A stretch of DNA of 64,000 nucleotides, from contig NC_068988.1 of the NCBI RefSeq assembly GCF_001194135.2, positions 54,914,133-54,978,132 of the forward strand, in the 5' to 3' direction. Origin of the DNA: Octopus bimaculoides (lineage: Eukaryota). A model generated the notes under the pieces. The model ran no database searches, was not told the origin of the DNA, and worked only from the letters and a program-made list of their open reading frames with translations. Below, piece by piece: positions 1 to 64,000 of the stretch. Numbering within the stretch: position 1 is the first letter of the stretch; each line of letters begins with the position of its first letter. The position numbers and the translations under genes are program-made.

Positions 1-499
1 GGCCGGCGGAGAGCTCAGACGTACAAGCAGTCTGTCTCCAACATTCCAACTCTGGAGACAGCTCTTTCCAACATTCCAACTCTGGAGTTAGACAAATAAC
101 CACTCAACATCAATGACGGCGTCTCAGCAACCAAAGGGCGAAGTGCTACCTATTTCCTCTGTAAATAAATATTGTTGTGTTGATAGTTCAGAATCTGCGT
201 TCCGTTGTTTCTTCAGAATTTAATGTACGGAAGCGGGTATACACCTAATGGTGTATACCCACTTTCCTAAAATGTAATTGACTTAATCCCTTTGTCTGTC
301 CCCTCTATGTTTAGCCCCTTGTGGGCAATAAAGAAATAAGAAACCGTAGTTGCTTCTTGCTTGCAAAGATCAGACTCTCACCTCACCAAATAAATTAAAT
401 TTAAAAGATTTATTATTAATTACTTGAAATTATTTGTCCCTTTCTTTAAGAATAACTAACAGTTGACTGAGTGGAAAATATCAAATAATTAAAACATTT

Positions 500-905
500 T
501 TTGTAGTTCGGTGCGCTGTTCCCGTGTGGACTGGAATCCAAACAACTAAATACCAAGGAGATGCAGAACGGCTGAAACCAACTCAAAGCACAGCAGCTAA
601 AATCAACTCAAGGCAGTGCAACTGACACCAGCTACAGTGTTTATTTCATCTAATATGCTTATCAGTAACAAAGTCTCCTCTCCCCACACCTCTAAATTTT
701 CCTGTTGTCATTACCACTCTCCAAATTCTTCAAACCCTCCGGCAACTGTTTAACTATCTCTTGTAATCATATCTCACTTCACCACTCTTTGAAGTCATTG
801 TTTTGGGTGAATTTTATGTTCACAACTCCGTTTTGCTCTCGTCTACTTCTCCCTACACACTAACACTGCTAGCACAGAAGCTGAATCTTTTGTCTTTCTG
901 AATAA
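500..905 (+). mobile_element. Degenerate CR1/L2-like LINE fragments (AP endonuclease motifs)
   Basis: Translates to CCHYHSPNS and EVIVLGEFYVHN (YRSPN and GDFNxH-like) plus CAVPVWTG...STAAKI; stops and frameshifts. Confidence 0.5.
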
Positions 906-1329
906 CATAGGAACTGCGCATGTGCTAGGTTTCAATACGAACTTAAAATTTGATGCATGTAGGTGGAAGACAGAAATATGTGGTGTGTAGACTTCCGCGT
1001 TATATAAATTGGATGTGCTCGTGAAGTTAAACCAAAACAGGTTTCAGAGATTTTTAGAATGTCCAGAAAAATCACTGTATACAAGTAATGATAGGTTGAA
1101 ATGATTTGTAGCAAGGTTTTGACGTTAAATCATTTTCAATAAAATGTTTAAATTGGGGCAAAATGAGTAATGATTAATTTCAATAATTTCTTTTCGATGA
1201 TACTTTATTTTATCTAATATAGTTTTCACAAAAGAAAAAAACAGAGAAAGGGAAAAAAGGCGTAGGAAAAAAGAAAAGAGAAAAAAAAAAAAAACCATCA
1301 GTGCACCACCAAGTACTTCTATTGGTCGC

Positions 1330-2200
1330 ACACCACAAAATTCAACGGAACCTACTGAAGCAAGCCAGCACCCTCGCAGCATTACCACGGGTGATTGCGA
1401 GGCTAAGGCGTTGGAAAAGCCAAGCGCCTTACAGGCATCACCTGACACCTCGGTGAGGCAAGCTGTCAACGATGGGAACTTCGCGGTTAGTGGCCCAGTC
1501 CCTCCAAACGTTTCAAGCGCTACAGGTTGGAAGAGATAATTCACTGCCAGGTCCCGATACTTCAGGGTTTTTGTTCCGTTCGGCTACAGAAACTGTGACC
1601 CTTCCATTTACCGTAACATCCAGGATGTGGGGAGGAGCAAAAGAGTCACAGACTGTGACGTCCCAGATGTGACACCTACCTCTAATCCAGGGACAGAGAG
1701 TAAGACCATCTGGTCTCTTTCCATCACTTCTGTATAATCCCACCAGTTCCAGAACAGAGGTGATATTAATCCGAGCCAGGGCCCGCTTAATGATTAGGTT
1801 TAACTCGGTGTGAAGAGCGAAAAGACCAGCATTTAGGCGGCAAAACAAACCGTGAAGACCTGCGGTATCAAAAGGCCTACCACAACGACATCTCAATCCC
1901 CTACAAACGTCAGCTCCCACTTTGAGCGCGATGGAGATACGGAGCTCATCTAGACTGAGTAGACTTCCAATATTGGCCACAGGCTGGGCATTAATCCAGT
2001 CCCCCGAAAATTTTGGACGAGCAGAAAGTCGGTGACACCTTGAAAATTGATCAGTTTGATCAAGGAGAGAGTTTAAAGTGACACTTGAATGCAGATTGTC
2101 CCATACTCTCTGCCTCCGTCTATCCTCCACTGTAACAGGTACTGACAACCCCAGCTCTCTCCGGAGTTTATCCATCTCCTTGTTGGAATTAGTCCATGTT
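1330..2200 (-). mobile_element. CRE-clade-like non-LTR retrotransposon 3' fragment (zinc knuckle plus restriction-like endonuclease)
   Basis: QRVWD, CRCG...HGLFC, KRPDG...WDVTV, then after frameshifts KTLKY...QPVALETFG and WLFQRLSLAITRGNAARVL. Confidence 0.85.
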
Positions 2201-2550
2201 GGTGCGTAAATATATCAGGAAGAGAGCCACTCCAGCAGATCATAAAGAAGTTATATCGAATATTTTGCGCTGAGTTTTAAAATTTAATCGAGTTTTGTTA
2301 ATTTCATATCATGTGCCATTTCTCCCTGATCCTCTTTCATTTGTCCTTGATATTTGAAATTTTTGCTGCATTTCTGATCTTTCTGATGTCTTAGGAAAGA
2401 TACCGATCCGTATAAATCTTTTTTGCAAATGTAATTCTAGAGAATTGAAGTGATAAATTTACCTTATCATGTCCTACTCATTTTGCCCCATGTAAATTTC
2501 TCTTTTGTATGCTCAAAGATATTTTTTTGAAATAGTGTTCTGCATACGTT

Positions 2551-2699
2551 CAGGGCCGGCTCAAGATACCGGCAACTCAGGCAATCACCCGAGGCACGAA
2601 GAAGGGCGAGACAAAGACAAGGAAATTTCCACGACCGTCAGCTTGTACACGCTGAAGTTCAGCGTACCCAGAGTGTCAGTAACCCGAGGGTCGGCCCTG
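2551..2699. mobile_element. hAT-type MITE
   Basis: TIR CAGGGCCG...CGGCCCTG; 8-bp TSD catacgtt (2543-2550) / catatgtt (2700-2707). Confidence 0.85.
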
Positions 2700-3279
2700 C
2701 ATATGTTATAGTGTTTTTAATGCATTTAGAGGTCATTTTCTTAGCTGATATAGTTTTGTAAGGTAGTGAATATTTGTGAAAAAGAAAGAATTTTTTTCTT
2801 AAGGTAAAAAAAATGCAGTAAATATTACTCATTGTGCCCCACCAACCCTACTGGAAACTGGAAAAGTGGACTTTCAGAATAACTGGCCAAATTAACTTGG
2901 AATTTTCCCCCCTTTTGTCGGGATTTTCCCTTTTTTAAATCATGCATTGCAAAACATTGAAGGAAAACCTTTTTAAAACAAGAATTTAAAAAATTCATGT
3001 CTTTTAAATGTTGTCTCCCCCACTCACACACCACACACACACTCATCGTACCTTTGGAACAGCGACAACTAAAATGATCTTACCCTCCTCTTTCTTCCTT
3101 GTACTGATGTAGTTTTTGTAAGGCCGTGAACATTTGTAAACATTTTTCTCAATGGAAAATGTAGTAAATATTACTCATTGTACCCCATTCCTTATCTGAT
3201 ATACATTCATACATACACACTTATGTATATATGTGTGTGTCTACAAAGATATGTGTATCTATTTGTATGCAGAGAACTT

Positions 3280-4191
3280 TTTATTATTATCCGGTTTTGT
3301 TCGAACGAAACCGAAACGGAAGTATGCATATCACTCGATTGTAAAGTTTTTCGTATTAAAAGCAAAAATCTCTGACTGCACATATATATTATATTATTTT
3401 ATTATCGGTTTCTTTCTTTCCCAATAACTTTTTTATTAACAACTATAACAAATGAAAAAGAATTATAATTACAAACACTGAATTACTTTGGTATTTTTCT
3501 GCAGGATGTAAAAGCTAAGACAATACTAGCTCTGTATGTTATTAACAGACGGTATTTTGTACATTCGAGGAGAATCGTTTGATTGTTTAATTAAAAATAT
3601 ACATTTTGCTTTCTCTTTCCACACGGTCTCATTCTGTATCATGTAAAACATCGAGCTACAAATTTGTAAGTATAGATGGCTAAACGTATTCTTCTAAATG
3701 TATATATTTTCATCTTTGTTGTTGTTGCTATTGATATTCTATCAAATTCCAGTTGTTTGTTTTATTTTTGCTCGTCAAGGAAAATATGGTTGTTTAGTGA
3801 AACAAATGTTTTCTTCTCATTTACCGTGTTATTTATTTACAGGGAGAATGTGTGTCTTGTTACTGCAAACGTACAAATGGTTGTTACACACACACATATA
3901 TATACATATATATATAATTTTTATTATGATAAGCACAAGTTTATAATATTAGTTCGTACGTCCGTTTCACGATTGTGATTGTTTGGAACACTCTGCATTA
4001 GATATTCCAAGTGCAATTGGGTGCTTAACCATAATAGCTCACCGAGGAACACTTTGTTGCATTATGTCACGGAGAACTAATATCTACAGTTGGGTAGATG
4101 GCGAGGCATTTTATAAGTATTTTGAGAGAAGAATAGAAGATAGCTGGCAAAGGACAGAGAGGGACTGAGAAACAAGAGAAAGGGAGAGAGA

Positions 4192-4245
<54 letters not shown>

Positions 4246-5400
4246 TACAGAGAGAGAGGAGAGAGAGACAGTAGTTTGGTGTTAAAGCTATTTTCTACTT
4301 AGATGTTTATTTTAACTCTTCGTAAGTCTTATAATAACAGCATTATTGATTAGACGTCCTCACACACACACACATATATATATATGTAAACGTAAATGTT
4401 TATACATTTATATACATGCACGTATCAGTGTAAATGTACGTGTATTTACTCTTGCTCACATTCAAACTGTATACACATACATTTGTGTCCACCCACTGTC
4501 GCGTGGTTAAATGTGTGACACTGTGCATGTGTGTGTGTATGTGTGTTATGACTGTGTTCCGTTATTTGGTGTTTTTTTCCCTCTTTATTTAATCAATTAT
4601 AAGTTCAGTTACGATTGAATCGACGGATACCTTCTCGCTATAGTTTCCTATTTACTGTATCTCGACATTTGATAGTGTCTCGTTTTCCTTAAGTTTGATA
4701 ATTATAATGAAACTTCTTTCAATGGAATACTATCCTTGCCGTCGTCATCCGCCTTTCTCAGGAATACTATCACACAAGATTTTTACGAGCCTATGAGAGG
4801 GTACTACTAACCAGTTGATCGACTTTAGAAATAACAGCCAAATCACTTTCTACTGTCCAAAATAAAGTGACTACGTCTAAACAAGACAAGCTGATTGTCA
4901 TAGCCAGAACGCCTTTGATAATATTTTTGCTCGATCAGATTCGACCTGGAGCACTAAAATATATATTTTAGTGTAATTTTCAAGATTTTGTTTGTTTTTC
5001 TTTCGAATAAGGGGGTGTATTCAAAAGAATGACTCGTAGTGAAGTCCCTAAAACGACGAGCTGGTTGCTCTTGTTCATTGATCTGCACGATCAGGTTTGA
5101 CTTGAGACTAAACATCAACAACTGGAAATTTGTCAATTTTGGGGGGTGGGGTGGATATTGAATATTTCTGTACTTTTTATTATCTAAAACGATTACCATA
5201 TACACAGCTGTTTCTCATACTTGTTATTGATGGTATTCTCAGCAAAATTCAACGCTAGCCGATATTTTGATATTCTATGTAACACAAACAAAAATGACAA
5301 TTGAACTTAAAGAAATACCTCAGAGGAGCGTTCTGCGTACGTAAGTCGTCACGTACAATAAGTTTCTCTTATCATATAATGTATAATAGTAAACTAGTAA
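3280..5400 (+). promoter_or_regulatory. Probable PIKfyve promoter / 5'UTR exon region (CpG-retaining)
   Basis: Visibly higher CpG density than the downstream gene body; ETS-like CGGAAGT at 3317-3323; consensus GTAAGT donors at 3666 and 5341. No transcript evidence. Confidence 0.4.
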
Positions 5401-5949
5401 AATCGTCTATTAACATAGATTATCCTTACAATCAGACACTCTTTCTTAAGGTGGGTGGTTGTTAAAATTTTAGAAACGAACAAAAAATAGGGGAGATCAC
5501 CCAGCTTCGGTTCATCCAAATTATTGGGAAAAGTTGACAATACATTTTAGAGTGGATCAAGTCTTTAAAACTGGTGAAAGCAGTAAATCTGTTTTTATCA
5601 CCTCAACGAAGTATATTCTGCCCAGTTGGCAAGACTTAGAGATGATAAGTATATATAGAAGGGAAATTAGTGTAAGCTAAAATGATTCAAAAGTGACTTC
5701 TGCTAGCTGTATATACATGTTATATTTACATTGTTGTATTTACATTTTAGACACTTCTAGAGGGAGATTTGCTAACTAACTGCTAAGATAACCTGAGTTA
5801 ACAAAGGTTTTCAAATCTACTCACAATGCCTTCATTGGGCTAGGGCTATAGTTGGAAACACTTGCTCAAGGTGCAATGCAGTGGAACAAAACATGTACCC
5901 ATGTGGTTGGGAAGCAAACTTCATTCCACAAAACCATCCCTGTACTTAT

Positions 5950-6430
5950 ATCATCATCTTTTAATGTCTTTCTTCCTTACTAGCATGAGTTGGACAGGTT
6001 GACAGGAGCTGGCAAGCCAGAGGACTGCACCAAGCTCCACTGTCTGTTTTGGCATGGTCTTTATGTCTGGATGCCCCTCTTAATGCCAACCACTTTACAG
6101 AGTGGACTGGATGCTTTTTACATGGCACCAGCCGTGGAAGGTCTGCTTTGGTATGATTTTTATGGCTAGATGCCCTTCCAAGCACCAATCACTTTGCAAA
6201 GTGGACTTAATGCTTTTTACATGGCAACAGCATGATTGAGGTCCCCAAGCAACTTACAAGACAAAGTTCCTTTGGAGAGGGATGGTATTGAAGGAGGTGA
6301 CTTTGTGCCAGCTGATGAGAGGTTAAGGTATGATAGAGGGACAGAAACATGTATCTTTCTGTAGAGGAGGTACATGATTACCCCAGTCAGAGAGAGAGAG
6401 AGCAAAGAAGAGACAGAGAGATAGTGATGA
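5950..6430 (-). mobile_element. RTE-family 3'UTR and (GAT)n tail fragment
   Basis: Reverse complement matches the 3' module seen at 25840-26260 and the tail at 51830-52000. Confidence 0.7.
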
Positions 6431-7789
6431 TGTGCCAGAGCATACTCTTAACGTATGAGGATGTGAATACAAATGGGAAGGTAGAGGATTGCCTGGAGTG
6501 CATAGGTAGGGAGTTCATGTGAATGCAAAAAAAGAGGATCCCACCCATAATTTTCTCTAAATTCTGTCATCTGTGCTGAATGTACATTGCTGAGGAGATC
6601 TAAGAAGACTGAAACATTTCTATTGTTGTCACCAGTTGTACAGTCAAGACCCACTACTAGTTGCATCATCTTTATTTTCTAAATATTTGGGTTAGCTGAT
6701 AATATTGGAATTTTTTTCTTTCGTATTATATTATATTTTTGCTATTGATTTTAGATTATGAATAACAGTAGAGGGAGCATTTGTCTACTACTTGTAAGGT
6801 TAGTCTCAGTTAATCAAAGTTTTTCATCAGACTATATTACATATGTGAGTCTCTGCCATGTACAAAAGCCTAACAATGTATTTATTATAAAAAGACCACA
6901 ATCTTTAATCTTTCTTCAACAAAATACAAGCTAATCATCAATGTTTAATCATTCAGAATATTTCAGTAACATTCATTGATTACCAATAGTTCTATATAGA
7001 GCTGAACTGACAAGTCAAACTTTTATTTTGCTGCTCAGTTTGCTGACCTACTAGAAGTAGCAAACAACTCCCCCTTGTTTCACTCCATCTTGTCTTCAGT
7101 AAAGACGGATACATTGCCCCTGATATTAGAATAAACCGGATGGCCACAGCTGGATTGGCTTTGGTCACAAATCTGCTTGAGAGGCTAAATGATGACATAA
7201 GCATGTATACAAACATGTGATCTTCTTCCTCCTGTTGATTAATTGCTTTGATTACTATCTCTTTAATCCATTCACAAGTTTTCTAAAATTGTCACTTGAA
7301 ATTTCTGCTTGTCAAAAACTTGACAGCTGCTTAAGTTTATTCTATTTTAATAAAATGAGAGAGAGAGAGAGAGAGGGGGGAAATTTATCAGTGTTATTGT
7401 TTTCCATTTAATGTTGTCATGAGATTTTCTGAACTTGAAACTTTTTTTTATATTTAGTTTACTTTCATAACATGCATATATTTTTGTAACACATAGACTA
7501 AGTCATCTAAGTTATTTGAAATGACTAGTGATTTTTGTTAGCAGGTTTATTACCTGAACTGAGTTTGTAATGTTTTGTTATCTGTGTGTGTGTGTGTGTT
7601 TGCATGCATACACACACACACACACACATATTGTGTGTGTGTGTGTATATACACACTGTATATATGAACTGTACATAAAACTCAAGAGGTTGAAACTTGA
7701 GCACTACTAAGTGTATTCTATACATTTGAGGTTCAAATGTCATAATATGAGTGGCAGGATATTGTGAAGGGAATGTGATTAAAGAGTGC

Positions 7790-8870
7790 AAGTAAGTGGT
7801 GAAAGACCTGGATATGTATAGAGTTGGGTGAGGCTACCAGATAGCAATGATACAGAGGAACAGGACTGGGGACTGAGAACTAGGCATAGTGTATGGAGTT
7901 ACATGTGGGTAGAACACACAGGTCAGGGGCTAGCAGATAGCAATAATAGAGTGAAACAGGAGCATGTGGGTAGAACACACAGGATGGGGGTAAGCGGAGA
8001 GCAATGATACAGTGGCACAGGGCCAAGAGGACAGGATTAGGGAGTAGGAGGTAAACAAAGTACATGAAGAGGAAATGTGAAGAAAAGAAGAGATGTAGAG
8101 ATATATTTTGGTTTGTTGTGGTAGAGTGTGTGTGAAGTTTTCTTGTTAAGTGTGGATGGGACACACGGCACTTCTAGAACTCAGTTTCACTGACGTGGAT
8201 GGGTCTTCTCAAGAACATATTGCCAGACATCTTGGTTCATTGTCATTTTGTGCGTGAGGCCCAACTTCCTGAGATCGGTCCTTACCATTTCATCCCCTGT
8301 CTTCCTGGGTCTCCCTCTTCCACGAGTACCATCCACTTTCAGTGATTGGCACTTCTTTATGCAGCTGCCCTCATTCATATGAATTACATGTCCAAACCAG
8401 CATAGTCTTCTCTCTTGCATACTACATTTGATTCCTCTTATGCCCAACTTTCCTCTCAATACATTTGCACTTTGCCATACATGTACACTGATGCTGCACA
8501 TCCATCTGAGCATATTACCTTTGTTTCTCTCCAGTCTATGCATGCCTTCTGCATTCAGAGCCCATGTCTTACTACCATAGAGTATAGCCATTCACACATA
8601 AGCATCATATAGTCTACCTTTCACTCTGAGAGAGAGTCCTTTTGTTGCCAACAAATGTAATAGCTCTCTGAACTTCTTCCACCCAATTCTTATTCTAGAG
8701 ATAATACTTTCAGAGCATCCTCTGCCATTGCTAATTTGGTTATCTAGGTAACTGAAACTATCTACAATCTTGAGAGCCTCCAAGGCATTTGAGAGAATCT
8801 AAGTCCCATGTGCTCTTAGTGCTTTTTGTTCCTGCACATCTGCCATATACAAAGATGACTTTATCTGAAT
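7790..8870 (-). mobile_element. RTE-clade LINE fragment (RT C-terminus plus proximal 3'UTR)
   Basis: ORFs 8592-8783 and 8187-8591: IVDSFSYLDN...WKKFRELL...LYGSKTW...WFGHVIHM...RGRPRKT. Confidence 0.85.
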
Positions 8871-8959
8871 GGAGGATTATGCCAGATAACCATTCTTCTT
8901 TTTTACATGGGTATGGTAGGTAACACTCCATGTATATTAATTTATCACTAAAGCCATTT

Positions 8960-9290
8960 CTTGCTAAAACCGTGTTGTAATAGAGTACTGCCCTATTGAA
9001 AAATTCTCAGTCTGATGTTAAGCTGGAGATTCTTCTGATACCTTTAATCAGGTTACTGATTACAGATAGCAGGTGGTTAAAATATTTGTTAACCCTTTCC
9101 TCATTGGGTTTCTGTTGGAGTAGCAAGTACTTGCTTGCTTTAAAGTGTAGGTTAGGATCCAGGAAGTCAAATTTTGTTAAATTGGTGATGACATTTATGG
9201 ATAAGCTGAACTCTTTGAGGAAGCAAATAAGGTTCTTCTTAAGCTTATTCATGGTATAGTTGCTCATATGGCTACTCTATACTGGGCCAA
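8960..9290 (-). mobile_element. Penelope-like element RT C-terminal fragment
   Basis: LSINVITNLTKFDFLDPNL...KPN...IRRISSLTSD resembles the PLE post-RT region (xDFLDxxL...KP...RIS.LS). Confidence 0.6.
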
Positions 9291-11008
9291 ATTGTGTGGG
9301 TGTGTATGTTTTCTTAGAGTATCAAGGATGAAGAGCCCTATGAGGTCAGTGACCTTGGTCCTGTCATAGACCTATGGATATGTTAAATAGCAGGTCACCC
9401 TTCTTTTTACCCAGTATGGATCTTCATGAAATAGAAGTAAGGTCCTAGCATTCATAATGATTCTGATGTCAAAGTCACTAAGTCATGTTTCCACACCCAC
9501 AAAACTTTAAATAATATGAGAAGTAAAGTGAACCTGTTAATAGATATGCACACACACATACAAACATTCACTTGTTAATTCATGTAACAACCATTTCCCC
9601 ATGCTAGTATGAGTTGGACAGAGATTTATTTGTGGCAGGATTTTACAGGGCCCTATGTTTTTTTGTGCCATTAATCCTTACCTGTTCTTCAAGCAAAGGA
9701 TTGTTTTACACAGTTCTTTGAAAACAGTAAGTGACTTAACAACAAATGTAAACATCATTGCTGTAAACATCATCAATGTAAACATCATCACTATTTCCCT
9801 CAGATACTGACAAGCTGCTATTTATCAACATTACACACACACACACATACTTGCATATGCAAATCTCTCTCTCTCTCTCTCTTTCCCTCCTTTTTCTATC
9901 CATCCATCTACCTGTTCATTGGTAATCCTACAGTTTCCATTTGCTAAGTTTCACTTACAAGGTGTTGGTCTGCTTGGGGCTATAGAAAACATTTATAGTG
10001 CTGCAGAGTAGGACTTGGCCCAAAACCATGCAGTTTGAAAGGAAACTTCTCAACCACACTGCCATGGTTGACATGAATAAAGTCATATTCAATATAGAAC
10101 CATATTTATTAATAATTACAGGATGCCTTGACAATTGACTTGATTTCAGATCGTGTGTTTCAAACTGAAATATTACAGTGCAGAAGTCTTATAGTAGATA
10201 CTTAATTACTTTATATATTCAAATGTTCTAATTAATTTGATAGTGAAAGCACTACACAAGCATGTGACATTGATAAAATAAGCTGAATAAAATACTAAAA
10301 TTGCTTTTCTTGCTATTTTTCATATTCATTTCTCAACGCTAGAATTTGATTTGATGGTTCCTACAAATCTGGGTTATTTAAATTCTATGGAGCTGAGTAT
10401 TCCACAGCTGGAGTTTCACACTGACAACCACTCCATTATTCTATTCAAAGACGGGCTCTATCCCAAATCCTCCAAACTTATTTCACCTTGTACCACTCTC
10501 TATTAAGACTGCAGCCTATTTCCAGTGACCTTTGGGACCTTGCTTAAAAGAAGTGTCAATGTCTGTTGAAAGATTTGAACTAATTAATTATCTTAATCAC
10601 TACTCAGCTCATATGACTCCTTCTTAGTGTATATTTAATAGGCAGAGGAGTCAACCACGATCAACAATCTATTTATGACGATATCTATTCATAGGTTCAC
10701 CACATGCTACACTTAAATATTCTCTTTATATCTTGTGTCATTTCAATTTTTATGTTGTCATAGGATTACTTTTGACACATATTTCTGTTGTTTAAATTAA
10801 TTGTTTCCGAAGCTTTTCTTTACCATTTTTAAAAGTCTTTTCTTTCAATATTTCTCTTATCTACTTTTTACATCTATTTTATCATTATTTTCATTTATTC
10901 CGGTTTTTTTTTTGTGAGGATTTAGTTTTCAGCAGTGTATAAGTGCAGATATAGTTGTGAAGATAAGAAGTTCACTCTACAGCCATGCGGCTGTGAAGTG
11001 AATTTTTC

Positions 11009-11050
<42 letters not shown>

Positions 11051-11532
11051 GTGTGTGTGTGTNNNNNNNNNNNNNNNNNNNNNNNNNNNNNNNNNNNNNN
11101 NNNNNNNNNNNNNNNNNNNNNNNNNNNNNNNNNNNNNNNNNNNNNNNNNNNNNNNNNNNNNNNNNNNNNNNNNNNNNNNNNNNNNNNNNNNNNNNNNNNN
11201 NNNNNNNNNNNNNNNNNNNNNNNNNNNNNNNNNNNNNNNNNNNNNNNNNNNNNNNNNNNNNNNNNNNNNNNNNNNNNNNNNNNNNNNNNNNNNNNNNNNN
11301 NNNNNNNNNNNNNNNNNNNNTATATATATATATATATATGCATATATATTCTTTGTATTATATATATATATAGATATATGTATGTATTGTATTTATACAT
11401 ACATATATATAAGGAGATGGGATTCAGATGTAGTAATGGTGAGGTTGGTAGGAGTATAGTACTGAGAATAATAAACTAATAATATTAATAATAATAATAA
11501 TAAGAATAACAACAATAATAATAATAACAACA

Positions 11533-11882
11533 AAAGCACTCAGAGAGTGCAAACCTCTGCCAAGGCAACACCAACGTCCTCTCAATGATTAGCCGGAGAT
11601 GAGTTTTAAAATGAGAATATCTGAAATAAGCTAGACTGTTCTCACAAATGAGAATACTAAAAATGAACCCGACTGCTCTCAAAAATTAAGTTAAAAAACA
11701 AAAAATAATCCAGAATCTATGTCCGGTACCAGATTGATCTCAAAATCTAATCAGTTTGTGCCAGTCATGAAGCCAAACATCCCTGAAAGTTTCATCCAAA
11801 TCCATCCAGTGGTTCTTGAGATATCTTGTTCAGAGACAAACAAACACGACTGAAAAACAACACCTCCACCGTTGCTAAGGTC
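11533..11882 (-). mobile_element. Non-autonomous Helentron-like (HINE/DINE-type) element
   Basis: Terminal stem-loop gcactc-aga-gagtgc (11536-11550) next to cctctgccaagg sub-terminal motif; diverged reverse-complement copy at 30620-30935. Confidence 0.45.
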
Positions 11883-12390
11883 TACAATCCATGTGATATG
11901 CCATGTATCACGAATACCAAGTTCCCTTAAACTGTGATGGTCTTTGCGTGTGTCTCCAGTAATGATGATGTCAAGCTGTCCTACATCTTTGACCAGAGCT
12001 TTAATATCGTTTCAGATGGCTATATGAAGCTGTTGAAACTGTGATCAAATCCTGACTTGATGGGGTTGCTGGTGGAAGGCCATATGCATAGCAGCAGGAT
12101 TTAGCTCCTTGCCATACCTCCAGAGAGATTCAGAAGTGGTTGTGGAAGAATTTCTATGATCCCACCAGCCCCAATTTCTGGCTTCCTAAATTCCCTCAGT
12201 TGTAATCCCATGGATTATTACCTGTGGAGCACAGTTTAGAAAGGCACCAACCATTCTTCCTGAAACACCAAGGCCAAGCTGGTGAGCAAGATCAACGAGG
12301 TGTTTGAAGATCTACCCAAGGACACAGTGAGGAAGGCATGCACCAGATTCTGAAACTGAGGGTAGCTGTTTTGAGTAGATTGTTATCTCC
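11875..12390 (+). mobile_element. Tc1/mariner transposase relic, probably DD37D (maT-type), C-terminal half
   Basis: TKFP.TVMVFACVSS...QQDLAPCHTS...NSPSCNPMDYYLW-like motifs with stops and frameshifts. Confidence 0.75.
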
Positions 12391-12518
12391 CAGCCACAAT
12401 CTAGCTGATATTTTTTGAAATACTTCTATATTTGGATATTGTGTTTTTTTTCTTTTTATGCAAACTGTCAAATTTAGCTTGAACGCCGTGTGTGTGTATG
12501 TGTGTTTGTGTACATACG

Positions 12519-12553
<35 letters not shown>

Positions 12554-14337
12554 GAACCTGCACACAGTTTCCATCTACCAAAATCACTCACTAGACATTT
12601 ATCACCCTGAGTTTATAGTTGATGGCACTTGCCCAAGGTGCTGCATAGTGGGACTGAACCCAAAACCATATGACTTCAAAGCAAGCCTTTTAGTCACACA
12701 GCCATGCCTGCACCTAAAATATATTCTACTCAACCTGTATTGTTTGGAAATTTCAAGTTACCATAAATTGGTTAGATTCTAACATCCGCATGGTTTAGGT
12801 ATTGTGTCTCTGTTTTGTTTATTTAGTGCATCTCTCTTGGTTGAGAACTTTGTTTGACAATTATGTAACTGCAGGCTATTTATATTTAAAAGTAATTGCA
12901 TACATATTATTCCAGAATCAGTTAAATATAGCTAAAAAAAAAAAAACAAGTCAAACAGACCATTAACTTTATTTTAGAGAAAACCTAATTTGAAGTTTCT
13001 GGCTGTCATAGAGGTTTTATAATAATGAAATAGGTTGGGATATAATTGTTATGAGTGTGACTCTGAATGAAGTATAGGATTGTGAGCGTGTCATTGTTAT
13101 CTGTTATTTATTTTCATATAGACTTCTTGTCAAGTATTGTGTTGCTTGAATTTCTCTGCTGCAGGCTATCGACTTTATTTAAATGGTTCATAATTTATTA
13201 CTATTTAATTACACAGAGATGTCACTTTGTCTATTAATTACAACTTTTGCACATTTAGGGCTCATGAAGTTTTTAATTGTTCTGGTGGGGGTATATTTTT
13301 CTCAGATGTCCCTTATATCCAGTACATGTCTAACTCAGCTAACATAGCTGTTAACCTAGAAGTTAAAAGCTTTTCTTCCTTTGCATAGGATTCAAGATCT
13401 TTGGCATCATTGAAAAGTAATACTTCAGAATTAAATATTAAATTTATTTCTTTTAAAATGAATAACTTGGGTCAAATACTGGTTTTTTTTTTTCCTTTTT
13501 TTATTTTTGACTTCAGGTTAGCTTCTATTTTCTTTTTCACTTGTGCCATAGTTTTTTAGTAGATTATTTATACATTAACAGACCCCACTGTTACTTTCTG
13601 ATCTAATCCCTTGAATTGATGTTTTATATATTTTAATAGTACTATTATCTAATCTCTACTCCAGGAATTTATCTGTTACTGTAGGATTTGTTACCTCTCT
13701 AGCCCTCCTTCACCTCATGCATTCAGATATTAATAACATATCTTAAAAACAAATGTATACATGTATCTATGTTCTCAGTAGTAGACCACAATTTCGCACC
13801 TAGGATGTTGAAATTTTGCATAGAGGAATATAATTTCAAGGAGAAGGTCACAAGCTACGAAATTTAGTTCTGAAATCTGTTTCTTTTTATCTCCAGGCAG
13901 AAAACTAAGAATATTGTTTACTCTCTCTCTCTCTCTCTCTACCCTAGATGCTGCAGTAGACACTGGGAAATATTACTGGTTATAAATATAATTTATATAT
14001 ATTTAGAAAGGTATATTAGAATAAAATTTTGAAACAGAAATAATGTTTAGAAACAACAACACAACTGTTACTTTATTTCAAAGTCAAATCATAAAAATAA
14101 CACAAATATCCATCTACTAACAGTAGTCAGCTTCTGCAATTAAAATGGGTAAACTTCTTGTTCTCTGGATCTAATAAACAAACAACGAATCATTAACATC
14201 TGCTAACTGCATTCATGAGGCTTTATTATTGTATAGATATCATTTGCTTTTGGAGCCATGAAACTAATGCTGACCTTCCATCATTATAGAATGTTTCTTT
14301 CATATCTAAGACTTTCCATCAATCACAAATGAGCAAT

Positions 14338-14724
14338 TTTGTTGTTGGCACTCCATCGCTTATGACGTTGAGGGTTCCAGTTGATCAGATCAACAGAACA
14401 GCCTGCTCGTGAAATTAACGTGCAAGTGGCTGAGCACTCCACAGACACGTGTACCCTTAACGTAGTTCTCGGGGATATTCAGCGTGACACAGTGTGACAA
14501 GGCTGACCCTTTGAATTACAGGCACAACAGAAACAGGAAGTAAGAGTGAGAGAAAGTTGTGGGGAAAGAGTACAGCAGGGTTCGCCACCATCCTCTGCCA
14601 GAGCCTCGTGGAGCTTTAGGTGTTTTCGCTCAATAAACACTCACAACACCCGGTCTGGGAATTGAAACCATGATCCTATGACCGCGAGTCCACTACCCTA
14701 ACCACTGGGCCATTGCGCCTCCAC
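14338..14724 (-). mobile_element. tRNA-headed SINE (about 385 bp), family B
   Basis: 13-bp TSD acaaatgagcaat at 14325-14337 and 14725-14737; homologous to 18977-19365 and 36646-37030. Confidence 0.9.
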
Positions 14725-15101
14725 ACAAATGAGCAATATCATGAACATTATCTACGAAACAAATGGCTTCCTCTTGATTACTAAACACTTAGTGATAATA
14801 ATGCTTAATATTTCTGTTGAGATAAGGTTTTGTTCCTCTTTTACCAGAATCTTGGTATCTGCATGTTTAACCCTACCTTATTGAACTTCCTCCTTTCCTG
14901 CTTTCATTTGTACATTAGTCCACCGATTAGTAACTTTCAAACACATCATTCTGCTAAGACATTTGTGGCCATATTTCTTACAGGAATAGATTCACTACCT
15001 TGTTTCATTTCATCTTCAAAGTTATAAACAACTTAGAGGGAGTTAGATTAAAAATAACCAATTTTTCCTTATTTAGTGGTTGTTTCTAGGTCATTTTAAT
15101 G

Positions 15102-15618
15102 CAAGGGTGGGGAAACTTTTTAGTGTGGCGGGCAAAAATTTCCAAAGAAAAAAGTCCGCGGGCAGACCACGAGTTCTAACTCTTATATCTGTGTAAATCT
15201 TGTATATATCTATCTATCTATAATTTGATGTACATTAATAAAGATAAGTTTAACACATTAAATTAACGCGTAACATCTTCATTAATGCTGCCACTGAATT
15301 TAGGACATTTATATTGCTTATGAGGTAATCTATGTTTTTCAGCTAGAGTGTAGTTGGGTCTCAAGGGGATGGTACAAACTTAGCAATATGTGTTTTATAG
15401 TGGAAACAAAATTTCCATTCAAATAGCAATTTACCAGACGATTTCTGTTCGAGTCTAACCGTTTTAGCCATAATGGAAACGCGACCTGTGTCGCAAATAG
15501 GTATGTGAATATTGTATAAATTTTGTAATTGAAAAATTTATTAGATTTTGTACATACGAGTATATCAGCCTGTGGGCGCCATAAAATGTGCTAGCGCGTG
15601 GGGGTTTCCCCACCCCTC
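15102..15618. mobile_element. hAT-type MITE
   Basis: TIR caagggtggggaaac / gtttccccacccctc (13/15); 8-bp TSD ttttaatg / atttaatg. Confidence 0.8.
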
Positions 15619-16571
15619 ATTTAATGCAACAGACCATTGACAAAATTCTATCCATGACTGTACTATCTTTTTAAGATGTAGAGTATCTATTACAACGTTA
15701 GTCAATGCATTTTTCTTCTAAAGCAATAAGATATAATGAGAGAGATGTTTGGCTGTTATTTTCTTGCAGGTAAGTGACTACATAAAAGCTCTCTTGCTTT
15801 CTCATTCATTTATTGTTATAAGCTGGTATTTGGAATACAGCTTAAGGGGAAAAGGTTCTCACATGCTGTTATGGAATTTTTAACCCTTAAATGTGTTATT
15901 ACTCTTATAATAAGATTTCAAGTAAGATTTTAATTTAATATGAACAGTTTAATATCAGCAGTTTTGGTAGGTAGTTATCATGGGATATTGAAAAAGTTAA
16001 TTTCATTTAGTTTTCCTGTAATTTTACTTCTAGAACCCTCTGGTTTTATGATACAAAATTTCTTGTCTTAAAGTGATTTTAAGTAAAATTTCCTGTCAAA
16101 ATTTCATATTAATGTATGATTCAGATATCAGCTTGATAATGACGAAGTTTTTTTTAACATAATTCTTCATAATTTTCAAAATTAATTGAAACAGTATCAG
16201 TGTATTTCAACAAATATTGGTAAGAAAAAGGTTAAACATTTTACTTGCTACAACATAGTTTATTTCTCAGACTTATCATAATAGACCAAACCACGAGTTA
16301 CTCATTATTGCAGTCTCCCTTGATGATTGAATAATTTAAGAAATATCATGAAAGTCATATAAGATTCTATATAAAAGGGAAAAGATTTGATATAAAAACC
16401 AAATATTAATAACCATAATTGTTTGTAATTTTTCTGCCATAATAAAAAGTATACTTATGTTCAATGTAATACTACCCTTATTTTCGTTTTTATGAGGATG
16501 TTTATAATATGTAAGAAATTGCTATTTGTCTATTTGCTAGGGTCCACAGAAAGTGATGCCATATTTTGCAC

Positions 16572-16689
16572 ATGGCAAACAAAAAACACTGGGAAAATAC
16601 ACCTTCAGAATTCACGGAATTTGGTCCTCTAATCTCTGATGTAAAGCCATCAACTGGATTTTTTTCTTGGTTCTTTAAAAGAAACAAAG
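16572..16689 (+). CDS. PIKFYVE: PIKfyve coding exon 1 (exon starts 16541; MANKKHWENTPSEFTEFGPLISDVKPSTGFFSWFFKRNK)
   Basis: Acceptor tatttgctag ending 16540; in-frame TGA at 16554 upstream of ATG 16572; donor gttggt at 16690, phase 1; TEFGPL resembles the N-terminal motif of Fab1/PIKfyve proteins. Confidence 0.8.
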
Positions 16690-17464
16690 GTTGGTTTCAT
16701 TATTCTTAATAATTTGTACTTGGTATACTCACTGTCCTTTTCTTTAGTTGACAAAAATGTTAACAATAAATTTTACTAAAGAATCCCAGGAATTTATCTG
16801 AAGAAGACATATTCATAATTTAGAATACAACAAGGGAGGCTTAGTTCAGAATCGGTTCTCCATCTTCTAAGCCGACCCTACAGCTCTTATAACTTTCTAA
16901 CAATCTGGTACTAAGTTTTGTTATTGTAACTTTTCATCATACAGAAAGGGAACATCAATCAGTTTCACAGAATATGAGTGAATATGCTTTGAGAAAGAAC
17001 TTCGAATAACATATTCTTTTACTGATTTCATTCAATGGACTTTGATAATGACTATACAGGGGCATCACCATCTAGAATTTAGTTGAATGCATCAACTCCA
17101 TACTTATTCTATTGGCTGGTTCTTATTTAGTCAACTTCAGAAGGATAAAAGTCAGAGTAAACCTATGTGGGATTTGAAGTTGGAACATTAAAGGATTATA
17201 ATTCAAAACTGAAATGTCTATTATCCAACACTTCTACTGATTCTCTCAACGTATGTGATATTTAAATATTCTTAACTAAGTATGGACATATAGGCAGGAA
17301 AATACTGTTAATCAAACTAAATATTGTTCAAGTATCCACTCAGTTTTTAGCTACTATACAATGAGCTTAAGTACCATCTTTCATTGAAGTTTTATCAATG
17401 AATTTTTTGGCCAAAGTTAGGTTGAAGAATACATTTTGCCAGCCGTTGCCAATAAGACATTCGA

Positions 17465-17750
17465 GTGAGATCGTTACCAGTGCCGATGGACTGGCTCCTG
17501 TGCAGGTGGCACGTAAAGTATACCATTTTGAGCATGGCCGTTGCCAGTACCGCCTGACTGGCCTTCGTGCCTGTGGCACGTAAAAGCACCCACTACACTC
17601 TCGGAGTGGTTGGCGTTAGGAAGGGCATCCAGCTGTAGAAACTCTGCCAAATCAGATTGGAGCCTGGTGTAGCCTCCTGGTCCACCAGTCCTCAGTCAAA
17701 TCGTCCAACCCATGCTAGCATGGAAAGCGGACGTTAAACGACGATGATGT
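17465..17750 (+). mobile_element. RTE 3'UTR and (GAT)n tail, young copy
   Basis: Near-identical to 44072-44300 and 51610-52000; CpGs retained. Confidence 0.85.
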
Positions 17751-17818
17751 TCCACCAAAATGATGAAGAAAAATTATTCCTTCTGAGTCAGGTATTACCA
17801 GTTGTTTGATTTTTGTGT

Positions 17819-17855
<37 letters not shown>

Positions 17856-18976
17856 ACAGAGTAATTCATTTTGGTAACCCCACTATTCCAACAGTTGAGT
17901 GTTATGTCTGGTTACCTAAATAATCTCTCAGCTGAGAGTTGCAACTACAGTTTCTACTGGATCTGGTAGTCCACACTGTTCAAGATACTTGTCAGTCATG
18001 GACTGTACAGTATTTTAAATGTGTTCTGTTGTGTATAACAGAGTTAATCTCCGAGTCTGGTCTTTTGACTCTTGTTGTGCTTGATACAGTACATTTTCAG
18101 TTACAATGACCTGTTATTAAGTCAAAGCTGCTAAGGATCAGATGATGAGTAAACACTTATAATAACAGCAAAGCTCTTCCTCTTGCTCAGAGAATGCAAA
18201 ACTGCAGCCTCTTCCTTGGCTCATTGCTTTGTTGTGTATAGCATCATTTTTGAAGAGACATTTTCTCTGACAGGCTTCATGGTATGTTGCTCAGTTGTAT
18301 TGGGCAACTGTTTTAAAGTCCTGGAGTATGTTGAACCATGAACATTGTGCAAGAACTGTCAGAGATTTAAATAGGCTATTAAAATCTTTCATTTAAAAAT
18401 TGTGTTTATTTGAATTTATATAGTAGATACAAAACCATATTTTTTTAAAGTACTCGACCACTGTCTGTGACAATATCTGGAAGACAATTATATTTCACAC
18501 AAAAGATGTGGACAATATATATTGAAATGCTGCCTTCATTAAAGTTCCTATCTTCAAAAAGTTTGCATGCAGTTTCAAATATCATGGAAAACAGAAAATA
18601 ATCGAATCTTTCATTCACATTTAAATTTTCTTATATTTTTAAACTGCTTGAAAATTTCAAATATATTCAAGCATTATAAAAACTAGCAGTTCAATTTTTA
18701 TGTTCCATAAAAAACATAAAACCTGAATATTTTAGAAATATTAACAAATTTATAATTGAAATATATTAGAGAATAAATTATTTTCTATCTTCCATGGTAT
18801 TTGAAACTGCATGTTAACTTTTTGAAGATATGACTTAAATGTACAATTTTTATAATGATAGCATTCCAAATACATATTGCTTGTGTGTGTATTCTGTTTT
18901 TATGATAATTATTTAAATTCTTCCTTTGTGGAAGAAGCTGGCTTCTAACAAAGATTCAAAGCTCCATCATTAGGAT

Positions 18977-19365
18977 GTTGTATGTTGGCACTCCGTCGCT
19001 TACGATATCGAGGGTTCCAGTTGATCTGATCAACGGAACAGCCTGCTTGTGAAATTAATGTGAAAGTGGCTGAGCACTCCACAGACATGTATACCCTTAA
19101 CGTAGTTCTCTGGGATATTCAGCATGACACAGTGTTACAAGGCTGGCCCCTTTGAAATACAGGCACAACAGAAACAGGAAGTAAGAGTGAGAGAAAGTTG
19201 TGGTGAAAGAGTACAGCAGGGTTCGCCACCATCCCCTGCCGGAGCCTTGTGGAACTTTAGGTGTTTTCGCTCAATAAACACTCACAACGCCCGGTCTGGG
19301 AATCGAAACTGCGATCCTATGACCACGAGTCCACTGCCCTAACCACTGGGCCATTGCACCTCCAC
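18977..19365 (-). mobile_element. tRNA-headed SINE, family B
   Basis: 11-bp TSD atcattaggat at 18966-18976 and 19366-19376. Confidence 0.9.
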
Positions 19366-19419
19366 ATCATTAGGATATAGATAACAAAAACAATGTCATA
19401 TTTTAAACTTGAGAAAAGT

Positions 19420-19950
19420 CTTGCATATTTTTACTATTTCACTTATAGTTTGTATTTATAATGTGCAAATCATTTGATTGGTTTCTTTTTCTGAAAACCC
19501 TAGCTTATCCAGATTGCCACTTTGGAATCTACTCACAAAACCAAATTCACCAATTATTATTGGTATAAATGTAAATTTATAATCTGGATATAAAAGCTGG
19601 AGGTTTTGAAGCAGTTGTCCATAGTTATTCTCTTTCTCTTTGAAAATCAAAGAGATGTTCACATCAGGAGGACAGCTGACATCTATGACTGTCTGTCTCA
19701 AACAACAATATTTGACTTGTTATGTTTACACTTGACAGGTGTTTTGATGGGAATGTTCCACCAGTGTTCCTTGTATTGACGTTTGTATTCTGTATTTATT
19801 CCAGGATAGTTTTTTTTACTGAATTGCATTGTACATTGTTTTTGCAACAGTGTTGTGTCACGTAGGGAGGTAGTATCTTGATGATATTTTTGGACAACTA
19901 CTAATCACATGTGTTGTCTTCTGCAGAAATATAACATAATCTGCATTTTT
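19420..19950 (-). mobile_element. R4/NeSL-type non-LTR retrotransposon fragment (CCHC knuckle plus RLE)
   Basis: KCRLC...HVISSCPKISSRYY.P..H.TVAK, KHNK...VIDVSCPPDVNI...KE...Y..L...FIPIIIGEFG. Confidence 0.75.
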
Positions 19951-20326
19951 GGTATGTGTGTGTGTGCATATATGTGTGTTTGGATATGTATGAGTGAGAG
20001 AGATTTAGGGATGTATATAGACCCATAGGGCCAGTTTTCCTGTTTCCATGACATGATAATTCCAACCCACCCTGTGGATGGAACATCAGTCCGTCACAGG
20101 ATTATTCACTTTTTGCCAGCTGAGTGGATTGGAGCAATTTGAAATAAAGTATTTTGCTCAAGAACATGACATGTTACCCAGTCAAGTAATCACATCCACA
20201 ATCTTAGGATTATGATTCTAACAACTTAACCACTAAGCCACCACATAACTCCTACTCCCTTACAACTTTAAGTTTGTCTACATCTTTTGATTTTTCCCTG
20301 TTATGCCTCAAGGGGCATAAACCTGT

Positions 20327-20398
20327 GAAATTTTGGTAAAGATTCATTAAGAAATTTTGGTAAAGATTCATTAAGAAATTTTGGTAAAGATTCATTAA
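20327..20398. repeat. Three perfect tandem copies of a 24-bp unit
   Basis: gaaattttggtaaagattcattaa x3. Confidence 0.95.
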
Positions 20399-22028
20399 GA
20401 GATTCAAGGTAGACAAACATTGCCACCTTGTGAGTTTGCTCTGGCACCCCATCACTACCATCTTTATTTTCTTCTCAGTTACTCCCACCAACCCTCATAT
20501 AATGTGGTTTAGTCATGCTTCTCTTCTTTGGTAGGTCCCCTGTGCTTGTCCCTCTATCATACTTTAGCCTCTCAACACCTAGCATACAGACACTTCTCCT
20601 TTGCAGATACTCCCCCCCACACACATGCACTTAGTCAAGGGAGCTTTTTTCCTTTTTTTCCTGTCTTGCAAATTTTGTGACTACCTCACTAGTGCTGGAT
20701 ACACGAAAGAAACACCCAGCATACACTGTATAGTTGTTGGCTCTAGGGAGGCCGTCCAGCTGTAAAAACCATGCCAAAACAGACATTCAAGCTCAGTGCA
20801 GTCCTGCAGCTTGCTAGATCCTGTCAAACCATCCAATCCATACTAGCATGGAAAATGGACATTAAGTGATGATGATGATATATATAGCACACACACACAC
20901 ATAGGTGAATTTGTTTTGGATGTGTGAATATAATTTTGGATTATATGTAGGTTCTGGCACCAAGGTGCCACATAAAGAGCATCAGTGTTGGTGCTGGTAT
21001 CATGCAAAAGTATTGGCACCACATAAAAAGCACCCAGTACACTCTGTAAAGTGGTAGGCATTAGGAAGGGCTGCCAGCTGTAGAAACCAAGTTAAAACAG
21101 ACTATGGAACTTAGTGTTGCCTCTGGCCTTACCAGCTCTTGTCAACCCAGCTAACCCATGCCAGCATGGAAAATGGACGTTAAATAATGATACCAACAGT
21201 GACGATGCCTGTCCTAACTTTGCTTTACACCAACTGAGGATTACCTCTCATTTTCACTTGAGTACCAACACAAAACTATAATACGCTTTCCTGAAAACTT
21301 TGCTGTAATGAGGGAATTCCATAATGCAAGACCTACTGTTCCAATGATTTCCCCATTATAAATTGCAATGAATTTCAACATAATTTTTTTACTCCCCACA
21401 ACCCCCAAAAAATCCAGAAACAAAATCAAAACTCAAAACTCTGCAACCACTTCTATAATCATAACCAGGGTTTCCATATGGGGAAATCCTAGTGTTCATT
21501 TAACACATAATTTCCTACACCTATATATAAAAGACACTCTAAACTTTACCACAAGTGTGTAGTCAACATGTTAATACTTATGTAACCCATAGCACACCTA
21601 AATAACAGACACCGACACACCTACACACAATACACACACGTGAACAAGCACCCATATATGTCTATGTTGTATATGTGTTTTTAATTGACTGGAAGAAAAA
21701 TTGTAGTACTCAATTAAGAATGGCTTTTGTTAGGAGATAAAATAGTTGCTCACCCTATTGTTCTCGGTGACATTAGCATGGCTCTAAAATAGGAAAAAAA
21801 AATCGCAGTTAGCTGAAGAAGTACATTTGGTATGTTATTGTGCTAACAAGAAGTAGTATGTTGGCTGCAGTGTTTTATGAAATCAGATATTTTAGTTGTG
21901 TTTAGTCCTGTTCATCCCAGTCAGCCTGTGACTGTACCATATTATTTCTTCAGACATAAATGTAACTAAGACGACAATCTAGTGTGTTTTTGTTTTTTAA
22001 ATTTTTTTAACGATAGTAGGAGTTGCTA

Positions 22029-22310
22029 GGTGGTAAGTAGCTTGTTTACCAACCACATGGTTCCATGTTCAGACCACTGTGTGGCACCTTGGGCAAGTGT
22101 CTTCTACTATAGCCTCAGGCTGACCAAAGCCTTGTGAGTGGATTTGGTAGACGGAAACTGAAAGAAGCCTGTCATATATATATATATATATATGTGTGTA
22201 TGTGTGTATGTTTGTGTCTGTGATTGTCTCCCCAAACATCGCTTGACAACTGATGCTGGTGTGTTTACGCCCCTGTAACTTAGCAGTTCGGCAAAAGAGA
22301 CCAATACATA
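22029..22310 (+). mobile_element. CORE-like SINE, family C, with internal TA/TG microsatellite
   Basis: ggcaccttgggcaagtgtcttctactatagcc core; related copies near 5810, 9930, 12550, 26960, 28355, 37640, 39430, 47445, 56105, 56930 and 63670. Confidence 0.75.
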
Positions 22311-24799
22311 TATACATATAAACAAAAATACCCTGTTGTTGATGTTGAAATTCCAGTGAAGGAGCCAGGCAGGCAGGGAGGGTTAGTAATGGATTCAAGA
22401 ACTAAGATAGAAAATAAGGTTTGATAGAAAACAAGAGATATATAGTGGGAAATAGTATACTGCATGCATTTTCAGGAAAGAGTCTACTGTAGTAAACAGA
22501 ATACATGGATTTGAGACAATTCACAATCTCAGATTTTAATTTCATGTGTTGAATTCAACAACTATTGAAATTCATTATCTAATTAAATATGTAATTCATA
22601 AAACATATGTACCCATACACTTTGTAATTCCTGTCAGTATTTGTATATATATATGTATATATATTGTATATATTTTTTCAGAAATATGCCTTTAGAGACA
22701 ACAACTAGTATGTGAAGAATTATTTATTATTTTTGATGTCTGAACCAGCATGTATTGAATATATTTTGCTATATAATACTAACAACATTTTGATGTGTTA
22801 CTTTTTCTTCCTTCTAATCCTGTTATTAGTAGAAATGTTGTGTAAGTCATAGGGTGTGGGGACACCTAATGAAGACTTCTTCCTGTAATAATTCAGAAAT
22901 CAATACTTGACTGGTTTTCTTATACATTCTTCCATGGGACCCAAGAAAAGTAATCGAGCATCAAATGGCTCTGCTAGTATTGAATTCATTTTAAATAACT
23001 CATTTACGAAAACAACTCATAGATGAAAGAGCTATATCTATAACCTTTTTGTTTGGAAGAAGTTATCTTTAGTATAGTGTTCTCACCCAAATGCTTGCAT
23101 AAGAATAGACTCCTCTAAAAAGCAATCAAAGGCCAGGTGTTAGTGATAAGGTAACAAATTAAATTTACTACTCTGGAATAATTTACCAAAGTTTACCCAA
23201 CATCTGATGTGCTTCCTGATAGTTTCCATTGACCTAATCACACTCACTAAGCTTTGTTTGATCTGGAGTTATGCCATGCAGTGTACAATCTTGCTTACTT
23301 TGTGATTTTAGTACATTTTATCACTAAGTACATTTACATTTGTTTTGTGATCAATAATTTGGCAAGTGCACTGAAAGCTATGCTTTGCTGATGACCTCAG
23401 GTAAATGCTGAAACATGGTCAAGTTGTCTCCCATAATTGCTGAAAGCACTGAAAATAATACTAGACATGGATTAATATTGTGGTTTCTTCACTGTAACTC
23501 TATCTATCAAATCTTGGACAACTGAAAGAATTTTAAAAATAATGGAATACAAAAACTGAAAAATCAGCTTGAAAAATTACTGTATTTTAACATGTATAAG
23601 GAACCCTAATTTTAGGGTTTAAAATTTAGAAAAAAAAAAGGTTTTGTAAGGGATTGTAATAGTATCCATGTATAAGAAACTCCTATATTTTCTTAACCTA
23701 ATTTTTGACAAAAAAGGGTTCCGTATACACATTAAAATACAGTAATTCTTTTTATTATTTTGAGGTTCAATTATTAAGATACTAAGTCAGTAGTTCTAAA
23801 TCTTTCAAACATAATGGCCCAAATAGTCCAAAGAATATTCTTGGATTTAATTGTTTTTGGCTTTACAGCTCTGTTAGAAGTTATTCTCAGTCATGTGTTC
23901 TTTAGTAAAAGTTTTTTTGTTTCATATAGATTTATCATCACTGTCACTATCATTGTATCAACCAGACTATCAGATGTTATTATACATCACTGGTCACAAT
24001 GTGTTCCTTGCATTGTTGTAGCTTTCAAATGGTGTCACCCTAACTGGCCAGGTGGGCAAGCCAACATTCTCCCTGAACAGGATGCCAGTCCATTGCAGGG
24101 TTACTCATTTTTAGTTGAGTGAACTGGAGCAACACAAAATAAAACATTTTGCTCAGGAACACATGCTGCTGGTCTTGAAATCAAAACCATGATCCTGCTA
24201 TCATGAGTACAACACCCTGACCACTTGGCCATGTGCCTTCATACATTTATTATAGTATTTCTTAAATTAGTTTGTAATTTTATAATTTAAAAATGTTTGT
24301 GTGTTCACATTGGCTTTGCCTATCAATATTCTCTATGGCTGTTACTTTAATACTGAAATCAATTTATTGGCTTTTCTATGTGTGTGTTGTTCACCTTTTA
24401 ACAAAGCTCCAGATTTTGCATGATATGTTGTTCTCATATAACATTTCCGGAGTAAGTAATAGATAAGCGTGTGTGTGTGTAAGTTAAAGGATCTTGTCTT
24501 TAGAGCTAACTAGTGAAGGTAAGAAATCTATTTTTGATCTTGGTAGATCTCTTTAGCAAAGTTTATTTATATCTGTTGATAAGACTTAGAGGTCATTAGT
24601 ATATGTAGAAATATATATATAATTTAATGTCCATTTTTTTACTTGCTTGTGTAAGTCAGATGGAATTTATTGTGGCAAGTTTTCAATGCCAACCCTCACC
24701 TGTTTCCAAGCAATATTGGAAATTACTGTGCTGGTATGATAGTGACAATCAAGAAAACACTGACATGCACACATGGCTCAATATGTCGAAAAGGTTTTG

Positions 24800-26265
24800 A
24801 TAGAAATTCAATACACTGTACCCAGTGCAAGCTATAGACATATAAGAGGTGTAGTGGTATCACATGAAGATTAATAGAGAAAGTAGTCTTTCTGTGTGGC
24901 AGATTGAAAGTACAACAAACACTAAGAATGTATGGAAAATAGACTTCTTCAAATGTCCAGGGTAATCCTTAGAAGTAGTAGATAGCTTCCATTACCTAGG
25001 TGACCAAGTTAGCAGTGGAGGAGGAAGCTCTGGAAGTATAGTTTCTTCAATAAGAACAGTCTGGGCAAGGGCTACTCCCTCAGAGTGAAATGTAGATTGT
25101 TTGATACCTGTGTATGAACAGCTATGCTACATACAGTGAAATATGGGTTGTGACTACAGAGAACATGTGAAGGCTTGAAAGAGATGAAGCCAGCATGCTT
25201 CATTGGATGGGTACTGTCAGTGTGCATGTAGAACAGAGTGTTAATGATTTATAAGAAAAATTGGGTATTAGAAACATCAGATGTTGTGTGTAAGAGAGAA
25301 AACTGCACTGATGTGGTCATGTGATATGTATGGACGAGGACAGCTGCATAAAGAAATGCCAGTCTCTAATAGTGGAGGGAATATCTGAAAAGAGTAGACC
25401 CAGGATGACGTGGTATAAAGTGATGAGAAATGCTTTTTAAATGTTGAGCCTCACAGAGGAGATGACAAGGGATCGAGACTTCTGGCAATTTGTTGTGTTT
25501 GAGAAGACCCGTCAAGCTAAGTAAAATCATAGCCATCAATACATACAGGCATATCCTTTATGACCATACCCCACTCTCACATACACTCACACACACACAC
25601 ACTCTATCTTCTGTCAAAGCATCTTCACAACTCCTCTTCCCAACACCCCTAACACTCGATGCTGGCCCCTCAACTCTCTCACATGTCTATCCGCACACTC
25701 TCCATGCCCTCACATGTATGCCACAGCCCCCTCTCAGCCACTCCAAATCCTTTCACTATCACATGCTGACCCTAAGCATCTCCTCCCACACTCTTATGGA
25801 ACATCCCCCTCTACTATTTATACTCCCTCACACTGTTCCCTGTGATTAGCCCTCTTTTACTCACTCTGATTTTCTCTCTATCATACTCTAACCTCTTGCC
25901 CAGCACACAGCCACTTCTCTCACTTACACTTACTCTCTCAGCTGAGAGGTTTTTGTCTTGCAAGCCACTTGGTGAACCTACTGGTGCCATATAAAAAGTA
26001 CTTGTGCTAGCGCCTTGTGAAAAGTGCCTCTGTTGGTGCCTTGTAAAAAACACACATGCTGGTGCCTTGCTGGTTCCACATAAAAAGCACCCAGTACACT
26101 CTTTAAAGTGGTTGACATTAGGAAGCCATCTAGCCATAGAAACCATAGTATGCATGCTGAAACTGACAATTGGAGCCTGATGCAACTCTCCAGTTTGCTA
26201 ACTCCTGTTAGACTGTCCAGTCTACGTCAATGTCACAGGGATAATGATTATGATAATGATGACAA
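24800..26265 (+). mobile_element. Old RTE-clade LINE, 5'-truncated, with long C/A-rich 3'UTR and GAT tail
   Basis: Decayed CTQCKL.TYKRC, LEVVDSFHYLGD, HSEIW, GHV...RPRMTW, LEKTRQAK* followed by about 730 nt UTR ending in (GAT)n. Confidence 0.8.
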
Positions 26266-27785
26266 TTATGATAATGAGGAGGAGGATGTATATATGTATT
26301 ATATTTATTTGTAAAATATATTTTAAAAATTTCCATTAACTTGCTTCCAGCATTGACAGATGAAAAAGCTTTCTTTTGTTGTGTTTTTTTTTTTAATGTT
26401 TTTGTTGTATGCTGAAACTACTACTCAGTTGTGGCCCTACCAAGTGGCATAAGAGTTGGTTGACTTTCATTTTTAATTTTGTCTTCTAAACAGTGTAACT
26501 CTTTGACTATCTTTAAATATGTCACTAACCTAAATGGTATGATATCCTGTTACTGTGTTCTGAATATTACTTAGTAAAGAATGCTTTATTTATTGCTCAG
26601 GAAATAGAAACCATTCTTGCCATCTGGAAATAATTTTAATGATTTTGTTTGTCCAATTCATTTTATGCCTGATTTTTTTTTTTCATGTTGGCTTGGGTTG
26701 GATGAATACTCAGCAAGGCATTGTTTTATAGTTGGCGGCCCTTTCTGCCACTGACCCTTACCTATTTTTCTAGTGAGGGATTATTTATGCTTCTTATTTT
26801 TGAAAGCGCAGAGCTAGGGGATGATTGTTTGGGTTGGAAATGTCAAGAGACATCACTGATTTTTTTAATTTTTTTTACCTCAATACTTTCATATGAGTGT
26901 AAACACACAGATAGCAGCATGCATACACACACACACTCACACACACAGACACACCTATATGTATATTATGGGTTTGCTTCCATACATTCAGTTTCCATCT
27001 ATCAATGCATTGGTCAACCCAAGGCATTGGTAGATGGAAACTGTAGAAGACAGCTTCCTAAGATGCCACATTGTGACATAGAACTCAAGATCATGTGGTA
27101 ACAAAACAAGCTTCATATCCACAGAGCTATGCCTGTGCTCAATTATTCCATGTTCTACTATAGACAGTTGCTCAATATGAATTCTAAGATTTGGCCAGTG
27201 TCACTTGTATGAGTAGTAAACAATTACAAACTATTAACATGAAAGTTTTACATTTCCCATTTATTCCAGGGCTCTTTTATAGCAAGACACCTGTTTCTAT
27301 TTCTCTGTTATACTTTAACCTCTCTTCACCTGACACAAAACCACCAGTATTACACCCATCTCAGTTGAGGGGTCTTGTCTTGTGAGTTTCTTGGTGACCT
27401 CACTGGTGCTGGTGCCACTTCGTACAATCTGTAAAGTGATTAGCATTAGGAATGGCATTCAGCTGTAGAAACCATGCTGAAGCAGACATTGGAGCTTGGC
27501 ACTGTCCTCTGGCTTGTCAGCTCCTGCTGAATCACCCAACCCATACCAGCCTGGTAAGCAGACATTAAATAGTGATGATGATGATGAAAATGAGTTCTTT
27601 TTATGTAAAATAATCTATAACTAGAAGTTAGAGGCACATAGACAGACACACCCATATAAATGGATAGAGGGATAATGGTTGGAGAGAAATCTATAGATGA
27701 ATGTTTATGAATGTTGGCATACTTGTAAATTATGTAGAAAGAAAAACAAGCTACATATTCACTTTTTTCTTTCTCATCACTCTAG

Positions 27786-27911
27786 ATGTTCCTGATGCAC
27801 AAGGTAATTCACCATCTCCAGCCAATGAACCATCAGAAGAAACAGCAGTGGAGAATGTTTCAGTCGTTAAACAATGCCCGCTCAAGACAGAAAGCAATAC
27901 TTCATCACCTG
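27786..27911 (+). CDS. PIKFYVE: PIKfyve coding exon 2 (DVPDAQGNSPSP...NTSSP)
   Basis: Polypyrimidine tract plus tctag acceptor; gtgaga donor at 27912; 126 nt, phase 1-1, open frame. Confidence 0.8.
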
Positions 27912-29573
27912 GTGAGAAAACTTTTACTTTATTAATCCTTTGTGGCACTTCTCATCTTTTGGTTCTCTCTGTGTCACTCTTATTCATTCTCTGCATGAAA
28001 GTAATGATTTCAAATTTTGGCACAAAACCTGCAATTTTAGAAAGTGGGTAAGTCAATTACGACCCCAGTAATCAACTGGCACTTATTTTATTGACCTTGA
28101 AAAGATGAAAGCAAAGTCAACCTCAGCAGAATTTGAACTCAGAACATAAAGACAGACGAAATGCTGCTAAACATTGTGCTAATGATTCTGCGAGCTCGCT
28201 GCCTTATTTCTACATGAAAATAATAAAATTGATTAAGCAAAGGACCTTTTATTTATGAAGTGGTGGAATGCAATCAATTGGCTTGGTCCTATCATCATCG
28301 ACCTCAGCAAGAGAAAAATCAATCATTGCACTATTGAGATTTGAACTCACAAATAGGTGCAGGCATGACTGTGTGGTTAAGAAATTTGCTTTCCAATAAT
28401 GTGGTCTTGTGCCAATCCTACTATTTATTATCTTAGGCAACTGTCTTCTGATATATCTCCACTCCACAGGCCAACCAATGGATTTTGTAGACAGAAACTG
28501 AAAGAAGCTCGTCTTGTGTGTGTGTGTGTGCTGATGTGTAATTTTGCCTCATCATCACATGATGGTTGTAAATGAGCTTCGTCATCCTACAAGCAGTGTT
28601 GTTTATTTTCAGTCTCCTATGAAAAACCTGTTTGGCTATTAGGAAATATTACCTTGCTTGGAAACAGGTGTGGCTTTGCAATGGGAAGGGTATCCAGCTG
28701 TAGAAAATCTGTCTCAACAAATTCTGTCTTGTGCATGCAAACAAAGAAAAGCGGATATTAAATGATAATGACAATGAAATATGGAGTAATGACGTAGCTA
28801 ATTTAAACGATATAAATCATTGTCCATTGTTTGAAGTAGCTTCGTCATTCATTTTATTATTTACTGTAATAGGAAAAATAATTAAAACTGAATTTTAGTT
28901 TAGCTGGTCTTGAGTGTCTCTTCTTTTGAAACTCAATTTTCATTAGTTTTAACAGAGAGGAAGGTGTAAGTCTACAGAAAATCCATTGTCCTATTAATTA
29001 ATTACATTTTTTTTTCTTCGCTACTTTGAAGTATGATGACCTTAATTTATCTTAAAGCAAAGTTGGACATGAAAGTATTAAGAGTTTATACACTGCTTAC
29101 AGCAATGAATGTACTTTGTAAAAAAAGTACCTACTTACAGCAGTAATTTTTTCTTCAGTCTTCAATGACTCCTATTTATAACCATAAATTGTACTTCTCC
29201 AAAATATCTACATACAGTAGTGATCTGTACTTCACTTCTTAATACCACCTATTTTCAAGTAGAGTTCAAATACATTGCCTGGTAAGTGTTTTTACCAAAC
29301 ACAGTGGAAAAACCAAGGACAAACTACAGACTGTCAATTCTTTAGAGATATAGTGATTCAGACAGTTGTTACTCTTTATTTAGTATTAATGCTGTGATGT
29401 TCTTTAGTTTTGAAGTTACTCTCTTTTCGATTTTTATTTTGTTGAAAAGTATGACTTTAGGTGTGGATATGGCTATGAGAGTAAGAAGTTTTCTTTTCAA
29501 GTATGTGATCTTCCACTATAGTTCCAGGCTGACCAAAGCTTTGTGAATGGATTTGGTATGCAGAAACTGAAAG

Positions 29574-29803
29574 CCAGCAAGCTGGCAGGAACGTTAGCAC
29601 GTCGGGCGAAATGCTTAGCGGTATTTTGTCTGTCTTTACGTTCTGAGTTCAAATTCCACCGAGGTCGACTTTGCCTTTCATCCTTTTGGGGTCGATGAAT
29701 TAAGCACCAGTTATGCACTGGGGTCGATATAATCAACTTAATCCATTTGTTTGTCCTTGTTTGTCCCCTCTATGTTTAGGCCCTTGTGGGCAGTAAAGAA
29801 ATA
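29574..29803 (+). mobile_element. tRNA-headed SINE, family A (Meta-domain-like), nested in a family C SINE
   Basis: gagttcaaattcc B box, gtcgactttgcctttcatcc domain; 12-bp TSD agaaactgaaag at 29562-29573 and 29804-29815; relatives near 270, 28050, 30215, 33130, 42040, 42730, 44690 and 44990. Confidence 0.85.
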
Positions 29804-29824
29804 AGAAACTGAAAGAAGCTCATA

Positions 29825-29872
<48 letters not shown>

Positions 29873-30619
29873 NNNNNNNNNNNNNNNNNNNNNNNNNNNN
29901 NNNNNNNNNNNNNNNNNNNNNNNNNNNNNNNNNNNNNNNNNNNNNNNNNNNNNNNNNNNNNNNNNNNNNNNNNNNNNNNNNNNNNNNNNNNNNNNNNNNN
30001 NNNNNNNNNNNNNNNNNNNNNNNNNNNNNNNNNNNNNNNNNNNNNNNNNNNNNNNNNNNNNNNNNNNNNNNNNNNNNNNNNNNNNNNNNNNNNNNNNNNN
30101 NNNNAAAAAAAAAAAAAAAAAAAAAACTGTCTTAACGAATTCTGTTCAATCCATGCTAACATATAAAAGTGGACATTAAAACGATGACAATATACTGTTC
30201 ATTTTAAGTGGGCAAGCTGGCAGAATTGTTAGCATACCAGACAAATTGCTTAGCAGCATTTCATCTATCTTCATATTTTGAGTTCAAATTCTGCTGAGGT
30301 CAACTTTGCCTTTCATCCTTTCTGGCTTGATGAAATAAGTACCAGTTGAGCACTGGGGTCACTATAATTGCTGGCCTTGTGCCAAAAATTATATCATTGC
30401 TGGCCTTGTGCCAAAAATTTGAAACCAACATACTATTCCTTTGATTTTCCTGTTGACTGTTGAGTTAATAATTTGTTATAATGACCATCACCATTGGTTA
30501 GCTTTAACTATTGCAGAGTTATCTCCATTCCAACTTATTATGTATGTATCTATTGATTTCTTACCTAATATAGTGACAACAACCTTTTGATTACTTTTGT
30601 CTTTCCACATTGTATATAT

Positions 30620-30935
30620 TTGCCTTTGCTATGGCAGAAGTATTGTTTGCATTCGTGTTTGTTTGTCTGTGGACAAGATATCTCAAGAACCACTGGGTTT
30701 GGCCTCATGACTGGCACGAACTGATAAGATTTTGGGATCAATCCAGTACCGGACAAAGATTCTGGATTATTTTGCCGACTTTTTTACTTAATTTTTGAGA
30801 GTGGTCAGGTTCATTTTTAGTATTCACGTTTGTGAAAGCAGTCGAGTTTATTTCAGATATTCTCATTTTAAAAATCATCTCTGGCTGATCATTGAGGGGA
30901 TGTTGGTGTTGCCTTGGCAGAGCTTTGTGCTCTTG
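30620..30935 (+). mobile_element. Second copy of the Helentron-like element
   Basis: Aligns by eye with the reverse complement of 11533-11882. Confidence 0.5.
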
Positions 30936-31023
30936 ATTTTATTTACTTTTACATTTATGTTCTAGAAATATAATGAGTTTATGAAATTGTATCATTATAT
31001 GGTTTTTCCCTTTGATATTGCAG

Positions 31024-31160
31024 AGACTGAGGAAGAAAGCAGTGTCTCTGAGGATGCTGAAATGCAGACAAAACACCCTGATAGCCCGATGAACCCTCAA
31101 CGTCGAAGTCTGACAAGTGTTCTTAGTCGCATTAGCAGTATTTTAGATAGAGGAAGCTCA
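31024..31160 (+). CDS. PIKFYVE: PIKfyve coding exon 3 (ETEEESS...RRSLTSVLSRISSILDRGSS)
   Basis: ttgcag acceptor, gtaagt donor at 31161; phase 1-0; RSLTSVL resembles the conserved pre-FYVE helix. Confidence 0.9.
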
Positions 31161-31771
31161 GTAAGTCATTTTCTAACGTAACATCTAATAACTGTGTTGT
31201 TCAATTTAGGTAGGTATATGCCTCTATACACATGGCAAGTGGATTGGATATAAAGATGTGCAGGTCATGGATCATTAGCTCATGTCTTCAAGCATTTGTA
31301 ACATTTTGGATTTCTGACTACAACACTTTCACTTTGTTATGAATTGAAAATTAGAAGTATTGCTATGCTTTACCTTGGGTTACATTACAATTATCAAGAC
31401 TAATTAATTAAGTACATCCATAATAGCTTACTTCAATTTGCACTGTTTTTCTTCTTAATTCCTTCAACTCTGTGTGGAGTGCAGGGCACTAGCTAGTTTT
31501 GTGTTAAAATTGACCAAATCTGACCTCTCACACCTACCCTTCAATGTCATTCTAAAAATATACAAACACACCATTGAAATCTTGAAGCTACAAGATAATG
31601 CATGATTAATTCAAAGCAATGAATAAATAAGCAATACATTTGACAAAGAAACCTGAATGTAAAGGGGTTGAATATTTCTCTAGCTAATCCATGCCAGCAT
31701 GGAAAGCGGATGTTAAATGATGATGATAATTACTTAAATTACTCATCAGCAACTGAAAGTTGTCACAATAT

Positions 31772-31821
<50 letters not shown>

Positions 31822-31904
31822 CCCCCCCTCTCTCTCACATAACACATGTTGATATTGAAATGTAATATTTTAGGGTTAATATTGTTTATTTGATATTTTT
31901 ACAG

Positions 31905-32079
31905 AAAGAAAGTGATTTTAAGCAATATTGGATGCCTGACAGCAGCTGTAGGGAGTGCTATGATTGTGGGGATAAGTTTACCACATTAAGAAGGCGCCAC
32001 CACTGCCGGATTTGTGGCCAGATCTTTTGCAGCAAATGCTGTAATCAAGAATTACCAGGAAAGATCATGGGGCACAGAG
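31905..32079 (+). CDS. PIKFYVE: PIKfyve coding exon 4, FYVE domain
   Basis: KESDFKQYWMPDSSCRECYDCGDKFTTLRRRHHCRICGQIFCSKCC; tttacag acceptor, gtaaaa donor; phase 0-1. Confidence 0.97.
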
Positions 32080-33733
32080 GTAAAACAGGTTTTCACTGTA
32101 ATCATCATTCATCGTTATCAAGTAGCCATTTTTCTTATCACTTTTGTAATGAAACATTTGAGTATGAGTCTCCCTAGGTTAATGTTTTCTTTCTGTAAAT
32201 ATGTCAGGCTTTATAGAGTTAACAGCTGTTGTTGAGATTTAGTAGATGTCTAAGGCTTTAGTATTCAGAGGATAGAACTCAGTTATGATGTCACTTTTAA
32301 GTTGCTTGCCAGCTGTTGTTTGAATTGTCAAATGCAATAATACTATTCAACAAGTGATATATATAGGTATTGGGTTTAATGAATTTAGTTTCCTTTGATG
32401 TTTATTAATATTGTTCTGTTGGTGAAATATTCGAAACAAAACTATGATATTCATTGTCATGTCACCATTCTAGAATAGGTTAGACATGTTTTTGAATCAA
32501 GTTATGGTTATAAGCATTTATTTGAGCTAAACTATTCCGTCATGAGAGATAGACAGTCTGTAAGAAAATTTCAACTTATAGTATATGGACTTCCAATTGA
32601 AACTTAGCTCCTATACAGCTTAGTTATCATGATCTTATTTGGGCCTTTTTTTATCTTCCCATAATGGGTACCAAGACATGTGTTGTTCTAATAACAATAT
32701 AAAATGAGTAACTTAGTAAATCAATAAATTATGCTGAGTCCACCATCTTAAATGCCTTTAGTAATCTTGGTGAACATCGGATATTTGTTTGGTTAGTTTA
32801 TAATCAATGAAACTTTATTAAAACTATCCAACCAATGTTATCCAACCAGTTTTATTTCATGAACCAGTGATTTGAGAAAGGCTGTTCAGTTGAATATAAC
32901 ATAATAAAGATTTGTCTTTCTTTTTACACTATCAGGTTGATGAATGACTCCTGGTGACTTTCCTGACAAGAGCTATGTGATAATCATAGAAATTTTGTGG
33001 TTCTAGTTGTCTGTTTTGGCATGGTAACCATGGCTGAATGCCCTTCCTAACACTAGCCATTTTGTAGAGTGAACTAAGTGCTTTTTACATGGCACCAACA
33101 CTAGCACCAAATATTGTAAATTTGTCCAACACTCTAACAATTCCTCAAACCCACCACCCTGGACAGGTATTATATTTCACTGATTTTCAGGAGGAGGAAA
33201 AGTAAAGTTGGCCTCTCTGGGATTTGAACTCAGAACGTAGATTACCAGAACAAATATTGTAAGGCATTATTTGTCTGATGCACTGTTTATTCTTCAGATT
33301 TATATTGTATCAAATGGATATCTTATAAAACTATTCCGCACACACAATAACAACCATACCAACAATCTAACATACCTCCATCATCAGCTGCAGATATCAT
33401 TATGGTTTCGACACCTGGGCAGTACCATTCAATCCAACGGTGTCAACAGCACTAAACTATGACTGTGATTTTCAACATAGGCATAAAGCCCCAAGTTTAT
33501 CTGGATGGAGTAAAGTTGATTGAATCAACCATCTTCAGAAAAACGAAAGTACTGGTACTTATATTACCAAATCCCTGAGGGAAGAAAGGCAAATTTGACC
33601 TTGTTAGAATTTGATTGGTTGCAAGGTATTTTGTCCATCACTATGACTGATTCTGCTAATCCTCTTCCCCTTTTTCCTGACATAAATAATGACTATATAT
33701 TTATTGCTTTTTTTTTGTTGTTTGTTTTTGTAG

Positions 33734-33977
33734 GTGGTGTGCGTGTGTGTGAGTATTGTTGTCGTGCAGTTACAACATATACAAAACAACAAGGTAGCAC
33801 TTCTGGAGACCTTCAGAATTTCAAAGATGACTTGAAGAATTTGAATCCTCTTCAGAGTGGGGAGAGCTTACCACCTTCCAATAGTGGATCAGGTGGTAAA
33901 GATAGTGGCTGGTGGACCCCTGTTCTTCAGAAGAGGTACACCAGTTCAATTATGGATGAACAAATTCCTCATGGCCG
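33734..33977 (+). CDS. PIKFYVE: PIKfyve coding exon 5, FYVE C-terminus plus linker
   Basis: GVRVCEYCCR completes the FYVE finger; tttgtag acceptor, gtaagt donor; phase 1-2. Confidence 0.95.
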
Positions 33978-34079
33978 GTAAGTTATTTAATTAAAAGAGT
34001 GAACTTATAGATGTTAGACTGTTTTGATGTTAAACACAGTCACCCCCTTGGTTGCATCCAAAAGAAAGATTATCCAGCA

Positions 34080-34385
34080 AACTGACATGAATTCACTCAC
34101 AAACACTCTTCAGCCTCTGACCCACAAATGTCTTTTCTATTGCTACTAAAATGAATTCTGCTCTTTGGAGCTGGTTGTTCTTCTGTCACCTCTGTTGAGA
34201 TATTCCTGACTCAGTTGTCTACCATCACCTATACTGTAGCCACCTTCCCACCTCCTACAGTAACCACTGCATTAGTCCAGTCTCAGAACATTGGCTGTCT
34301 GGCATTCCCTCCCTGTGTATATTTTTACCTGCAGCCAATGACTTGGAGCTGTTCAAGAGGGACATTAATTGCATTTACCTTACCA
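34080..34385 (+). mobile_element. Decayed CR1/L2-like LINE 3' end
   Basis: TLQPLTH...LFY...FLPAANDLELFKRDIN resembles CR1/L2 ORF2 C-termini. Confidence 0.4.
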
Positions 34386-36246
34386 GTATTAGAGGGCCTG
34401 CAAATGCCATGGACACAGCTCCTTCCAGACCAATCCAATAAAGAAAAAATGGACAGAAGTTTCAAAGGGTTACTTCTTAACTCCCTTTTTCTGTAGCATT
34501 AAGTAGGGGAGAGCGACACTAGTTTATAGATAGAACACTCATCTATTGTTATATATTTCCAGAGAAGTATGACAAGAAGGAATAGTCTTGGCCAGAGACA
34601 CAACAAAATGCACATAGTAGATGTAGTAGATATAAACTTTCAATTCATTAATAGTGCACAACACAGCTACATCATGGGCAGTTTGATGCTTGAAATAAAC
34701 TTAGATTTTGTTATATGTTTAGAAACTATATTTTAAAGAAATGGTTGAAAAAAAAAAAAAATTGAAGGAAGCTGTTGTAGTTAGTGTATCTCTCTAGTCT
34801 GTAGAATTCCTTGTTAAGTTATACTGTCATAGTTTTTCTCACTACTTTTTTAGAAAATTATTGTTAAGCTTTCTATAACATGGTGAATAAGAATTTTGGA
34901 CCTTCCATCATCATCATCATTTAACATCCAGTTTCCCTGCTGGCAATTCTGTATTTAATAATTAATGAGTTCAATTTCAGTATGGGAACATGTGTACTTA
35001 CTGGGTATTTGATGTTGAGCAGAGATTAAGCCATTTAAAACGTTTTATTAAAAATCAGTAAATTAGAGGTTAACCATCCAAAGATTATTTTTCATGAGTT
35101 TATAAACCCACATTTTAAAAAAGAAAAAGTCAGATTGTTTTCCTCATCTCTGAGAGTTTGTGAAGTTTTACTTTAAGCCTTCATTTCCTATGAAGCATTG
35201 ACCATCAATGTTTTTTCCACTGTTCCCAGCTCTGAATTTTCTGCTTCCCTCCAGTTGGATCCCTGTTTTTCAGCTCTGCTTCAGAATCTTACCTCCAGTT
35301 ATTTTTAGGGCATTCTGTCTCTTCTGCTTCTCTTGTGGGTTCCAAGGGCAGGGTCTGAAGTGTAATGCTGGATGCTTGTTTCATTAAAGTGTGAGTTCCT
35401 CTTGGATTTTGTTGCACCATATTATATGTTTCCCTAGGGGGAAGGTCGTCCTCTCCCAGGTCTTGAATTCAAGAACAGAATTGATATATATTGATGAATA
35501 TACTAGAATAGTAAAAAATTTGAAATACCTATCTCATATACAGTAAAGGTGCATAATGGAAAAGTTAGCTTTGACTCATCATCCATCACCCAGGTGTCCT
35601 CTCTGTGTCCAAGGATCAGCCTTCCATGACTCTCCAGTTCTTTCTGTATTGTGCTGCATGCATATAATCAGCCAGGCTCTTGTTTTCAGTCCATTCTTTG
35701 ATGTCATTAGTCCACAAGTGTCTCTGATAGCCTCTTACTCTTTTCTCCTCCATTACTTATCAGAACAGTCTTGGGCAATGGCTTGTATTGCGTTGTATAT
35801 CCCAAATATGATAGCTTTGTGGACTTGATTCTTAACAATAAGTGTCTTAGGACTTTCAGCTGTTCTGGTACTGCAGCATTTGTTACCCTGTCTTTCCAGC
35901 TTTTTCTGCTCAGTCTATGAAAGATTCACACCTCAAAGGTTTCTATCATCTGTTTTCATTTCTCTGTACATTGTCCCAGTTTCTGCTCCACTGAGCACAG
36001 CTGGCATAATTGTGTAACTCTTACACAATAATACACCGGGAAGCTTCTGTATTGAAGAAGGTTTTACTATCAGCCTTAAAAACAGTAAAGTTATGTCAAT
36101 GCTGTTGAGAAAGGCATGAATACCATGATTTTTCTTACCTTACCTCTACTGTTTGTTACTATTGTCTTCATTTCTAAAAGATGATTTCCTATGTATGCCA
36201 ATATAAAAGAATCATTAATGATATTATTATTTAACTTCTTTTTTAG

Positions 36247-36373
36247 GTCTCACAGTTCTCCAGATATTACCAATGGTGAGTCAAATAAGGTATCGGCACC
36301 TTTTGACCTCACTCATCAGCCAGAATTTGCTAGTATTGAAAATATTGCAAATGAAAGTAAGAAACTAACACAG
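36247..36373 (+). CDS. PIKFYVE: PIKfyve coding exon 6 (SHSSPDITNGES...KKLTQ)
   Basis: ttttag acceptor, gtaact donor; 127 nt, phase 2-0, open frame. Confidence 0.88.
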
Positions 36374-36645
36374 GTAACTCTTTTTTTCCCCCCCATCAAT
36401 TCTACAAATTAGATTAAGCTTCTATATCTGTATACAAACTCATTCAAACTTTCTTAAATGATTTTTGTCAATGCAAATTTCTAATATTTTGTTTGAACTC
36501 TGAGTTTTATTTATTAAACAGCACTTAGTCATGCTAAAAATCTCAATGTTATTTTCAGATTTAAGTCTCTTCTTTTCTTTATTTTCTAAAGACTGCAAAT
36601 GAAAAGAGAATTCTTTATTCTATATTCTATATAATCCATGGAACT

Positions 36646-37030
36646 GTGGAGGCGCAATGGCCCAGTGGTTAGGGCAGTGGACTCGGGGTCATAGGATCGC
36701 GGTTTCGATTCCCAGACCAAGCGTTGTGAGTGTTTATTGAGCGAAAATACCTAAAGCTCCACGAGACTCCGGCAGGGGATGGTGGCAAACCCTGCTGTAC
36801 TCTTTCACCACAACTTTCTCTCACTCTTACTTCCTGTTTCTGTTGTGCCTGTAATTCAAAGAGTCAACCTTGTCACACTGTGTCACACTGAATATCCCCG
36901 AGAACCACGTTAAAGGTACACGTGTCTGTGGAGTGCTCAGCCACTTGCACGTTAATTTCACGAGCAGGCTGTTCCGTTGATCGGATCAACTGGAACCCTC
37001 GACGTCGTAAGCGACGGAGTGCCAACTAAG
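36646..37030 (+). mobile_element. tRNA-headed SINE, family B
   Basis: A box tggcccagtggttagg, B box ggtttcgattccc; 13-bp TSD aatccatggaact at 36633-36645 and 37031-37043. Confidence 0.92.
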
Positions 37031-37198
37031 AATCCATGGAACTAAATTAGGCAAGATATTCTAAGTAACTGAAGGAGGGTGTATCAAAATTGCACAAGTG
37101 AACTGGCAATAATCATCAAAGCTCAATAAACAGTTCTAGGTTTAAATTCATTGCACAGCTGGATATTACTGTTTTTCTATTTGCTTTTTTTTTTGTAG

Positions 37199-37356
37199 AA
37201 TTCTCTGCAGTTACGGGAACTTTGGCGTCATATTCAACATCCTAAAGATGGTGTTGAAATGCAGAGTCACCGATTTCGTTTAAAAACCTACCAACATTGT
37301 GTGACAGGAAAAGAACTAGTCGAATGGCTTCTGAGGAATGGAAAGGCTGCAAAACG
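37199..37356 (+). CDS. PIKFYVE: PIKfyve coding exon 7, DEP domain N-part
   Basis: NSLQLRELWRHIQHPKDGVEMQSHRFRLKTYQHCVTGKELVEWLLRNGKAAKR; tttgtag / gtgaat; phase 0-2. Confidence 0.95.
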
Positions 37357-38040
37357 GTGAATATATTTTCTTATTGTATTCATACTTAGAGGATTACAAT
37401 TCTGGCATAAATCTTAGCATAAGCTTTTATCTTCTGCTTGTTTCAGTCATTAGACTGTGGCCATACTGGAGCACCACCTTTAATGGGTTTAACTGAACAA
37501 ATCAATTTCAGTTCTTATTATTTTTATTATAGTACTTATTCTATCAGTTCCTTTTGCTGAACTGCCATGTTATGGGGATGTAAACAAAGCAAACACCAGT
37601 TGTCAAGCAGTGGTGATGGGAGACATACACAAAGACACACACACACATACATTCACAAGACCTCGTTTAGCCCAGGGCTATAGTGGATGACACTTGCCCA
37701 AGGTGCCGTGCAGTGGAACTGAACCCAAAATTATGTCATTACACAGTAATTTTCTTAACCGCACAGCCATGCCAGTGACTGTATTTTCAGGATCTTTTTT
37801 TTCTTTCACATTTCCTTACAAACTGCAACTATTATTGTCATAATTAAATCAGCACACTAATTAACGTTTTATTTGTATTTGTTTGTCTGAAAAGGAAGCA
37901 CATTAACTGTGGTTTTCTTCAGCTTTCAACTAAGGAATGGTTAAATGAAATACAATCATCTTAAAGTTAGTAAGTATGGAGTAGAAGGTTAACTGCCCAA
38001 TCCTATTTCATATCTGAATGTAATTTATTTTCTCTTTCAG

Positions 38041-38152
38041 AGTCCAAGCTGTTGCAATTGGTCAAGCACTTATTGATGCTTCATATCTTGAGTCAGTTTG
38101 CCGACAGTTGTCCTTCTTTCAAGATGATTACACACTTTACAAACCAGGAGAG
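38041..38152 (+). CDS. PIKFYVE: PIKfyve coding exon 8, DEP domain C-part
   Basis: VQAVAIGQALIDASYLESVCRQLSFFQDDYTLYKPGE; tttcag / gtcagt; phase 2-0. Confidence 0.95.
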
Positions 38153-38637
38153 GTCAGTATGTGAACTTTATTTAAACAATGCTTTGGGTGAGAAAAATTT
38201 AAAATGATGGGTTGATTTGAATTCTATAATATTGAATGAGTTTGATGTCTCACTACCTTAACTTATTGTAATCTAAGGTTAGTATTTTTCTGTGTTTCAT
38301 GAGTTACTGGGTATTAAAAATATCAGTTAATGTTGTTATTGTTCTTGTTCAGCTGAAATCCTCTCAATTTCTCCAAGATAATTTAACTAGGAATGCATCA
38401 TCCAATGTGTTTCTCCTTTTCTTAAGAGAGCATTATCTAATCCGAGGAAGATTTGGCTGCTATGTCTAGCAGGTTCAGTGACCATGTAGATACTCTCTCT
38501 TTGACTTGATCAACTAATGTATGCTGAGGAGATGATTACATTTGTATGTATATGTAATGCTTAAAAGTTGGTGGGTAGGATACAAACACAAAAGAGATAT
38601 CCTTTGAGATGCTAAATTTCTTTTCTTTCTATTTCAG

Positions 38638-38758
38638 GCTGCCAATGCTTTGGAACAGACACCACCTCCTAATATGCCTCCTTGTGTTGAAACAAACTTT
38701 GAACCATCCTGGTTAAAAGAAATCAACAACAAGGAATATGAAGATGAAAGTATTAACA
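38638..38758 (+). CDS. PIKFYVE: PIKfyve coding exon 9 (contains EPSWLKEI)
   Basis: atttcag acceptor, gtaagt donor at 38759; phase 0-1; EPSW motif follows the DEP domain in PIKfyve. Confidence 0.92.
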
Positions 38759-38780
38759 GTAAGTAATTAGAATTCATTAA

Positions 38781-39125
38781 GTGGAGATACATGGCTCACT
38801 GGTTAGAGTGTGAAGCTCACAACCATGAGGTAGTGAGTTCGATTCCTGCACTGAGCTGTGTGCTGTGTTCTTGAGCAAGACACTTTATTTCATATTGTTC
38901 CAGTTCACTCAGCTGTAGAAATGAGTTGTGACATCACTGGTGCCAAGCTGTGTCAGCCTTTGCCTTTCCCTTGGATAACATCTGTGGCGTGGAGATGGGA
39001 GGGTGGTGTGCATGGGTGACTGCTGGTCTTCCATTAACAACCTTGTCTAGGTTGGTGTCTTGGAGGTGAACTTTGTAGATGCAATCCCATGGTCATTCAT
39101 GACCAAAGGGGTTCTTTACCCTTTA
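38781..39125 (+). mobile_element. tRNA-headed CORE-SINE, near full length
   Basis: A box tggctcactggttaga, B box gagttcgattcc (38835-38846), CORE-like gtgttcttgagcaagacact; partial minus copies near 20070, 24050, 50720 and 56745. Confidence 0.8.
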
Positions 39126-39701
39126 TTTTACTGATTGTTATGGCAGCAGAATAGTCGGTCTTCTACTTGGTTGCTGACAATGGTTGCCATTCTTATTTCA
39201 AGTAAAGCAGTTAAAAAATATCTGCCAAATGGAATCTTATCTTTATGAGCTTCAGTCACTGAACTATGGCGCCACATTGAAGGTTTTAATTGAATTTCTA
39301 AGTCTGATACTTATTCTGTTGATCTCCTCTGCCAAACCAAAAAGTTATGTGGATGTAAACAAACCAACACTGGTTGTCAAATGGTGGTTAGGGACAAGCA
39401 CAAAGACACACACACACACATAAATATATGATGGGCTTCCACACAGCTTCCATCTATCAAATTCACTCAGAAAGCATTGGGGCTATTGTGGAAGGCGCTT
39501 GCTCAAAGTGCCACACTGTGAGACTGAACCTGAAACCATGTGGTAGCAAAACAAGCTTCTTAACCACACAGCTATGCTTACTAGATTTATTAATATTTGC
39601 ATAAAAGAATATCTAAGATTATTATTTACTCTTTATAATTCTGCATTTTTCTGTTGATTTATATTAAAATAAAATAATAAACTTCATTCTTCTCTTTGTA
39701 G

Positions 39702-39848
39702 TCTCATTGTCTGATGATCAGCAGGTTAGTAATTTCTTTGGTGGTCAAAAGCAGATTGAAGGGGATTTATATGTCCATGCAAACCACTTTGACTCCTCTC
39801 AAAACAAGACCAGTACAACCAAACCAAGGATTTCTGAAAATAAGAAAT
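39702..39848 (+). CDS. PIKFYVE: PIKfyve coding exon 10 (linker; SLSDDQQVSNFFGG...ENKK)
   Basis: tctttgtag acceptor, gtaaga donor at 39849; 147 nt open, phase 1-1. Confidence 0.75.
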
Positions 39849-39959
39849 GTAAGATATTCAAATTTTGTCATTATTAGTTTTATTAATGGAGTTTAGTTCC
39901 TTCTTTTTATCATTTTGCTTATCCCTTCATTGTCACCACAATCACTTCCACCACCTGAT

Positions 39960-40167
39960 TTTCCATACTTCTCCTCCCCTCCCTCCCCTTATCCTCCTAC
40001 CCTTCCTATCGCTCTTCTACTCCCTTCCTTCTCCTACTCCCTCTCCTACACCCCTCCTTTCCTCCTCCCTTCCCCCTCCCCTTACACTCCCTCATCCTTT
40101 TCTCCTCCCTTCATCCCCTCCCCCTTACACTCCACCACCTCCTCCTCCACCACCACCACCACCTCCC

Positions 40168-40201
<34 letters not shown>

Positions 40202-40261
40202 TCCTTCTTCTTCTTCTTCTTCTTCTTCTTCTTCTTCTTCTTCTACTTCTTCTACTTCTTC

Positions 40262-40293
<32 letters not shown>

Positions 40294-40310
40294 CTTCTTC
40301 TTCTTCTTCT
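39960..40310. repeat. Polypyrimidine tract plus compound trinucleotide microsatellite (CCT)(CCA)(CAT)(CTT)
   Basis: Direct reading; explains the spurious poly-P/H/L/E ORFs in the track. Confidence 0.95.
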
Positions 40311-41670
40311 GTCTGTTTTCCATACTGGCAGGGTTGAACAGTTTGACAAAATCTGCCAAACTGCAGAGTTGCCTCAGGCCCCAAAATCAGCTTTGGCTTG
40401 GTTCTATGGCTGGATGCTCTTCCTGATGCCAACCACTCTACACTGTGTTCTGGATGCTCTTTCCCCACCCCCACCCCCATGACACTGGCAGTTGTGTCTG
40501 GTTTTCATAATTCCTTTTTCTTCAACTGAGCTTGATGTCCGTGAATTACTTTGCAAATTTGTACATGAGCTGTTTCAGTTCTAACATAAATAGCTGTTGA
40601 TGTTTGAGAGATGTCAATCATATTGTGGAAATATCTTGAGCCATGTGGCCATATTGCAGTTCTTTTAATCAGAACACTAACGTGTCTCTCTTAGTCATTA
40701 ATCCTGTGTTTCTTGTTTCTTTGTCAAAACACTTTATTTCTCTCTTTTTACATAGGTTTTTCTATGCTAACATGAGTTAGACTAACATATTATTGAGGTG
40801 TTGTTTTATAGCTGATCCAACCTTCCTGCTGTTAACTCTTGCTTGTTTTTCAAACAAAGGTGTCTTTCTCTTTTTTTTTTTTTTCCTGCTTTCAAAAGTG
40901 GTGAGCCAGCAAAACATCTGTTAACAAGGGAAATGACAGTTTGTACTTCAGTAATTTTTTTGAGAGACAGATGTGCATGCACATACATGCACACATACAC
41001 ACACGTGTGCATACATACACACATATATGCATGTATGCACACATACACACACACGCTCACACACACACATTTACAATAGGCTTTGTAGAGTTTCCTACTA
41101 TCAAAGTAACTCACAAGGCATTGTGGTTGAGAAATTTACTTCTGAACCACATGGTTTTGGGTTCAATCTCACACAATGGCACTTTGAGTGAATGGCTTTT
41201 GATAAAAAAGAAAACCTGTTGTGTGTGTGTGTGTGTTTGTGTGTGTGTATGTATGCTTTTATCTCTTTGTCTTGGCATTATGTGATCGTTGTAAATGAAT
41301 GCCATTAATTTCTGATATTCTGCATAAACATGTGTAGCCATGAGGATTATATTATCATGCTTGGAAACAGGTATGGGTTGGCAACAGGAATGATCTCTGG
41401 CCCTAGAAAATCTGCCTCAGTAAACTCCATCTAACCCATGCAAGCATGGAACAGTGGCTATTAAAACACTGATGATGATGATTATATAAAATTCTTGTTG
41501 GCACCTTCTCTACTTATCAACCTATCGATCAACCAACTCTGTTATTTCTATAATGCAGTTATGGAAATAACAATACTACAACATATCATAACCCAATGTG
41601 TCTTTATTATAACATGTTCACATTTACCTTTTGCTTACCATTTGCAATGTATCCCATTTGTTCTCCTTAA

Positions 41671-41890
41671 CCTTTTCGTTACTGTATTTATTTTGAGATG
41701 CTCTGTGTTTCTTTCAATTACTTTAAATATAACAAAGAATTTAGTAAAATAACTTAGTTATCATTTAGCTAGTGTTAGGAACATAAATTGTGACTAAGGT
41801 TTGGTGGAAGATTTTAATTCAAAACTTATTAAAACAAAACATTTGTGCTCAGAGCCAGAGCCAGTTTCAGCCAGGTTGGTACTGAAAGGG
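41671..41890 (-). mobile_element. piggyBac-type MITE
   Basis: TTAA at 41667-41670 and 41891-41894; ends ccttttcg...gaaaggg. Confidence 0.85.
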
Positions 41891-42406
41891 TTAAATCTGT
41901 TGTTCTCTCGTACTCACTCCCTGCTAACATCTCGTCAGCTCAACTACCTTACCTTTTCCAATTCAGAAATATTCTTTCATAAAGTTTCAAATGAGTCCTT
42001 CTTAGATTTACCATTTTAAAAAAGACATGTTTTAGTAAAGGCAGTGAGCTGGCAGAATCGTCAGCATACTGAACGAAATACTTAGCAGTATTTTGTCCAT
42101 CTTTGCATTCTGAGTTCAAATTCCACTAAGGTTGATTTAGTCTTTTATCCTTTTGGGCTTGATAAAATAAGCACCATTTGAGCACTGGGATTGATGTAAT
42201 CGGCTTAAACTACGGCTGTGTATGAGTATAAAAAATTGCATCCTTCTGTCATACCATGTTGAGCTGGCATGGAAGAGCAGGCTCATCAAACCAGTATGAT
42301 CTCAAACCATTCTCTGGTGGAGAGAACATGCTGAGGCCCTCATCCTGCAGTGGGCTCATGGGCAATCTAATCCAATTACATTTGTAAAATTTTGTCTTCT
42401 TTTCAG

Positions 42407-42481
42407 CCTCATCATCAGATTTGAATGAATTCGATGCTTTACCAAAATGTCGTCAAGAACTCCCAGATGATTTTCTTACTG
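42407..42481 (+). CDS. PIKFYVE: PIKfyve coding exon 11 (SSSDLNEFDALPKCRQELPDDFLT)
   Basis: ttttcag acceptor, gtacgt donor; 75 nt, phase 1-1. Confidence 0.78.
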
Positions 42482-42971
42482 GTACGTTATTATGAATTTT
42501 CTTTCTTTAAAACATTTTCATTATGATATCATTGCAATGGATTAGTAGAGTCTTTAGAGCATTGGATAAAATGTCTTGTGGTATTTGTTCTAGTTCTTTA
42601 TGTTCTCTCTTCAAATCCCTCTGAGATTAAATTTGCCTTTTGTGCCTCCAGTCCAGTACTGGGCTCAGTTTAACCAAATAACTATCTGAAACCACTGGCC
42701 TCATTCTTAAATCAGAAACATTATTATAAAGGCAATGAGCTAGTAGAATTGTTAGAGCATCAAGCAAAATGCCTCATTGTATTTGTTGCAGTTCTTTACA
42801 TTCTGAGTTCAAATCATGCTGTGATAAATGTTGCCTTTCATTTTTCTGGAGTTAATAAAAGAGAGTGCCAGGAAAGTACTGGAGGTGAAGGTATTGTCTC
42901 ACACTTCCCTTCAGAATTGCTGGTCTTGTGCTTAAACCAGAAACCATTATTATTATTATTATTATTATTAG

Positions 42972-44300
42972 GGCCTTAGAGTCAACCTAGCTAAAACCAA
43001 AATCCTAATAAGTAGGAAGGTAGATAAAACACAAACCCCTTCAGGTAGATGGCCCTGCTCAGTATGTAGAAAAGGAGTAGGTAGTAACTCTATAAGATGT
43101 ACCCGGTGCAAGCTATGGACACATAAGAGGTGCAGCAACATCAAAGGCAGGTTAACTAGCAAGTTAGTTTTTGTTTGTGGCAGATGTTCAGGTGCAATAA
43201 AGACTGCAAACAAACAGGAAACAACTTCTATCTCATTCCAGGGTGAAAAACTAGAGGTAGTCGATAGCTTCCGCTATCTGGGCGACCAAGCTAGTAGTGG
43301 GGGTGGGTGCGCTGAAAGTGTAGCTGCTAGNNNNNNNNNNNNNNNNNNNNNNNNNNNNNNNNNNNNNNNNNNNNNNNNNNNNNNNNNNNNNNNNNNNNNN
43401 NNNNNNNNNNNNNNNNNNNNNNNNNNNNNNNNNNNNNNNNNNNNNNNNNNNNNNNNNNNNNNNNNNNNNNNNNNNNNNNNNNNNNNNNNNNNNNNNNNNN
43501 NNNNNNNNNNNNNNNNNNNNNNNNNNNNNNNNNNNNNNNNNNNNNNNNNNNNNNNNNNNNNNNNNNNNNNNNNNNNNNNNNNNNNNNNNNNNNNNNNNNN
43601 NNNNNNNNNNNNNNNNNNNNNNNNNNNNNNNNNNNNNNNNNNNNNNNNNNNNNNNNNNNNNNNNNNNNNNNNNNNNNNNNNNNNNNNNNNNNNNNNNNNN
43701 NNNNNNNNNNNNNNNNNNNNNNNNNNNNNNNNNNNNNNNNNNNNNNNNNNNNNNNNNNNNNNNNNNNNNNNNNNNNNNNNNNNNNNNNNNNNNNNNNNNN
43801 NNNNNNNNNNNNNNNNNNNNNNNNNNNNNNNNNNNNNNNNNNNNNNNNNNNNNNNNNNNNNNNNNNNNNNNNNNNNNNNNNNNNNNNNNNNNNNNNNNNN
43901 NNNNNNNNNNNNNNNNNNNNNNNNNNNNNNNNNNNNNNNNNNNNNNNNNNNNNNNNNNNNNNNNNNNNNNNNNNNNNNNNNNNNNNNNNNNNNNNNNNNN
44001 NNNNNNNNNNNNNNNNNNNNNNNNNNNNNNNNNNNNNNNNNNNNNNNNNNNNNNNNNNNNNNNNNNNNNNNCATAAAAGACACCATTTCGAGCGTGGCCG
44101 TTTTCGTGCGGGTGACACGTAAAAGCACCCACTACACTCTCTGAGTGGTTGGCGTTAGGAAGGGCATCCAGCTGTAGAAACTCTGCCAAATCAGACTGGA
44201 GCCTGGTGTTGCCATCTGGTTTCACCAGTCCTCAGTCAAATCGTCCAACCCATGCTAGCATGGAAAGCGGACGTTAAACGATGATGATGATGATGATGAT
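42972..44300 (+). mobile_element. Young 5'-truncated RTE-clade LINE spanning a gap; RT contains a PHD finger
   Basis: Stop-free frame 42972-43330 (GLRVNLAKTK...PHD...LEVVDSFRYLGD); after the gap, 3'UTR and (GAT)n tail match the other RTE copies; gap length fits the missing ORF end plus UTR. Confidence 0.85.
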
Positions 44301-44559
44301 ATGTTTGGCTTTTGCTTTGCGTTTATACAAATTGACTCCAAGTCTCACCCAGAGACCTTAAGAGACAGCAAGTCAGAAGTTCAAGTTGGTGTGTTGTGAC
44401 TAGGGTGTCATATATTTGATTTTGAACAGGGTATTGTTCTCTAGAATGTCTGTCAAAACCTAAGCAAATTAAAAGTTTGTTTTAAAAGTAATTTGATTAT
44501 AAGATGATAGTGTCATGTTAAGATGACAGTAAAAGGTGTTTGCTGTTATGTACATTTAA

Positions 44560-44665
44560 AAGTATTTTAACACTGAATATGAGCAGTTCCTATGAGCACT
44601 ATTTTTTGAATTTCTTCCATTTTTGGATTTCCTGATATCTGAGCTAGGTAGCAATCAACCTTTTT
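44560..44665 (-). mobile_element. R4/Dong-like LINE ORF end
   Basis: YLAQISGNPKMEEIQKIVLIGTAHI resembles the LQKxxLLGTAHI C-terminus of R4-type proteins. Confidence 0.55.
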
Positions 44666-44929
44666 ATTGTTGTTATCATCATCATTAGGATGGTGAGCTT
44701 GCAGAATCATTAGCACACTGGACAAAATGCTTAGCGGCATTTCGTCCATCTTTGTGTTATAAGTACAAATACTGCCAAGGTTGACTTTGCCTTTCATCCT
44801 TTCGGGATTGATAAATTAAGTACCAGTAGAACACTGGAGTCAATGTAATCGACTGTCCCCCTCCCCCAAATTTCAGGCCTTGTGCCTATAGTAGATAGGA
44901 TTATTATCATAATTATTATTATTATCATA

Positions 44930-44986
<57 letters not shown>

Positions 44987-45951
44987 TAAGGTGGTAAGCT
45001 ACAGAATTGTTAGCACACAGGGTAAAATGCTGCATGGCATTTCATCCATCTTTACATTCTGAGTTCAGTTTCCACCAAGGTAACTTTACCTTTCATCTTT
45101 TCAGGGTCGATATAATAAATACTAGTTGAACACCGGAGTTGTTGTACTCAACTTACTCCCTCCTCCAAGATGTCTAGCCATGTGCCAAAATTTGAAACCA
45201 TTATTATTATTATTATAGGTCTGATCAGGAGTTTCAACTGTTATCACATCATGTTGATTTTACCTGTAGTTTACCTAGGACTACATCATTAAAAGTGTTC
45301 CTTCATATTTTTCCTAAGACTAGATGTGTCATATGAAAAACATTTAGCTGCTACTTTTAACAGGTCATGCTACTGCACAGAGGTTTCTTCCTAAACCGGC
45401 CAGATATAGAAACTGAGATGTTAAGTTGCCAGGTGATTTATAGGTGCAATGAAAATTTAGATATGATTTTATTAGTAAAGCCAGTTGTCACCAATAACAA
45501 TATCTAGACTTTAAAACTCATAAAGATAATTTTTTCTACTAAATTGTCTTATCTGCATATGATATTATATAAATAATAATAAACAGCTTTTCTAATGGTG
45601 GAACTTAAAGTAGATAAAGTTATAAATAACAGCATGTTAATATTGATTTTAAAATACCTTTGGATGAGAAAAAGCTGAAGGCTGCTCTGTCCAAAGGTCT
45701 TTTAACCTAATATGCTATAATTTATGGTTTTCTCTATTTTGAGTTCATCATTAATGACAAAGATTTATTTCTAGTCTCTAGAAGTTTCCTAATTTTTATC
45801 ATATAAAGAAAAATATTTTTTTCTCTTGAATTATGCTATAGTCATTTAAATTATCATTCATATGCCTTTAAATTCATTTTGGAAATATAACAACCTATGA
45901 ACTATTATACTTTGTTTTGATGTTTCCTTTGTTAATTTGTTTTTTGTTAAG

Positions 45952-46069
45952 GTACATTATTTGTGTCTAAATCTGGAAATGCTGTAGAACCTATTATCTG
46001 TGCCAAAGGGTGGCGATCTACTGAAGAACTTCGAGAGAAAGAGGACTGTTTGGCATATGATAGGCTAAG
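45952..46069 (+). CDS. PIKFYVE: PIKfyve coding exon 12 (GTLFVSKSG...KGWRSTEELREKEDCLAYDRL)
   Basis: ttgttaag acceptor, gtttgt donor; phase 1-2; resembles the GW...LRE...RL segment preceding the CCT-like domain. Confidence 0.9.
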
Positions 46070-47174
46070 GTTTGTATATATATACACTTCAGGACAAATA
46101 CTACAGTAACTGATCTATAAACAGTGTGTATACATCAAGTATGATACACAGATGGCTATATAATTGTAACTGTTTACAAATTTAGTCTCAAATACACTAC
46201 ATGTAGTCATTCTAACTAAAAATTCAAAAATAGAATAAAATTTTGTAATTTTTTTCACAAAATTCTTCTCATCATAATAATTTTACATAATATTTGGGTT
46301 TATAAATATTTTATTTTTCTAGCTTCAGTATTATATCTTCTTATAACATTGCATTTAACTAAAATGCTTGTTATTTCTCCTTTACATAAAAGAGCTTTTC
46401 CCCAACTTTCTTATATATTGGATTGTGTTGAACCAAAAAATTATTCTGTCTGTTGGTTTTTATAGGAAATGACTCCAGTAAATCCCATTTTCTGTGTGTA
46501 ACTTTTATATGACACAAAGAAATTCAGTAATATTTAGTGTTCAAAGATATTATTCAAAGAGTTAAATATAAAATAGATGGAGTTTGATTTTGCTGACGAA
46601 CAATGCTTTGCATTTTGACAAGAATATTTTTTTATAAATCCATTCCTGTGAGGATACATGGTGGAGGGAGAGATGCATGCACATACATGTTTTCCTTTCC
46701 CACAAAATAAGTTTATTTCTGAAAAAAAAATGCTGTGTGTAAAGCTCTGTATAGATTAAAACCTATTTGCAGAAAATTATAAATGAAAAAACAGATGTTA
46801 GATGACTGAACAATGTATGTATGTGTGTGTATGTGTATGCATGTATTTGCATATGTATGTATGCATGCATGCAAGTGTATTTTAAGATCCACAAAGACCA
46901 GAACTTAACTGTGGTTCTTGATGGTCCAAATCAGATATGCAATCTATGTGGGTGTCTTTTCAATACATTGTCTGGTTTAAAAACACCACATCAGACACCA
47001 TGATGGATCTAAGGTGTAGGTACAGTAGGTGGTCAGACTTTGCATAAGGAGTAGACAGCCACCATGTATATGTATGTATGTATGTATTTGTATATATGTA
47101 GGTTTGATTGTGCATGCACTTGAACTAACATTCACAGGAATATATTGATAAGCTGGTTCTTTTATTATACCCAG

Positions 47175-47355
47175 AAAAGTTCACAAGGAACATCTGTCAA
47201 ACTTGGTGCGCCAGTTGCTCAATCAAGAAGGCTTACCACTCTCCTGGGAAGGCACCATCATGCAAACAGCCCACAAAATCAGCCAGTTTGTAAGTCCTGA
47301 TGTACGTAATGAAGGAGATGACATGGATATACGGAAATATGTACAAATAAAAAAG
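47175..47355 (+). CDS. PIKFYVE: PIKfyve coding exon 13, CCT/TCP-1-like domain start
   Basis: VRQLLNQEGLPLSWEG...PDVRNEGDDMDIRKYVQIKK; cccag / gtagtt; phase 2-0. Confidence 0.96.
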
Positions 47356-47773
47356 GTAGTTATTTTACTTAGCTTATAAATTTCATGATGTTTAGTGTAT
47401 GGTGACAATTAGTAAGTGTTCCTGTAAAATATCTTACATATAGATGCAGGTGTTGCTTCCTAACCATAGTTTTGGCTGTAGTCTTTTACTATAGCTCCAG
47501 ACTGAGCAAAGCCTTGTGAGTGGATCTCTTAGATAGAAATATGATGATATATGTATGTAGAAATGTATGTTTGTATATATGTTGTTTTTTTTTATTAATA
47601 GTTGGCCAAAGTTACAGAGTAATTCAAGTGCCAAAGGTTTCAAGTTTGAATCTCTCAACCCTTGATCCCCTCTGTAACTTCTGATTATTAGTAAAAAAAA
47701 CATATATACTCATGTTTTGAATTCTGTTTTTCCTGTTTACATCATCAAATATATATGTATGTAAATATGCATA

Positions 47774-47821
<48 letters not shown>

Positions 47822-48135
47822 TTGTCTCTTTGTCTTCATATCATGTAATGATTGTAACTGAGTGTGTTTTGAAATGGCTACAAGGTTTCTATAATGATGC
47901 AAATTTTAATTACTATTCTTGTCTTGACCATCTTTTGAAGGTTTTGGGATAATTTTTTTTTCTTCACTTTTTTATTTTTGGGGTTAAGATGTTGCCCAGA
48001 CTGCTCTCAGATCAAAATAGTGTTTGCAATTTACCAATTGGTTGTTATATATTAGTGTGTAAAAGCACACACACGTACATATACATGCATATGCATAGTT
48101 TTTCTAGTTTATAATTTCAAATATTATCTTCTTAG

Positions 48136-48315
48136 ATTTCTGGAGGTCAGAGAAATCAGACCGCTGTCATCCATGGGGTTGTTTGTAGCAAAAATGTTGC
48201 TCACAAGAAAATGCAGACAACTGTCTCAAAGCCAAAAATTCTCTTGTTGAAAGGTGCCATTGATTATCAACGAGTTGAGAACAAATTTTCTTCTCTGGAA
48301 CCCTTAATACTTCAG
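48136..48315 (+). CDS. PIKFYVE: PIKfyve coding exon 14, CCT-like domain
   Basis: ISGGQRNQTAVIHGVVCSKNVAHKKMQTTVSKPKILLLKGAIDYQRVENKFSSLEPLILQ; 180 nt, phase 0-0. Confidence 0.96.
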
Positions 48316-48499
48316 GTAATTTTTTATAATTTTATTCTCTATGAATATGTCATGTTCATCATCATTATCATCTGGTTGAGCTTACTCAGACATTTTTAAC
48401 TCTAACACACCATCCATCTTGATTCTGCATTAGTTGAGGAAAGTCTTCAGGGAAGCATCCGGTGTCTTTCATGAGTTGATCTACATGCATTGTGTTCAG

Positions 48500-48730
48500 A
48501 TGACCTGCTCAAGTATGGCCATGCATTGGCATCCATAGCAGTAGGTCACTTACTAGCTCTTGTTTAGTATGCCAGCAATGTCCTACAAAGTGCAAGCACC
48601 TTTCTGTCATAGTGGTAGGAAACAGGCAAATCTCCAAGACATGTCTGAGACTACTCTTAGCATTCTTGTGTAAGTTCCATCTAGCTTGGATTCCAGTTTT
48701 TTGATAAGCATTCAGGCTGTTGCTCCACAT
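48500..48730 (-). mobile_element. RTE-type LINE C-terminal fragment (different subfamily)
   Basis: ERCLHFVGHCWHTKQELVSDLLLWMPMHG. Confidence 0.6.
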
Positions 48731-49575
48731 AAAAGGACTGACTCTACTGATGTACAGAAAAATTTCCTCTTAAGGTTATCTGACAGGGTTGATTTCGAGA
48801 CAACGTCTGGTTTGTTTAGAGCTGACCATGCTTTCGCTGTCCAATGCAGAACAAATTACACTTTTAAGCATCATGTTAATCCTCATGAAGTTTGGTTTGA
48901 TTCTTAATGATCACCTTTGTGAAAGATAGAGAGTGAACTGAGGGAGTGGCTGAAGTGTGCAGGAGAAACAACCTTGCTAGCATCAACCTATGATGTGAAT
49001 GGATACTGAACACTGGGTGAAAATGTGTTGTGTACTGTAGGTGGTGGCTACTCATTGAAGTGAAATAAATTGAAGAAGTCAAAGAAGAGTATGAAAAATT
49101 CAAACATCAGGATGGTGGACCAATGTCTGACTACATTTGAACTAGCAATGCCAGTGTTTGACTAGGTTGTATGGTGGTGCATCATCACCATAAACTTCTT
49201 TCATCTCATTGAAAGTCTCTTTTGGTGTACAAGTGTAAGAACCTGATCACTGATCTGCATTCAGCTTCCTCCATCTTGACATCTTAGTCCACTTCAGCAG
49301 CTGTAAAAGACAAACAGATACTAGTGGAAAACAGCTATTTACAATGTGATATGTAGAGACATGTATAATTTTACCTGTTCAAGTTCCTTTTCCTGCAATA
49401 ACCAGAAGTGGGTCAGGGAAAATCTTTAATGAACACCCTTTGTATGCTTCAATTAGCATTTGATAAGAAATGTTTGTATAATTAATACACAGCCACAAAC
49501 ACTTTATGATGTACCTTTTTTATATACCAAATTCACTTTTGTTATTGTGAATTAAATTGCATTTTATATTTTTAG

Positions 49576-49716
49576 GAAAGAGAATTTTTAAAAAATAGTG
49601 TTGCGAAAGTGTGTGCTTTGAAACCAGATGTCGTTGTGGTGGAGAAATCAGTATGTCGACTTGCACAAGAGTTTCTCTTAGAAGCTGGTATCATTCTAAT
49701 TTTCAATACCAAAACT
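49576..49716 (+). CDS. PIKFYVE: PIKfyve coding exon 15, CCT-like domain
   Basis: EREFLKNSVAKVCALKPDVVVVEKSVCRLAQEFLLEAGIILIFNTKT; ttttag / gtaagt; phase 0-0. Confidence 0.96.
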
Positions 49717-50130
49717 GTAAGTGCACTTTTAGATTCATATATTTTAAGGATTCTAGATGTTGGTTTCACTTATCTCGTGTCGACTCATCACCCAAACTGT
49801 GCTTACTCATGTTCTTGACCTCACCCTAACCACTATACTCAGGTTTTCTTTCTCTTCACAATGTCCTCTCTTGAATTTCCTCTCTGCCTATATTTTTCTA
49901 CAGTCATTGATTTGTAGTTGTTTAAAAACATCAGTTGCATTAATCTCTCCAATCTCATATTGTGACAAACCCTTTCTTCAGACCAAATCATTAAAAAGAA
50001 CTAATACTGGAAAAGCGATTTTACAGTAGGATGCACTCCTTACAACTAACCTGTTCAATTGAAGTAGAATATGAGACCTAGATTTTTTATTCTGTCAGAT
50101 AAACTAGACAATCAGAATTAAGTACTTTAA

Positions 50131-50350
50131 CCCTTTCATTACCAACCAGGCTGAAACCAGCTCTGGCTCTAAGTATAAATGCCTTGTTTTTATAAGTTTT
50201 GAATTAAGATCTTCCACCAAACCTTAGTCACAGTTTATGCTCCTAACACTAGCTGAATGATAACTAAGTTATTTTACTAAATTCTTTGTTATATTTAAAG
50301 TAATTGAAAGAAACACAGAGCATCTCAAAATAAATACTGAAACAAAAAGG
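50131..50350 (+). mobile_element. piggyBac-type MITE, inverted copy of 41671-41890
   Basis: TTAA at 50127-50130 and 50351-50354; roughly 90% identical by eye to the reverse complement of 41671-41890. Confidence 0.85.
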
Positions 50351-51560
50351 TTAAGTCAGGGACACAGGAAAATGACAGTAATAAGATCTGCATTAGTATC
50401 CAGTACCTAAACCTTACATTTACTGTGCCTCTTGTTATAGCTCACTACCTTAACATCACAGCCACAATTTTTTTTTTTTTTCAAAAGTAACACTACAGAA
50501 ATTAAAAACTTTTAATAATTTTAATATTGGTAGAAACTAGTATTGAATTAGGTGACACAGAAATGACAATACAATGGTGCAGAAGAGATGGGTTGTTAGT
50601 ACTGACTAGGAATTATAATTAACAACCAATGCTTAAAGGCAGATTTTCTCAAAGGTAGTGAGTGGGAAGGTACCTTCTCAAGTCATGCCAACTCATAATG
50701 GCCAGTTTCCTGGTTTTCATGATATATAAATTCCCCACCAGAACGGGACACTGGTCCGTTACAGGATAACTCATTTTTACCAGCTAAGTGGACTGGAGCA
50801 ACACAAAATGAAGTGTTTTGCTCAAGAGCACAACACATCACCTAGCTAAGTAATCGGAGTAATCGAAACCACAATCTTATGATCATGAGTCCAACGCCAT
50901 AACCAGCCACTATGATTTTCTGAAGCTATTGATAAAATGATAGAGATAGTTTAAAAATCTTATAATTAGTTTCATAGAAATATGGTCAGCTTCAAATTCA
51001 ATAAAATGGGAGATATTATAAGGGTTCTTAAGTGTCCACTCTGTGGATTTGTTTGTAGCTTTAATCTACAGAGAAAGAATGGATTCTTAGTGAAGGTTCC
51101 TTATCAAACAACAGAATCTTCTTTTTCTATTAAGAAAAGTATGTTCACTACTAAAGAATGACTATATTGAAGAAATAATAGATATAGAAGAATGTTATTC
51201 ATATGGACTACACTAAGACATCTTAATTATTATCATTGACAAGACTTTGCTAATTCATACAGTTGATACTATCTGCTAAAGCAGATATGTTTATTGATGT
51301 ATAACCAATTAAATATTTGAAGGTGATTCGGATATCTTGCTCATCTTGTATGCTATATTTTTGTCTGATTTGTTATTGTACTATATGCATTCTGTTGTGC
51401 AGTGTTTGATTATATGGTGGGATATGTTGTTGTCAAGTCAGTTTGGATATATTTTCATATATGATAACAAGGTTGTTCAACTTCGGGGTTAAATATTAAA
51501 AAATTCAGCAGCTCTTAATTTCAATGATACATTATATTTGATGTTAAATGTTATATCATT

Positions 51561-52000
51561 GACCGAGACCTTTGGAAATGTGCTGTGCGTGAGAAGACCC
51601 GGCAAGCCAAGTAAGATCGTTGCCAGTGCCCCTGGACTGGTTCTTGTGCGGGTGGCACATGAGATGCACCATTTTGAGCGTGGCCGTTGCCAGTACCGCC
51701 TGACTGGCTCCTGTAGGATTTTCGAGCGAGATCGTTGCCAGTGCCCCTGGACTGGCTTGTGCGGGTGGCACATAAAAGACACCATTTCGAGCGTGGTCGT
51801 TTTCGTGCGGGTGACACGTAAAAGCACCCACTACACTCTCTGAGTGGTTGGCGTTAGGAAGGGCATCCAGCTGTAGAAACTCTGCCAAATCAGACTGAAG
51901 CCTGGTGTTGCCATCCGGTTTCACCAGTCCTCAGTCAAATCGTCCAACCCATGCTAGCATGGAAAGCGGACGTTAAACGATGATGATGATGATGATGATG
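51561..52000 (+). mobile_element. Young RTE 3' end (ORF end DRDLWKCAVREKTRQAK*, UTR with about 114-bp internal duplication, GAT tail)
   Basis: Direct homology to 44072-44300 and 17465-17750. Confidence 0.88.
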
Positions 52001-52285
52001 AATGCAGCAGTGTAATAATGATATAATGAAAACAAACGGCAGTAACCACATGTAATATAGCAACAATCTTTTAAGAACCAACAATCCAACACGCTAACTT
52101 GAACTGTAAACTTTGAACTATCAACACACGAACTGTGAAACTAGCACAAACTCCTTCACTTACTCAGACCACTTCTATTTATATGTAGTGGTCCAGTCCA
52201 TTCTTGCAGGGGGTGGGGGCATCGTAATCTCATACAACATTAAATGTGTAAACTTTTGAGAACATATACTTGAATTCTTTTTCAG

Positions 52286-52412
52286 AGTGTAATGCAAAGA
52301 TTATCAAGATGTACCCAGGCAGAAATAGTTCGTTCTATTGATGGACTGGTAAATAAACCAAAATTAGGCTTTTGCAATTCATTTAAAGTGAAAAACTTCC
52401 AGCTTCCAAATG
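52286..52412 (+). CDS. PIKFYVE: PIKfyve coding exon 16, CCT-like domain
   Basis: SVMQRLSRCTQAEIVRSIDGLVNKPKLGFCNSFKVKNFQLPN; ttcag / gtaaat; phase 0-1. Confidence 0.95.
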
Positions 52413-53574
52413 GTAAATGTAACAATTCTTCTAAGTATTTTCAGTTTGAAACATTCAGATAGTTTCAATCTAGCTGTATGTACTTATATCTATGATATTT
52501 CAATGTTGATTTCTAACTTTAGTGCATGACCAGAAATATGTAAATGAAGAGCTAAGTCAATTGATTTTTTTCCACAATATATCATTGATAAAAGAGATGG
52601 AACTAAATGCTCTTTGGCATTAAGATCATTACTCTACCACTTTTTTAATGTGTTATCCTTATGTTAATATAATAAAGTACACATATGAAGGATCATCAAT
52701 TTATAAACTCTCAATAATACACAGAAACACAAGATAGGCTTCTTTCAGTTTCCCTCTACCAAATTCACTCAAAAGGTTTTGATCAAACTGTAGAAGCCAC
52801 CTGCTCAAACTGTTCTGCTGTAGAACTTACGCACATCATATATTTAATGAATTATGCATGTGCATGTACACAATATGTATATATATAACTATTAATAATC
52901 AATCCAATGAAAAACTCATTTCCTTCAAAGGGATGTAAAACATCCAATTTTCACTGGTTCTTCAGTTAGATACAATATAGTAGAGAAAAAAATGAAACTT
53001 TGTCTATTTTTTAGACAAATATTACCCTGAGGAGATTCATATGCATAAATGTGAATTTTTATAAATTCACTAGTGGATGAGTCAAAATAAATTGTAGGAC
53101 ATATATTTATTTCAATTATTTGTTATATTATATCATATTATATAATATCTTTTGATAGTATAATTATATTATAATGTAAATAAATTTTTAATATATCAAT
53201 TGTTTTTCTCTTTTTCCTTAAATATTTATATATTGGAATTATACCATTTTAAGTTCGGATGAATATGTATGTCTCTGTGTGTGTAAATATATATAATATA
53301 CCTAATAAATATTTTAATGTACCTTTGAAGGTCACACCAAGACACTGTTATACTTTGATGATTGTGCCAAACATCTTGCCTGTACAGTAACTCTGAGAGG
53401 GTCTCATAACAGTGAGTTGAAAAGAGTAAGTAAACATTGATATGAAAATCTTCCTTATCTTCCTCCTTCAGTATGACAGGGTATATATTTTTAAGAGAAT
53501 ATTTTCTGGTTACTTTTTGCATTTCTGAAAGCCAAATAACCAGAATAAGGAAAGGTGGGGAAAAAAAAATTTGT

Positions 53575-53880
53575 GAATCTATTACCTCTGCTGGCAACAA
53601 ATCTACTTCTTCAAACGAGAAGTAGATTATATATTGCTTGTGTACAAAGTATGATGTTGCATTGAAGTGAGACACGGGCATTGAATGCAGATGTAGAAAG
53701 GTTTGAGAGAAATAAAGCAAACATGTTTAATGTAAATATGCATGAGTAATGTTGTATAGATGAGCTGAGAATAAGAGGAATAAGCTGTAGTTGCAATAGA
53801 CAGCTGTGTTGGTACTGATATGTAGTGCATATAGATGATGACAGATGGGTAAAGAAGTGCCAGAAATGCAAGTCTTTGGA
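53575..53880 (+). mobile_element. Decayed RTE LINE fragment
   Basis: LLPLLAT...RLYIACVQS...SET.ALNADVERFERNK matches the 8187-8783 family. Confidence 0.7.
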
Positions 53881-53895
53881 CCCACACAATGTGGC

Positions 53896-54960
53896 ATGTA
53901 CTCAATTGAATGACAAAAAAGGGGCCTTCCACATGCTCATATCCTGCTTTGGCTCTCATCGAAGATCAAATCCACTGACATTGACAAGATAATCTCTGCA
54001 GAGCTTCCTGATCCAGCTTCAGACAAAGTACTATACAAAATAGTTAAGGCAAACATGGTGCATGGTCCATGTGGGCATGGATTCAATATAAACTCACCAT
54101 GCTTGAAAGACAGCGTATGTTCAAAAAGGTTTCCAAGGAGGTTCCTACAAGAAACTCAGACAGGTGCTGATGGGTATCCATCATACAGGCAGAGAAAACC
54201 AGAAGACGGCAGTTTCACAGCAACTATTGGACAGCACGAGGTTGATAATAGATGGATTGTTCCATACTGTCCACTCCTGTCAAAGACTTTCAATGCCCAC
54301 ATCAATGTTGAGTTTTGCAACTCTGTTAAGTACGTTTGTAAGTATGTGAACAAGGGTTCTGAAGCTGCAGTGTTTGGACTTCAACAAGAATACTGCCAGG
54401 ATGAGGTGACGCACTATCAGGTGGGACTGTACATAAGTAGTAACGAGGCTTTCTGGCGCATCTTTGGCTTTCCACTTCACCAACAACACCCTGCCATTCA
54501 ACAGCTGGCAATGCACCTAGAATACGGTCAAAGGGTGTACTTCACCGATGCTAATGCTTCTCTGTTGGGAGAGGAACCGAGGGATAGCACACTCACTGCA
54601 TTCTTCAGGCTTTGTCAAGTTGATCCATTCATTCAAACCTTGCTGTATCCACAGATTCCATCGTACTACACTTGGAATGGAAAAAAATGGGCCCCAAGGA
54701 AAGCAGGTCAAAATGTTCATGGATACCCTGGCATTAAGTTTGACACTTGCCTTGGGCGAGTACACACAGTGCATCCCACTCAACAAGAGAACTTCTACCT
54801 CCATCAACTACTGCATGAGGTCAGAGTGCCAATGTGTTTCCAGGCTCTAAAAGCCGTTCATGGACAATATGTCTGCACAACATACAGAGAAGCCAGCTAT
54901 TGACAAGGTCTGTTAGAAAATGGTGCACAATGGGATGCAACTATGGGAGAGGCTTTTTAC
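53896..54960 (+). mobile_element. Helitron Rep (HUH endonuclease) fragment
   Basis: YSIE*QKRGLPHAHILLWL (HUH), IDKIISAELPD, MVHGPCG, VDNRWIVPY, KYVCKYVNKG (YxxKY), YISSNEAFWRIF; open 53914-54903. Confidence 0.92.
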
Positions 54961-57144
54961 CAAACTTCAAGTGCCAGGAAGGCGACGCTGGGCACAGGTA
55001 CCATCATGATTTCGCTTTCGCTTGCCCCAACAGGTCTTCGCAAGCCAAGTTTAGTGGAAAAATTGGGACATTATGATTCCGACAAAACTTTCAAAATATT
55101 TCTGTACTTATGGTTACGGTGTTAGGGCTAGGGTTTTAGGGTTAGTGTTGGGGAAAAAAGTCAAAATTGAAGAANNNNNNNNNNNNNNNNNNNNNNNNNN
55201 NNNNNNNNNNNNNNNNNNNNNNNNNNNNNNNNNNNNNNNNNNNNNNNNNNNNNNNNNNNNNNNNNNNNNNNNNNNNNNNNNNNNNNNNNNNNNNNNNNNN
55301 NNNNNNNNNNNNNNNNNNNNNNNNNNNNNNNNNNNNNNNNNNNNNNNNNNNNNNNNNNNNNNNNNNNNNNNNNNNNNNNNNNNNNNNNNNNNNNNNNNNN
55401 NNNNNNNNNNNNNNNNNNNNNNNNNNNNNNNNNNNNNNNNNNNNNNNNNNNNNNNNNNNNNNNNNNNNNNNNNNNNNNNNNNNNNNNNNNNNNNNNNNNN
55501 NNNNNNNNNNNNNNNNNNNNNNNNNNNNNNNNNNNNNNNNNNNNNNNNNNNNNNNNNNNNNNNNNNNNNNNNNNNNNNNNNNNNNNNNNNNNNNNNNNNN
55601 NNNNNNNNNNNNNNNNNNNNNNNNNNNNNNNNNNNNNNNNNNNNNNNNNNNNNNNNNNNNNNNNNNNNNNNNNNNNNNNNNNNNNNNNNNNNNNNNNNNN
55701 NNNNNNNNNNNNNNNNNNNNNNNNNNNNNNNNNNNNNNNNNNNNNNNNNNNNNNNNNNNNNNNNNNNNNNNNNNNNNNNNNNNNNNNNNNNNNNNNNNNN
55801 NNNNNNNNNNNNNNNNNNNNNNNNNNNNNNNNNNNNNNNNNNNNNNNNNNNNNNNNNNNNNNNNNNNNNNNNNNNNNNNNNNNNNNNNNNNNNNNNNNNN
55901 NNNNNNNNNNNNNNNNNNNNNNNNNNNNNNNNNNNNNNNNNNNNNNNNNNNNNNNNNNNNNNNNNNNNNNNNNNNNNNNNNNNNNNNNNNNNNNNNNNNN
56001 NNNNNNNNNNNNNNNNNNNNNNNNNNNNNNNNNNNNATATATATATATATATATATACATACATACATACATATATGATATATATGATATATTCATACAT
56101 ACATACAATGGGCTTCTGCATTGTTTCCATCTATTAAATTTACTCACAAGGCATTAGTTGGCCTTGGACTATAGTAGAAGACACTTGACCAAGGTGCTGG
56201 GCAGTGAGACTGAACCAGAAACCACTTAGTTGCAAAGCAAGCTTCTTAATTAGACAGCCATGCTGGTGTCTGCTTGAATTTTTGTCTATCCTTTTTTTAA
56301 TACAATGTATTAGATGATTGTATTGATTAGATTATTGTATTGATCTGAAAATCATTGTTTATTTTCATTATATTTCTTTTTATTTTACATTGTACATTTT
56401 CTGTTGCTTATTGGTTTCTAATGACCCAATCACAAACTCACTGCTTGTCTAATATGGCAAGAGTATCAGGAATATGTTTGTAATCATGGTGCAATAAATA
56501 CCACAAGTTATTTTTGTTCCACACATCAATTTAGCAGGAGTTTCGTGCCATTGTATATATCTTTCACTGATGCACACACACACACATCATCATCATCATC
56601 ATATGAAAATTAGACAGAGGGAAGGAAAAAGTTGTGCTCATACATACAATGGACTTTCCCATCGAAGACGACATGTGAGTGTTCAGCTTCTGCTGAATGA
56701 CCAGCACAAATGACTTGTTTATAGTGATCAAATATAACTGTTGTACATAAGCTCACTCTCTCCATCCAATCAATGCTGCCTGAACAGGTGCACTGTGTAC
56801 TATATGTCAGGTGTCAAAAGTGAGCAATGTGAGATGAAGTGTTGTGCTCCAGAACACAATACAATGCTCGGACCAGAAATTGAAACCACGACCTAGCAAC
56901 CATGCATGAGTGCAGCACCCTAACCACTAGTGTTTCCATCGACTAAATCCACTCACAAGGCTTTGGTCAGCCCGAGGCTGTAGTGAAATACACTTACCCA
57001 AGGTGCCACACAGTGGGACTGAATTCAGAAAGCATGTGGTTGGGAAGTAAACCTGAGCACAAAGCCATGACTTCACCTATAGTTATACCTACGCCTATAA
57101 CCATGCCAGCACCAATTTACTTACATTTTCTATTTTAATTTCAG

Positions 57145-57999
57145 GTGAAAAAAATAATGCAGTTTATGACTTATGCAGCATATCATTCTCAACTTGAAGT
57201 TTCATTTATTATGGACGAATTTGGCCTACCCCCACCCTCTGGAGATGAAATAGGTCTTAATTTAGACACTGACACATCAGATGTTAATTCTGAATTGAGA
57301 GACTCTCAGCAAGATGTAAATAGTGAACAGAAAGATGTGATAGATAACAGGGGACATGTATTTAATAACCAATGTAGGAGAGATGCTTTTAAGACGGCCA
57401 ATTCAATGACTTTGTCTCTTCAGCTTGTTGAAGAAGTTGGTGATACAGACGTAGTTGATAGTGAACCTTCAGAGAAGGACACTGAATCTAGTAAAGAAGA
57501 TGATCCGTCACTTGACATTTCAACAGAAGTCAGTCAAAGCATAGACAATAAACTATGCAAAGATGTCATGAGCAACAGTCGAAAACAACCTGGCATAGAA
57601 GAACTCACTGATTTCTCTGATCCTTTACACAACTATCTCACAACGAAGGATGATTCCATATTTCACAGTTCTGTTGCTCTCCAAGAGCAGAAGGTCGCTC
57701 AACAGCAGAAAATTCGAAAAGCACTAGAAGATTTAGTTCTATCTGTATCACCTTACATAAAAATTGATCCACCATATTTAGAGACTACTAATGGCTTGAA
57801 GTCAACTTTGCGGAAGTATTTCCCTGATGAGATGTACTTCTCTCCAGCATTAAGTGAAAAGAACATTGACAATCGACCAAAATTTTTTGATACCGATGTT
57901 GTATCACGTATCAGTAACAAGAAAAATGTAGAAATTACTGAGGCACATCCTTTTATCATGTGGAAACTTGAAAAACCAGTGAAAGACCCATCTGTACAG
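57145..57999 (+). CDS. PIKFYVE: PIKfyve large coding exon (18 if the gap exon is counted); end of CCT-like domain plus acidic linker
   Basis: VKKIMQFMTYAAYHSQLEVSFIMDEF...SVSPYIK...LRKYFPDEMYFS; tttcag / gtaggt; 855 nt, phase 0-0. Confidence 0.95.
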
Positions 58000-59674
58000 G
58001 TAGGTATTTGACATTATTAGGATAAGCAAATAAATATTTCTGTACCTGAGAGAAAAGTACTGTGTGCATGTGTATTGAGAGGAAAAGAGAGATATATTAT
58101 GTAAGTGCAGACAAGAATCTTAAAACAGTATTCAATTCCAAGGAAAGACTGATTATAATATATCATGTATTACAAGCTACTGTATCTAATGGCTACTACT
58201 GCCACTTTATCTCTCTATATTATTAAGTTAAAAGTTATGTGAAAAAGAAAACAATCACTGTCAGTCATTGACTAATTTTATTTTAATTATTTTCATCAAG
58301 AGAGATAACTTTGAGCATGTTCCAGTCTTATTATGACCTCAACAGAAGATCATTGACTTCACTATACTTGTCAAGGTAGTGATGAGAGAATCAAGTAAAT
58401 GTATAAGAATGTTCACTGAAGTGTGTTGAATTAAAGCAGCTTAATTTCAACAAAGTATCACAGTAATTTACTTAGAAACATTTTCTGCAATCAGTATTTT
58501 GCCATGTTCTTTTGAAATAATTTCAAATGTGAGAACTGGGGCAATATTTCTTTTCAAATCATTGAAGATGTGTAATCTAGTATATTTGGTCGGTGACTGA
58601 GCTGTTCTTATATTGTAGACAGTAGAGATATAATTTATGTAAGAATGGAAAAGTAGATTTAAGGCAGTGTGTGATCAAACCAGGTCTCCTGTTGATTTGT
58701 GCTCTCACTAGCCACAAACACTTTTATTTATCAAGACGTGTAGTTGTTATTTAATCTTATACCAAGCCTGATCAGGAAGAACTATGATCAAAATTATTCT
58801 AGACACGACCATTTTGTGCCTCTGTATATCCATTGCATCTGTTTTCTTGAAGAAAGGTAGGATGTTATCTGTAGAAGATTTGTTTGCAATTTATAGTAGA
58901 TCAAGCAATCACATAGGGGCTCTCATTGGCTCAGTCAACATGTGTAGATTACATGAAATAGCCATGTATTTCATCTACTGTAATACACCTGTGCCTCTAC
59001 CATATTTTAACTTCTTATAACTTCGCATAAAGCCAATATTACACCCCAACTCTCTCAGTTAAAGGGTCCTGTCTTGTGAGTAACCTAATGACCTTAGCAG
59101 TACTGGTACCATGTAAAAAGCACACAGTATATTCTGTGAAATGGTTGGCATTAGGAAAGGCATCCAGTCATAGAAACTATGCCAAATCAGACATTGGATC
59201 TTAATGAAGGCCTTGTCAAACTGTCCAAGATATGCCAGCATGGAAAATGGACATTAAAAGATGATGATGATAAATTCAATATTTTGATTCTTCTAACTCA
59301 TGACAAGAACCTCAGCTACCAACTGGCGTAGGTTGTATAGAAGAATGTGGTGTCCTTTGAAAATTGAGGCCAATTTTCATCATATTTAGCTCTTCATCCG
59401 CATTACAAACCTCATTATCGTTGTCTTCATTACCATCTCACCATTATGACACCACCACCACTGCTGGCACTACCACCATTATTGTCATTGCTGTTATCAT
59501 TGTCATCATCATCATCACCATCACTACCACCATCTTCATAATCATCATCATCATCCATATTTCTATCTGGGTTATGCATGAATGAAATTTCCAGTTTTTC
59601 TAATTTGAGCTAACAAGATCTTGTCTCATTGAGTTAAATTTAAAAGAAAAAAAATTCATCTATTTTATTTGTAG

Positions 59675-59830
59675 GACATTTTGTCTGATTTTCGTGCTCG
59701 AGGTGGACGTATTAAAACAACCCAGTCTGGGAGCTGCTACCATGATGAAAACAAGGAGGTGGCTAAAAAGACAAGCAATGGAGAAATAAAAAATGATATT
59801 AACTATGTATCATTCTATTATGATCAGAAG
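59675..59830 (+). CDS. PIKFYVE: PIKfyve coding exon 19 (DILSDFRARGGRI...)
   Basis: tttgtag / gtgagt; 156 nt, phase 0-0; conserved D(F/Y)RARGG motif. Confidence 0.94.
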
Positions 59831-60207
59831 GTGAGTTATGGATTTTATAGATTTGTTTATAGATTTTATAAATTGTTTATAAAAGATATTTCATGGTATG
59901 AATTTTATTGATCTGCTGAAGGTTGTCTAGTAAGCAGATGTTTCATTGGAAATAGTAAATAAGTTATATTACCTTGGTGATACTATTAGTATTGAAGGCA
60001 GGCTAATAGACTAATTCAATCACAGTGGTAGCACTGTAGTTAAATGTTTGAGATATAATATATAAACCAGACTTTATGAATGATGTGTGAGAAATGTGAT
60101 ATGTGATGCTGAAGCATGGATGAAAACTGTGTTGTGGTTTATAGATTCTGTCCATAATAAATAAAACTTCAGGAAAACTTTTAACAATGGTTCAATTTGG
60201 ATTCTCT

Positions 60208-60365
60208 TCATCATCATCGTTTAACATCCGCTTTCCATGCTAGCATGGGTTGGACGATTTGACTGAGGACTGGTGAACCAGATGGCTGCACCAGGCTCCA
60301 ATCTGATTTGGTAGAGCTTCTGCAGCTGGATGCCCTTCCTAACGCCAACCACTCCGAGAGTGTAA
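60208..60365 (-). mobile_element. Young RTE 3' tail, minus strand
   Basis: Reverse complement of the 51830-51990 tail, CpGs retained. Confidence 0.85.
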
Positions 60366-61672
60366 ATCAATGTAGCTGTGATATGTTACTGTAACCATTA
60401 TAAATAGTGCATATCATGTGGCTTGGATTTGAACATCACAAAAATAATATGCAAATTATGCATACAGAAGAGAGGAATGTCATAAATAATGTTGAGGAGA
60501 ATATGAGAATCATAAAAATAATATAAGCGAGAATTGTACAAATAATATTACATTAATCATATGAATAATATTACATTGTTGTTTTGTTGAGGAGTTATAT
60601 ATACTGAGGGGTCTTTCCAGTCAAGGGATCTTTGTCTTGCAAAGTGCTTTGTGTGTTGCTGCCATGCAAAAAATCTCCCAGTATACTCTGTAAAATGGCT
60701 GGCATTAGAAAAAGCATCCACCGACAGAAACCATGCCAAAGCAGATAATAGAGCTTGGTACAGTCCTAGAAAACCACCCAACCTATGTCAGTATGGGAAA
60801 CAGACGTTAAATGATGGTGATGGTGATTGTGTTTGTGTTCTGTTTTGGCCCCTTCTTTCATACTTTAACTCCTCATCCCATAGCATAAAATCATCTCCCT
60901 CTCTACTGCATCCCAACTCAGTCAAAAAGGATCTTAGTCTTGCAGGCTGCATGATGACCTCACTAATAGTGATGATTGATATTAAGAAGAATCCATTAGT
61001 GAATACTTGGCTATGGAAAACCTTGTGTATCTGAGTTTTAGACAATTTGGTATAAAAGTCAGTTTGGTGAAAAGATGGTAGTTCTTGTGTGAGCTCAACC
61101 ACAACTCTACCTCTTTGGGTTATGCTTATTAATTTGGTCACTGTTCTGTATAGCAGGTTCTATCTGAGGTATTTGCCGCAAATGTAAAGATCTACAGTGA
61201 CGAGAACAAAATGAAGGTATAATCGATCTGATAGAGAATGATAACTTGGAGAGATATCGAATACAAGTAAGTTAAGGAAATGACTGGCTTTGAAAACCAT
61301 TGGCTACAATATGTCTAAGAACTGACAACAATAGTGTGTACATTTAATGCAGATAGGTTATACATTTAGCTATAGGTTGGTGTGTCATTGGTGCTGTTCC
61401 TGTAACATCCCCCGTTACCATACACGCATGAGTCAGGTAAAATTCAATGTGGTAGATTTTCTACAGCTGGATGTTCTTACTGTCTCCAGCTATCATCCAG
61501 CTACTTCTCCTAGTCCTTCAATCATGCACAGACATCTCAATGACCGAACATGTTTTCATGGAAGGTTGCAAAGAAATGATACCATTTTTGTATGAACGGT
61601 GATTTTATTTACAATCAATGCACAATATCTTTACCATGAGACTACAAACAAAGACTCTCTCTCTCCCTCCCC

Positions 61673-61724
<52 letters not shown>

Positions 61725-61978
61725 CCTGCCTCACTCTTCACTTTTCATTCTTTCCCTCAATCTTTCGTATGTGGTACTTACTGTCTCAACCCAACAGCAA
61801 GTGCCACCCTAATCCTTCCTCTCTGAGTGCCATCACACCTGAACATGTTTGTTCCTTAGCTCAACCATTAACTCTGAACATTGACAGTATTAACTTTATC
61901 CAATTAACCCCTATAATACAATATTTATTGATTTGCTTGCTACAAATCTAAGTTTCTGTTTTCATTCTCTGCTTTCAG

Positions 61979-62079
61979 CGTGACTGTTTAGATCTTTATA
62001 GCCACCAACATCTGTCTGTTTTGTTCAGCAGTTTCTCCAGCAACTCCTCAAATGCTCCTAATCCATGTGTTAATCCTTG
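61979..62079 (+). CDS. PIKFYVE: PIKfyve coding exon 20 (RDCLDLYSHQHLSVLFSSFSSNSSNAPNPCVNPW)
   Basis: ctttcag / gtaaat; phase 0-2; conserved DCL...HQ...VLF...SSNAP..CV.PW motif. Confidence 0.95.
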
Positions 62080-62237
62080 GTAAATGTTATCATTTTATAT
62101 TACTTACAACTGAGTCAGAGATTACTTTATTGTTGCATTTATTTTTCTTTTTTTTCTTTCGGTACTTGAAGTTGTTTCACTCCTTGTTCTTTCAGGTTGT
62201 ATTATGCTTTGTTAACTTTGTTGCATACGGACAAATG

Positions 62238-62334
<97 letters not shown>

Positions 62335-62838
62335 CCACACACTACAGTCTAAAAGTTTAAGATCACCTAAACTTATTTTGAAAAAAACATCTACAAAATG
62401 GAAATAAGTGAGAGATTCTGGTGAAATATTTTATTAATGTATAGATACGTTCATTGGATGACATAATTAACTGAGCAACTAAACAAAACTGTGAAAAATC
62501 TGGGAAAAACTCTGAATCTTAGACTCATTGAAATATCTGCCCTTGGCTTTGATCACTATGGATCTTACTCTGGGCATTCTTTCGAGCAATGAAAGCAAAT
62601 ATTCACTGGTAATATTTTACCACTCCTGTTACCGACACTCACATGCTCCGAAGCAGGGACTGGAAATGAACACTATCACTTGTACGATACTCATTTACGA
62701 TCATCACATGACGTCAACACAATGCTACACACATACATACATTTATATATGTCTGTGCTGCTGAAATTTGTTTTCAGAGACTCAGTACTACCCAGTACTA
62801 CAAATGATTTCATTGTGATTTCTTATTTTGAAATTTAG

Positions 62839-62910
62839 GATTGTGACAATGGAATTTTACGGCAAGAATGATGTGACTCTTGGAGGTTTTCTTGAGCGAT
62901 TTTGCTTCAG
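62839..62910 (+). CDS. PIKFYVE: PIKfyve coding exon 21 (IVTMEFYGKNDVTLGGFLERFCFR)
   Basis: tttag / gtgagt; 72 nt, phase 2-2. Confidence 0.96.
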
Positions 62911-63870
62911 GTGAGTTAGTATTTTAATATTTTCTTGTCTTATTTATGATAGTCCTTGTGCAGTAGAAAATAGGCTTCTTCAATACTTAATGTCAGAAGT
63001 TGTTTCTATTCTCAGGTGTAGTTAATTTAATTTCATTTTATATGGATTTTCTTGTTACTTTCATGGTTTTGGGGAATGCCAATTCTCAGTATTTCTTCTC
63101 AAGGCTAATTAGGATAACTCTCTGACATTGGAGACATCTACTGAGCCAAAAAGGGAGCTTATACATGGTTGCCTCACTTACAAGAATAGTTGCCAAATCT
63201 CCTTTAGGTCACATCCTACTATCTTGAAAGAAGGCACACGGAAGATAATGTAATCACCATAGGAAAACTACAAAACAAAAAATACAATAGTCATAACCAG
63301 GATACTTTTTGATCATAGATCCAAGTTGGCCTGGGGCTAAACAACAAATGCCAGACAGTTAGATACTTTATTTATTATAAATGTGTGTGATAAATTGTTT
63401 ATTTCATATTTAACACAAGGTCAAGTGTTCAGTGAAGAACGATCCAGTATGTTACTGGTATTTATTATCTCAACTACAGAAGGGTTATCTTTTTCATGTT
63501 TGAGTGTTTAGTCAAACAAATCACCCTAGTACTTTTTTTTATAAGCCTGATACTTATTGTCCTGAACTGCTTAGATACAGGGTCATAAACAAACCAACAC
63601 CAGTTTTCAAGTGGTAGTGGGGAACAAACATGACCATAATGACACACGCACACATATGTATGTAATATATACAGTAGGCATCTCATAGTTTTTATCTACC
63701 AGATCTACTCACAAGGCTTTGATCAGCCCTGGGCTATAGTAGAAGACACTTGCCCAAGGTGCCACACAGTGGAACCTTGGGCAAATAAAGATGTTTGTGC
63801 TCTAGAAATGTTTATTGTAAAAGTTGTTATGGATGTTTCCATCAATTAAATTTTTTTTCTTTTTGTTTAG

Positions 63871-64000
63871 AGAGTCTTATGTTTGCCCATCAAAGTCCTG
63901 TGACACTCCAATGGTCGATCACGTGAGACGCTTTGTACATGAGAATAGTTGTATCACAGTGGATCTTCGCAAGCTTGACCGCATCATTCCTGGAGCTGAA
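63871..64000 (+). CDS. PIKFYVE: PIKfyve coding exon 22, partial (Cys/His-rich region)
   Basis: ESYVCPSKSCDTPMVDHVRRFVHENSCITVDLRKLDRIIPGAE; tttgtttag acceptor; runs off the window. Confidence 0.95.

What the first reader, a model, noticed from the sequence alone, without database searches (positions are those of the whole stretch)
42972..43330. Complete PHD finger inserted inside the reverse-transcriptase core of an RTE LINE
The stop-free frame reads GLRVNLAKTK (late RT motif), linker, then C-x2-C-x10-C-x2-C-x4-H-x2-C-x14-C-x2-C (CSVCRKGVGSNSIRCTRCKLWTHKRCSNIKGRLTSKLVFVCGRC, 43056-43187), then LEVVDSFRYLGD (primer-grip motif). This is exact C4HC3 PHD spacing with the typical W-x-H. Decayed remnants of the same insert occur at 24820-24910 (+) and about 8790-8870 (-), so it is a family trait. 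PHD fingers are established histone-tail readers and are known in ORF1 of some LINEs. Placement between RT motifs is unusual, and I cannot say whether it has been described for this family. Inference: a chromatin-reading module that could steer target-primed insertion, for example into active gene bodies like this one.
Basis: partly seen in the sequence, partly recalled or inferred. Interest (0 to 1): 0.75.

Follow-up and report, generated by a model that had tools for sequence, protein, structure and literature searches.

The report
PHD zinc finger inside LINE reverse transcriptase
A dead, 5'-truncated copy of an octopus RTE-type jumping gene preserves an intact PHD zinc finger between two catalytic motifs of its reverse transcriptase; the finger is conserved in all ~105 intact relatives examined, but its strongly positive charge suggests it grips target DNA or nucleosomes rather than reading histone H3 tails in the textbook way.

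Summary
Window 42972-43330(+) is a stop-free 119-codon fragment reading RT motif 6 (GLRVNLAKTK), linker, C4HC3 PHD finger (43056-43187), linker, RT motif 7 (LEVVDSFRYLGD). It is cut off by an assembly gap.

- **PHD identity:** Pfam PHD scores above its curated cut-off. AlphaFold2 predicts a PHD fold, and all 50 best PDB fold matches are PHD fingers.
- **Family trait:** All 105 relatives of about 930-1116 aa examined (APE + RT, single ORF) carry the insert, 101 with intact ligands. The eight ligands are 94-97% conserved, like the catalytic motifs, while both linkers are hypervariable.
- **Comparators:** Related catfish elements have only a short loop of about 20 aa between the motifs.
- **Named hosts:** Octopus and the cnidarian Hydractinia.

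Function is inferred. The site corresponds to "motif 6a", which in R2 elements wedges into target DNA. Two methyl-lysine cage positions are aromatic. However, the acidic H3R2-binding residue is absent and the core carries a mean net charge of +5.9.

I favour a target-site (DNA or nucleosome) contact module (about 0.45). Canonical H3K4me reading is a rival (about 0.25). I found no paper describing it; databases annotate it automatically. I rate it a new variant of a known kind, of moderate interest.

The parts
42972..43330 (+). 5'-truncated, stop-free ORF fragment of a PHD-bearing RTE-type LINE (RT motif 6 to the start of the thumb), cut by the assembly gap
   Evidence: It is 87% identical to octopus protein P0001 and 49-53% identical to full-length elements.
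42972..43001 (+). RT motif 6 (GLRVNLAKTK)
   Evidence: N5, K8, T9 and K10 are 95-98% conserved in 225 homologous segments. It aligns to L1 ORF2p GYKINVQKSQ.
43002..43055 (+). Variable N-terminal linker, ending in the conserved G-K/R-aromatic-P (W27 at 43050-43052)
   Evidence: This is among the most variable segments of the family (top-residue frequency 0.39). pLDDT is low in the models. Position 27 is Y/W/F in 84% and His in 8%.
43056..43187 (+). PHD-type C4HC3 zinc finger. Ligands: C29 43056, C32 43065, C43 43098, C46 43107, H51 43122, C54 43131, C69 43176, C72 43185. The conserved Trp W49 is at 43116-43118.
   Evidence: Pfam PF00628 scores 28.3 bits, above the cut-off of 24. Ligands are 94-97% conserved. 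AF2 pLDDT is 77-92. The Foldseek top 50 PDB matches are all PHD fingers, with TAF3 5xmy_C at TMt 0.61 and rmsd 2.1 A.
43188..43250 (+). Variable C-terminal linker
   Evidence: This is the most variable segment (top-residue frequency 0.29), with low pLDDT.
43251..43286 (+). RT motif 7 / primer grip (LEVVDSFRYLGD)
   Evidence: F100, Y102, L103 and G104 are 96-99% conserved. It is collinear with catfish VEEFRYLGS.
43331..44072 (.). Assembly gap (run of N) that removes the rest of the ORF
44073..44301 (+). 3' tail module (two-tier hairpin plus (GAT)n) shared by this RTE family and a SINE-like repeat. It is possibly the 3' end of the same copy.
   Evidence: The same hairpin, with a compensatory A-U to G-C change, ends the ORF of the full-length element L002.
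24778..25512 (+). Second, decayed 5'-truncated copy that begins inside the PHD finger. Its 3'UTR runs to about 26260.
8199..8843 (-). Third 5'-truncated copy, starting at the C-terminal edge of the PHD finger and running to the ORF end
53612..53899 (+). Fourth fragment of the same family (thumb region only)

Best explanation
**Shown.** The fragment is a fossil copy of a single-ORF APE+RT LINE of RTE type. Its reverse transcriptase carries an insertion of about 70 aa between motif 6 and motif 7 (the primer grip). The insertion is a compact C4HC3 PHD-type two-zinc module held by two hypervariable, probably flexible linkers. Within intact elements the module is almost as conserved as the catalytic core, so the element needs it.

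**Inferred.** The module occupies the position called 'motif 6a' in R2 elements. In R2 cryo-EM structures that loop wedges into the upstream target DNA during target-primed reverse transcription. The module is strongly cationic, with conserved K26, K34, K52, K/R53 and R71. It also has an invariant exposed-type Trp and a second aromatic residue. I therefore propose that it is a target-site contact module. During target-primed reverse transcription it would hold the nicked target (DNA backbone, possibly on a nucleosome surface) next to the primer grip. [quoted passage not shown] A contribution from a methyl-lysine half-cage is possible but secondary.
For: - **Position of the insert.** BLASTP of P0124 against the PHD-less catfish element P0286 breaks exactly at residues 592-662 (71 aa against 5 aa). 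Alignments to L1 ORF2p, R2 and group II intron RTs all stop at motif 6.
- **Essentiality.** All 105 relatives of about 930-1116 aa (of 120 proteins longer than 900 aa; the other 15 are longer catfish fusions) carry the insert, 101 with intact ligands. Ligands are 94-97% conserved. Mean top-residue frequency is 0.66 for the PHD, 0.74 for the RT core, 0.61 for APE, 0.57 for the thumb, and 0.39/0.29 for the linkers.
- **Fold.**. The full-length model has mean pLDDT 90 and pTM 0.84, with the PHD at 85-93 and the linkers at 68-75.
- **Charge.** Net charge of the C1-C8 core is +5.9 +/- 2.0, range 0 to +12, n=174; the window copy is +11. Acidic residues after Cys3 occur in only 5%.
- **R2 motif 6a contacts or wedges into target DNA.** PMC11204384, PMC12180492, PMC13188248.
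- **DNA-binding PHD precedents.** BAZ1A PHD and BRD1 PHD2 (PMC5636791).
- **No other accessory domain.** Pfam finds only Exo_endo_phos, RVT_1 and PHD.
Against: - No binding data exist.
- I could not inspect model coordinates or PAE, so the orientation of the finger relative to the primer grip is unknown.
- R2 uses a different endonuclease and a different target geometry from APE-type LINEs, so the 6a analogy is topological, not homologous.
- The best sequence and fold matches are H3K4me2/3 readers (TAF3, BPTF, Pygo, ALFIN-like 3, KDM5B PHD3).
- Two cage positions are aromatic, which fits histone reading equally well.
- A basic residue pair alone does not make a PHD bind DNA (PMC5636791).
Confidence: 0.45

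Rival explanations
1. Canonical histone reader. The finger binds the H3 N-terminal tail, probably methylated at K4, through a Pygo/TAF3-like half-cage. It tethers or licenses the RT on active chromatin and so biases insertion sites.
For: - It is a bona fide PHD.
- The best fold and sequence matches are H3K4me2/3 readers. TAF3 shows 32% identity over 47 columns. Pygo1 aligns YPCGIC...KWFH with the family's [YWF]PC.VC...W.H.
- The aromatic at C1-2 is 84% Y/W/F, freely interchanged. Trp at His-2 is 96% and never swapped for F/Y. This is the pattern expected of a cage wall.
- The flexible linkers would let the finger reach a tail.
- Precedents exist for chromatin readers in mobile-element machinery: the RAG2 PHD (PMC3520747) and PHD fingers in CR1/L2 ORF1 (PMC4120745).
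Against: - The acidic residue after Cys3 occurs in 5% of homologues.
- The position equivalent to Met/Tyr of ING2, TAF3 and BPTF is Ser in 90%.
- Net charge is +5.9 and never negative.
- The residue roles in the reference readers are recalled from my own knowledge and were not checked here.
Confidence: 0.25
2. The finger does not contact the target. It could be a zinc-stabilised brace of the palm/thumb junction, a template-RNA (3' hairpin) binding element, or a docking site for a host or element protein.
For: - Cationic zinc modules with an exposed Trp also bind single-stranded RNA, as retroviral-type zinc knuckles do (own knowledge).
- The family has a conserved 3' hairpin that the RT must recognise.
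- Some PHD fingers bind non-histone proteins. Pygo-BCL9 and MLL1 PHD3-Cyp33 entries appear among the hits.
Against: - A purely structural brace would not need hypervariable flexible linkers on both sides.
- It would also not need such strong conservation of surface basic residues.
- There is no direct evidence for an RNA or protein partner.
Confidence: 0.2
3. It is a chance cysteine pattern, a captured host exon in this one copy, or a gene-model artefact.
For: None beyond the fact that the window copy is a short fragment next to an assembly gap.
Against: - The same insert lies in the same place in 105 full-length ORFs and hundreds of fragments.
- One contiguous reading frame spans motif 6, the PHD and motif 7 in the raw DNA.
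- L002 is a single 1102-aa ORF on a 3.7-kb contig.
Confidence: 0.01

Closest known systems
RT 'motif 6a' of R2 non-LTR retrotransposons (B. mori, zebra finch and turtle R2 cryo-EM structures)
   Same: It is a lineage-specific insertion after RT motif 6 and before the primer grip. In R2 it protrudes or wedges into upstream target DNA during TPRT (PMC11204384, PMC12180492, PMC13188248).
   Different: R2 6a is a loop, not a zinc-finger domain. I detected no sequence similarity, because R2 alignments to P0292 stop at motif 6. R2 uses an RLE endonuclease plus N-terminal ZnF/Myb domains, whereas this element uses an N-terminal APE and has no other DNA-binding domain detectable by Pfam.
PHD fingers in ORF1 (or at the ORF2 N-terminus) of CR1/L2 (Jockey superfamily) LINEs
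   Same: A PHD module recruited by a LINE, interpreted as domain shuffling (PMC4120745).
   Different: Those lie in ORF1p or at the N-terminus of a separate or extended ORF, not inside the polymerase. They belong to a different LINE superfamily. That paper describes ORF2 structure as 'highly constrained'.
RTE-2_OV / O. bimaculoides RTE (Petrosino et al. 2022, PMC9115989)
   Same: An octopus RTE-clade LINE with a single 1109-aa ORF containing EN, RT and 'a zinc finger ... relatively rare in RTE elements', and a microsatellite at the 3' end. Host and architecture match this family.
   Different: The paper calls the finger C2H2 and places it terminally. No sequence is held in the text or supplements, so I could not tell whether it is the same domain or family.
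H3K4me2/3-reading PHD fingers (TAF3, BPTF, Pygopus, ALFIN-like, ING)
   Same: Same fold and ligand spacing. Aromatic residue two positions before Cys1 and Trp two positions before His.
   Different: It lacks the acidic residue after Cys3, has Ser at the third cage position, and is strongly basic instead of acidic.
DNA-binding PHD fingers (BAZ1A PHD, BRD1/BRPF2 PHD2)
   Same: A PHD fold that lacks the acidic H3-recognition residues and carries a positively charged surface (PMC5636791).
   Different: BAZ1A also lacks the aromatic cage, which this family partly retains. Those fingers are parts of chromatin regulators, not of a polymerase.
PHD-less RTE-type elements (catfish Hemibagrus/Silurus proteins; BovB recalled from memory)
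   Same: They show 36-37% identity across APE and RT, with a collinear thumb carrying RLRWFGH and RGRPR..W motifs.
   Different: They have only about 20 aa between motif 6 and motif 7, and no cysteine ligands.

Membership tests
PHD finger (Pfam PF00628) | C4HC3 ligand pattern with canonical spacing | tested here: met
   C-x2-C-x10-C-x2-C-x4-H-x2-C-x14-C-x2-C at 43056-43187. Ligands are 94-97% conserved in 225 homologues.
PHD finger (Pfam PF00628) | Profile score above the curated gathering threshold | tested here: met
   28.3 bits against a cut-off of 24, E=1.8e-6. Competing C1, RING and FYVE-like models fall below their cut-offs.
PHD finger (Pfam PF00628) | Small two-stranded sheet plus short helices in a cross-braced fold | tested here: met
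   The AF2 model has strands 40-42 and 49-51 and helices 52-55 and 70-73, with pLDDT 77-92. All 50 best PDB fold matches are PHD fingers. This is a prediction only.
PHD finger (Pfam PF00628) | Binds two zinc ions | not testable with these tools
   Needs metal analysis of purified protein.
H3K4me2/3-reading PHD finger | Aromatic residues at the two main cage positions (before Cys1 and two positions before His) | tested here: met
   Position 27 is Y/W/F in 84% (+His 8%). W49 is 96% conserved. The cage roles of the reference residues are from my own knowledge.
H3K4me2/3-reading PHD finger | Third cage residue (Met/Tyr three positions before Cys3) | tested here: not met
   Ser in 90% of homologues. 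Pygo has Ala here (own knowledge), so a half-cage is not excluded.
H3K4me2/3-reading PHD finger | Acidic residue after Cys3 and an acidic surface to hold H3R2 and the basic tail | tested here: not met
   Acidic residues occur in 5% at position 44. Core net charge is +5.9 +/- 2.0 and never negative.
H3K4me2/3-reading PHD finger | Measured binding to H3 peptides | not testable with these tools
   Needs a peptide array, ITC or NMR.
RTE-clade LINE | Single ORF encoding an N-terminal APE endonuclease and an RT, with no ORF1 | tested here: met
   L002 is a 3687-bp contig with one 1102-aa ORF. Pfam finds Exo_endo_phos plus RVT_1. The full-length model matches L1 ORF2p and R2 structures.
RTE-clade LINE | No C-terminal CCHC knuckle or RNase H domain | tested here: met
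   No such Pfam hit at E<=1e-3 in six full-length members.
RTE-clade LINE | 3' end formed by a short simple-repeat tail | tested here: met
   (GAT)n follows the stop in L002 and lies at window 44281-44301. [quoted passage not shown]
RTE-clade LINE | RT phylogeny places the element inside the RTE clade | tested here: inconclusive
   No reference set was available. An octopus EN-RT-Znf LINE was placed in RTE by phylogeny in PMC9115989.
R2-type motif 6a target-DNA contact | Insertion between RT motifs 6 and 7 | tested here: met
R2-type motif 6a target-DNA contact | Contacts target DNA during TPRT | not testable with these tools
   Needs biochemistry or cryo-EM.

The most novel reading that the evidence does not exclude
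An epigenetic reader domain is built into the catalytic core of a polymerase. The PHD finger at the RT motif-6a position would recognise a histone mark, or the nucleosome itself, at the nicked target and gate or steer target-primed reverse transcription. That would give a whole, widely distributed RTE lineage (molluscs, cnidarians, marine plankton eukaryotes) chromatin-state-dependent integration without any separate targeting protein.
Probability: 0.25. Interest if true: 0.8.

Novelty: new variant of a known kind. Interest (0 to 1): 0.55.

Why it matters
LINE ORF2-type proteins are regarded as architecturally constrained. Accessory domains are normally found at the termini or in ORF1.

Here a complete, independently folding zinc-finger domain sits inside the RT, between motif 6 and the primer grip. 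It is conserved almost as strongly as the catalytic core across a large lineage.

R2 structures show that this spot touches target DNA. The finding therefore offers a natural experiment on how APE-type LINEs engage their target or chromatin. It also provides a compact (about 1,040 aa) single-protein system in which a targeting module could be studied or exchanged.

It also warns annotators about two errors. Octopus 'PHD-type zinc finger' gene models of this kind are LINE fragments. Several 'bacterial' MAG proteins of this kind are eukaryotic LINE contamination.

Tried and rejected
1. **Literature.** Eight full-text searches found no description of a PHD finger inside an RTE RT. PHD hits in the shrimp and conference papers were a grant code and RAG2.
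2. **Link to RTE-2_OV.** The text and 16 supplementary files of PMC9115989 hold no protein sequence and no position for its zinc finger. The link stays open.
3. **Host identification of the metagenome relatives.** Cluster look-up and contig look-up gave no organism names, only 'Tara Oceans marine metagenome' for L002. Named hosts came only (Octopus vulgaris, Hydractinia; O. bimaculoides).
4. **Alternative zinc-finger classes.** C1, RING/U-box, FYVE and zinc-ribbon models all scored below their Pfam cut-offs. They were absent from the top fold matches except one weak FYVE hit at rank 47. I rejected them.
5. **Geometry of the finger relative to the active site.** The structure tool returns no coordinates or PAE, so this could not be examined.
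6. **Pfam accession PF27108.1.** It appears in the precomputed annotations beside PF00628 but is not in the local Pfam copy, so I could not identify it.
7. **Continuity across the N gap.** Whether the post-gap sequence is the same copy's 3' end is plausible in order and orientation but cannot be proven. The same 228-nt module also occurs as an independent repeat.

Full report
**Observation**

The window region 42972-43330(+) reads in frame 1 as a stop-free 119-residue peptide. Its order is GLRVNLAKTK, an 18-residue linker, CSVCRKGVGSNSIRCTRCKLWTHKRCSNIKGRLTSKLVFVCGRC (43056-43187), a 21-residue linker, then LEVVDSFRYLGD and 14 more residues.

It is preceded by an (ATT)n tract. It is cut at 43331 by a 742-base run of N.

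Pfam's PHD model matches residues 29-72 over its full length at 28.3 bits, above the curated cut-off of 24, with E=1.8e-6. The C1, RING-like and other zinc-finger models stay below their cut-offs.

tblastn with relatives finds four 5'-truncated copies of the family in the window:
- 8199-8843(-)
- 24778-25512(+), which is decayed and has stops inside the finger
- 42972-43330(+)
- 53612-53899(+)

**What the element is**

The closest database proteins are Octopus bimaculoides gene-model fragments. UniProt auto-names several of them 'Zinc finger PHD-type domain-containing protein' or 'Reverse transcriptase domain-containing protein'.

An exhaustive HMMER search with the 119 residues found 2095 clusters (at 50% identity) at E<=1e-3 and 552 at E<=1e-10. 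Among them are proteins of 880-1042 aa with Exo_endo_phos, then RVT_1, then PHD immediately after the RVT_1 match.

A profile search returned 120 proteins longer than 900 aa. Of these, 105 (about 930-1116 aa) carry the insert, and 101 have a perfect C4HC3 pattern. Most sit on 3.3-4.9 kb metagenome contigs, that is, on whole elements.

One of these contigs, L002 from Tara Oceans, has a single 1102-aa ORF with a 288-nt leader. A (GAT)n tail follows right after the stop.

Four lines of evidence point to an RTE-type LINE:
- The single APE+RT ORF.
- The absence of any other Pfam domain.
- The microsatellite tail.

An octopus EN-RT-zinc-finger LINE of 1109 aa has been placed in the RTE clade by others (PMC9115989). 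Whether that is the same family could not be settled.

Named hosts of insert-bearing proteins are O. bimaculoides, O. vulgaris and the hydrozoan Hydractinia symbiolongicarpus. The hosts of the many marine metagenome copies are unknown.

**The insert is precisely delimited and is a family trait under selection**

The remaining 15 long hits are catfish proteins (tandem-fused ORFs) that are 36-37% identical across APE and RT. Between SRSKTEYM and VEEFRYLGS they have only about 20 residues.

The BLASTP alignment of P0124 to P0286 breaks at query residues 592-662 against five subject residues, and it resumes at motif 7. The multiple alignment shows the same clean gap.

Conservation was measured in 225 distinct homologous segments, pseudogene fragments included:
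- The eight ligands are 94-97% conserved.
- This matches the motif 6 Asn/Lys/Thr/Lys and the motif 7 Phe/Tyr/Leu/Gly.
- Also conserved are P28, the G-V-G-x-N-S-I loop (about 90%), W49 (96%), K52 (79% Lys; 85% Lys or Arg), K/R53 (92%), L61 and F/Y67.

Conservation by region, as mean top-residue frequency across 101 full-length elements:

| Region | Mean top-residue frequency |
|---|---|
| RT core | 0.74 |
| PHD core | 0.66 |
| APE | 0.61 |
| Thumb | 0.57 |
| N-terminal linker | 0.39 |
| C-terminal linker | 0.29 |

The two linkers are the most variable parts of the protein.

**Fold**

- AlphaFold2 on the window's own fragment with 40 homologues gives pLDDT 77-92 for residues 21-70. It predicts the two short strands and helices expected of a PHD finger.
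- The 50 best Foldseek matches in the PDB are all PHD fingers. TAF3 bound to H3K4me3 leads, at TMt 0.61, rmsd 2.1 A and 32% identity over 47 columns.
- A full-length model of P0292 has mean pLDDT 90 and pTM 0.84. The finger scores 85-93 and the linkers dip to 68-75.
- Overall the model resembles human L1 ORF2p and R2 proteins.

**How it probably works**

Where the finger sits is shown. What it binds is inferred.

*Position.* The insertion lies after RT motif 6, directly before the primer grip. R2 workers call an insertion at this place motif 6a. [quoted passage not shown] By topology, a domain displayed here on flexible linkers is well placed to touch the target site during target-primed reverse transcription. 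This is an analogy, not homology. APE-type elements may also route the target differently.

*Ligand.* The evidence is split.

For a methyl-lysine reader:
- The best sequence matches are KDM5B PHD3, ALFIN-like 3 and Pygopus. The Pygo1 alignment puts YPCGIC...KWFH opposite the family's [YWF]PC.VC...W.H.
- The aromatic residue two positions before Cys1 is Y/W/F in 84%, freely interchanged.
- The Trp two positions before His is 96% conserved and is never replaced by Phe or Tyr.

Against a canonical H3 reader:
- The residue after Cys3 is acidic in only 5% of homologues. By my own knowledge, it is acidic in most H3-binding PHD fingers.
- The residue three positions before Cys3 is Ser in 90%. That position is Met or Tyr in ING2, TAF3 and BPTF, again from my own knowledge.
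- The C1-C8 core has a mean net charge of +5.9 +/- 2.0 (n=174). It is never negative, and the window copy is +11.

The combination of no acidic H3-recognition residues plus a basic surface is how the BAZ1A PHD finger was recognised as a DNA binder. BRD1 PHD2 is a second such case (PMC5636791).

*Verdict on mechanism.*
- I favour a target-site contact module that binds DNA or a nucleosome surface next to the primer grip (about 0.45).
- A Pygo-like H3K4me half-cage reader is the main rival (about 0.25).
- A structural, RNA-binding or partner-binding role comes third (about 0.2).

**Novelty**

PHD fingers are documented in ORF1, or at the N-terminus of ORF2, in CR1/L2 LINEs. That study describes ORF2 structure as highly constrained (PMC4120745).

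None of eight full-text searches found a PHD finger described inside an RTE, or any LINE, RT. Repbase and Dfam notes and subscription journals were not searchable. UniProt and Pfam automatic annotation already flags the domain.

I therefore rate it a new variant of a known kind: a LINE with an accessory module, at the motif-6a site. Interest is moderate. The window copy itself is an ordinary dead fragment.

**Limits**

- Host range beyond three named species is unknown.
- RTE clade membership rests on architecture and on a from-memory comparator.
- Residue roles in the reference PHD readers are recalled, not verified.
- No coordinates or PAE were available to place the finger in three dimensions.

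Noticed in passing
window 44073-44301(+); also 51772-51999(+), 17564-17749(+), 60205-60364(-), 26083-26143(+); L002 3548-3625: A ~228-nt repeat directly after the N gap ends in a two-tier hairpin (CGUCC..CCAUGCUAGCAUGG..GGACG) followed by (GAT)n. The same hairpin ends the ORF of the distant Tara Oceans PHD-RTE L002, with a compensatory A-U to G-C change (CCACGCCAGCGUGG). It is followed there by the same (GAT)n tail. This looks like the RTE 3' recognition stem-loop, borrowed by a SINE-like repeat that is abundant in the window.
   Followed up: partly
window 43331-44072: A 742-base run of N (assembly gap) removes the thumb-coding part of the element. By comparison with copy 2, about 1,040 nt are expected between the flanks, so the gap size is probably an estimate.
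   Followed up: partly
window 42040-42202, 42540-42700, 42720-42971; also 28019-28175(-), 29580-29738, 30215-30368, 44696-44850: There are several copies of short SINE-like repeats. The one just upstream of the RTE fragment ends in (ATT)n, which abuts the fragment's 5' truncation point.
   Followed up: no
window about 42407-42482(+): A possible host exon lies about 500 bp upstream of the fragment. An open stretch is flanked by a ttttcag acceptor-like site and a gtacgt donor-like site. I saw this by eye only.
   Followed up: no
proteins P0327, P0425, P0471: Proteins of this eukaryotic LINE family are deposited as belonging to bacterial MAGs (Terriglobia, Herbaspirillum, Candidatus Thiodiazotropha). 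This is most likely eukaryotic contamination of the bins.
   Followed up: no
proteins P0261-P0348 from Hemibagrus guttatus and Silurus asotus: Catfish gene models of 1,500-1,800 aa are tandem fusions of two PHD-less RTE-like ORFs. UniRef names some of them 'ribonuclease H'. They served here as the no-insert comparator.
   Followed up: partly
precomputed Pfam column: An accession absent from the local Pfam copy, PF27108.1, is listed beside PF00628 on many of these proteins. It may be a newer family built on this very finger. I could not look it up.
   Followed up: no
protein P0001 (octopus, 87% identical to the window fragment): The nearest database relative has lost two ligands (His to Tyr, and the last Cys to Arg). 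The window copy keeps all eight, so the window fragment is closer to the ancestral state than the annotated gene model.
   Followed up: yes
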